This document shows positions 1-64,000 of a DNA stretch of 64,000 nt, in pieces. Each line of letters begins with the position of its first letter. Positions within the stretch are counted from its first letter, which is position 1. The notes under the pieces were generated by a model. The model was given only the letters and a program-made list of their open reading frames with translations. It ran no database searches and was not told where the DNA came from. A program made the position numbers and the translations under genes. Origin of the DNA: Ophelia neglecta (Eukaryota); the NCBI GenBank assembly GCA_965285935.1, contig OZ260664.1:19468001-19532000 (forward strand). Direction: 5' to 3'.

Positions 1-1385
1 AATATCCAGCTTTTTAGCATGATATTTAAGAGAAACTCTCGTGTAAGATAATTTCATTTATCAAAGACCGAACATAAGAACCACACAAGCGAGTAAAGCC
101 AATCATTTGTCATTCCTATTGATAAATTCAAATGCGTCTGCTTGAAAATCATTCATTCGAGTATTTAATCGATGAAACCACAGGCAAAACCGTTAAGGCG
201 GTAAATATGTCAGAGTTTATTGAACCCAGCAAAACATAAAGTTTAATTGAAACGAAATAAATTGCAGGCGTCTACAGAGCCTTTGTACTTTTCAATTTGG
301 TTTATCGGTTCATTTTATTTTTACAAAATCACTCAGTAAAATTTCCAAGCTAATCAATAACAAACAGTGCTGAATATGGAAATTGCTTTTAATCAAAGAA
401 TGTCATTGCTGTGCTTAAATGACTAATTGATGAATAAACCCAGGATTTAATTACCTGAATATTAAGAAGAAACAGGACGCATAGGAAAAGAATTGTTTAG
501 CATTTTGTAAAAGATCAAAGAGTGTAATAAAGTCAGAGAGTAAATGGCATGTACTCAAACGATTTGCCTCTAAGAATGAAAGCTTTGATTGTTTTTTTCT
601 TTAGTAGATTAATACATCAGTTTGTTCGACAACAGAGAAGTGCATAGAACCTGATTTTATCACCTGGTTTTCTAGCCTTTCTAAAGCATAGAGATAGTTA
701 GCAAAAAGTCCTCATTTCTTCCAGACTGTTTCAGCTGCATCCTGTCATCTCGTATATATTTCATCGGTTGTTGAACATAGTCTGGTCATTAAGAACGTAT
801 TTTGTTCTTCTCTGCGCTTTCATCGTGCATTTTAACTAAAACATATTTTTATAGCAAAATGTTAATTTGTGCCTTTTAAGATTGTACTTAGTAAGGTTTC
901 AGAAATAACGCCAATCATGTTGGTTTGACAATATTCCGTCCAGGTTTAATACATATAATGGCTTCCTACAGGACACCAGACACCCAGAGCAAAATCATTA
1001 AGTCAGACCTGCCAATCAAATCGACCCGAAATCATCAGGAGCAATCAGGATCGTGCCTCTACAATGCGGACGCATTTTATAGTAGCCTCTTGAGTATCGA
1101 CCTTGCGAAGGCTGCCGGCTATTCAGTCTCGTCGCAGTGTATATTATAGATCGTAACACTATAAAAAAGGTATAATCGCTAAACAGACAGGTGGATGATG
1201 TGCTAAAATACAGTTAAAAGAATAGAATAAGGGAATGCTGCCCATCAACGGTCTAAGTAGCAATAGCAGAAATGTGAACGTGTTCAGTGTATTTTTATTT
1301 TGTCACTTATGCTAATTTCATGGAACTCTTCTTTGAATTCAATTGAGACTTTATATGAGCTTGGTCGATTTTGCTATCCATGAAC

Positions 1386-1635
1386 GAGGAAAATTAATTT
1401 ATGGAAAATCGAAATCATAACTTTGTTACAAAACGTGAAAATAAAAGGCTATTTTGGGCTTTGAAGAAACATAAATATAAATAAGAACTCCCATTGGCGC
1501 TGTCGTTGGTGTTTTTTCATTCTAAACATGGTGGATACATTTCACCACTTATTGTCGGAAGTAGGCCTTTTTGTCATTTTGTCATTAAAAGAAAATAAAT
1601 CATCTGTATATCTAAATGAAGAAGAAAATTCCTGG
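1386..1635 (+). repeat. Dispersed repeat family B, copy 1
   Basis: Collinear blocks shared with 26028-26260: GAAAATCGAAATCAT, TATTTTGGGCTTT, GCTGTC, GGTGGATA-ATTTCAC, TCGGAAGTA. Confidence 0.7.
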
Positions 1636-2052
1636 CTATGTTCAACTTGTCACCCTGACGTAGCAACGGAAAGTAAGAAAGATGCTTAAGTCACTAGCAG
1701 TTTAAAGAGTACACTGCACACGGTGAACTTCTTGTGTTTACGGGGCCGATGTCTTATCACCATGTATAACTACCCATCACTATGTAGGGTGCCGCAATTA
1801 GCCTAGCAAATGTATAGGGTTCGCGCTGGTTCATGTATCTGCTTAGGAAAACAAGTAATTACAGGTTGCCAGCAATATATATTTGGTGAAAAGCATATTT
1901 GGGGGAATTACAAACTTGTCATACTTAGTTTCAATTACATCAACCAAATACATGACAATCAGCAAACTCTACAAAGGTTTTAATTTTCCTTTCATTGTAA
2001 ATAACAAATATTCCATAACACCAGTTAAAAAAAAAATATAGCTTTGATAATT

Positions 2053-2073
2053 TTTATTTGTCAACCATTTATT
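2053..2073 (-). terminator. Candidate polyadenylation signals of the receptor gene
   Basis: Two AATAAA on the minus strand (2068-2073, 2053-2058) about 160-180 nt past the stop, followed by a U-run (plus-strand A-run near 2027-2036). Confidence 0.45.
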
Positions 2074-2230
2074 CACAAGCACATATTATCTTTCGTGGCA
2101 CTTGAGTGTCAGAATGGTCGATATATATACTTTTTGAGACCCCGTTATATACCTCTGCTGAAAAGCACCAATTATGCTGGTTAGCACCATTATCGCCGAT
2201 ATGCGCTTTGTATAGCAAATATTATTTCCG

Positions 2231-2840
2231 TTACACGTACGATACGTCCATTTCAATTTCACCAAGGGCCTTAAGTTCTCGTTGTATCTTTGAGAGTTCC
2301 CGTTTGAGAATTCGTGTCTTCACTTTATTAGATATGTTTGATTTAGTGCCCTTATCTTCATACCCACCTTGCAACTCGGTGGGACTTTTTGCACAAGCGC
2401 CACCTTCAACTTCCCATCGAGTGTCTATAGGTTGAAGTTCGAACACAGTGGCATTACCTGATGTGGATATGTTAGGGCATGACGTACCCTGCTTCCATTG
2501 GCTGCATACATCGGCCTCACTTTCGTCGACCAATAAGGAACGTCGTTCCTCGTGGCTTCCATCACTGTTTGATTGTCGCCGTGTGTATCCCAAGGTGACT
2601 GATCTGGCCAAAGCTGAGTCTACGCTGTGTCCTCTAGGAAACTGTTTATCACAATCAATATCCGGAGGAGGTTTTAGAGCGGCATTTTCCTCCTCAACAG
2701 TTTTGAAATTTTGGTTTTTAAATGACATTGTGTGGAATCCAGAGTCTTTTTTCTCTAGTTTTTGTTTCTCGACGAGATAGCTGGGGTCAATTTCAGGAAG
2801 ATCGGTGGCAACATCATCAGCATCGGTGATGGAGTCGCAC
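2231..2840 (-). CDS. GABA-B-R3: GABA-B-R3-like terminal coding exon 17 (disordered C-tail)
   Basis: cttag|G-TGC continues phase 2 into the frame of ORF 2231..2728; ends ...EMDVSYV-TAA. Confidence 0.83.
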
Positions 2841-5800
2841 CTAAGTAATGTTAAATAAATATCAATTAAGATAAGCGAAAATATATATTAGTTTCATTGG
2901 TTGGCAGAACCGCTATCTTACTTATATGTAGTATAAATAAAAATACTCTAATAATATTAGTCCTAAATTGGATTGACATTAAATTAACGTTAAATCATGA
3001 GCCTTACTTCTCCATCTCGGCCCTCTGTTCACGCACTGTGTGGGGAGGGTTTTGCTCTTGGGACTCAGGAAGAAGATAAATCAGCTCGTTGGTAATTTGC
3101 GAATAGGGTTGTAGAGGCATTTCTAATAGACGCTCAAGTCGAATAATTTGCTGTTCCAGCTGAAGCAAAAACGACAATAGAGTCAAAAGTAATAAATTCA
3201 AGTTCCTTTCCACTGAAACAATGGTTAACCATATAAGTCCAATTACGGCCTTAAAACAACAACCTGCCATGCTATGCTGACGACTTTTTTCAAACATATA
3301 TGTCTTTGGTGGTCAAAATAACATCGGATACATACATAACCTACTAGAATAATTATTTTTAGAATCACGCTGAATACACTTGTTGACGTGTTTAAGTGAT
3401 AGCCTCAATAATAGTAGAAGACATTCGTCCAACTACAGCTATCAATTTCTGTGATTTGTTAAAGTTGCCTTACCAATAGGTGCTCCCGTTTATACACCCT
3501 ATTCTGTACTTCTGCCCTGTAGTGCAGCTCCCGTTTCTCGTCTAGGACAAATCGCCGAGTGTTGGCTTCCATATGCAATCCAGAGGACGTGATTACTGGG
3601 TTACCATCATGTCGCACTATCGCATATATCTATGAATACATAATATTAACGAAATGGCGGTTGAATGTTGTTCATTTTTTGCATTGTGCCAAATGTTTGT
3701 GTCTAAGACAGTCACTGTTTGAATAAAAAAAACGAAATAAAAGCTTTAGAGATGTCTGTCAATACTCCTTGGTGTACCTACTTTGGGTAGGAAGAGCAGA
3801 CATAGCATGCCGGTTGTAGATAGTAGGATGAAGGCAGATACCACAGTGTAGCTGAGCGTTGGTCGGTCAGACAGCACGTTAGAGAGCGCCACTACCGTGA
3901 TACTGGACAACACCACGTTATAGATGTTCATACCAATATACTGAGAATCATTTAGGGCGGGGATCTTCACGTGGCGAGTTTCCCACGCCATGTAGACGCC
4001 GAATAGGAGCAGTACACCCTTGTAGGCATACATGACGCCCATCCAGACCCATATGTGGCCTGAGTGACACTGTGACAGCTGTGGGATGTACAGAAGGTCT
4101 GTGTTCTTCGTCGAGACCTGTACAGTGATAACTATATCGGTCTTCAATATCAAAGAATTAATCTAGTTTACCTAGTGATTTCCCTGATTGGACTGCTATC
4201 GAACTATTTGCCATTGCACGCTTTAAAACACCTACTTAGTCATAGGTTGTGTTATATATCTAGCTTATAATGATCAATATAAATGTTGGCCTGTAAACAA
4301 CATGTTTTTGAAAGTTCAGACTTACTTCCTCAGTAAAGTTGCTTATTTTTCTTTCCATCGGGTCGATAAAAACCCAGAGCACCATAAGCAGGGTATCAAC
4401 CACTATCAGAGCGAATATGATGAATAACAACTGCTTGTCACGCAGTAACTGAAGGAAAAGCAATGTATCATTGGGTCATGTTTTGTAATAAAATGAGAGA
4501 TAGAATATTTTCATTTGTTTTAAGTATACAGTGAAACCTGCCTTAAATACCACCTCTATATTCAGATCACCTGGCAATAAATAATATATAATGTAAAATA
4601 ACCTGTCTAAACAGAGCACCTCCAAAATCAGACCAATATTTCCCAGTCCCTTGGGTGGTCTCATATCACAGGTTTCATTGTATGTAGTCATATAACCACT
4701 AATTTTTCATACGACTGTCAAGATTATTATATGTCTTATAATGTGTTATATGTATGTCATCGTGTCCAAACCTTTAACGACATTCTTTGAGAAGTCTTTT
4801 CACGCATTATGCTAAGTGATCTGGAATGTTTGGTCATGACTGAACATGATAAGAGCTTGACAAGTACCTTGCTTTTCACCAGGCCAGTATGACAACCACG
4901 GAAGATCTGGTGAACACGATATGTTTTTGTGAACATCGCCCCGAACGCCAGGGAAAATCCGGCTGCCAGCAAGTACGCTCGCACCTGGCAAGTTTTATAC
5001 AGAGAAGGGTTGTGGTAATTGGAAACAAAATGCTCTAATCGTTCATTGTACACAGGGAAAAGCAAAAGTCATACGAAGTAAATACATTTGAATGTAAAAA
5101 TACAGTATATGATATTTTCTAGATATTTTGTTGTGTATTCCGTTGCGCCTTGAAATGGAGGTCATTCGTTTACTTAATTTACTTAGCCAATGGAATGATG
5201 TAAGTTACTGTTAGTTTACGTTTCCCTTGACAACGCATATCAGTGCGACTTACGGAGCAGACGATGAAGTATTCGAATTCCTGTGTTATATCATCAAAGC
5301 CTAGAATAATGACCGCCGTATACACCAGAATGCATCCAATTACAGCCACGTTATTCAGTTTAGGGCTAGACAATTTTATGTATCTGAAAAGTTAAAACAA
5401 ACTTAACTTCAATCAGGCAGAGTGGTTTGTAAGAAGATATGCTGCCAGTGCAACGATGGCATGGCACAATTGTCAGTCAGGCCTATAAAAGTGTTATTTT
5501 GCCAAATCAGATCGTGGTCTTTCCGTTTATTGAGTCGGCATGGCGTTATTTACTCTCATTTCCTATGCCATTTTGCAAAATACTTTTACAATTCACCGTT
5601 ATCCCTTTTGCCTTTGTGTGAACTCACAGTCGAACAGTGCTGATTTTTTGTCTATCAGAGTGAATAACTGGCATTTGATCGGAATTCTTGCATTGGGTGT
5701 TTTCATCGAGATTGAGTTACCAAGAAGAAAGATTGCTTCAAAGTTTCCAATAAAATTTGGCCAAATACTAAATGTTTGGCAGTTGTTTAGAAGTATTCTA

Positions 5801-8800
5801 TTTGAAGCAGCCCGTATCCATGCCACTTTTTGATTGAGGCTGATCTATTCAAATGTCATTAATGATACGATTACTGGTAATGGTGCAAGAGAAGCTGTAC
5901 CGTTGATTCTTCCTAGCAAGATGTTTTTGAAAACCAGTATTACAGTCTTAAACTTTCCCTCGAATAATCAGGTTTTTTCATACATCTTTAATGAAAACAT
6001 TACATAACACACCAGCCGTGGGTGTTATCCTCGACAAGCTTATTTTATGGAATAACATGATATGTTGGGATAAAATTCTTTGTCAAGCCGAATGTTCCGA
6101 CCGCGTCCAAGGATTCTGCTTCACCATGCAATATACCAACGGCCAATTGATAAAATATAGCTCTCAAGGTTAAACTGTTCTACATACTTTAGCCTCCAGT
6201 GCCACAAGTTGAAGGCGAGAAAGAAGATGGCCAATGCAATGCCCACAGCACTGATCGCACACACGATATAGAACGCCTCCTGGTGGATGTGCTGCTCTCT
6301 GATCACCCTGGTGTACTTGTCTGCTGGAATTCTGCCACCTGTGTGCGAAAGGACGGGGATTTTAATGATATTTCAACACCGACACATGAACTTCCAGCTG
6401 GCGGTTTCTGTTTATTTGTATTGGGTTCAGGCCGAAACCTGGCCTGGGGTCGTATTATTTGTTTAAGGCAGAAGGGGGGGGGGGGGGGCTTTGAACAAAT
6501 TACCCATCCCCCCCCCTCTCCCCATCGCAACAGGGCTTGGACGCAAAACTATTATGCGTTTCTTCTTGTTCCGTAGGATCAGTACTTATTGTTAAAATAT
6601 TTCCGTAAACGTGTTTTTAAAAATGATGGAATTTTCTAATACAGTAGCTTGTAGTATGAATTCGAGGAAATAGGCGCATTATTCGGTGCTTACGAGAATA
6701 GACATGTTTCATCCAAAGTTATGCAAAAACTAAAACTGCGAATACTATAATTATGAATGTAAGATAATGATTTTAAGCAAATCGTAGGCTTGGCGTGAAT
6801 CTTCACATTACCTTTCCATGTGATCGTTTTGCATCCAGGGCATCTGTCGTCCAATGTGTTGTTATCTGGATAATATAGACCAATTCTAACCTGCTCCCCA
6901 CCTGCAGAAAAAGAAATACAAAAGTCTATAAAAACGGAGCATTTATTTTTACTGAAGAAACCTATGTTATTTCATAAATCCTCTTTCGTTGATTAACTGG
7001 ATTTCTGAACACAGGATGCCTTTTGTTCAGCAATTTATTCACGCCGATGGCTTGTGAAACCCATATTAATGTAAACTAATATTTTCGGTTTATAGACATT
7101 TGAAGATTTAACGAGCTCAGACCGAACCAATGAATCTAGATATACGCTCCCCTCTCTGTGACTGCACTGAATTGCCCAGCCTAAAAATTTGTCATCCACA
7201 AATATGGTTTCCTCTTGCTCTTAATTTGCGTTCTTTTGATTCAGGACCAGAATATTAATCCATCAGAAATAGTTCAGAACTAATGGACAACCTTTTTATG
7301 AAGCTCCAACCAAGATTGCTTTGACACATCCTAATAAATATAACACGTACATCGTGGTAGTCGCTGATTCACCATGTCCCATTTTCAAAGCTCCATTTAG
7401 TGCCATGACCTAACAGATTTCTACAAAATGCATGGACTTAGTTCTCGTTCACTTATTGGGTTATATGTCATCTCTATATTGGCCAACACAAGCCCAGTGA
7501 ACGCCTTATACAAGGGCCAGTTTCTCGTCTAGCGATTATGTAACTGCTTTTGTCCATCTGACAGGCATGAGCAGATATCTGTTCAAAGCTGTTGCATTGT
7601 GATAGTTCAAATATTACAATGTTTCGAATGCATTATTATATCCAATGTTTCGCTTACCCTGATTCTGCTGTAGCATTGTGACGCCACGCCTATCCGGCCC
7701 ATCAAACGATACCGGGCCCTTAAACATACACAATTTTAATTGTAATTCGGTCAAAAACATTAATATTGTGATATGCTACAAAATTCAGGGAATAAATATC
7801 ACGGGACAACAAAAGTCGATACCTTGCAGACAAGGCAGAATCGTTAATCAGGAAATTAGAAGCAAGTCAACTAAGTCGATCCAAAATCACAAGGAACATT
7901 CACCTTCATATTTTTTAATATACTAATGTCGATAATCATAATTATTTCGTCTGTGTAACTAGATATCACTATCATATTTGCAAGAAGATTAACTACACTT
8001 TCCTTGCAAGTCATTACTGTAAATTCATTACGAATAAACATTTACCGAGACGCCCATAAATTCCAGATTGCCCAAAATCTTTCCAAAGGTGTAGGCCATG
8101 TGCTGGCTATCTGTGTAGGAATATTTCGTCAGGTTCAGCTCGAGCGTTGGATGTTTCCACATGGTCATGGCGTTCCTTAGCGTGTAGGCCACGGTCCACA
8201 CACTATCATAGGTTAGCTGGGTGAACACGCTGCGGCGGGACGTCGCATTCAGCGCCTCATAGGCCTCCAGAAACTCTTCAGTCGTCTGAGATTACACAGA
8301 GTTATATAATGGAACCCTTACTCCAGGCATATTCTATGGCGTTGCTCTGTTAAGCTATTTTATCCCAGCTATTGAACAGCCATAGGCGGCACTAGCTTAA
8401 TGTTAAATACCTTTCCAATCGAAAACATTGATCATTAAAGAGTTACCTTGACCTTCAATCGAGGCCAAAGAATGCTTCAGTTAGCTAAAATCTTTAGAAA
8501 TCGATTGCTAAACGGATGGCAGAACTCAACTATGAACGTTTGATTGTTTTCGGAATGACATATGACCTGGAATTAATGCACATCAAGCAACACTTTTTGC
8601 AAGAATGCATAATCGGCCTCTTGTTCACTATATCGAGCGAAAAGCGTTAAGCAAATGTATTTGTGGCAACAGAAATGTTCAAAACGTTGCATTGAGTAAT
8701 TTAGTTCAATTGAGAACAGGGTTAGATATGACAAAGATAGTATTTCATAAAAACAACATGACCTGGAAAGCAATTGTAGGTCAACAATGTTAAAATAAAT

Positions 8801-11800
8801 CATATGAGCTCCGATAATGATAAAACTTAAGTCTGAAAGAAGAACGTTTTTTCGAAATAATGATTCATTTAACAGCGAAGAGTAAACATATTGTTGTTTT
8901 AACCTTTCATCGATGAACAAAATCAGATGATTTACATTAAGTTACTAAAACATATTCAGATATCCCGAGGATAAAAATGTAAATCATCAAAATACTTACA
9001 AGTCCTGCTATAGAGCGCCCTCCTCCAATTATACTGTTAAAACTGTCAACAGCAAAATACCCGTCAACAGCTTGGGCCAGTTCGGCTACCGAACAGTTTG
9101 TTTTTCCGTCGGTCCACCACTGTCTCGTATACCATCCCAGTAGCATCCAGACATAACGAGGTCCATACATACCCAAATGGTAGGCCTATTGCGAAAAGCG
9201 CAATTAGCGTCTCTCGCACAAATACCATTTAACAAACAGTTGTATCATAATTGAGTCAATGGAATATTGTCTAGATCAATATTCTCTCCTACCTCACAAA
9301 ATACTTCCCTGGCAATGTCTTCTTGAAAGCTGCCAATGATAATGCGAGCATCTGATTCCTGAGAATAGAAAACAAGGAAAACTTTTACTTGTTTGGTTCC
9401 TAGCGCAGACTGTTCGTTTAGCAGATTAACACGTACGAAGTCAATATAAGCTGGGTCAGTTTACCTTGAGCAGTTCCATTTGTAAATGGAGATCTTCCCC
9501 TTTGGTTCTGAAGGTCAATGTCGCTTTGACATTTATGTTGACTTTGTCGAAATCTTTGTTCATTTCGTTCATTGCCTTGGTTGTATGATTGGAATGTATA
9601 ATATCATTCATTTCTGACCTCGGACGACAGACAATACAATACAGTCGATACAATATTGACTGTTATCTATGTTTTCGACATTATATGTCTGAGACGAGCA
9701 ATATTTGTCTAATATTCCCTACCGTTGGTTTGCCTTGTAGTAAAGCAGTAATCAAGCGAATGAGTATTATATTATCTAAATATCTAGGTTTAGTTTCGTA
9801 TCCACAATATAGAGATACAAATCTTTACCCTTACCTTACAGATTACATATGAATTCATATTAGATATCATTATTATGTCCCAAGTTTTAAAGCAAATTGC
9901 GGCAGGAATGAACCATAAGAACTTAATCTGGAATTTTGTCTCAGGATTATTAACCTAAGATTTCTGGGTTTTGTTTTTAAATTGAATGTCTAACGGCGCA
10001 TGTTCTTACCAGTGAAAACGTTTCATCATCTTCATGTATTGTTGCCACTGTATTCCATCCAAAGTGCTCAATAAATTTCTGTCTCGCTGCATTGTGGGAA
10101 GAGTCCGCTGGTGCTAGGCGGTAAAATGTCGGGTACCTTTCTCGATCGCTCAACGCAGGAGAAACGGCAGCATGTGACACCTGCGAACAGTATTAAAATC
10201 GTGTATGAGCGGGATAAGAAAATTGAAAAGCTTCAATAAAAAGTATAGCCAGTTTTTAAGGTTCACGTTTTAATTATTCCATTGACTGTTATTAGTTCAG
10301 AGAGCTCTAACAGTATGCTCTGGCTTCAAACAAGAGTACGTCTCTGCAATTTCAGAGTTGGTATGTATTTTTTCATTGATTAATATAATTCATTCAAAGT
10401 GTCTTCGTAATGTGTGATTTGTCATCATACTTTCACTGGTATTCCTAATATTTCCCAAATAAAATGGCAAGTACAGTCTTATTTTTCTTCTGTGTCTGCT
10501 ATTCGGAGCAACGTGCTTTTCTCCTTTTTCTTATAATTCCCTGTCGCTAAGTTTCTTTTCATATTTTCGCCAAGTAAAATCGGTATTAAGATTACAAAAC
10601 AGCAAAGCATTACAAATTTACTGTAAAACATCTCCAGTACTCAGAGAAGTAGATAGACAAATTTGCCGGAGTTCGTATTAGTGTGACTGGAGAATGGATG
10701 TAGATCACACGGAGTGTTATTCAAGACAAATTTCGACATGCAGTGATTGATCGACACTCAATCATACTTCATTCTGTTAAGAAGCCAATCAAGTGTCCTG
10801 CAAATATTGGAAAGATCACACAACACACAATTCACTCTCCCTGAATCCGTAGTTATGCAGGAAAATAAATTAGGAAATGTCGTCTTCTAACAGGCATAGT
10901 TTTCTTTTAAACCCATATAATAAACAAGGGTGGCGCTACAGAGAGCGAACAACAGTTCACACTAAAATGTCTTCCCAATACAGCCTTCGCACCGATTATA
11001 TTCGGAAGCCAAAAGCATACTATATCGACCGAGGTAAAGAAAATGAAACATTGCACAAAAGAAGGCATATTATTGTTTCCCTGGTCGGTCGCAGGGATAA
11101 GGTTACGACAAAGTACACCAAACATTCTGGAACTGGTTTAATAAAACAATGTTAAAATTTTTTTTATTATGTCACCTGTTGTGTTATTCGTTCATGGTAT
11201 TCTCACAGTCTACGCTCGCCTCAAGGCTCAAAGATGAAAAACGTATCTGCATAATCGGAATTTTTATGCACTCTGTTTTGTGTTATGATCAGAGTACCTA
11301 TTACAGTATGTTCAGTACGTTTAAGTGCAATTTGTGAGATCCTTTCTCACATACATGTAATTGGAACGATTGATAAATGAGCCTCTGCTTTATACGGAAA
11401 CATATACACTGACACGAAAATAAAAACCCCATCCAACATATGAGATTTTTTGTAAAGGTGGTAGATATTTCAAGCATCTTCCCACTCAGTTCTATGGCTT
11501 CAAAAGCTAATAAAATCAGACCTGGTGGTGAATTAAATCAAATGTATATATTTTTGCCTTTACCTTATCCGACATGTGTAGGTTTTGAATAGAATAATAT
11601 CGCTTTTAGCTGTGTTATATGATCCAATTTCAATGTGTATCAGTTGACTGATATATAATCAATAAATAAGTCACTTCTGAGATTCTGGTAAAGTATAACC
11701 CATTTCATTTTTGCAAAACATTTACCCTTACTCGGCGAACAGAAGTCCAGACACAAAGGGAAATTGATCACCTGGCTCTGTATCGGCCTGTTTGTCGAAT

Positions 11801-14800
11801 AGGGGTATTGGGATTATAGAACGGCATTTAAAATTGTCAGTAGAACGTGTTGCAAGACCGTGTTTCATTCAAATCGCAGCACAAATTATACAGAAAAAAA
11901 AGCAGTAAGTTTTAGACGAACCATAGTTTGAATCAAATTATTTGATATTGAAACGGGAGTTCAAATCCAATCAAATGAAGACGCGTATCAATTTACTAAA
12001 TATTTCTTCCACTGCTTTGAGAACGTACCATCACTACACGGTGAAGCACAGCGGTTTTTCCACATAATTACATTTAATGCCTGCATGCTCTACACCGGGG
12101 CAGAGAAGTATGATAGGGCACGCCAAAGTTTTCCTGATAATCCCTTTACTCAGCCAAAGTCCACGCAACATATTCAAAAAAATCCATATAAGTATTCGGT
12201 AATCGATCACAGGATACCTTTCACTGTCAACTAAGCCGTTGTTCTTTGCTCATGACATGCCTGACATCGGACCTCTATCGACAAAATCAGCCACGTGGCC
12301 TTCAGGCGGTCACGAGGGCAGACAGACTAGGCTACTGATAAAATACCACATGGTGGCTCAACTCCCGGAAGATTCTCGGCTGAAAGGCCAAGTAATCTCC
12401 AAAAAGATCATGCTCGTTCATACAGGCGCTGTCCAACTACAATGAGTGGACTGTCAAAGTCCTCATAGTGTATATGGAATTTGAGAAAAACAAAAAACAG
12501 CTAACATACTGCGTTCGGGACTGCAACAAAGAAAGTAAATTAGTAAAACATACTGCCTTCCGGACGGCGATAGCTTTAGTAAACTAGTGAATGATACTGT
12601 CTTCGGGACGGCACCATCGTTAGTAAACTAGTGAAACATATTGTCTGTGGACGGCAATAGCGATAGAAAACCGGTGGAGCATAGTGCCTCCTGGTAGATA
12701 GAAGGACAGGCAAACACATTTACGATGGTCATTGTATGTTTTCAAACTTAGGGGTGAAAACGACTGAACGAGCGGAGGCTACCACACAGGACACCACTTT
12801 ATAAGCAAACCATTTAATATAAACAACAAAAATATATTTGCTAATATGATAAGAAATAATGTTGTAACAGGCCTACGAAAATGAGAGCCTGTCTTGTATT
12901 ATCCCTGTTTTGAATGCTACATATATCGTATTTATTACGATCCTTTTAAATCTTGGGGTTTAACAACATCGTTTCATTAAGTGCACGTGACAAGAAGGGA
13001 CCAATCATCATGCGATAACAATGAACACGAAATTATATTAATAATTCTTATACATTTATATTCTATATAAGTCGGAAGACAGTGTTACATATGTTGCGGA
13101 AAATAAGTAATAATGATTATCAGGTGATTTATGGGCAATGATGTTTAAATAGCGACTAACAAGATGTATTCGTGGGGCACTTAAACCCCTTAACAACTTG
13201 CCTGGACGCGTCAATATCCCGGGCAGCTATAGGCAGAACAACTGTGCGGTTCTTAGGCCTTTGGAGGTGTTCTGCCTATACTTCACATACACATTTTTAA
13301 TACCAAAATAATTTGCTCTTTGTCGCTTAGGAAACAAAGTGTAAGCTGGTTATTTATACAGTTATAGAGACTGTGATTGATACTCACCATAAGTAGGTTC
13401 CAATAATGCACGATCTCGGCCAATGTTTTAGTCACTTCCGAACACGATGTTCCAATCAGCATGACCAGCTGGGGTTTACGATAAATGAAATCATAAAACG
13501 CATCCGCTCCGTAGCCCGGGTCACACTGCAACGAGAGCAAAATCATTAGAGCAAGACAATACTGCTTTCTCTGATGTGATCAGGGGGTTACGTTTTGTAC
13601 TTGCAAATACTGGTAGCCGCAGCTAATGCTTTTTCGCAATGCTGGATCGGGGGTTCATTTTTCCCAATTTGACCACGAACATAATACGTTGCATTACGCA
13701 TGCATCTGATTGAGTTGGTACCCTGGCTAAATGAAACCAAACAATAAATAATAAGCAAATATACCATACTCCGTAGCTTCTATAAATACTTCGAGAATCG
13801 ATCATTGAGCTTAAGTGCTCTTCTTTTGCCGACACACCAGGAACATTACAAGACCCCATACGGTGTATACAATTTCATAAAATAATGCCAAATTAGTTGC
13901 ATTTGCTAATGTATTTCTCTGACACAACCAGTGCGCTTTCTTTTATAAAAAGGAAGGTGCTGGTTGTTAGTGTATATTTGAATCATCCTTCCCACTTATA
14001 TTATTTGAGGTTCTATCCCCTCCTGCTCGAGGTGATCTAGGCCTCCATATCCCTGGATACACCGGTAATCGGACTTGCCAGGCACACAAAAACGGTCCTT
14101 TGTATTTTCCTTTTTACAGGCACACTACTGAATTGTTTTAAACAAAAACCTCCGAAAAGGACCTTTCAATTGAAGAGCTGCGTGACCGGAATTTCGTAGA
14201 TGGCCCCGAATGGTAAAATGGTCATTTCGAATGAAGCCGTTAGGTTTTGCCTACCAGCAATATGTCGTTCCTCATGAATGGTATGACAGCTCATATGGTA
14301 CTTCACCTTCCACTCTGACAGAAGTGTTGTAATATCAACTGCAGGATTACATCACTATAAGTTACTTTATGTGATTTCACATGCGAAGATTTAAAACAGT
14401 TCAAGCAATGCAAAATACCTGATGTACACTGGCCTATGATTTATACTAAATATAGAAATTAAAATAGAACAGTTCAATTCGTACGTGTCAGACATAAAGC
14501 AGCAATCAATTGATGTGTTAACCTAGAGCGTCACCAATCACGGCTGCAACACATTCTCGTATGAATTTCATTTGGATATAGAGTGATTACACCAAGAAAT
14601 CGTTGCCAACGTGGCTTCTTGTCAAACTAAACAGCTAGCATTCAACCGGGGACGTTTATGATAATAAGATATGAAATTAGATTGAATCCGTTTCAAGTAC
14701 ACGTGCATGCATGACGGATTGTGATGAATGCAGGCCGATCGGGGACATGCTTCCTGATTAATCCTTCTGGATTTTCTGCTGGTATCCACCTCTATTTCAA

Positions 14801-17800
14801 GATACATTAATCCTGCAAATCACATCTCCGCATGTGAAAATTAATGTGAAGTGAGAACGGTAATATGTCGAAAATGATAGAGAACATGACAAGGTAAATC
14901 AACAATCCATAAAATAAAAAAAGAATGCTTATAGGTCGTACTCAAACAGGATCTTTGTAACTGAGGCCATCCTCTTATCCTCTCTTCTAAATATCCTTGG
15001 CACTCCGCATTAGATAGAAACAGATGTTTACAATTTAATTTCCATAAAATTCCACTTTTAATCAACAAAAAACCTGTTCCGCGTCGCTTCAGTACTTTTT
15101 ATGGAGGTCGATTCTTCTCATATTATCTTTTCTAGTCCTCTTGGCAATATTGACCTTCAATGAAGTGGTCCTTCTGAGTTTTACATTCAATTTCACACTT
15201 CACGTGACCGGAGTACTATCCCGGTTCGGCAGTCTCGGGCAGACGAACTATCGAACCGCGAAATGAGCTAAGAGGGTATTGATAACTGAACGAATGGCTG
15301 TTTCCCCACCGACGTCTATGCCAATTTTAAATAAATGGCTTCTCGACCTTATCACTCGTCTTTCCTTATTTAGGCAGCTTAAAAAATGAGAAGATGATCC
15401 AATTGAAACACCGGCAGACTTATTTATTTAACAATTGAGTGTGCGTGTTTATCTATGTGTTTCTACTGGTGTATATGTGAATTTGCACTCCTTGGAAAGA
15501 CGGGGTCTTTCAAGCGACCGTTTTAAACTAAACAGTAAATATAGTAAAGGCAAGTATTATCAGATTGAGAGGTTCCCAACCATCCGGGCATCTTCAGCTT
15601 CTAAAAAACATATCCTTAGGGTATTGTGTGCCATGATCAAATGAGAAAGAAAGAGGAATTTTGAAGATCAATGGCTAGCTAGCCTTTATATTCGCAATAA
15701 CCTGGCCCAGCGCATCCAATTAAGACCAGAATGCTAGAAACATAAATTCTTCCTTCTGATGTTGGTTGGCTAACAGTGCCACAAACTCGCATGGTCTTTT
15801 GATTGGCTACTCCCTCGAGAATCAAATTGTAGACAGGTTGCTCTACATTATAATCCACTCCCAGTAATTTGTTTCGCGATATATACCTTCACTTTATCCA
15901 GTTAACGATAAGGTAAGAATAAAACAACAGTACCTCCTAACTAAATACTAATTAAACCAAATTTGTTCTTTAATAATTTAAATCATTTGAGCTAGCTGTT
16001 CTGATGTCATAAAAAACTACCAGTCCTATTAAGTGATAAGGCCAGATGAGAGGCAAAACATTGAATGCGGATTTGACAGTAAGACCACTTATGAGAGTTA
16101 TGACAAATCTGAATCAACCCCTATGACAGTAAGTTCCACATTTAAAAACTCCAAACTTATAGATGGCTGTGAAATGTGAGAAACCTTTTCGACAAAGGTT
16201 TGTCAATGCGTCATATGAAGTTTATACATTGTGATTAATTGATAGTGATCCATAATGATCATGTGTTAAGCTTAAGTGCTTATGGCAAACACGCAACACA
16301 ACGTGTAACAACTATACCAATTGATCGGCTGCAAATGTGTCCGTGTACAATATGTTATTGTTCTATTCTACGGGTTTAGCAGTACGGTATATGTATTGCA
16401 TAGACCACATTGTCCAGTGGTAGAAGTGCCTGTCAGTGTAGATATGTTGACATGTTGTGCTGATATTGGGGAAAAAAAAAAAAAAAAAAAAAAATAGTTT
16501 ACATTGCATTTAAAGCATGGTTCTGGATGACACTATTGTTAAGCATACGGAATAAGCATTCCTTTTAATATTCATAACATAAAAGTTTTGGTGGTAATAA
16601 GTTGTTCAAATCCTTTACAAAACAAAGTATGTTATTTCAAAATATTCATAAAACATCATTTAAGACTATTCTGCTTCATTGGTGAAGTTATAAATGTTAT
16701 CGGGTATTACGTTCCTCTACTTTCTTTGTGCAACATTAAAATGGACATCAATTCGCTGAATATTGACAGTTTTAGGCTATCCATAGTATACAGCCACAGA
16801 CAATTCCGTTAACCGTGTCATGCGTGCACGTGTTTAATATTGAGCCGACGTTTTAACGTTACAAACAGTAACAGATTGTTTAAAAATTTGTCAGGAGGAT
16901 ATATACCAAATTGGCAAGATAAGGCCTTGTTAGTGCGTGTTTCCGAGACCACCTCGCCCTGGCGTCGAATTGCAGATATGAAAGAAATGTGAGGGGGCCA
17001 TCGGCGATTGGACTTAATTAACACAAAAAAGGTATGTCCCTGCGATTGACTTTATACTCGTGTATTGTAACAAGGCTTGTACTATGCTACAATCCCTCAG
17101 TAGCTTGCAGATTTAATTATTACTAACTCCACCTTGCGCATAGAAACTTAAAGTATTCAAATGCATCAGAAGTAGTCCATGGCACAGTTAATGACACGAT
17201 GACTACGCGGCACGTTTGATCATGGGCCGACGAGAAGCATACAAATCTTGATAATGTGCCATACGGTGTAAGTTTTCCTTCTTCCACAAAATTTGCTTAG
17301 TTATGCATAGCTGAAAATACCGCTGATATACAATAGCAATTTAGTTATGTGAGGATGATATTACTATTACAGATAGTATTAAACATTCTCTTGGTTAAAT
17401 TACTTAACGCTCAACTAGTCACAATAACCGATCAACAAATTTCAGCGCTAGGCTATAGCCAGTGAAATGTGTAAAATCTTAACGTCTAGCTTTTGACGAT
17501 GAGTCAGGAGAAGTGTGTATTCTTATGAATACTTTCCTCTAACATGGTCTCACAAAGGCATATTAGCATTCCTTATTCCTAATGAACACTATATTTTCCA
17601 TGGTAACACTTTAGTTGTATAAAATATTCACATTGTACAATGTGTTCCTTCTTAAAAGTTCTTTCAGTGCACTGAGAAGAAGAAGATGGGATGATAGCAT
17701 AAAGGCACTGTGATGGTCTTATTTTAATCTGGCTAATCGTAAATCAGCAAGGTCAATTAGCATCACTACCGGGGTCAAATACTGGGTGAAAATAAAGTTT

Positions 17801-20800
17801 TGTTTCATTTACGTGTTGGTGTTCACCACCGCATACCCAGAAATGTATTCAGTAGAGATAGGGTTTGCAAGTTCTTAGTACAAATTGAGTACTGGGTATA
17901 TGGTAATCGCGGAAAAAATTATAAGCAGAAAAGAATATAAATTACCGTACTTATAGAATAATACATCACAAAGTAAAGCTGCTATCATACGATATCACGT
18001 ATCAACCATCGATTATGCTGTGGATTGGGCTACGCAAATGCTTTTTGATGAAAGACGTGTAGAAGCTGCTGTACGGAAATAGAATGTATTAGGCCAAGGA
18101 TTGTACACCCACTTATATCCAATATATCTTTTGGAAAGTTGTCACATGTTTATTGATTAAATGATATATAGGTTTTTTTCTACCTGGGAGTCCTAAACAT
18201 TTCCTGTATAATGTATTTATAAACCTATTTTCGGATAGCCCCGTTTATGCAAAACTTGATTAATACACGAAGAAACCAAAAAATACGGTAACATATGAAG
18301 ACCAATGAAAATACAGTAGTTTCATTCATATCCGGTGGTTTTATACATGACCGTAAATACAAAACGTTTAATAGTGATTTAATGTATAAAGAAATAAATT
18401 TTCTTTTTGAATATGCTATTGATGGTCCTGAACAATGGACACGTAAGCAATATCAATAAAGGGTGTATCATTAAATTGTTGAGCAAAAGTTTCTCGTCGT
18501 GCAGTAGTACCATGTACATGTTTGCTGCAATGAAAACATTGTACTAAAAGATTAGTCTTGGAATAAGATAGCCCAAGATTATACACCAAGTACCTATTCA
18601 AATATTTCGAAATATTTGGCACAATCGAATACTCTATATTAATAAATTTGACTTTTTGAGAATTGTTATTTTATTTGTCGAGTAATCTTATGACATCATA
18701 AACGACCTTTGGGTGAAAGCATTAATTGGCTATTTAGTTATTTAATGAGGGCATGGGGGAAATCAATTGGTAACAAAGTATTGCGTTGTGGGCTTGCTAT
18801 GTTCATGTCATGTATGTTATTCTACGCATATATTTGGTGAATAGAAGAGATTCCTAGTAATCCAATATCTGGTATATACCCCAGTAACGCTCGGTGCAAG
18901 GAGCAGCTATTGTATACTGCACCTTCTGAAATGTTGCGGGTCACAATCATTATTGGTTATTTGGTGAATTATGCAGTGGCAAATTGAGGCACTGGTTCGA
19001 AACCCCAATATCATTGTTTATTCATACAGGGTTGGGCCACCTGATGTCTGACTTCAAATCTTTGCCAACGACGAAGAGAATCGACATGACATATAAAAAT
19101 AATAGATGAAAACAATAACACAATGGAATAGGCTTTCTTCTTACTAGAGTCACGTCCATAGACTGAACTGAAAGGTCAAGTTCCTGTATTGCAGTTAGGA
19201 TGTATAGCTCAAAACACTGACGTCAGCCACAAATTTCTATACTCACTATGCCAAACTTACACTAAGCAAACACTTTCTTGGTTCCATATTGTTATTCCGG
19301 CTCTTAAAGATTGTATACAAGTAGGGACATGTTACTTATTCCATGTATTGGACGATGCTAATAAATGTGTCAATGCCCTAAATGTCTCTGCTTCCTCTTA
19401 TTGATTATTGCATACATCACAGTAATGATATTACGTACAGTTGCATCGATGTTCTTGGTTTGTTATGATATCGGACAAAGAAATGGACTAGTCTTGAATA
19501 ATAAGCTGCCTTTATTTGTCTGGTCTCCATTCTCGTTTTATCACAAGAAACACAAAAAAAACACTTTAAGGCAATGCTAAACATGGAGAGCTCCGAGGTC
19601 TGTATTGTGACAACATGCATAGTATGTGTAACAGGCCAGCTCGTTTTCAAGTATGTCTAAGCGGGAATCATCTTATTCTGATTCAATTTAGTAGTTGTAA
19701 GAATTACTCACCTAATAGGGATATAAATTCATTAACAGACTCATAACCATGTGGATAGTATTAATGTCAAATTTATCCATTGTTGACTGTGTTTCCTTCT
19801 CCTACTCTGGCTAAACATATATCTATATTATGTGTCCTACTGGTGTTATTCTATTCCTAGTAAAAGCAATGTTCTTTTGTTGGTGATGAAAATGAATAAT
19901 TATGCGTCCAGTCCATATATTTTTCTTCCTGCAAAGCACCTTCTAGCCAATTGGTTAAAAAGCGGGCTTTATTAGTAAACATATGACGTTAAAATGTATT
20001 TGTAAATACTACTTTAGAATACCTTGCTGGCAGTCTCCGGATAGTTGCAGTCCTATTGAAAGAGGCTCTATCAAATAGACATTGTATAAGGTCACTAACA
20101 CCAGTTAGCTCCAGTTCGAGTGGGGCTTCGGCTATGATGAACAGAGTTCAGTTCGTCTGAGGTATATTGTACGACATGTACAAACTAATGATGTGATTAC
20201 CTTTTATACGTTCCCTAATGCGTGTCAGGATACGTGTATTTTAGACACCGCCGTCACTTTAGCTACATGTGCGTGCCCAGTTGCAGCTGTAAATGTGTTA
20301 TAATGTTTGCCCATATTGCTGTGCATCTCTTGATCATCGTCTCGTTGGCAAGCTTAATTAATCCTTGCTCTGTCTTACAGCAATGCTAATATTGTTTAAT
20401 TGCCTACTTCTTTTAGTAGGACGGTATTTTTAAAAAGGAGAGTCAGTGATTTTCGATATATGGTAAATAGTGGGTCAAATTGCCTCGTTAAATGACAGCG
20501 ACGTTCGTGCCTGGCACTAGCGGTCATTGTGCGGCTCGATAATTCTATATTTTGGGAACAAATAACTCGCCAAAGGTCAATATCTCACATGCATAGCTTC
20601 AATAGGCGGTTTGCATGCAGACATACAGCCCCGTTGTGCGGCTGACCTCAGAATTTGTCCTGTGTGGAAATGACTTTCCCAAAATAATAATATTAGAACC
20701 AGTAATCTCTATTTCAAACTATAGGAACATAATCAAATCAAGTCTCTCTGTTCGAAGTGTCCATAATAAGCGTGTTAGTTGTTGTTGTTTGGGGTTTTAC

Positions 20801-23800
20801 GTGGCTTTCAACACTTATCGGTCATATCGCCACTGTGCCTACTTGTGACAGTGGGCTCAATGCCCTCTTTAGAGTGTTGCCTCACTGAAGTATCTGCCGT
20901 AGACACCAGACAGGGAACCCCACCCAGTCACATTATACTGACACCGGGTTGACCAGTCCTGATACTACCCCCGAAATACCGGGCGCCTGGCAGGGAAGCT
21001 ATCAGTACCTATTTTTACGTCATAGGTTTGACGTGATCGAGGTTCGAACCCCGATCTCCCACTTGCGGGGCGGACACCCTAACCACTCGGCCACACTTTG
21101 GTGGAATAATAATAATAATAAGCGTGTTAGAAAGAATTTTGTTCTGGGGTCATATCCAATTAAACTCTATGTGATTTGTTTTGGTTACATAATTAACAAT
21201 TATTAACAATTGCTCCATAACTCGCAAGGAAATGTAGTCAGTCGCGGAAATTGAAAATGAATTGTAACAAGTTTGAGCTATTAGTTTGTGTTTTGTCAAT
21301 CTGCGGGTCCTACTATATGGAAGCGGACTCCAAACTAGCATTAAAATCAGCATTAAAGTGCTTAATCGGTCTTACCTAAACGGGATATCTAGAAACTGGA
21401 TATGGTCTTAAATCTATCCATTTTGTCTTAAACTTACTCCTGGTCAATAATAACACCCTTAACGTGGTTTCAGCTAATAGCTAATAGGCTTATCATATCC
21501 CTAAACACAAAAGGACCAACTCAATGTTATGGCAATTTTGTAATTTGTTTTAAGCATTCTAGTTTATATTCGTCCCAATTTGTTTTGCTACAAAATAGCT
21601 CAGGGGCGTCTAACGCAGCAAATTGGAGAAAGTTAGCAACCCACCCATAAGGAAGACCGAACTAATTTGGCAGATAATTCATACAGAGGATCAATTGGTT
21701 GCCCAGTGTTCTGATATGACAGCCCCATAAACACGTCCAAGAATCTTTGGACCAATATGGAAATTACATGTTTTAATAATTGAGGTTAACCCGATGTCGT
21801 TTTTTTCTCGCATACATCAGCATGATATGACGAAAACATGACATTTCCGTTTAGCTGATTTCAGATTACTCCTTCGTTTTCTTGCCATATATATCTCATA
21901 TGTCACATCATAATGTAAACATGGGGTTTTCGTGAACAGTGATATTTAGTTATATCGTTTATATATTTGCGACACGCCATTTATGTATTGGGTCTAGACA
22001 GGGAATGATTTCTTAGGTAAGACCTGCTGTCAGCAGGAAAGTCGCTTCACGCCATATTGCCGATATAAAAAAATATCTTGCTCACTCAAATTTTGTGATT
22101 TATAGTGCACCACTCCTCTATGACTATACGATACCTGTCATAAATAATGAACCATCGTGTTTTAAGAATATTGCTGATTCTGACCCTAGCCCTATTTTTT
22201 TAAGCAATTGAGATTTTGACAGCAATTGGAGAGTATTTGAAAATCAGACTTCCAATATCGAGTTAAGGCACATATTTACTTTGTCGTCAGCGTTTTACAA
22301 CAGTCAGTGAAAGGCATATCATAGACACACAGTATGCATGGCATAATACGAACTACCAGTATCCACAGACAGTGAGTAATTGACAAGTTATATTTGAAAA
22401 CACCTGGAGGATAAAGGAGAGGTATTTTACCTTATACACACCTTTACTGGACGATGTTCACAAATAGAAGAAGAAAATGATCTTCTTATCTCTTCCCGGC
22501 ATTATGATAATGGAACAAACATTGATTATAATTATAAACTCAGTCAAGTTTATTTTTATGCAAATGACCTAGAGACGAGAGTACGATTGGTTGTCGTCTG
22601 ACTTTCCGGAGTTTTATTCAGGACAGCCTGATGTAGATGTTCCAACAGAGCTTTAACGATCTTGTCTTCAGATATCTCAGTAGCGTGTGTTCATTTGGAA
22701 CATATTGGTACAAGACTACAAGCTTTCGAAAAAAAACCATAGTCCGAAATAAAGTCTTAAAAATACTAGTATCTTGCTTTTTCTTTAGATTTATTCAATT
22801 TTAATCATAAATGAGCGTGTTTAGCTAAATCTTTTTAAGAATAAGAGCATTTTGTGAATTCAGGGAAGTATATATAACGCACATGAAACGCATATGAAAC
22901 GCACATGTTTCAACTTTGTATAAAAATCTATATTTGTACGAATGCGGCATATCATTACGCACTCTTGATTGAGGTTTTGAAGTAGGAGCCCGTCCATGAA
23001 GGTAATGTTGCCAGAAACGAGCATTCTTTTATGCACTTGCTCGATCACCACTGCTTAGGAACTCAGCACCGTATAGCATCATGAAGCAAATTGTGCTTCA
23101 TAAGGCTACACCAGAAATAATGTTATGTTGTCACACAACGAAAAGTTGTAACTGTGCGTCCATATGGTAAGGGTGGCACTATCTCAAAAGACAAGTACAC
23201 GTCTCTTATTGATTCTAAACCTATGAACTCTCTATCGCGCTCTCTGTGACTGTTTCTGTCAATGTATATTAGTAGTATGAAGGATAATGGAGAGCCCTAG
23301 GGAAACATTCACCACTCTTTCATACATCTATAAATGGGCCAATACCAGTAGTTGTAACAGACGTGTTAGGTTGACTTTAATACCCAAACATTATTTGTGT
23401 GACATAGATGTTTTATTGGCCTTCTGTGGCACATAGCTTCATTGGTCTGCATGCTTCAAAACCTGATACAAAATACGAGATATGCGAAGAAAAACAAGGT
23501 ATGAGGTTTTTTTGAAATGACATTTTTATCATATTTGTGTTTCAAGTATTACTTTAGTATCTGGTATAAGGTTTTGCATTATGCCCCCCCCCCCAGCATA
23601 TTTTCGACTCGATGCTTTTATTATCGATCATTAGAAAGCTACCTACTATGACACAGGAAAAAAATTAATGGCAAGTTAATGTTTAATGGTTTTTCATAAA
23701 GTTTCCTTTCTTAATACAGAGCAGTGACATTGCCTTTCTAAATATCGTAATACTGAATTAAACAAAAACAACACATGTCCTTTTGCAATTAAACACGAGC

Positions 23801-26800
23801 GTTTATGAACTTAATGCAGCCCTGAAGTGCCACTTCACAGACATCTTAGAGCTGACAATGAAAAATGTCTTGTGTTTTCTTTTGCAGTTTGACATGTAAT
23901 TAAACACAAACACGGAAAAATTGACAAAGTTTCCTTCAAAGAACGACACCTCTGGAATCCAATGCCTGTCGATTTCGGTATTTGCTGCGATAACTGACAC
24001 CTCCAGGTGTCAATGACGGATATCTATATACTAAGTCAATACAAAGGGGCGAGATGCCCTTGTGAACATCTAACCGTGACCTACACGCATTTAGAAAGAT
24101 TCGATAAGTCGAATTTAAAGGACGTGTCACTGCTGAATAAATGATACTTATTGCGATAAGTGTGTTACCTGAGGTATGCTGAGCAGCATTGATAGAGCAA
24201 TAATCTATAATATCCGTCATTTTATAACTCAACCCTTACCCAAACATCTCCATTTTGTTTTTGATACAAGGGGGGAAGGTTAACACAAAGCCCATACTGA
24301 TAAATGACATTTTATGGCACTGTAGGAAGATGCCAAACTATATATCCTAAGCGTCATTTATTTTCCATACAAGCGGACTGGGTCTCCCTTCCGCCGCAAC
24401 GCCGTTTCCAGTTTATATTATAAAGGTAATGTAGACTATTTTCGGTAAATAGAAGACGTAAAAGGGAAAGGAAAGCACATAAACAGTCACAAAGTTCGAT
24501 CCAACGAGGGTAGATTTAAAACAAATATGCAAGGCGGGCGCAAGCTAAAACCGGAGTTGACACCAGGCAGACAATGCAAATCATGAACTAAAGCTTATCA
24601 ATCATATCGGCACAAAATCATCTGGATTCACAGCTTTAAGGACCCTAATATTAAGCGTAGGTGTAACAGATATATAAACCGAAATAAACAATTTTACTAC
24701 TTAAAATAAGAAGTTATCAGTTCTTTCGCCAACATGGAAGTCACATTACTGAATAAATCAGTCAGTCTTCAACGTTTGGCGAAGTATTTTTATTATTTAT
24801 ATTTTTTTAGAAGACAAATGATCCAATGAAATAGGTGTACATGCATATCAGTCCATATATATACGGTAAAATTCCAACATCCCAGCCCTCTTCCCTGTTG
24901 AAACAACAAGTATAAACGCTTAAATTATATTTAGAATAAATGGGAGTGAAACCCGGCAGGGGTCATCTGTGTCACACAATTGACATCATAGTTTATGAAT
25001 AATCATATTATTTTTTCGGTATCTGTGGCATTTTGGTGCACATTTCGGCACAGTCAATAAAAACGAGATAGGATACACTCGGAAATAAAAGCCAAATCAC
25101 CAGTCGAGATAAGTCCATTAAAATCGGTCCGAAATCATCAGGCATTAGCAGCCACAGCCTCTCACACTTCAAAGCATCAGTCTCCAGCTCCAAACCAGTA
25201 AATAAATTTGGAATGCAAATGATAGTAAATTATAACATAAATTTAGATCAACATTGGTCGCCAGTTTTCCATGATGCTGGTCAGAAAACAAAAGAAATGA
25301 GTCGGTGGTCAACGTAGAACACAGATGACATATGTTCTCGGAGAGTCTATTGTGGTTTCAAAAAAATGGTCTGGCCCTGTCGATCTCGGGGAACGACTTG
25401 CAGCCGGGTCCAGTACAGGACTATTCTTTTTATCTCCCACAGCGCCGACAGCGCCGAGCCAGAAGCCGGGACGATAAATACAAGACAAGAGAATGAACAT
25501 AAAAGGTCCTTGTTTATTTAATCTCATCGCCTGTGCAGAAAGATTTTAACTATTCATAGTGAACAAGTCACGCCTTTATTGTGACTGAACTCGTATATCT
25601 GCTGCATACGATCTGTATGAAGCAGATGCACATGACCCAACCTTTAGGATGAGCGGAATAGATCATTCAATGGCGTTCAGTCCTTCTTTGCGTAGGTGTT
25701 AAAACAATGCCGACTAGAAACTAAACATGAGCAGTCTAAGGGAGAGACATCGATCATAATTTACCTGTCCTCGAGTCTGATGTAATCCTTAATTGGATTC
25801 TACAGGCCCCCGATGTGAGGGTTATAATTAGATAAATCGGGGGGAAATGTTTGATGAATTTGAAAAATTCCATCTAAACCTGCAGGTTCCGTATCTTTGG
25901 GTCAGTAATTTTGACACTAGGGCTACTAGTCTCTCGTTCAATCAAGCAGAAAAGCACCAGCTCTTACAAATGCAACAAATGAAGAAGTATACGCCCTTTT
26001 TGCTGGGGAGATAGGAATACTTCTATTGAGGGAAAGGAATTATTGAAAATCGAAATCATCTCTTTTGTCATAAAGAAGTGAACTTAAAATGATATTTTGG
26101 GCTTTAAGTACAAATTTTAGCCAAAAAGGAACAAGTATTTGGGCTGTCATTGGTATCTTTAATTTCTAATAAAGGTGGATAAATTTCACTAACATTTTTC
26201 GGAAGTATCTGATATTTAAGGATTATAACTCATCCAATGTATCTTGAAAAAGAAAATTTGTGTTGGAGGAGGATCTATCGTTTGCACGTCGTCAAATTTC
26301 TATCGAATTATTATCAATTTGATATCGGCTGCAGCTATTAGGAAGCACTAGCTTAACAATCCAATGTAGCTCATTCCTTATAGTTTGGCGCTGCATCGCT
26401 GATGTCAATTCATCTTTGCACTCAGGTGGGTAGGGTCGATTGCGACGCCATGCTAGCATGAGTTGCCTTGGTACAGCAAATGAATATATTGATATTCGTT
26501 ATTCAGGCACTACACCGAACAATTAGGTCACCGAGATAGCAACTATACAGAGAGCAGCGCACGGTGACATCTGACGGAATGTAGCCTATATATGTATAAA
26601 ACGAGCCTATTTTCCTTTAGTCCATTTAACTAAACGATTTCTTTTCACGCCGGAAATCAGGATGAAAACTTGCCAAGCAACCTCGAAACAAAAGAATACA
26701 CGTGGTCGTCCTGTCAATATTCTGATATAGTAAATTATTTTTAAAAAAAGAGTAAATCTCTCCACCCGGCATAGAAAACCTTTTTCAGATTTACCATTGC

Positions 26801-29800
26801 TAGATTTTAATGAAATAGTTTGACGTATCAGTATAATTTATTATAAACTAATATTCTCTATATATTTGACACCATTTATCGCCACCCATTAACATTCCGC
26901 AATGCAATACTTATTTAGGTTATTCCTAGGAGAGGTTGCTCTTAAAAAGCAGCGTATCTTCTACAGAAATTAGTAAGATTTTAGAGGTGTATTTCACACA
27001 GACTTAACGCCGGTCCACGAATGTTTGAGAAAATTACTGGCCATACTATCCTATATATTTAGTTGCTACAATTCCTTATGTTTAGAACATATTGAATGTC
27101 AAAAATATTGTCGTATAGCTTATTATAATCATGACGCATTTCCTATGAAGCATGGTTCAAGTTTTCCCAAACAGAACAACCAGTAACGAAAGTTTAATGT
27201 GACAAGTCATCAACTAAAGAGACAGCAGGGATGGCATAATGTGCATCTTTATTGGTTATAAATAATGAAAAACACACGCATGTACATGATCATCATCTTA
27301 ATGGTGAGTAGCTAGACAGTATACGGACTAGAACTGCCAATTTTTAAACGTTGAAAAAAGTTACTGTGGCCCATATCTCCCGCCTATTTATTGATTGCAT
27401 CCTGCCTGTTAATCCAATACTTCGCTAACTGTATCCATGTGTTAGTACTATATCTATGAACAGCAAGTATAGGTTGTCTTTCATCAGGTACGTCTATCTG
27501 GCCTATATTTCTATTTGCGTATGTGTCATAACAAAACGATCCAGTCCCTTACAGGATTTTTCTTCCATCATCACTCATCTTGTCAATCAGGCGCATGGCA
27601 GTGGATAAAAGCATGCTCCATGATTTCGAATCATTGCTTCCTAGACACTTGTTATGTGCAAATGTATCTAATATAAGTAATGGATTTGGCGTTTACATAT
27701 GCTCCCTTGCCACAGAGTGTTTGATTTATTTTTAAAATCACGAATTCATAAAAAGAAATGGACGACACATTAGGTTTTTCTATCTGTAACATATTTTCTG
27801 TCTATATTTGCATTGAAATATGCATAGACGAGAAATAATAATAGAATGTATGCGTGATCAGTCATCAAACCCGAGCTGTTTACTTATGTGTTCCTGACAA
27901 CGTTAAGACGTTGACCCAAACAAACATTGCCGCAGTTAGAATTGATCGCCATCTTTGACGTCGGTGACACACATGCTGACACTAATCATTTTGGAAGCTG
28001 TATTGCTCACATAGATACTTAGATAGCTAAAAATCGTTGAAAGAACGTTTCAAAGCTCCAATCGTGAAAAAAAGAGAAAGAGTAAACACATGTTATCTCT
28101 AAGATGAATTCATTCTCTTGTTGTATGACACTATGAAGCATGGCAGGATATAATAAACAATGGCTCAGTCGGTAATGGAAATCTACTAAAAGACATCTAC
28201 TTAACAGGGTCACGATGGACACCACGTGATACTTCATAACAACATCAACGCGGGGCTTTATATTCTAAGGGCAAGAACTAGCAGTATATTTGCTTAGCTT
28301 TTCTCAGTAATAAATAAGTTACCTAATTTTCAATCTCGAGGTATTGCCCCATGGATTGCTGTAGCTAAATGTGTTAATGGAACGGCTTTGAACTAATGTG
28401 TTGGTACCAACAACAAACCCGGAAGTGAATACTCGGGTGATAAAGTTAAATTATCCAGCGAGAATGGTCCATAAAATCTAGCCGAGCCACCAGAAACAGG
28501 TCAACATACATCACCACTTCCAAATAAAGCATTTTACTTTAAACCCTTTTTTCCGATAAAATGTCCTTTTTGTTTCCAATAGACCAAGAACGGACACGAG
28601 AAACAGTTCAGTATGGTATAAAACTTGGTCAATTTTGTATGAAATAAAGCATTGAGAAAAGAGCCTCCAATGCCCATCCTGATTTTTTCATAAACTTGTC
28701 CATGATATTACGGCCTTTCGTCAATTACACATAGCTGTTTTTGAAAACAAGACCACACGGGCAAGAACTTTATCCTGACATATCATGATATTATATATAT
28801 TTTAGATGTAAACTTCTTAAAAACCTTCTAGTTCCCCTCGTCTGATGAAAGCACCTGCCACTTCTTGAATGAATCATTATTTACGTTGGCATGCTTGAAG
28901 GATAAGTATAATCTTCTTTTATACATTACATTTAGGATTTGTCAGGTGATTCGATATCAACTGAGGATATCTAAAAGGATTTACCACTGTCATGATACTA
29001 CTAAAAATGCAATGGATAAATATGCATGGCTTACTTCGATAGCTACTTTAAAATTGATTCCAATAATTAATTCTGAAATAACATGTTATCGGGTTCAAAC
29101 AAATAACCGTAAAAGACGTGGGTGTAAAATACAAGCTTTGTTAAACCCTAATATTGTTTAACTAATGAAAACATTCTCAATTCTAAAATTATTAGAACCA
29201 AATTGTAACCAAATAGATTGACACAAATGGTGGTCATATTGTAAGAGACGAATGCGCGGAGTTGGATTGAAGGTAGCGACCTTCTGGTGATTTTATTAAT
29301 AGGCTAATGTTCAATTGTAATTAAACCAAGCTTAATACATCTCAAGCTTCAAAACTAAAATGCATATTTGCTCCGTAAAATCCACATATCACATGTACCA
29401 CATGATAATTGGCTTTGTCGTGTCAATGATGTCTGCTTCTGAAGACTCTTGATTGATTCGTGTTTGTCTGCCGACTATCAGCTCCGATAATTTTTCAGTG
29501 TAACTGGCTCCTGCGTGCCGCCTGCTTTTGATGACGATCGACTGTTCCACTGCTCATCCTCAATACGCCTTTCGGCACACTTAGTTCATTCTAAGCCAAT
29601 CCAATGGAATGACATACAAGTCCGAAATTGAAGCCTGGCAAACTACATTACCTTGATTGATCAACAATATAGTGCCATGTCTTATGTTGTTGGGTTTTTT
29701 CGTCGTTTCGTTGTATTAATTATATAGTGTGGGGTTACCTTCATCATGTTGTATCTTCACAACCTTCTAGTACAAGCCAGCCTACAACTCTTCTACCTCT

Positions 29801-32800
29801 TCACTTCTTTCTAGTACTAAGCAGTCCACTACCCTCCGACTTCATCACTACCTTCTAGTAATAGCCAGTTCGCAACCCTCCTGCTGCGCAATTGTGGGTA
29901 ATATTAAGTGGAACACTCAATTTGTAAAGTGTACTTCCACACCCTTTTGATTCTGCTAGTCATTGTGTCAGTCTGATTCGGTGTTGTTTCAGAGAAAGGT
30001 TCGGACCTATCTGCGACCTTTCATATTAATGTCAACACAGTGCTCTTGCTGGGAACTACATAATTTTTTTTTATTTCAAGAGCAATTAGAGTGACTTTCG
30101 GAATGTTTTGACATTGTCCAGTGCATAAATGGGTTTAGAAGATCACCTGATTAAGAGTGAACTAAAAGAAACTTTAGTTTACCAAGATCATATTTTTTCT
30201 GTCGTATGGTTTTTCTAAATACAACGTTTTAAAACATTCACGTGCAACCTCGTTTACATTGAATCTGAGCAAATGTCAAGTGATGGGTTAACTTTGCTGT
30301 CGAGAATAAGCCATCTTTCCCGAATCCACAGTGACAAAATATAAGAAGACATTTTCTAGGGGCAATCACAAGCATGTTCGTTATGCCTTTTGTTTTAATC
30401 GTTTAACCTAACAATATTGTAATTATACCCAACCTTATCTAGAGCAAAAACAATGCGGGAGTTGTCCTGGTGACATTTTATTTGCTTTTCACACCCGTGC
30501 ACTTGAAATGATGCAATCATTCGAATTTAAAAGAGTAAAGTCCAATTCAGTGCTCAATTAAATCAAGTGAGACAACTCTAGTCTCGTAAGGGAACGTTGA
30601 TTAAAAACACTTCTGAAAAACATGTTTATTGAAAGCGTCCAAAAAAGTTTCTGTACTGTCAATGTTATGGGGCTGTCCTTACTTCCAAATGATAACCTAA
30701 TATAGCAGCTTGTAAAATAATACATTTCTCAGGCATTAAACTCGAAACCAACACATCGGCTATTAATAATTGGGACCTACTTTGTGGTAAATCAGTGTTG
30801 GCTTTTATCTATTGGGAGCGGTGAAGAGGACATAGAGGGCACGTTCCCTAAACGAGCATGTTTCCGGGGAAAGTAACTCAAACGTTACAGTTTGGGCCTT
30901 TTTCCATGCCACAAACACTGTATCAGTCAATGGCAGCCTGGATTAGGACACAATATAATTTCCAAATGTTCATAAACGTATGTTGGTTACAAACTGACTA
31001 GTAGGTATTTATTTATTCATAATTTCCCCGACCTACGTGTTTTGAGGCTCGCCTCGGTGAGGGCTCTCATTGGTAAAATGCATTGCCGCAGCAAGGAAGC
31101 TATAAACCTTGATGTTATGCTTAAGGGCGGAGTCTTCTTACCCACCCGCCACAGACTATTTTACTCTCCTCATGAACGCGGTATATCACATGTTTGAACG
31201 TTTATTGACCTCACAGGCACAGCATAATATAAAACTTTCGCAGCAAGAAATTTACGCCGACTGGCCGACATTTCCATTTCGCGACATATGGTTTTGTCGT
31301 TTATTGAATGACGCCATTACATTGATAATTGTGCATACACTCTTTTCCTCCCACTCCATGGTTTGCGATTCCTAGTCACCGCGAAACAAATATTTCCAGA
31401 TAAATTAACAAGTACCTCAGTAGATGCAATTGTTTCAATGTGCTGATGGCGGGTAGCAAAGGAACAAACGGAGTATGTATGTGGCTGGCAATTCGTCCCC
31501 AGGAAATAAAATATTCCCTAGTATTTACTCCGCCCGGGCGTCTTATCCAAAGGCTACGTGTTATAGATATGCATTTTGTTATAAATCAGCGGGAACTAGA
31601 TAAGTTTACGAGTATTACTGATATCAGAGGAACTTTTACGTTTTCCCACCTTAGGAGCTTAGGGTAATTATTCATTGAAGAACCTTGCGGACTTTATTCA
31701 AAGGCGTAATATGTGACGGCAGCAGCTTTGTTTGTTCCCAACATCTTCTTCTGTGCAAAGTTTACATAGACTAATGTGTACTTTGAAAAGGGAGGCGTTG
31801 TGTGTAATCATCGATCAAGTATGGTATCGGCTGGGTGTTTGTTCTTGTGTGCTTTCAGACGTTGACACGACGCATCAGATCACTAAGGCACAATTCATTT
31901 CCTTCCAGTGTTTTCGCTGATTGGGGAAAGAAGTTCGCAAAAAAAGGCAAAAGTTAATTACATAGATGAATATGTTGCACCACATTGACAATTATTCAGA
32001 CGTGGTCAGTTGCATGAGTAGAAGTGTGTGTGGCATTATAAGCCTGGGCTGAGCAATTTATGCATATTGTCAATCAGTGCAAAGCCGGCATGGCGTGTGA
32101 CTTTTGGCAAGCGGAGATTTGTACAGTTGAGTAACGAGTTGAAATAGGCGGTTAAGAATAATTGAAAGTTTTCACTGAACTACTATGTGATCATGAGGAG
32201 GGGGATGCCCGGCTGTGGGCAGGGAAACATTGGTGGTGGTGGTGGTGGTGGTGGGGGGGTCTTTTGAATATGTTTGCTAGCTTTGCGTGCACTCGAATTA
32301 GCGTATAGGCAAAGGTAAGAACATCACGAATTTTGTCAATTGAAGTAAAACTCTATTAATTTAAAACTTAACAATTGATATTGAGTTATGTTGACTGATT
32401 GCACGTATTACCATTCATATTATATCATGTATAGTATGACATTTAAACATGCATATGTGTGCTGTTTAAATGCTATATCACAGTTTCGGCTATAATATAC
32501 ACATGTACGTATTTCATACATTTTATTTGTATGAAGTAGGGGTAAATTATTATAATTTCACTGATCCGAGTGTGTGATGTGTGTTCGAAACGGGATGGGG
32601 GGCGGGAGGGGCTGATGGGCGAGGGGAGGGGGAGGAGGAAGGGAGAAGGGGAGGCAGGGGTCTGATAGGTCGTTCTGTAAATGTGCCCTAAACAGGGAGT
32701 GGAGAGTTACTGGGTGGGAGTGTCTAAATATTAGCGGAATATACATACACTGTACGTGTAATTCACTATAGTATAGTCACTATATATTTGTCATCTCACT

Positions 32801-35800
32801 CACCGTATGTCTCCCCCACTTACCAAACCCCCACCCTGTCACCAGAATTATCCTCCGGACTCGTATGCTTCAATAAACCCCCTATAGCAGACCTTGTGTC
32901 TCAGGACATATTATATTATGGGGATTGATTATTTTCTAAAGAAAAGGATTAAGTGGAAATGAATCGTGTGTACAGTTGACTACGTTCATCATGTATATGT
33001 TAATAAAACAGAAACGTATACATCGAGAACAGTCAAGTAAATTGGTCCAAGGCTCCAAAACCCATCATCCTCAGGCCTCTGCAAACCACAGTTCCACGAT
33101 TTTACGTTAATATATCAGGGCATTGCTGTTCAGTTTGGTCCGTGGATTTTGATTAATTCGAACGAGTGCAGATCGTCTAGTTCGGATTCCGGGTGCTTAG
33201 CTACGCCACTATGCAGGGATACCTCGAGTTTTATTATTTGGAATATTTTTAGCATAAAATAATAAATACACGTGTTATGCCTGATGGAGAAAAATCGTCG
33301 TCGTCTCGAGGAAGCTTTGAAAAAAATGCATTAAACACAACTTGTAACCATTCAGATGGTTACGAAGTAGGCATAGACAAAATAATCCCAAGTGACGTCT
33401 CAGACATTACCCTTTTACTTAACGAATCCAATTACTGTGTCCTCAGAAGCAACATCAATGACAGCTGGTATAAATGACATACTAGGGGAGCTTAAGGCAT
33501 TGGGAGGTTATTTTCCACAGCTAAAAATATGGTATGTGGCATCTAGTCAATATTAATAAAAACGAAAGTATAACTACACAGTAACGTTACTCTGACCGAG
33601 TAATTACATTGTTCCTTTTCAAATACGTTTTCATCCAAATAAGCAATACAAATGTAACGGTAGCCCATAAGTGTGTCCTCGCCTTTTGAGCGTAAGACTG
33701 TTTATTCATTGAGGAAATCGCATTTCTTGTACACAGGTGAAATGTATTACGGATTCTGGGTTGTTTGTTTCCAACATTTTGTTTCCTTGCACTTTTTTCA
33801 ATATAACAACGTTTACATAGGACAAGGTATGCTGTGTACGTAATCATTGATCTAATATGGTATTGTTGGGTGTGTGTTCCAGAGTGTTTTCTGACGTTGA
33901 CACAAAGTATCATAGCACGAGGTTGAATTGATCTCTTGGTCTTAATCAGGATAGTGTCAATTTTCTGGGTATATGCACCAGACCGATGTGTTTTTATTTT
34001 GCATCCAGTAATGATTGAATGCGGAAATCATGCAAATGTAAGCTACCTAAACATACTTCAATTGTTATTGGATCATGATAAGACTGGCCTGAACGATGAT
34101 AATATGTGATGCATGTATGACCCGCAACATTTAGCAGCCAAAAAGACGTGGCGCCTTGTAATCCATGGCCAAACGTGGGTACGCTCGGTATGACCCTCGA
34201 ATGTATGATAGCTATTTGTCTGTTACATAAGGGGCGTGGATACCCGGCAGGAGTCGGAGGGCGATCCAGTATCCATGAATTCTATTATTAACCATATTTC
34301 TTTACATTACTTCCCAATGTATGGTCTCATCTGTTATATTGGGTTTATGAATACGCCCAACCATTTTCCTCTTTGGTCGATTGGCTCATGGAAACTTATA
34401 TCCCACTTCCTATTAGCAAACATGGCGCCCAACCGTCATGTTAAGCTTCGTAGGTGATAAATATATTTCCAATATGGGCCATTTCTGGCATATAACAATA
34501 GTTTGATGTTGCTACACGTGTATGAGGCGTGCTCGATCTTCACCCGAACTACTCTTTGAAATATGATAAACCTATGGGCAATAAAAATCGGCTTTGTATA
34601 TACTAGATAAGTGTAATAGAAGTACATTACGTTAAGCATTGTTTACAGATATATGATATTATGTATAAAAGAAAAAATAAAATAAAATAAGGTTCCACAC
34701 CACAAAATGAAGGAGGCAGTGGATAACGCATAATGAAGTTGTAATATGCCTTAGGACAATCTACGACGGACTTTCCACCCTTATAGATATGAGATTCCAG
34801 GTAAGGTATTTCCATTACACGTTGCCAATGAAGACTGTGATCGGGTTTTGCAATCTAAGGCTATGATAGGGCTTTATATCTACTTTGCAGTGCGATATGA
34901 ATTATAGTTATTTTGTAAAGTGAACAAATTAAGCTTTTAGATGACTTTATTTGTACAACAACTACATACGATGATTGATCTATATGAAAAACGGCAATGA
35001 ATACTCGGCAGACACAGCCAAACCATTGATTAAGAACATTTCTTCAATCGGTCAGAAATCATCAGGGACCAGCAGCATAAGGCCCACACACACAACAATA
35101 CGTTTATCCCTAGCTCCCAACTAGTTAGTTAACATGTAATGCAAAGAATAAAGAATCACATTAACTTGATATCACTTGCAATGAGAAGTGGTCACCTGCA
35201 GTTTTCCATGATGCAGATTAGAAGACAACACACCAGTGGTCCACGGAGGACAGAGATGAATTATGTCTTAGAAAAGTTCTCTCAAAATCTACAGACCAGG
35301 GATGATACTGTTTTAATAAACGGATCCTTGCACCCAGCGCTACCTGAGCTGCTCGCTTGGCCCTGCCGTTAACTGAGAGCAGCTTGCGACCGTGGCCAGT
35401 GCAGGGGTATTCTATTGTTCTCCCACAGGGACTCCAGTAACAGAAGAAAAGAGAAGGATGAAAGAGGTATTTGCACATCAAAGAGAGAATGGGTACTAAA
35501 TCTCCTCGAGGATGCAGATGTTAACTATTAAAGGTGGACAAGGGAAGCATACGTACATGAGCTCTTGCCATATTCGGAAAAGCGGACTTGATCATCTTAA
35601 GCCATTGCAATAGTTCACTGCGACTGTCTAAAACAATGAGAGTTTGAACTTAATCATGGACAAACTCAAAATTTTCATCAATTTTGAATTGACCTAATTG
35701 ACTCTCCTTCTTCATGCTGATTTATTTATCGGTTCAAACATGATCTTAATGCGTGTCTTATTTTTAATAATAAGAGAAACTGTTTAGGTAGTTATTTGTG

Positions 35801-38800
35801 TAGTTGTACGGATAGAGCTCACAATACAAGTTGACTTTTTGGGCACCAAGGTTTTTTGTCCCAGATTAAATCTGACTTTAAGCGCATATCCTTGCTAAAT
35901 CCACCTCCTAGCCAAATCTATCCCAGCGTTGCTTACTGGTTTTTCTGTTCTTTTGATTTATGAAAGTTCACTTTGATATGTGAGCAGGAAATATTTCAGC
36001 TCAATAAATCTGACAAGTTATGAAAATGTTTAGGGGAAGAAATCAAATGGCACATAAATGTCAGAAACACGTTGCTACCAAACAATTAAATGTCAATTTC
36101 CCCCCAAATGACTACACTTACAGTGCGTAGGATATGCTTGCTTGCAGGGTAATGTCCTGGTTGAATTCAGCTCAAGATCGTATCTAAATGCTGCAATGGC
36201 CACAAGTGTCATTATATTTTGGTTTGTACATTTGGTTTGCGATGGAGCATCCGGCATAGTTATTCGATATTGTTGTATTAGTCAAGACATAGTTAAAGAA
36301 CTGAAGTGGATACCCCGCAGACAAAGCAAAATCATTATTCAAGAATAGTTCATTAAACCAGACCCAAATCATCAGGAACCACCAGACACAGGTCCAAATG
36401 CAAAAAGAAAATGAACTTGTAATGCAAATAATAAACATTTAACAATCATTGATATTCCTTGCAATGGGAAGTAGCCACCAGTTTTTCGGGAAGTAAGTTA
36501 TAACAAAAAAACGAGCTGTGATCAAGGTATGTAAACAATAAGCTCTTTAATATGCTTGAAACTAAGGATGAAATTGTCTCAATACTTTCTTAGAGGGGTG
36601 TTAAGTAGACAAGCAATTTACCTTCTATTGCTTCTCCTATAGAGGCAAGATATCTAGCTCTACACGATGCTTGAAGACGCAATATAAAAACAACCAAATA
36701 ATCGACTATATGGCTAACTTGTGTCTAACAAATACCTGAATACAGTGTTAAATTATCGTATTAATCCGAGTTAAAAAAAAAAAAAATTATTCGAAAATTT
36801 GGACATCCGCCCCACTTTCAGGGCGGAAGGGATGTCGCCACTGCGCAGGTGCAACAGATTTTATTGGTGACTGAATCTATGGGAGCAGAGCAGACAATAG
36901 AGGCACAGAACTGGGTCCGGCGTTAAAGGCCCTGCTTTACAAAGAAGAAAACGGTGTTGAACTCCTCAATGGTGTAATACAGTGTGACCATGTAAAGGGA
37001 ACAAGATTGGATTTTTTGTGATTGAATACGATTCATCAGAAACCGTGGTCATCAATCTGTTGCATAATGTTTATAATGTCTCAGATTGATATCATAGTCC
37101 TCTGTGAATCACATGTTGGATGAAAATTTGAAAGAGTGTCATATGTTATAAGTTATAAATAGATATACTGGAATGATGTTAGGAGTGCAAGCCTTAAAAA
37201 TACATCACAGGGCATTCATTAGATGGCGTCTGGCAACAAACTGTAAGGTTCTTCATATGTCTGTCGTTATGAACGCTCGCCTCTGTATTTATAGTGCAAG
37301 GTCACTTCCAAAAATACCCAAGACATACATACTTGTAAAATCACAATTGAGTTGGTATTAACTCTACATCATATATTATTGAAGTTTGGAATCTATAGTA
37401 TATTTTTGGCCCAAAACATGTCCATACTGTCAGCTCTATACCTCAGAAAATCTGGAGAGATGATACTGTTTATTATCTTCAGCTCCTTTTTTGTTGCTGT
37501 ATTGTTCAAGCTGACTAAGGCTTAGACAGTTCTCTGAAGCTTAAGGCGGGGGCTAAATGACAGATATGTCAGTTTTGAAAAGTTAACTAGCTAAGCCTAA
37601 AGTTCAATACGACTCGTACCAATTTAATAGTTAATTCCGATTATACTGGACTTACAAGAACTTGTTATGCAGTGACAATCAGTAACATAATTGGGCGAAC
37701 ACGAGCGGCATGGAAATTACTTTGCTATCAAAAATCCTGTGCAATAAACGACACCATGTGTTAACCTATGGACACGATATTGTAAGTTTCATATAGTCGA
37801 CCTACTTTCATGGCAATTCCCTTTGGTTAATTTTAGAGCACCGAATGCGGGGTAAATGACATATGTAATACGCGTTAGGCGGGTACGGATGTATGGTCGT
37901 TTGTGCGCAAAACCGGACCTAGACACCGCATAATAATAAAACAGGATAGCACTATACATGTAGGTTTATTCAGCGTACTATCAAAGCTTTTTTTACATGT
38001 ACAGAATGATAAATAAACTTTGAGTGTTAAAACAAATGTAAGATGTCGTTCCGGAAGAAACTTTTTCTAAAACGCCAAGTACATCCTGATGACTTTTTAG
38101 GTTAGAAAAGCAAATCCGCCGCTTTATTATTACACTTGAGTTTAAGTATGATCATAAGGCTAGTCAACAGTGCACATGCTTCAAGGATGGCAAAAGAACC
38201 TACCTTGGTGTCGTTATGAAGCAGGACCAGCTGGTATCCTGGAACGAAGCGCTGCTGGTTCACGTGCCTAATGGCAAGTTTGGCAGCCTCAAGCTCTGAT
38301 ATTCCGCGGGGATTGGGCTTACCCGTGAGGGTGGTGAGCTCAAACAGCCCGCCAATATGGAGAAGGGGAAGAGAGGCGTTCTGCTCCGCCTCGGGGTTAG
38401 TAGCCTCCCTCTGCAGAGCTGCTACTCTCATCTGATGGCTAAGTTTGAACCATTTTGAATCGCCAAGGTAATCGGTATCCGAGTTGTGCCCGGCGGACTG
38501 AACATCTCGCCGAGTATGTTTCCTAAAGAAGTGGCGAGGAATCCTGCCATTGAAGCTTAGATTGGAGTGGACGACATTTAAACTGCTGTCAGAATCATTG
38601 AAATAATCAGTGTATATCACTGACTGATTCTGTAATTCTAAATAATTATTTTCAACAAATGTCTCATTACTGCCAGGTGTCATAACAGGTCCACTCCAAG
38701 TTTTGAGCGAAATTCCGATGGATGACACTCCGCCTATGCCTAGAACATGTGAACTTATCCGTAGTGTTAAGCACAGAGAGGCTGTCCAATACGCAACTAG

Positions 38801-38806
38801 GCCCAT
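2231..38806 (-). CDS. GABA-B-R3: GABA-B receptor subunit (class C GPCR), GABA-B-R3-like; 17 coding exons, 1146 aa: join(38204-38806,13388-13525,10010-10180,9465-9575,9293-9358,9000-9185,8046-8285,7658-7718,6812-6901,6188-6338,5254-5383,4868-4984,4326-4448,3782-4117,3474-3629,3008-3159,2231-2840)
   Basis: Exons join in frame at GT-AG sites, total 3441 nt including TAA. Signal peptide, Venus flytrap domain ([50 protein letters not shown]), 7TM ([34 protein letters not shown], LFLPK) and C-terminal coiled coil. No cysteine-rich domain between flytrap and TM1, as in GABA-B receptors and unlike mGluR. Subtype call rests on recalled Drosophila R3 motifs. Confidence 0.9.
3008..3159 (-). CDS. GABA-B-R3: GABA-B-R3-like exon 16 (end of coiled coil)
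   Basis: ttcag|LEQQIIRLERLLE...AEME-K|gtaagg; 152 nt, ends phase 2. Confidence 0.88.
3474..3629 (-). CDS. GABA-B-R3: GABA-B-R3-like exon 15 (not in ORF track)
   Basis: catag|IYAIVRHDGNPVITSSGLHMEANTRRFVLDEKRELHYRAEVQNRVYKREHLL|gtaagg; 156 nt. Confidence 0.92.
3782..4117 (-). CDS. GABA-B-R3: GABA-B-R3-like exon 14 (TM5-TM7)
   Basis: tacag|VSTKN...[29 protein letters not shown]...LFLPK|gtaggt; 336 nt. Confidence 0.95.
4326..4448 (-). CDS. GABA-B-R3: GABA-B-R3-like exon 13 (TM4)
   Basis: ttcag|LLRDKQLL...WVFIDPM...TEE|gtaagt; 123 nt. Confidence 0.93.
4529..4680. mobile_element. MITE (Tc1/mariner-pogo type), copy 1, in intron 12
   Basis: TA|CAGTGAAACCTG...CAGGTTTCATTG|TA terminal inverted repeats with TA duplication; second copy at 39917-40094. 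Confidence 0.8.
4868..4984 (-). CDS. GABA-B-R3: GABA-B-R3-like exon 12 (TM3)
   Basis: gccag|[28 protein letters not shown]...KSK|gtactt; 117 nt. Confidence 0.92.
5254..5383 (-). CDS. GABA-B-R3: GABA-B-R3-like exon 11 (TM2)
   Basis: ttcag|[21 protein letters not shown]...IVCS|gtaagt; 130 nt. Confidence 0.93.
6188..6338 (-). CDS. GABA-B-R3: GABA-B-R3-like exon 10 (linker and TM1)
   Basis: cacag|GGRIPAD...AFYIVCAISAVGIALAIFFLAFNLWHWRL-K|gtatgt; 151 nt. Confidence 0.92.
6812..6901 (-). CDS. GABA-B-R3: GABA-B-R3-like exon 9 (not in ORF track)
   Basis: tgcag|GGEQVRIGLYYPD...CPGCKTITWK-G|gtaatg; 90 nt. Confidence 0.9.
7658..7718 (-). CDS. GABA-B-R3: GABA-B-R3-like exon 8 (not in ORF track)
   Basis: ttaag|GPVSFDGPDRRGVTMLQQNQ-G|gtaagc; 61 nt, ends phase 1. 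Confidence 0.9.
8046..8285 (-). CDS. GABA-B-R3: GABA-B-R3-like exon 7
   Basis: ctcag|TTEEFL...TYDSVWTVA...EFMGVS|gtaaat; 240 nt. Confidence 0.92.
9000..9185 (-). CDS. GABA-B-R3: GABA-B-R3-like exon 6
   Basis: aatag|AYHLGMYGPRYVWMLLGWY...SIAGL|gtaagt; 186 nt. Confidence 0.93.
9293..9358 (-). CDS. GABA-B-R3: GABA-B-R3-like exon 5 (not in ORF track)
   Basis: ctcag|[22 protein letters not shown]|gtagga; 66 nt. Confidence 0.92.
9465..9575 (-). CDS. GABA-B-R3: GABA-B-R3-like exon 4
   Basis: ccaag|AMNEMNKDF...MELLK|gtaaac; 111 nt; weak AAG acceptor. Confidence 0.8.
10010..10180 (-). CDS. GABA-B-R3: GABA-B-R3-like exon 3
   Basis: cgcag|[21 protein letters not shown]...DETFSL|gtaaga; 171 nt. Confidence 0.93.
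12503..12694 (+). repeat. Minisatellite, 44-bp unit, about 4.3 copies
   Basis: Units start at 12503, 12547, 12591, 12635, 12678; consensus about AACATACTGCCTTCGGGACGGCAATAGCGTTAGTAAACTAGTGA. Confidence 0.85.
13388..13525 (-). CDS. GABA-B-R3: GABA-B-R3-like exon 2
   Basis: tgcag|CDPGYG...GTSCSEVT...YWNLLM|gtgagt; 138 nt. Confidence 0.93.
16472..16494 (+). repeat. Poly-A tract
   Basis: 23 consecutive A. Confidence 0.9.
20779..21104 (-). mobile_element. tRNA-derived SINE (Meta-SINE-like) with 16-bp target-site duplication
   Basis: Minus-strand head with box A TGGCCGAGTGG and box B GGTTCGAACC; body GGTACTGATAGCTTCCCTGCCAGGCGCCCGG resembling the Meta domain; (CAA)n tail; ATAATAAGCGTGTTAG at 20763-20778 and 21115-21130. 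Confidence 0.88.
21352..21505 (+). repeat. Dispersed repeat family C, copy 1
   Basis: ATTAAAGTGCTTAATCGGT...TAAACTTA...CAGCTA...AATAGG...ATCCCTA shared with 57869-58030. Confidence 0.7.
25060..25510 (+). repeat. Dispersed repeat family A copy
   Basis: GAAATCATCAGG, CAGTTTTCCATGATGC, GTGGTCAACG, TGGCCCTG, TCTCCCACAG blocks collinear with 34990-35475. Confidence 0.65.
26028..26260 (+). repeat. Dispersed repeat family B, copy 2
   Basis: Diverged match to 1386-1635. Confidence 0.7.
29755..29885 (+). repeat. Minisatellite, 44-bp unit, about 3 copies
   Basis: TTCTAGTA anchors at 29765, 29809, 29853. Confidence 0.8.
32232..32259 (+). repeat. (GGT)n microsatellite ending in a G run
   Basis: About 7 GGT units then G7. 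Confidence 0.85.
34990..35475 (+). repeat. Dispersed repeat family A copy
   Basis: Shares blocks with 25060-25510 and TTGATATCACTTGCAAT, AAGAGAAGGATG with 56265-56555. Confidence 0.65.
38204..38806 (-). CDS. GABA-B-R3: GABA-B-R3-like coding exon 1 (signal peptide, N-terminal extension, start of Venus flytrap)
   Basis: ATG in CCACCATGG Kozak context; LHIGGLFEL...ELEAAKLAIRHVN...PGYQLVLLHNDTK; donor AAG|gtaggt, phase 0. Confidence 0.88.
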
Positions 38807-38888
38807 GGTGGGTGGACATTCCTGTATTTCTAATGGTTGTCACGTGGGGTTTTTATGCCGGGCCGAACTTTCTTCTATCAAGTAGACG

Positions 38889-38921
38889 CACTGAACCATC
38901 CCTGAAGGTAAAGCTTATATA
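38889..38921 (-). promoter_or_regulatory. Candidate TATA box plus initiator core promoter
   Basis: TATATAAG at 38921-38914 and TCAGT with its A at 38892 (29 nt spacing), 86 nt upstream of the ATG; the same stretch also reads as a splice acceptor. Confidence 0.4.
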
Positions 38922-39350
38922 AAGCTCGAGTGTTAGTACGGTGGTTTTCCTGCGGTTCGACCGCCGAGTGCGGATTCCCTACGCCCTTCAACGGACCACA
39001 AGCCGAGCGCCGGATCGATTTTACCGCCGCGCCAAGCACAACGCTCTACTTGCTTAGACCGACAACTCTGTTGACTAGCTACAAACCGCTCATTTGATTT
39101 TCTCCGATCACAAGAGGCTTAAGATTCTACTTGATGTGATTTATAACACAATAGACAGCGGAAGAAAGAGGTGGAGAATAGCACTGGACACCCTGTTCAC
39201 CTCATATCGAGGACATCCCGTCTCGCCGAAAGCCGTCTGCTTACCAAATCGATAGCAACAACGGGACGTGGAGTTCCATTCAAAATACAATTTTCCGGAG
39301 CGGCTAAATAAAACGCTTTAAAGCTCTTTAAATCACTCTTCACCTTTCTT

Positions 39351-39353
<3 letters not shown>

Positions 39354-39391
<38 letters not shown>
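39354..39391 (+). repeat. (CT)n microsatellite about 550 bp upstream of the start codon
   Basis: About 19 uninterrupted TC units. Confidence 0.95.
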
Positions 39392-39394
<3 letters not shown>

Positions 39395-39916
39395 ATGTAT
39401 GAAAAGTTCACTTCCTTCACTTCCGAGACCAAGTTCCTTTCCTATTCTTAAAATCTTGGACTGTGTAATGAACCATCCTTATTAAGCAAACAACGCCAAT
39501 TGTCCACATACAAAATGTATATCACCGTGTCGGCTGATTATCCTCAAAATGTGCTGCGTTTTAACCAAGTTGGTTGCCTTGGCACATCCTTGTCCACAAA
39601 GAGGTTTATTATGTAGGATGCATCATCGAGTCACATGTCAATTAGTTAGACGGACGGAAATGAGTGCTTGTCATAAACAGGACGGTAACGACGCTTGTGG
39701 ACGGTGTATGACACCCAGAGTAATAGGCAGCGTCCTTGCTGCCCATCAAATTGGAATCAACCACTGCTGTTAAACAACTTAGACCTTCAGCAAACGTCTT
39801 CAATTCGCCGAAGTACTTACGAGGAAACACGGGCGACCAGCGTTCTTGGATGCTTAAAGCAGTCAGGGCCGTGTATGCATAGCATATCAACCTTCCATTA
39901 AGTCAGGGCAAACGAA

Positions 39917-40094
39917 CAGTGAAACCTGCCTTAAAGACCACCTCTATAATCAGAACACTTGTCAATACAGACCACTAATATGAGGATGTTGCTGTATAAT
40001 TACAATGTTAAATAACCTATCTAAACAGACCACCTGTGAAATCAGACCAGTAATTTCCAGTCCCTTGGGTGGTCTTAATTCACAGGTTTCACTG
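39917..40094. mobile_element. MITE, copy 2, about 1.1 kb upstream of the start codon
   Basis: Perfect 12-bp TIR CAGTGAAACCTG...CAGGTTTCACTG|TA; internal sequence shared with copy 1 (e.g. CCAGTCCCTTGGGTGGTCT). Confidence 0.8.
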
Positions 40095-40855
40095 TAGTTA
40101 ATAATAAACGGGAAAGTTGAGTTAGTATAAATCGTTTGAATATCCAGTGTACTCAGAAATGAAAACGATGTCATCACATCTTTTGCTTAGCACACCCAAC
40201 AAGATGGCTAAGCTAAATTAGCACGTTTCCATTTGAACTGTACTTGCCAACGACTCATGCTCAAGTTCAACTTGCGTCTGATTTCCACACTTATCACGAC
40301 ATTATCAGTAGTAAAATATACTCAAGACTGTCGGGTATTAATTAGCAATAAACAATGTAAGATTAAGTGCTTTTTGATTTTATAAGTGGGTCAGTGTCTA
40401 CATGTTCTAGCCATTGTCCTGGATCCATAGAAAAGTTTTATAAGTTATAAGTTCCACCTCAAATAAAGTCTCGTCATTTGTCGAGGAAGTCAGGTCAGAC
40501 AGCTTGTAGGGTGTAATCAAGGTACTTCTATTGACACCCAATATGTCTGGTTCTCAGCCCGCCTGTAGTAAACTTTACCACGAGTTCCACAAAAAAACGT
40601 ACGGCGAATGCGTTTTTATTTTGCTGCAACACACTGGATTTCACTGCCATTGAAATAATGCAATATTCAATTTCTTCTCTGGGTTGACATTTTTTTTCAC
40701 TTTGGATTGCGAATCAGAATTCCAATAAGATATGTGCATTAATTTTATGTTTGTAGGTGGTATCAATAAATATATAATTATAGTATCGTTTCTTACTAAT
40801 GGTCTTCCTTTCTGATATTATCTTATTTTAATTCTCCTAACGTATTTACTGTTAT

Positions 40856-40930
40856 TGTAAAGCGCCTACGAGCGGCCACATACTAGATTCGGAAGCCACA
40901 TGAATAAATGTCTTTAGTGTTATTATTATT
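40856..40930 (+). mobile_element. Possible 3' terminal remnant of an L2/CR1-type LINE
   Basis: TGTAAAGCGCC...GAG motif, AATAAA at 40903-40908 and (TTA)n tail, resembling L2-type 3' ends. Confidence 0.4.
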
Positions 40931-43900
40931 TTTCTTAGTATGAGGCTACTAGTGAGCTTAGTCCATCGTTGGATCTCCTACGTCTTATTTCACCTATCGT
41001 ATAAGTGAACCACTGGATCGTTTGTTATGCGCTCTGACTCGCATCATGAAATTGTTGACTACAATTGACTTAATTTCCCCCCCGTCTCCCAATGAGCAGT
41101 TATTAGGTTACGCCGCCTTCCACTCAATGACGCCGACATGCAGCTGCAGGAGGAAGCCGACCGGATGTGTGATATTACGTCGTCTTTGGTGCACCTTTGC
41201 CACCGCCTGTGTAAATAGTTGGGATTAAGTGCAGCATATTCATCGCTGAATGATAAACATAGTTCTAACGCCAGGATTGTCTCACATGATCACGAGACTT
41301 CATTTCCTTGTCGATTTTGTATGTGGGTCATCAGCAACAATAATACATGAAATTCCTTGGCATCCATTGCAAATATTCGCTCTCGAATTATCTGCCTGGA
41401 GTAATGTCCAACTTATTTAAAAGTTGCACTAGCTCTATTAGTATTAGTAAGTTTAGTTAAAGTAGCGTATAAAAAACAAGTTTCCTTTACCAACTAGGTA
41501 GATGTTTTACTTCCCTTTTGAAGCAAGGACATTAATAAATCAGTGTTGATGGTGCTACCGAAAACAAATGAAACACGCTTGAATCTGCCGAACAAATTAT
41601 TACATTTATTTACAGAAAGACTTCATAGAGTTACTTTTAATGAAAGTGTCACTGTCAAAGTCGTAAACAATTTGTGGATTCGAAGTCTGAAGTTAAGAGT
41701 TAATAATGGACCTTCAGTTGGTGAAACCTCCACGTCATTTAGGAATAATTCATAGACGCATACTTGTACTTATGATGCATTGGTGGCCAAGCCAAAGACA
41801 TGTCAAACTTCCTGCGTGGCTTTGCTCTTTTTTGGATATGTTGTTGCCTAAACATGTATCTTTTAGTGAAAAAGAACAGGTCAGCCCGAGTCATATCGTG
41901 AGTAGTTAAAAAACGACCAGTCCCGCTCTTTAACGTGTAAGAGATAGGGATTTTAATTACGTCCCTGCAAGACACCATCTAGGAGTTTTCATATATAATT
42001 GAAATCGTTCTAGCCTAAATTATTTAATCCTCATCGGGAGAACTATCATAAGTTTTATTCGCCATCGTGGTGTACAAATCATCAATCTATAAGTAGTGCG
42101 TCATGGCTTTGAATTTAATTGATCATTAATCATTGAGGCATCGTTGTGAGCCAATGAAGCATGACATGAAGCAACCAAGTGTGTTGGGGTTTTAAAACGT
42201 ATGCTGGGTTTATCGCGTGAACTGTGAATTTGATCTATATGCATTTGAATCCATAAACAAAGTAAGAAATAACACTTAGTTTGACATTTTACACGTAACT
42301 CGGTTTTCAGAGGAACAACAGTCATAATTGCTGTGGAACTCACACACACGTAACGGTATATGTATATACATATATGTTTGTGTGTTTAATTATGTATACT
42401 ATGCAATGCATGCGTATTTGTAACAACAAATGTTGTTTTTCACAACGTTGCGGCCTAACGTGCAGTCAAGACCATTAATTCTTTTCCACATGTCCATATA
42501 CGCAATAAGACAAGCGACGCACCTAAGTATCGTGACCTAAGTAGTAAGGTTATGGCTGCTTTACAAGATGACTTTCAACTCCTAATTACACAAGTAACTT
42601 TGCAAAACGATCGCCTTAAACCAAACACCCGACCGTCTACAATACCTGAGGCTTATTGAATCTGGTTTTCACAATTTATGTTAACAGGAGGAGGAATCCG
42701 TGTCTATAAAAGCATTGACAAGGAATCAATTTACTAAAGAAAGGGTTCATCCAATGAGGCATCTAAGGGACTGACGGTATTAAGTCTTGGTATAAATCAG
42801 ACAGTGTTCGTAAGCCAGAAATTTCGCACTCATATTACAATATTTAATATTTCTATCGTAGGAAATAAACTCCCTTAAGGGGTATTCCTAGTTTGCCATG
42901 TATATTTCCATGTAGCCCTATGGGATATTCCTATGCAGCCCTATTTTCTATAGAAAATTCAGCGAAGAAAATACTGTGGAATACATGTGTACCGTTAACG
43001 TTGGACGCCTTTTAATGTTTTGTTTGTTAATATGATATATAATACCCACAAGTACAAATGAATACATCAACTGACACAATAAAGAAGAAATTAAAGGGAA
43101 AAGTACATATATAAAGAAAAGGCACAAAATTAATATGATACAAAGTAGCAGGCAAAATGAACCTTATTTGTGGCATCAGAATAATTCAACATTACAACAA
43201 AATGTGTTAAGACATTGTGTTGTAGTAATCTGAGAATTTGAAAATAAAGCAATAGGTATATATGTCGTCACACAAGGGATGAACAGTTTCTCGCAATCCC
43301 TATTAAATTCTTTTTAGATTTGATTTACTTTCCGCAAAATTGAGATCCTTGTACAGTAGTGTGTTAGGCAGCCGATATATCCAAAAAGTTCATTTAAGGG
43401 CCACGGACACATTTGATATCCGTTTTATTATATTATTTCCTTTTGAATTTTATGTTAGACAGAGGCCGTACTGAGCAAAACGAGACTATGTTATACCGAT
43501 ATGTGTGTTGGTTTAAATCTTTGGTGAGTTGCCATGGATGCACTATTTCAACACCGATATTGGTTTAACCAAAATCAACTTCTTATGGCATCGGATAGGG
43601 TAAACAAAGGATATACGAAATGATCTTTTGGACGTTTGTGCCTTCATGAGAAGGTCATTTGCTTTCATCTGAACAGCGTCTAACCTTTTTTCAGTTTGCT
43701 TTCCAGGTTAAATTGAAGTCAGCCAAAGCAAACAGTAGTTGATCTTTTTATAGGTACCTATTTGAATAGATTTGCATTAGATGTTTTCAAAATAGATATT
43801 TGTAGGCTAGGTATAAAGAATTTGGATCAACTTTGTGGTCATACCAGAATAACTTCTATCATTGAAAGACTGAAAGTTTAATGCTCAGAAGATGATCAAA

Positions 43901-44568
43901 GTTAAAGTATTTTGCCGCGCGAGAATTTTTCGGGCATTGCTTTGAGCAGTTTATTCCCGCTAACTAGCAGAGAACTTGCATCAATCGGCGGAGGAATAGA
44001 AATATTACTTTTCAAATCATGGCAGGAAATTGTCCTGGTGGAATGCGCAAATGTATACATTTCCTTTCCGACAATCAGCGACCTCATTTCCCGGACATAA
44101 TAAACACTACATATCTATCTCGACGAAAGTAAGCCAATGAACAAACACGGCTTCACTCCCTACCAATCTCCACGAAATGGCCTCCAAGGGATTTGTTTCG
44201 CAGATTTTCGTCTGGTGTCAATCTGCATTAGAGCTTTATAGGCATTCCTTATATTCCAAACAAAAGCCATACATTATAGTCCAAAGTGCGGCGCCCATGT
44301 GGTTTTTTCATGCCGTTTGTCGCCTAATCTTATATTTACCAGCACAAAAGATAGTGTGTTAATCACTTGACTTATTCCATTAATTTCTCAGACCAAATCA
44401 CTTTTGATTACCGTGTGTCAAACACAATCACAGTGTAAACTATTGGGCACTATCGGGAGGTCGCTTATTTTAAAGCTTATTGTAGGTGCCCCCGTGAAAA
44501 ACACTCCTACACTCTCTCCAAGGAGCGCAAATATGAAAGAGCGAAGATGGCGGTGTTGCCATCTTTCG

Positions 44569-44618
44569 CTGTCTGTCTGTCTTCCTGTCTGTCTTTCTTT
44601 CTGTCTGTATGTCTGTTT
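44569..44618 (+). repeat. Degenerate (CTGT)n microsatellite
   Basis: ctgtctgtctgtcttcctgtctgtctttctttctgtctgtatgtctgt. Confidence 0.8.
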
Positions 44619-46563
44619 GAAGGCATGTTGGTCTGTAAATCGCTCTGCCATCACCTTGTGGCCCATGCGTGAAGTAATCACTTACGCCCGTAGTTAATCT
44701 ATTTTACCTAACATGGATTAAGCTTTTAGATATATTATAGTGGTGAAACCGGGGGCAAGCTTCACTCACTCCCTAGGATTTAAATTGCTGGCCAGATAAA
44801 ATCCGTTTTTTAACGGCACGCTCCAAGAACAGGTAGTTGCTATGGCTGACATCCGTGAGTTTTCTTAAAAGAAACTGCACAAAAACCATGATTCTTAAAT
44901 GTTCTTTCGTTTGTCTTTCTGTTGGCGAATCCATCCATTCGTCTATTTTTCTGTACACTCAGCTTATCGCCAGTACCATCGTGCGTCTTTAGGTCAGGAC
45001 AGTGTCCTTGACAGTCTTTGACCTTGACTTGGGCTCCATTTCCTATTACAAATGGTCGTGCTAAGTGATTGTGGCCATTGATCTAATTCGCCCGCTGGTC
45101 AAAGTAAAATTAGCATTTCATTGTCGTAGATATTGGGTTAAATTAGTTGAAGCAAATTTTAATCCTGCAAGGTGTCAAAAGAAAAGAGGGATATCGATTG
45201 AAAGGGTAATTATCATGGACAGAGATAATACTATAATTGGTTGTGGTGGAAGTTATAAAAGGCTGCCTTTTAGTTGAATATAGGAGACCAAGTTTGGAAG
45301 CTATTCCAGTGGGGTCAGATAAGGGAAATTGATTCCTTAATGGTATATTTATATAAAGTACCAAAAGGAATTGGACAGACAGACCATACTAACGTCAGCA
45401 TGTTGACTTGTACATGTTGCCATTTTCCTATTCACGCAGTATAATGACAGATCGCGATATACGTCCTGAAACTGTCATCGCTGTTGTATTGGGGATTGTC
45501 TTTAGGAATTGACAGGGTATCATACCACTTAATTTCATCGCATTTCAATCAAAAATCAAAATCTGCAATCACGCTATGCTTCTTTTTTGGGTCAAGCCAA
45601 TCACAGAGCTTCAGTTCTGGTCAGACTAGTTCTGGCCAGACTACCGCGGACAACAACCCGGGCGTTCTCTCGTCGACAATAAATAATCTCTGGCCGCCTT
45701 TGTCATTCTATCCGTGTCATTCTTCATTCATAAAGTCATTAATAGTTGGCTCAGTATCAGTCGAGTGCACCCACAGTGGACTCACATCTGTTAGATAAAT
45801 TCAGTGTTGAAATGTATCATTTATAATCATTAAGAGTATTAGAGACAGGACTGCGGCAATAAATTACAACCCTTCCACATGCATTATCCAGTCTAAAGCG
45901 ATCTTAATAAATCGAAAGCTGAAGTGAGCTTTTCAAAAAATATTTTGTTTCGATTATCTGATAATATGTTGAAATCATTGACATTGTCGAAATGTTATCT
46001 CACATTCCGATATTCGAATGCATTTCTCAAATTGTCATGGCTCTCAGCTGGAAAATTGATCAATTGGTTTCGCGCCATCAGGAAGCCAACGCTACAAGTC
46101 GGCCTTCACAGCATTGCAGGCCAATGAAATGTGAAATGTGCGTTCATTTGTTAATAGAACAGATGTTTCCGCAACGCCATGACAACAGAGAATGTGATCT
46201 GTGGAACGTCTATCATCATTTTTTTTTTTATCTCTCTGAGAAAAATATCTGGCATTTCGTGGGAAAATTTCAATATGTAACAATGTATTCCGAAAGAGTG
46301 GAACCGAACACCCTACGGAGCGTGCAACATCAAACACTGAAGACGAGGATACCCCTGTTTATCGCCCATGAGTGCTGTGTATTCTGGACAGTCGTTTCCA
46401 AACAATTCACAGTGGGACGCAAATCGTATGGTTTACCAATAATATGTGTAGTGAGATACGTGAGCGCAGTAAGGCTGAACTGGCCTGTCGAAAATCCAAA
46501 CTAGCCGCTCAAACCCAAAGACTGGATGCGATAGTATGCGAGGGCTGAGGAAACATATTTTTG

Positions 46564-46615
46564 AGGGGAAGGAGGGGGAGGAGAGGAGGGGGAGGAGGGG
46601 AGGAGGGAGAGGGGG
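46564..46615 (+). repeat. Pure polypurine (G/A) tract
   Basis: About 52 nt containing only G and A. Confidence 0.8.
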
Positions 46616-49600
46616 TGTTTGACAAGGAATTGTGACACAATCAGCTAGTTACACCCCATGTCGGGGTGGTGGTTAGGGGTAAAAACAAATTTACCAACAA
46701 TATTTTCAATTGTTCAATACTGTGAAAGAGGATGTTCGAAATTTTGGACGTTAAACCGTCACCTTGATCAATGTCCGTTCACAAAACATTTAAATTACAA
46801 AAAGGTGTTTCGTTTTGCAACAAATAATAAAACATCTTGAAAATCATACACGAAAGTTGACCATGCAATTTAAAATGGAAAACTATTAAAATGCCCCTAC
46901 GAAAAGAACAGTGTTCGCGTACTCAAAAAAGGGGAAGGATGGGGCGAAATATCAATTAGTGACGTGGCGCATTTTTTTAAGTGTTTAAAGTTCCCACGTA
47001 TTGCACGGTTCAGGTTTGAAAGAAATACCGATAAAAAAAAATTAATAATAACAAACTAAATTAAACTAAACATGTCGGCAATTTGTAGTGTACGTTGCAT
47101 ATTCTTCACCGCAGCCAATATATATTATTGGAAGGTAGATTTAAATTAGCCTACAGTGCTAGCCACCTGATTTCAAATGCCATTATCGTAGTGCATCATA
47201 CTGCTATTAAATTAGGCATAGTCAACGTGAAAAGGATGCTATCTCCTATATAGAATTGATCCTTTGGAAAAACAGCATCCTACATGCAGGAGCGCAAACA
47301 ATAACAGTGTACCGATGGACAGAATACTTGTGAACGCCGCTTTCTTATACAGAGTCCAAACACTAATTTAGTAGCGTTGGCTACCTGGCAAGAGGCGCCA
47401 GTCGACATGATATAGGGCACGGTAGATCATGATACCCAAATCGATACTATCCTCAATTCTTGACAAAATATCGTCTCGTGGAAGAAATTAAACACTGTGG
47501 CATGATTTCAGTCATGGATTGAGACAAGCGTTCGAAAAACTCAATGACGCCATTACTGAAATCATGTGTAGATCCTTTAAGAAAAATCAGATAGTTCAAG
47601 ACAACATCCATCAACTTCAAAGGATAATTCGAAGGGCTGGCCACTAAACCTGTGTGAAAGACACGTAGACAGGCCTTGCTTGTGACTAGCCTATTTGTAT
47701 AGAAATAACAATATTTTTCAGGGATTAACATCTGGCATATATCGTGATCTACTTACATGTATTTCAATTTTGCACAGGGATAAAATTGAAATAATAGTCA
47801 TTTTCAAAAATACCATGAAATAATATTATACCAAATATATCGTTAACTTTTTGAGGAAGTCACCTAACGCGTTAGTTTTGCTATAGGAGAGTTTGATTTT
47901 CAAACGTGTTATAAGCCCTAAGTACAAACATTTTAGAAAGGAACGTGGCACAGAGATGTGAACCATCAGTATTTAGGTATGAACAAGAATAAAGTATTCA
48001 CAATACGCTAAAAGCTAATGCAAGGGGCGCCCATTTTATTATGAAAATACTGAAGAATGATACCAGTATTTCATATTAATAAAAATGGGCCTTCATTAAA
48101 TTAGATTTGACACAATACCTATAGGTATAGTAAAGCATGATATCAAATGGAATGACGATAATGGAAAACTTAGACATAAATTCATAACGCTATAATTTGT
48201 ACCAATAATGATTGCCCGGGATATCCTCTTATCATCGACAAGTCGTTATTACCCTACGTTGGTTACTATTATAGGTTCTTTTATAACCAGTCATTAGATT
48301 ACGTTTAAGACTGCTGCATAACAAAGACCTGGCTTGCTTCCTTCGTTGAGAGTAAGCCTTAAATATATCACACAGTTCTCAATGTGAATAGATGGCCCTT
48401 CATGCCCTACAACAACATCTGTTACATGTGTTCTTATACGTGTATGTCTATGAAAAACAACTCAGGTCGCATTGTAGTTTGTCAGGAAATGTTCAAAAAC
48501 ACATGAAAAACTTGGGGAAGTTAAAATGACAGGAATGTAATCTACCTCTTATAAACGCAATGTATTCTGGTTGATTTCTTTCCATTAACTTTTCACCGAC
48601 TACCAACATATTTATACACGGCATGTAAAGGCGATTTTACGAACGATTTCTTGTAGTCATATAGCTAAGGAGATTTACATTCCGTCGACGACTGGGACGA
48701 GTCAGAGGCACGCGTTAACCTGTGTGGAGAATAGAAGACCAATGAACACACACACAACTAACACCTTTCATTGTTATTTGTATGAAACCGAAATGTCAAA
48801 AAGAGAGTTTAGTTCACTGACATTCATGGTAGCTGTTTAAAATGCCAGGCTGACCATTAAAGGAAGTTCGTCCCGGCATGTATAACACCCAGTGGTAAAG
48901 GTGAAGTATCCACGTGACATTCAAATATCAGCAGATGTCACTTTTAGAATAATTTACTATAAAATGAAGTAACATGTGGTATAAACTGTTTCCCTCATTA
49001 GCTTACACCAAACCCGGATGTTAAACCTTTGGTAGATTAGAGTTACAAAGAAGATACCACGTTGTAGTTAGAACGGACCATTATTTTACATGAAATATGT
49101 TATTCCACTAACTTTTGCCTACAATTATACTATAAGAATAATAGTGTGTGAGAGAAGAAGGTATGAAGGTTTTCGTTACAATATCAGCAAATGCAAAACA
49201 TGTTTCTAGTACACAATACAAGTCATATACAAACGGGTTAGTGTGTAACAATATCGTACACTGTGATGGTTCTATGTATTTGGCATTGCGAACGTTGCGC
49301 AGTTTGCTTGGCATGAGTGTGCAGCGAGGATATCATGATTTTACTTTACCGCTAGGAACCTTTTTATCAACATCATAGAGAAACATCTGTTAGGAAATAG
49401 CCACCGGGACCCGAGGCTTTGATGTGAGCAATAACCTTTATTACCGAATAGAACTTTTACTTTATAATTCCTATTGGCTAAAGGGAGACAAATAAAGGCA
49501 CTGTGTTTGCCATGTTTAATACGCACATATGTAAATTTGCAGACTAGAGATATTAGAATTAGTAAGGCAAGGTTATATAGATATATGAAACAAATAAATG

Positions 49601-52600
49601 AGCGAATTGATGATTTTTAGCATATAGTTGAAATGCGTCTCGATTCTTCGTCTATAGGTGATGGAGTGTTAATGCAACTGTAATATGTTATTATAATGCA
49701 CGGAACGCTTTTTTAATTTTCATGTATCTACATTAAAAAAATTAATTCCATAGAACAAAACACTTTCTATCCAGGAGACATTTTATTTACTGTTTGTAAG
49801 GAATTGATGACATTTAACTGATCCATATCCATGTGAATATTTATTTCTAAAATATTCATATACTCTCATTATATTTCAAAACAAAAAAGAAAAAATCAAC
49901 GGGAAAAAGAGTTTAATGGGTTCACTTTTCTAACACGAGCGCACGCATGTTATAGTTATACATGATGCAGATAAACTTCCATACACACTGGACCTCAGAA
50001 CACTTTAACACAAAATCAATTTATATTTGTTTTTGCCTTATACAAATTAATATCGCAGGCTTTTGTTTCACCACGAGTCAGACATTAGGTTACTAGCGGC
50101 CCCCTTCTACGGCATGCGAGTGCCTTGATGATTCAGTATGGAACATAAGGTTTGAGCTAGATGGAGGAGGAAATGTTGAATCATGATTCATTACTGTTAA
50201 TCTGCTTCATGCGAAAGGTTTATACATTGTTGCAATGCGTTATTTCCTTGAGCGAAAACTTTGTTACAACTAAAAAAAGGTTTTTTTTCCAATTGAACTT
50301 ATTCGAACTTAAATGATCCATCTAATTTTGACCAAAAGCATGCAGACATAAACATTTCTGTTACTTGTACAAAGTACACTTGACAGATCAAAACAAGAAA
50401 TGCATATACTAAAAAATGAAACTATTGAGCTAATTTCTAATATTGGCTTTTTCTTTGACATAATAAAAAAAAATCGGGTAGTCCTTCTTGCATACTAGAA
50501 ACATTGATCACGCTTGGTTTTGAGATGCGACCACCATTAGTGAAAAGATCACAAGTGTAACCATTTTGGCATGTAAAATTTTCTTCATCTACTCTAGTTT
50601 TGTAGGGAAAATAGGGCATTGTTTTTGCTGAGACTTGTCCCATTAGGATGAGAGATCACATTTAGTGATCAACCTCTAAATATCGAGGACAAACCCCAAT
50701 GCACTCCGCACATAAGTTTTTGCGGAACGGTGCCGCACTTAGTGTCTACCAGGATCCAAGGGACATAGCTTGCGAATACAAATAGCTTTTTATAGTTAAT
50801 CTAAGATGGGCAGTAGACTCCTGGACGACCAACGAAAACAACACATTACAATCTCCTTCAATTCTCTCCACTTTAGTTTCTTCGCAGTGCTTAATTTTTC
50901 ATAATTGTAAAATTCGGAAATGCGTTTTGGCTGCTTCGCAGTGCTTGGGTGTTAGGAACTGCATGCATTTCTGCATTTCTGTCTGATTGGCATAGGCGTC
51001 ATCTAGCTTTAATCCGAAGTAGCATTTATGTTAATGTTTTGATTCATATTATACTATAGTCTCTCTTTGCCGAATTTTTAGAGCAAATGATTTTGTTGTG
51101 CCTGTCAGTTATCACATTACAAGGCGATGGTCCGAGGTATTCAAGGAGGAATCTAGCAGCCCCGAGCAGTTGTCCATCACATAAAAGTAATTTTTAGGCA
51201 CTCAAATATGATCTTTTTAGTGAATGAATGTGTGTTTGCAGATGAGGCTTTAAAGTGCACGTTTGGCATTTAATGTTCCCATTTGTGTGTTGGGATCTCC
51301 TGCAAACAGTGCTAGTCCAAACTGACTATAGTATTTGTTTAAATTGCCATTTTTGGAAATATTCCCAATATATGTGGTTTCAAGGGAGAATAGGTATGAA
51401 CTACACCGTTTGATTGTGCTGTTAATATGAATATCGATTGTAATGTGCATTATCCATTGTTGATAGAGAGTATCCTAACGATTTGGGCCGTAATATTGCA
51501 ACACGCCCGGCTCTTCCGGTTAAGGCTGCTATAATCGTCTATCCACCCTTACAAAAGAATCAAACTTAGTATTCCAGGAACTGGTGTTTGTAGGTCCAAG
51601 GTGATCTTCTTGCAATAAGCTAAACACCGCCGTTAGGACATTAGAAACAATTTTGGAAACACCTAGCGGTGTCCCTGTCTGACCATTTGTCAAAATGAAT
51701 GCTTTAATTGTGGCTTTTGTTATTTCGCAATTGTAATTTTCTTTTCTTACAGTAAGTCGCATATTGTAAAACCTAATACAAATATCAAATTCGAGACACA
51801 TATGAGAGAAACAAGGTACACGAAGCAAACTATATGTGTTTATAGCCTATACTTTACTTCGTTAGGTAAACGTATAAATGTCCAGCTTTCGACAACTGGC
51901 AAGATATTGGCCAGGTAAAAATAAAAATATTGCGCTCATTTGGAGTATGGAGCCTAGCAAGGTATTGCAGATCGATAAGGCTTTTGAATGGTCGAGCGCT
52001 TCCGGTTTGCTGTTGAAGGCAATTGCGCAGGTAAAGTACCATCTTCAGGTCATACATTGCAAATATTTAATCAATGAAGCAGAATGTGACGTCAAATGGT
52101 CAGGAAGTGCCCGATTCGCCCAAGTAGTAGATCAATCAGGAACGTCCGGTGTCGATCTGTTACACCTTCATTCCCGCTTTGGCCGTTATATTGGCTATTT
52201 AAATGTGCGACTACCTTTATACCTTACTGAACTGCCGCACATCAGATAGACAGCTAAACATTCTCCACGGAACTTTGAAACATTGAAATTGGACATTTTT
52301 GATCCATTCAATATTCAATGGCACAAGCAAGCATAAACAAATAACGTGTGGAAACTGCATATGGATAAAAATGGTAAACAAATCTCGTCCTGAATGGGAA
52401 CTAATGAGTTTCCTTCGTGTAAAATGTAGCTGATGCCACCGATTTTAGCAAATTGAGCTGTACTGTTCATTAGGTTTATCCACACTGGATGTTCGCAAAT
52501 TTATCAAGCACATATAATGTCTAAACTAGGCAGCCTGATGTTCCATAGTGTTGACTTTTAGGGTGTTGACACACCGACGATTAATCGAACACTGCTGTCT

Positions 52601-55600
52601 AACACGAGCTTGACAGGTGATTAATATAATGCCTGGTTTACGAAGCCACGGGCATAAATTTGACATTCCCCAACCCTTAAGTGGCTCTGTCAAGAAATAC
52701 TAGAATATTGAAAACCCACCTGTTTTGGTATAAAAACTCATTACGTGTCCGCTTTCGGATCCTGTGATTATCTTCTTATTCCAAAATAAATTATATCTAT
52801 ATAACCGCCTGTCTCATTACACTAGTAAAAAAGGTCAATGTGATCTAGAAACCGGGGGACTTTACCTTCGACCTGCAGGATTGATATACTCAAACCAATT
52901 GAATTCTCCGCCACAAGGCATGTAAACCAATCAGAGGTGGCTAAATATTCAACATCCATGAGGCCAATGTAAAAGCATCGCTGATACCAGCGTATACCAG
53001 ACGACTCTATTCATGTAAATATCTATATACATGTCAATATTTGTCTTATATTTTGTCTGAACGTAGTTGTTCGGAATGTCTACCCTGAACCAAGTGCAAT
53101 ATAAACATTTTCGGCACTAAGTTCAGCAAGTTTTGGTTAAGCACGTGATCAGCAGGAAACACACCTAGAAAACAAATTTAAGTTTGTTCTTGTCTTTAAG
53201 GCGCACCAACACGACAATTAGATTTGCTTTACAGTTGATTTAATATGGATGACAAATTTGATACCGAACAATAACTTGTGCTCTATAAAATGAAAATTTA
53301 CCAAATTGTGTTGGTTGCGTTAGGTATTTTACTAGACAATAAAGCTTGCTTATAGCTCATTATGCATTATGTAAATGAGAATTCGCACATTTTCAATCAA
53401 CACATAGTTTTCATTTAACACATTTGCTTCAGAACTTAATATTAAAATCTGGTTACTATATAAATCGTACGTGAGCTATAAATATACATTTTACAGCCTA
53501 TAATCCATTACAAAGGACTCCAATTGATGGTTTTGGTCTATCAGAAATATATCTAAAGTTGAAAGTGGCGGCCATATTGGTTTCTAGGCTAAAATATTCT
53601 TCATTTGAAAGCAAGATGTACTACAGTAGCTTGTTCTTTTTAAGTCAAGCACTTTAAAGCATTTATTTCGATGCTACGTTATTATTCGCTCCAAAAATGT
53701 CTATGGGGGTGCATCTCGATTATAACTTCTGTAAAAAATAATAATCCTAGTTGATTACAGGTAAAGGAAAAATATCGTAATAGGCAAAATGGCAGCCACG
53801 ATTCTTAGGCACTGCTCTTTAAAAATAGTAATAAAATGCAGAACAGGCCATTAAAAATAATGTTGATGTGAGAGTAACACAATTTTATTTTATATACAAA
53901 CAATAAATCCCTTAGTACGCATTTTTCGAGTGTGCAGTTGAACTCTTCCATTGACCCAATACATTTTAGATATTCCAAATCGACAGAACAACAGTATGAC
54001 ATTTTGGACCATATCCTTAAAAGCAAAAATCTGTAAGCCCCTAAGAAAGGGAACAAAAGTCAAAACCGGCATGTTTAGTAGTCTCTGTTGGCTGGTGGCA
54101 TTTGCTGTGCGACCGTTTGTTTGTCACCATGTTGATCCTGGCCCATTTACATTGCGTCCGCTAAACATTCTCGACCTTGAACTCTGGCCGAAAACAAACG
54201 CCCTGCAAAAAAAAATGCTTAGTATTTTAACTATCTATCTATGAACGTGTGGGAAACAATTGCCTTAGGACAGCAAAGCGATAGATGAAGCAGAGAAAGA
54301 GGGGTTACACTAGCACTTTGGAGTGACCTATTCTTCTTTTCATGTATAATGATTATGTTCGCCATTGAAACTGGGGGGAAAAAATAGTACGCATATTAAT
54401 GCAATCCACCTTCTAGCTTTAAGTCTGGAACCAAACGCCAAAGGGGCAGTCATTGAAGCTTATTTAATTCACCACAGACCTGAAGCAGCCAAAACAAGCT
54501 TAAGTGGGTTGAGTGTCTCCTTGCTTTGCCGACAATAATAATGCTTATTGCCTGAGTTGAAGCAAGTCTGGTATCACTTTAAATGTATCCCTACCGAATG
54601 CTCTAAAACCATGTCGTCTCCCGAGTTCCATTTCGGACACATGCCTCATTTGTCCTTTATTTGCAACTCAGACATTCAAAGCAAACCGCCTGCTGTACAC
54701 ACGTAATGGCTACGTCTCTTCTTCAGATGTATTTCCTCCCTAAAGATGAGGGTAATGTATAATTCATTTACATTAGATGTCTTTGGATTTCGAAGTTTCC
54801 TTGGGAATGTTCTGAGAAAACTGATTCATCTATTGGGCAACTTGGACCTCAGAGTGGAAAACCATTGCAACAGCTCGTTGCATGTGATGTGTTTGTTTGT
54901 ATTCTCTGTAAAGCAGGATCTTGCCGTCAAATGAAACCTTGCACTGACTTATCGATATTCGCAATATTCGCAAAAAAGTTTACATGGGAGTTTAACATTT
55001 TCAATGTTAAGCCTCTCCAAAATCACTGACAAACCTGTTTTGGAGGATTTCGGTTGATAGACCCTAATGATTTTCGAAAGAGGGCTCAATTCTGTCTGTC
55101 TATCCGGTATCCGTTTTTGTTTAGAGTTGTTACTCACTTTTAACGACATGTGGGCGAAGTGAAATACATGCTTTTACCGTGTAGCTAGGGATTTTATCTT
55201 CTTCATTACCCTACTAGTACCCTACTTCTCAGAGAGTTATCGCTTCTTTGTCACTCCACCTTTGGTATACATCATTTTAATAGAACTAGCTTTTGAATCT
55301 GACAAAAACATAATACGCTGTTTCTTCAAATGGTATGGACAAAACGTCAACGATCATTCCTAAGTGTCTAGACCAGTATACGTTTATCAGCAACACGTAA
55401 AGTCTCTAAAAAATAAATTTTAGTTACCCCCTCCGCCCACTTTGAATTATTGGCAATTGATCTGCCCATTCATCAATACTCCGGAAATGCTACACACATC
55501 ATTTTAGGGAGAAGTCAAAGCAAGCGAGACGGGATTACCAGTGATTATCATACTTCAAATTTTCATCGATCGTTAAGGACTATATCTTCAACTAAATATC

Positions 55601-56264
55601 CATAATAAGGAATTATTCCCTTTTATAGCCTTCATTATATTTGATGTTTATAAAACGTCCTGGGTTGTTTGAAAAATTAGCGTTTTTTGTGTCAGTCGTT
55701 GTGCACTTTCTATTATTTTCTGGTAACTATAATGACGTTTATGTACTTTTGGTTAAAGTTTAAGGCATTGACGGTCATAATCAAATACATGTTTTGGAAT
55801 ATCCGGTGGTTTGAGATAAATCGTTCTCATGGTATGACTTAAAAATCGGCCACTTTGTGGCGTTACACACAGACGACGAGCAATTGGCGTTTAGAATGAA
55901 AAAGCTATTCTCCAAACATTGGTATCAACTTGGACACATTGCCAAAAATATAATATGGACTACACTCAGTGCATCGTACACTCTTTGTACCTCGGTCAAT
56001 GCGCTCGTCAGGCTTGTGACTAGGTCAGGATATTATTGAATTTGCATCTGCAAAAGATGCTACTGATTCGACTAAATGTGATTATTATCACTGTGGATTT
56101 AAGTAAAATGGGAGTTGATAGCCGGAAAGCAACATTTTCGGTCAAAAATATATTCAGTAAATATAATTAAATTGATAATGAACCAACTACAGCAGGCTCA
56201 CAAACATCACATCCCAGCCACAGAAACATCGTTCCTTTCCTAATTTTAGTCAATGAAATACGTG

Positions 56265-56555
56265 GGATAAAACCGGAAGTAGATTCCCGGCGGACAAACA
56301 AAATCATTAACCGAAGACTGTATATTAACTCGGTCTGATATCTCCGGGAATTACCAGCCAACGGTACACATGCAATAATCTCCAGTTCCAGAACAGTATA
56401 TAAACTGGTATCGCAATTTTTTAAAATCAAATATTAATTTGATATCACTTGCAATAAGAAATAGTCAACAGTTTTCCTTGACGAGTCAGTGGTCAACGTA
56501 CTACACAGAGGTCCCAATACAACACAGGATAAGAGAAGGATGTAAAAGGTCCTCC
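56265..56555 (+). repeat. Dispersed repeat family A copy (internally deleted)
   Basis: CAAAATCATTA, TTGATATCACTTGCAAT, CAGTTTTCC, GAGTCAGTGGTCAACGTA, AAAAGGTCC blocks. Confidence 0.6.
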
Positions 56556-57868
56556 CATGCTGCAGAGTAAAATATGGTTAATCTTTTCGATCGAGCATTT
56601 ATACTTTATACTTTCTTTACCTTATTGCTCCAGGTCAAATGGTTTTCGGGCGAAACGGCGGTAAAGATTTCAACGTTTGAAGTGAACATATGGTAGCTTT
56701 TGTATTGTACTTAACATCGCAAGTCTAAACATCTTTCAGCTTGACTTCGGGCAAATAAGATGTCTAGAATATGGGCTTAGTTGTACATTTCTAAGAGTAA
56801 CTACCTGTACTATTCCTTGATACTGTAATAAAAAGCACATTTTGTCTAAAAAAAGCATCCACTGTCTCAACCAGCATTTACTCCGGCCATGCTTCTTAAA
56901 CCCCAAGCTCCATAGGTGCTATACGATATCCTAAAATTCTCAAATTCTCAATTGCCCACGGCTATATACGCTCATATTAGGTTTACTAAATGTAATTAAA
57001 AGGTGGCAAAAGTGGTCGGTAATCGGATCTAAGTTCATATCATGTCGCTAAAATATTTCATCAATCTAATAACATATTATTAGATTTCAGCCTTATTTTA
57101 AGTCAAGCCAGGCGGAATGTTAGACAGTTACAGACTTGATAATTTTATTTTTCCCATTAGACAGGACAGGATACCTGCATCCTAAGCGAGACCAAAGTAT
57201 AACATGTCATGAACTTTACCCTTGTCCCACCCTCCTTCCATAAACACATACTCAAAAAGAGTTGGGCAACGGGAGAAGAAACACATTCCCTTTTGTTTGC
57301 GATGACTATGCATCGCATGTCATAATGAACATTTCTTGTGTCTTTTTTAAGATATATAAAATAAATCTAACATTTTGGTGGCAGATAACAAAACGCAAAA
57401 ATGATATGAACAGCTGATGTTTGCTTTTGTTCTACTCGAAAATGACTCTTCTCATGCCCAGGATTGTACGATTATAGCATTGCTTTCCATGTGTTCAATG
57501 AATATATTGAGCAGGGGTTAATCAGATTAGTTCCCAAGCATAGCCTATATCTTCGTCACAGTCTTCGTCTCCAATGAATTGCACAAGCATTTCTTCTGCA
57601 TTTCTTCACATTTGTCTCATATGAATCGCCAAATCAGGGCATAGTGTGTAGCAGATTTGCTAAAGACCGCTTCCATTAAGACCCGAAAAAGTATTTCTTA
57701 TACATATATAGGTGTTCTAATCAGGGCCTTGCGGGAAGCACATTTGATCATAAGAAAGACGTATTCATGGGCTCTTCTTTTTATCACAATGGCGGACGTT
57801 CATAATCTTTGACAACCCAGTGCCAGTTATTGGAAAAGGTTTTAACTCTTAATCGGATTTAAGATATG

Positions 57869-58030
57869 ATTAAAGTGCTTAATCGGTGTAAACTAGCTAA
57901 TCGGGATTTCTGAGAGCTAGGTCTGATCTTGAACCTAGCCATATCGGCCTAAACTTAAATACTGGCCAATGGGAACAACGATTAACCTGGCCTCAGCTAT
58001 TCGGCAATAGGTTAATATAATCCCTATACT
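57869..58030 (+). repeat. Dispersed repeat family C, copy 2
   Basis: Diverged match to 21352-21505. Confidence 0.7.
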
Positions 58031-59126
58031 TAAGACCGTTTCCATTAGACATGAGCTGGTATTTCTTCTACATATATAGGTTTTCATATACCTAGCGTTT
58101 TTCAGCTTCTATCTGTCATTTTCTTCGGGATGTCTAAGGCCTGATTTTCTCAGTCACTCAAGCCGATCTGTCCATTGTCTACTATCAGGAAGTTAATGAA
58201 AAATAAATAGTGTATACACGGCAGGCAAAACAAAATTGCCAATCAAGCTTTGTCCTTTTAATTGACCAGGTAATAAACCAGTACTCCACACACAAACGTA
58301 CTCATCTACCTAATAATAAATGAAATTGTAATAGAATTAATTAGAAGAAACTAAAATCAACACCAAAGAGAATGGGAATCAGTTTGCAATTTTCCATGGC
58401 GTGTGCCAAAGCACGGAAGAAAAGAGTCAGTGGTCGATTATGAAATATGCCCTAGAAGAGTCTACGTTCATTAAAAAATGTTCACATAATTGTACACTTT
58501 AAAGAGGATATCGTGGGATGCAAAGTTGCTAATTATTAGACATAATGCAATTGCAGACTCTAACGTGGACACGAAGCTTAACATTTGAATTTTTATGAAA
58601 AGTAATTTGCCTCAACCATTCCATGAGTAAGGGAGATTATTTTTTCTTGTGCTGGAGTATACCACATATAAGAGAGCTAAGTCGGCCGCCGACTCTGCTA
58701 GGGCACGGTTTTTTGTCTTACTACACTCACAAATGACTCTTCTTCAGAGCTCCCAGTGATTTCGAACCGATGTAATGGACATTTCTTTATCAATGATTCT
58801 GGCATCTACTCCCATTTCTTTTCTTGTCTGATACACACAGTGGAGAAGTGGGCATTGCATATCATTGCTAAGTGACGTCATAATTTCAGTGAAGATTTCA
58901 ACCATAATATTTCAAATTATAAGCTGCGAAATGTTAATTACCCTGCAGCTGACGGTTGAAGACTCTGCACCAATTCATTCGATAATTCTCGACTACAGTT
59001 CATTGTCTACCGGGTATTTACGGCCGTTTTTGTAGATTTAGATTTATTCGCTCGTGGCCTCTTTGAGACATGGAGCACAAGCAATTACATAAACGTACAT
59101 ACAAATAGAAACATGAAAATACAGCC

Positions 59127-62100
59127 TCATGAACGATGAAGTACAAGAATCTTCTTAATGAATAATGTTAACGAGCGGAAGATATTAGTGTTACTGATCA
59201 GCTGTGTGAATTTCAACATGCTTGGTCTACTGCGGTAATATAATGGGAGCATTTGTCTGCGAAGTAGAACAACTCTTTCGTCAGTGCATTCTAACAATGC
59301 ATGAAATTCGTCACCTAGCTTGTTACAACTACATAGAGTACAATAACGTTCCAATCGTGGTACACCAACATATCTACCAGTTTCTATAGGTAACACATGG
59401 TTACTCGTTCTGAACCGACAAAACTCAATAGCTAGTTTGTGCGGGAGACAATCCAGGTAAGCTTCAGATTCAAAAGTATTTTTAAATGATGCGTAGGTTG
59501 TGCACAGTCATCGGTTTGCGATGTCTTCAGACCACATTTGAATATACTGATCTTGTAATTTTCTGTTGACATGTAGCTTAACCCAAGTGAGATTTAGGCC
59601 AGCGGCCTGAGACATAAACATGTTAGAGCAACCACAGTTGTCAAGAATAGACTTAATTTGATATAACCACGGCGAGGTGTACATTCCTTTCTGGTGCATT
59701 TCATAAATATATCTATACAATGTGTAACTAAGTTTACATTCTTTACCGCTTACAAGCCTGGCCCAGAAACCAATCATTTTCGTTTTAATATTTACCTCAA
59801 GTGGATAACGGCCGCACTCACCATACACCATTGAGGAACACGTGGACGATTTTAAACCAAGGACATATTTACAGAATTTGGGGTGAAGCCTCTCCACAAC
59901 CGTATTGTCAGCATATCCCCATACTTCACATCCGTAATTCAATATAGGCAAATCATGGTGTCAAATAAGTCCAGACGGAGCTTAATTGGTAGATTTAAGA
60001 TGTTACATCTACTCAAGACAGACATCATCGCTCGTTGAGCTTGCTCTACTAAATGTATCTTACACTTTTTGTAACTCCCAGAGCTGCTGAGAACAACACC
60101 AAGATACTTAAATTCCTTTACAACCTCCACTCTTTTGCCGTTGTACATAAAATTGTGTGTAACCCTTCGACCTCTACCAAATATGCAAACCTTAGTTTTA
60201 TCTGGATTGACAGTTAGGTGCCACTTACGACAATACTCTGACAGATCGTCCAAACCTTTTTGGAGCTTGAAAGCGGTATTAGCAAGAATAGCGGTATCGT
60301 CTGCATATAAAATGAGCAGAATTATAATTACGCCTTCGGCATCCACAAATACACCGTCATTCCCTCGATCAAACAGGAATGATTCTAGATCGTTAATAAA
60401 GAAGGAAAATAGGAGTGGCGATAGGTTTTCCCCCTGCCTTACACCGGTTGAACATATAAAATAGTCACTAACTTTACCATTTTTGGCCACGCACGACCTC
60501 ACATTTACATACATATTTTTTTACAACACTTACCAATTTACTGTTGAGACTAAGCCCTTGACTGTGTAACTTCCACCAGAGAGCTTGCCGCCAAACCATA
60601 TCAAAGGCTTTGTTGTAGTCAACAAAAGCACAAAACAGATTTTCCTTACGAAAAAGCATAATATCTATGATGCATTTAAGTGAAAATATCTGGTCCATTG
60701 TGTGGTAGCCCTTGCGAAACCCAGCTTGATTTTCCTTCAATAGGTTGTTTAATTCACTAAATTGACATAGACGATCATTAATAAGACTTGTGAAAAGTTT
60801 GCCCATGCAAGATAAAAGTGTGATACCACGATAATTTGTCGGGTTACATTTTTCCCCCTTTTTAAATATAGGTACAATTATACCAATAGTCCACGATTCG
60901 GGAATTTGGCCGTTGGATAGTATAGTGTTGAACAATGTAACATATAAAGGCAGAAAAATGTCTGTTGTATGTATAATAAACTCGTTAATAATGTGGTCCA
61001 TACCACAGGCTTTGCCACGCTTCAACTTTTTAATTGCACACAGTATTTCGTCAGCAGTAAATGGTTTATCCAACGAGAGGAAGTCGATATTATTATCACA
61101 ATTATCTAAGGAGGGGAGTTCTTCGTTCTCCTCTAAATGCGTCGACTTCCCAAGATCTCTGAAGTGGTCATATAGATCATTCAAGGATGCCTGTATATCA
61201 GCAGTTTTGTTTTTCATGTTAAGTAATCTCCAGTATTCTTTGGAGTTGCTTTTCTTAAGATTGGTCAAATTCTTTCTAAGAAGTTTGTTTGCCGCTGATT
61301 CGGCTTTCTGGCGCTCTCTTTTTAATGCCCTACTATGGCGAACCAGATCCTTCCGAGTTTTAGCCAATCTGAGGCGCTGGTGGGTCCTCTTTGCGTGATT
61401 GTATCGCGACTTAGCTAGCTTATACTCAGTGCCGGTGAAGTGATATTTATGCTGCCTTTTATTAGTTAGGTCAACATTTGGTCTAGGATGTACAGTCGGA
61501 CTCGAAAATGTGCTGATAGCACTGTCCAACATCACACCAGATAATAATTTAACCACATGATCAATATTAGGGTTAACACCGGCTAGTAAATTGTTCAACG
61601 AATTAATTTTCGCCTTGTCTAGATTATTTACAAAATCTAGTATTTTATCATCGCGCCACCTTTTGTAGGGTACCTTATGACTATTTGCTTGATGGTCCAC
61701 ATTAATGGCGGTCTCTGCGCCCTCAGACTCCAGACATGTACTAAAATACACAAAGATGGGCTTGTGGACATCAGACAATAGAGGGTCAAAGTCGAGTACC
61801 TCGAACGAGTTAATTTTGATGCAATATCAGGAGAACCAATAATATAGTCAACAATAGTACCGTGTGTGGTGGTTGCCGCTCCTTGCTGAGCGTCAACACC
61901 TAACCGACCATTGAATACTATAAGCGAGGTGCTTTTACATAAATCTAATAGACGATTGCCGTAGTACAAATCATTGTTAATGTCTACTGAAACTCTTGTG
62001 AGTGGAATATCAAAGTTGAATAAAATACTTCCAGTGTCTATAACATTAATATACTCTTCATTCACTCCCACCTCATCAAACAGCCTATGATCAAATAAAG

Positions 62101-62635
62101 TTATATCACTCTTCGTCCGTGTATGGGCATTAAAATCCCCAGCTAACAAAAAGTGGTAAGAATCAACACCCTGGGTCACAATGAAGGTTTCCAAGTTGTC
62201 ATAAAATTCTATACTAGAAAATCTTGATTCTTTCGGCGGGATATAAACATTGCCGACAATCGTGTCCTTGTCCAGGCCAAGTATAGATTTGTCAAGTTTA
62301 AACCACTGGCAAAAATGATTGTCCCTGTCAATAATAGTGACAAATTTCTTAAATTTAGACCTTATTGCAATTAATAAGCCCCCGGACCTTCTTATAGCCA
62401 AGCTTGTCCTATTTCTGAAATAGACATAATACCCGTACTTGAGAAATTCGTTCTTAATGTATTCATTACAAGTATCATCCAATTTAGTTTCTTGTGCACA
62501 AATGATGTCGTAATGACACAATTGATCAAAAACGTCTGGCTTATTCATTAAGCCACATACATTAATAGACAATAGTGAAAGATTGTTGGGTACTCTCTTC
62601 TGAGGTGTGTGATTCGCCTGTGCCCCGTCGCGCCC
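59127..62635 (-). pseudogene. LINE ORF2 (endonuclease, reverse transcriptase, CCHC), disrupted
   Basis: APE motifs SINVCGL, CAQETKL, VYIPP, AGDFNAH, VDYII, SDVHKP; RT motifs NYRGITLL, QAGFR, FVDYNKAFD, YADD. Frameshifts near 61815, 60518 and 59950 and an in-frame TGA at 59508-59510. Confidence 0.9.
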
Positions 62636-63958
62636 CTATTCTCCAGCCTGGGACAGCGGTGTGTAGCGATTATAGTTCGGCCCTATGATACCGCCCCCCG
62701 CACGGCGGTTGCCCCGATACCCGCCTCTTCTGCCCCGCCTCCCCTCCTGACGGCGTGGATTCTGTGTGTCGTAGTTGGCAGGTGGGTCATCTTGTCGCCG
62801 AGGCTGGGACCAGACTGGCCGCTCTTGTTGTGGCTGAGGGTTAGGAGGTGGCGGCGGCGGCGGCGGCGGCGGCGGCCGTGGACGAGCAAAAGGACGGGCT
62901 CTACCTTGTTGAGCTTGCCTTGGACTAGTCGGGGGTTGGTCTCTCCTGCGGTCGTCCATCTGTTGTAAGGGTCGCAGTACAGTATGGGCCGTCAACCGGT
63001 AGTTGTCGCCCAATACGGGTATGTTATTCAACATTGCCTGGATGTTCAGCTCCATTGCTCGCTCCACGTGGGGTTTACAGGCACGAATGAATACAGACTT
63101 GAATTCTTCGGAGGTGTTCAGGTTTTTCTTGTTTTTTAATATTGCTATTTTCTCATCCCGTGAACTGAAGGCAATCTTGACAGGAGCCGGTCTATCCACG
63201 AAATTCTGCTTAAGGCGGCGTATTTGTTGGACAGCAACTCCATTCTCGTTCGCAGTTATACAACCGATCATTCTTTTCACAGTTTGTTCAAGATTTTCTT
63301 CGGTTTGTGGAAGGCGGTAGACTATAACAGTTCTGTGACAGTTATCCACTGGGTCGCCCTCAAGGGTACGAATTCTGCTCTGTAACTGGCCGATGGTTTG
63401 ATTGATATTCTGCAGCTGGTCACTGATGGTTTTCGAGACGCCATCCAAAACCAGGCTTTCGATAGAAGACTCCATTACATTCACATTATTTTCTACCTCG
63501 TTCATCCTCGCTTCCAAATGTGTGTGTGTGTCCATATCCACCGCGTTGCCTTCCAACTGGAGGATTCGTTTTGATAGACTGGCTATATCACCAGAAAGCT
63601 TGTTTTCAACGCCAGACATATTATTTTCAAAGTCAGTAACCAATTCTTTCTTTAGGTCGTCAAATTTCGAGTCCAAATATTGGTTAGAAAGTTCTTGTTT
63701 ATCGATCAGTTGTTGGATGAGGTCCCTTGTTGTGAGCAGGCTGGGAGAGCGAGAAATTGGGCTGCCCCTACGTTTTTTGCCTTTTTCTGCACGCTCGCTG
63801 ATTTCAGAGAAAGACAGCAGTAGTCCTGACTGTGGTGGCGCTCGTCCTTCCTCCGAATCCTCCGGGTCAGTGGGGATAAGCATGGGACTCCCCTGGCCCA
63901 ATGACATATCTGAGTCCGTCGAACCCGGCATAATCAGCTGTTCATGGCATTCCGTCAA
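62636..63958 (-). CDS. LINE ORF1 protein (coiled coil, RRM-like domain, Pro/RGG-rich tail)
   Basis: Uninterrupted 440-codon frame, open to the window edge; first ATG at 63931; heptad-rich middle, RTVIVYRLPQ...PAPVKIAF...VFIR RRM-like segment, poly-Pro and RGGYRG tail. Confidence 0.8.
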   Translation of the reverse strand: MTECHEQLIMPGSTDSDMSLGQGSPMLIPTDPEDSEEGRAPPQSGLLLSFSEISERAEKGKKRRGSPISRSPSLLTTRDLIQQLIDKQELSNQYLDSKFDDLKKELVTDFENNMSGVENKLSGDIASLSKRILQLEGNAVDMDTHTHLEARMNEVENNVNVMESSIESLVLDGVSKTISDQLQNINQTIGQLQSRIRTLEGDPVDNCHRTVIVYRLPQTEENLEQTVKRMIGCITANENGVAVQQIRRLKQNFVDRPAPVKIAFSSRDEKIAILKNKKNLNTSEEFKSVFIRACKPHVERAMELNIQAMLNNIPVLGDNYRLTAHTVLRPLQQMDDRRRDQPPTSPRQAQQGRARPFARPRPPPPPPPPPPPNPQPQQERPVWSQPRRQDDPPANYDTQNPRRQEGRRGRRGGYRGNRRAGGGIIGPNYNRYTPLSQAGE

Positions 63959-64000
63959 TGTAGAGGTCAGAGCGTGTTTGTCCAGTAGTAGTTTGCTGCG

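Follow-up and report, generated by a model that had tools for sequence, protein, structure and literature searches.

The ORF2 of a LINE located at the end of the window, i.e., the whole 64,000-nucleotide stretch of DNA that was analysed, is probably produced by readthrough of a Type III UAG stop codon, which would be stimulated by long-range pairing between the bases following the stop and the 3' UTR, as in tombusviruses. This route to the copying enzyme appears probable because the UAG is in frame and the post-stop bases show complementarity to the tail of the element. The original prediction had proposed, from the junction of this element, a readthrough product fusing ORF1 to ORF2, with a GC-rich structured tract as the signal. 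Readthrough is the reading best supported on comparative grounds, but the signal differs from the kind that was proposed.

Organization of the element and its genomic copies

The element is an APE-type non-LTR retrotransposon (LINE), as illustrated by the succession of an APE endonuclease and a reverse transcriptase and by the presence of dispersed 5'-truncated copies. Its C-terminal motif suggests that it may belong to the RTEX clade. It lies on the minus strand, with its 5' end just beyond the window, and comprises the following features:

62636..63931, minus strand: ORF1, 431 aa from the first Met (63931), with a coiled-coil-like region and a Pro-rich and Arg/Gly-rich tail
62636..62638, minus strand: single in-frame TAG; the hexamer UAG GGG fits the Type III readthrough class UAGGGV (class as given in PMC13517186)
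62627..62635, minus strand: 9-nt spacer between the stop and the predicted helix
62614..62626, minus strand: proximal arm, predicted to form a long-range helix with 59084-59072 through 13 consecutive pairs, of which 4 are G-U
62561..62563, minus strand: codon for the Asn of the first APE endonuclease motif, preceding the first Met in frame (62548)
59127..62635, minus strand: ORF2, with APE endonuclease, reverse transcriptase and Cys/His C-terminus
59072..59084, minus strand: distal arm, in the 84-nt 3' UTR, also predicted as the lower stem of the terminal stem-loop
59049..59084, minus strand: predicted two-tier 3'-terminal stem-loop with compensatory changes among families, a likely template recognition site (role drawn from PMC3747384)
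59033..59048, minus strand: 3' end of the element, AATAAA followed by a short (AATCT)n-type tail

As originally described, ORF1 and ORF2 share one frame across a single UAG (62638-62636, minus strand): ORF1 ends with GGA GAA TAG and the frame beyond the stop reads GRDGAQANHTPQKRVPNNLSLLSINVCGL. The claim that no Met separates the stop from the endonuclease motif was verified as well, the first in-frame Met being located four codons past the Asn of SINVCG. This residue corresponds to the first-motif Asn of the human L1 endonuclease (TLNING) in a profile-search alignment that is weak for this stretch alone; a single-sequence PDB search was uninformative. The ORF2 of the window copy is decayed into five frames. 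Pfam matches to Exo_endo_phos and RVT_1 were above cut-off, and the best PDB match was human L1 ORF2p (E 8e-50). For ORF1, the Pfam search returned coiled-coil matches only, weak and under the cut-off, and found no esterase; every match in the ESM Atlas scored below 0.9 and is to be read as a lead only.

A search of the genome yielded eight matches, about 99% alike, with differing starts and a common 3' end. The same TAG-G was present in all seven copies spanning the junction, the eighth match being 5'-truncated, and a frame of 1169-1170 codons was open from the stop to the end of ORF2 in four of the eight (L010, L011, L013 and L015). Since no spanning copy carries a sense codon, the stop is a trait of the family, and a private nonsense mutation in a single-ORF element, one of the alternatives considered originally, is ruled out for the window family. 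Among these copies, the 5' region of L011 contains two insertions of ~80 nt relative to the other full-length copies L010 and L014, and L016 carries a separate open frame of 1136 codons (982-4392, oriented) immediately ahead of a truncated element.

Stop identity and frame among related families

A protein search gave at least 153 matches (150 of 832 candidates scored), and 60 further stretches were selected by the length of their frames and their coverage of the N-terminus. Families were grouped by eye. An ORF2 in another frame in relatives, which was originally named as evidence against readthrough, was observed in five families with overlapping, out-of-frame ORFs, whereas 21 families were in frame. 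Of these 21, 14 include a copy whose frame is open for at least 150 codons ahead of the stop; in the other seven (F6, F9, F11, F12, F16, F21, F22), the ORF1 copies are decayed and the in-frame status was assessed by eye. Metagenome and prokaryote-genome collections provided an outside set of 161 loci, mostly eukaryotic LINE DNA, and a viral contig collection a single, RT-only match. Among L188-L267, such contigs occur in many records titled bacterial MAGs, host DNA having been binned with the genomes of symbionts. An endonuclease start and an upstream stop were found in 52 outside loci, with a long in-frame upstream ORF in 32; some of the 20 others are decayed, some are out of frame and one is a fusion. 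The 53 in-frame junctions described below combine the 21 families with the 32 outside contigs, related families not being independent.

At these junctions the stop was TAG in 49 cases, TGA in two and TAA in two, and TAG-G was found in 41. The ORF2 ends of the same elements (n=40) comprised 17 TAA, 13 TGA and 10 TAG, with a G at +4 in six. Leaving aside the seven families assessed by eye, TAG accounted for 43 of 46 junctions and TAG-G for 38; among the 32 outside junctions, the corresponding numbers were 31 and 27, with one TGA-C. The strict Type III list (UAGGGV, UAGGUA, UAGGAU) fits 17 of the 53 hexamers, and UAG-G-purine fits 37. Only two families here show a clearly changed stop, F7 (L075, TGA-A) and F8 (L076, TAA-A). 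In both, the two arms changed along with the stop while strong predicted helices (11 and at least 16 pairs, respectively) were kept.

The spacers from the stop to the endonuclease Asn range from 6 to 309 codons, all in frame with ORF1. They are open by definition, and the informative point is that the first stop reached belongs to ORF1; the other two frames are interrupted by 96 and 175 stops over 1691 codons. A Met was found in 12 of the 53 spacers (15-18 expected by chance) and was absent in 41. Long open inserts (103-309 codons) separate the in-frame stop from the endonuclease in L191, L243, L228 and L209, being Cys-rich in L191 and Pro-rich in L243.

These spacers bear on the non-AUG reinitiation that was originally listed as an alternative. 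According to this explanation, ribosomes terminate at the UAG and reinitiate without AUG, in an L1- or SART1-like manner, the RNA fold-back keeping the 3' end close to the stop, so that ribosomes are retained or the RNA is protected against nonsense-mediated decay (NMD). Mammalian L1 and silkworm SART1 also have bicistronic RNAs translated by termination-reinitiation, L1 across a 63-nt spacer and SART1 at an overlapping stop-start with a required structure downstream of the ORF1 stop; neither is described as making a fusion in the available text (PMC5972666). The 12 spacers containing a Met would suit such a mechanism. However, Met is not enriched, in-frame ATG, CTG and GTG are all absent from 23 of the 53 spacers, and the 193 open codons of L243 include no Met. 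Moreover, three features are not predicted by reinitiation, namely the retention of frame over 6-309 codons, the frequency of TAG-G (41 of 53 junctions) and a helix ~9 nt past the stop. Hence, reinitiation is disfavoured and kept as the main rival, one that we regard as fairly unlikely.

With readthrough, both ORFs would be joined in one protein. In one contig (L229), ORF1-like and ORF2 sequences form a single frame of 1487 codons, the position of the TAG in its sister L224 being occupied by a Phe codon, which hints, from this contig only, that a fusion is tolerated and possibly natural. A FastTree phylogeny of 73 rows, built without reference elements and midpoint-rooted, so that no order of events is claimed, places the in-frame state across several deep clades with the out-of-frame families nested within, two of the five among TAG-G lineages. 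The one-frame ORF1/UAG/ORF2 layout is found in a large group of animal LINEs, far wider than first noted. Because five families have overlapping, out-of-frame ORFs, ORF2 can also be produced by other routes. In one of them, O10 (L085, L088, L089, L091, L094, L095), nested in a TAG-G clade, the ORFs overlap by ~94 nt in another frame and no Met precedes the endonuclease, while the 3' stem-loop is retained; it is a candidate for -1 frameshifting or reinitiation.

Pairing between the post-stop bases and the 3' UTR

The GC-rich tract following the stop in the window had been put forward as a local structured signal. Folding does not agree with this, as no stable local structure was obtained for the tract (z +0.4 to +1.6 relative to shuffles), which forms instead an arm of a predicted long-range helix. 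Over 18 families, local folds after the stop reached z of about -2 in F4 and F8 only, in longer windows. A local stem or pseudoknot-like fold was rejected as the signal, the post-stop RNA folding no better than shuffles. When upstream sequence was included, most of the proximal arm was engaged in local pairing (mean unpaired probability 0.33).

The long-range partner was first spotted by eye: 62626-62614 is complementary to 59084-59072 in the element's own 3' UTR, 3530 nt away, through 13 consecutive pairs. The first test relied on unrestricted duplex folding, which allows large loops and is noisy, and 2 of 18 families exceeded all 200 shuffles. After that weak result it was replaced by a compact-helix model, whose energies come from a purpose-built simplified helix model. 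Partners of the 36 nt following the stop were sought across ~5 kb in the 18 families with a recoverable 3' end, expected counts being derived from other windows of the same elements. The best partner was located in the element's own 3' UTR in 6 families (0.6 expected) and was among the top four in 11 (2.1 expected). In the outside in-frame contigs, which were obtained later, the own 3' UTR ranked first in 7 of 22 (1.5 expected) and among the top four in 13 (5.2 expected); 9 of 22 fell outside the top four, several of them having no 3' end found. Not-in-frame outside contigs (n=12) gave 0 in first rank and 4 among the top four (1.0 and 3.2 expected). When cognate 3' UTRs were compared with non-cognate ones, the observed pairing was matched in 1 of 100000 permutations for the families here. 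For the outside set, none of 50000 permutations reached it, and the same was true of 27 rows taken one per clade. The signal peaked at +1 to +26 after the stop in the families here; four windows offset by -72, -39, +60 and +120 showed none.

In nine elements, selected for a common distal motif, a single register could be followed, with the first eight pairs kept in 70 of 72 cells. Compensatory changes affect both strands of the helix at two positions: position 3 is A-U in six elements, G-U in two and G-C in one, and position 5 is C-G in five, U-A in two, U-G in one and mismatched in one. The arm sequences of other clades are unrelated (F7, F8, F20-F22, L124/L144, L208/L210/L214). In F6, F18 and F21, pairing was no better than that of shuffled queries.

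The distal arms lie mostly 10-40 nt from the 3' end, a position that would also suit the fold-back component of the reinitiation alternative, as NMD is suppressed when the poly(A) tail is folded beside a stop (PMC2689704). Against this, no such pairing was found in four overlapping-ORF families despite equally long RNA past the ORF1 stop (3' UTR partner among the top four in 0 of 4). NMD shielding and readthrough could nevertheless coexist, so that shielding may be an alternative or an added role of the helix.

The distal arm also coincides with predicted local folds, i.e., the lower stem or the hairpin of the terminal stem-loop, in F1-F8, F20-F22 and L109, and the stem-loop itself covaries. 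Such stem-loops are a hallmark of stringent-type LINE 3' ends (PMC3747384). The terminal stem-loop and the long-range helix would be mutually exclusive, which models as a predicted switch. This location within a probable template-recognition stem-loop is also compatible with a quite unlikely explanation, in which readthrough does occur but depends on a trans factor or on the UAG-G context, and the helix is used for RNP assembly or reverse transcription. Indeed, F13-F16 and F19 keep the in-frame stop (four with TAG-G) and no 3' UTR partner was detected in them (rank 26 or worse), nor was a shared internal partner found when sought. However, the proximal arm is fixed just past the stop while the distance from stop to endonuclease varies from 6 to 309 codons, and Type III contexts are reported to be weak without structure (PMC13517186).

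The position of the pairing also bears on RNA editing. At the amber/W site of hepatitis delta virus, A-to-I editing converts a UAG to a Trp codon. Similar editing of the LINE stop, with the fold-back as ADAR substrate, would account for the TAG preference, the frame and the duplex, and in 17 of 40 elements the best extended helix takes in the A of the stop. Nevertheless, the core helices begin ~9 nt past the stop, leaving it unpaired, pairing over the elements is highest from +9 to +22, and the TGG variant was seen in none of the seven spanning copies, which on sequence grounds makes editing very unlikely. Lastly, removal of the stop by splicing at TAG/G, which agrees with the acceptor consensus, is hardly credible: the junctions lack a polypyrimidine tract (mean 0.44; 0 of 53 at 0.7 or more), and in 36 of 53 another AG would compete from within 20 nt. 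The same holds for a host amber suppressor tRNA, since TAG also serves as the ORF2 stop in 10 of these elements (n=40) and none of the 18 sites returned by a narrow, non-exhaustive pattern search was a tRNA with a CUA anticodon.

Proposed mechanism and known systems

The frame, the stop context, the missing start codon, the complementarity with its covariation and the overlap between distal arm and stem-loop are read directly from the DNA. We infer that the helix forms in cells, stimulates readthrough and acts as a switch. In the readthrough mechanism, most ribosomes would terminate at the UAG and release ORF1p. On a full-length RNA, the tail would pair 9 nt past the stop, likely at the entrance of the UAG-paused ribosome, and a minority of ribosomes would decode the UAG, yielding an ORF1-ORF2 fusion protein. 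The elongating ribosomes would then strip the helix, leaving the tail free to refold into the local stem-loop for reverse transcription. Such a switch would restrict the synthesis of reverse transcriptase to RNAs with an intact 3' end. It is tentatively put forward, as a fair possibility, that in a widespread LINE lineage readthrough is licensed by pairing with the template-recognition stem-loop 3.5 kb away, in a virus-like riboswitch for RNA integrity, cis-preference and the toggle between translation and reverse transcription.

The predicted arrangement is consistent with known readthrough systems. Known stimulators of readthrough begin 8-9 nt past the stop (PMC3159437), and a structure beyond the stop is generally required in Type III contexts (PMC13517186). 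The closest likeness is with p95 of the tombusvirus CIRV, in which a UAG-G ahead of the polymerase is read through owing to PRTE-DRTE pairing over more than 3.5 kb with a 3'-terminal replication structure (PMC3234231, PMC13517186). The CIRV distal element has mutually exclusive folds, as predicted for the LINE distal arm. However, the CIRV proximal element is part of a large local stem-loop, whereas in the LINE no local fold was found and the distal arm would itself form the stem; the LINE system would work at most like tombusvirus PRTE/DRTE and is not a member. Besides, the CIRV mechanism was demonstrated experimentally in a plant virus, whereas that of an animal LINE with its reverse transcriptase is predicted here. 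MuLV gag-pol likewise has an in-frame UAG-G between structural protein and reverse transcriptase, with a structure 8-9 nt past the stop (PMC3159437, PMC13517186), but this is a compact local pseudoknot, whereas the predicted partner in the LINE lies at a distance of 3.5 kb, and a protease that would cut the fusion was not seen. When the in-frame stop of Tca2, which has a predicted structure, was placed in a reporter, there was no readthrough (PMC2194720); this may be taken by analogy as a caution against the readthrough reading.

Among LINEs, readthrough was proposed from consensus sequences for Group 3 of Paramecium, where ORF1 and ORF2 are in one frame; this is a separate ciliate clade, and the available text describes no stop-context analysis, structure or test (PMC5405496). 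RTEX elements of invertebrates resemble the window element in having a long ORF1 and an APE-RT ORF2 (PMC3905857, PMC5753468), and differ from it by the esterase, which was not found in the window ORF1. The junction is not discussed in the available parts of PMC3905857, PMC5753468 and PMC11203168. The LINE literature that was searched, most subscription journals and Repbase Reports being outside the search, contained no description of UAG-G conservation or of stop-to-3'-UTR pairing.

Two long-standing questions, studied mainly in L1 and SART1, are how ORF2 is kept at a low level when a LINE RNA carries two genes and why LINE proteins favour the RNA encoding them. This lineage would give a different and exactly testable answer, in which a Type III stop is combined with defined base pairs to the 3' tail. 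If true, readthrough control over kilobase range would extend outside plant viruses, and an ORF1-reverse transcriptase fusion protein would be predicted in a LINE. A reporter containing only the junction, as originally suggested, could yield a false negative.

Elsewhere in the window, two long open frames on the minus strand (38102-38839 and 2231-2887) are probably host exons, the former perhaps corresponding to the start of a receptor ligand-binding domain, which it resembles. In the genome, a tandem array of tRNA-Leu genes alternating UAG and AAG anticodons was observed at about 18.53 Mb (L272-L275, G000:C2).
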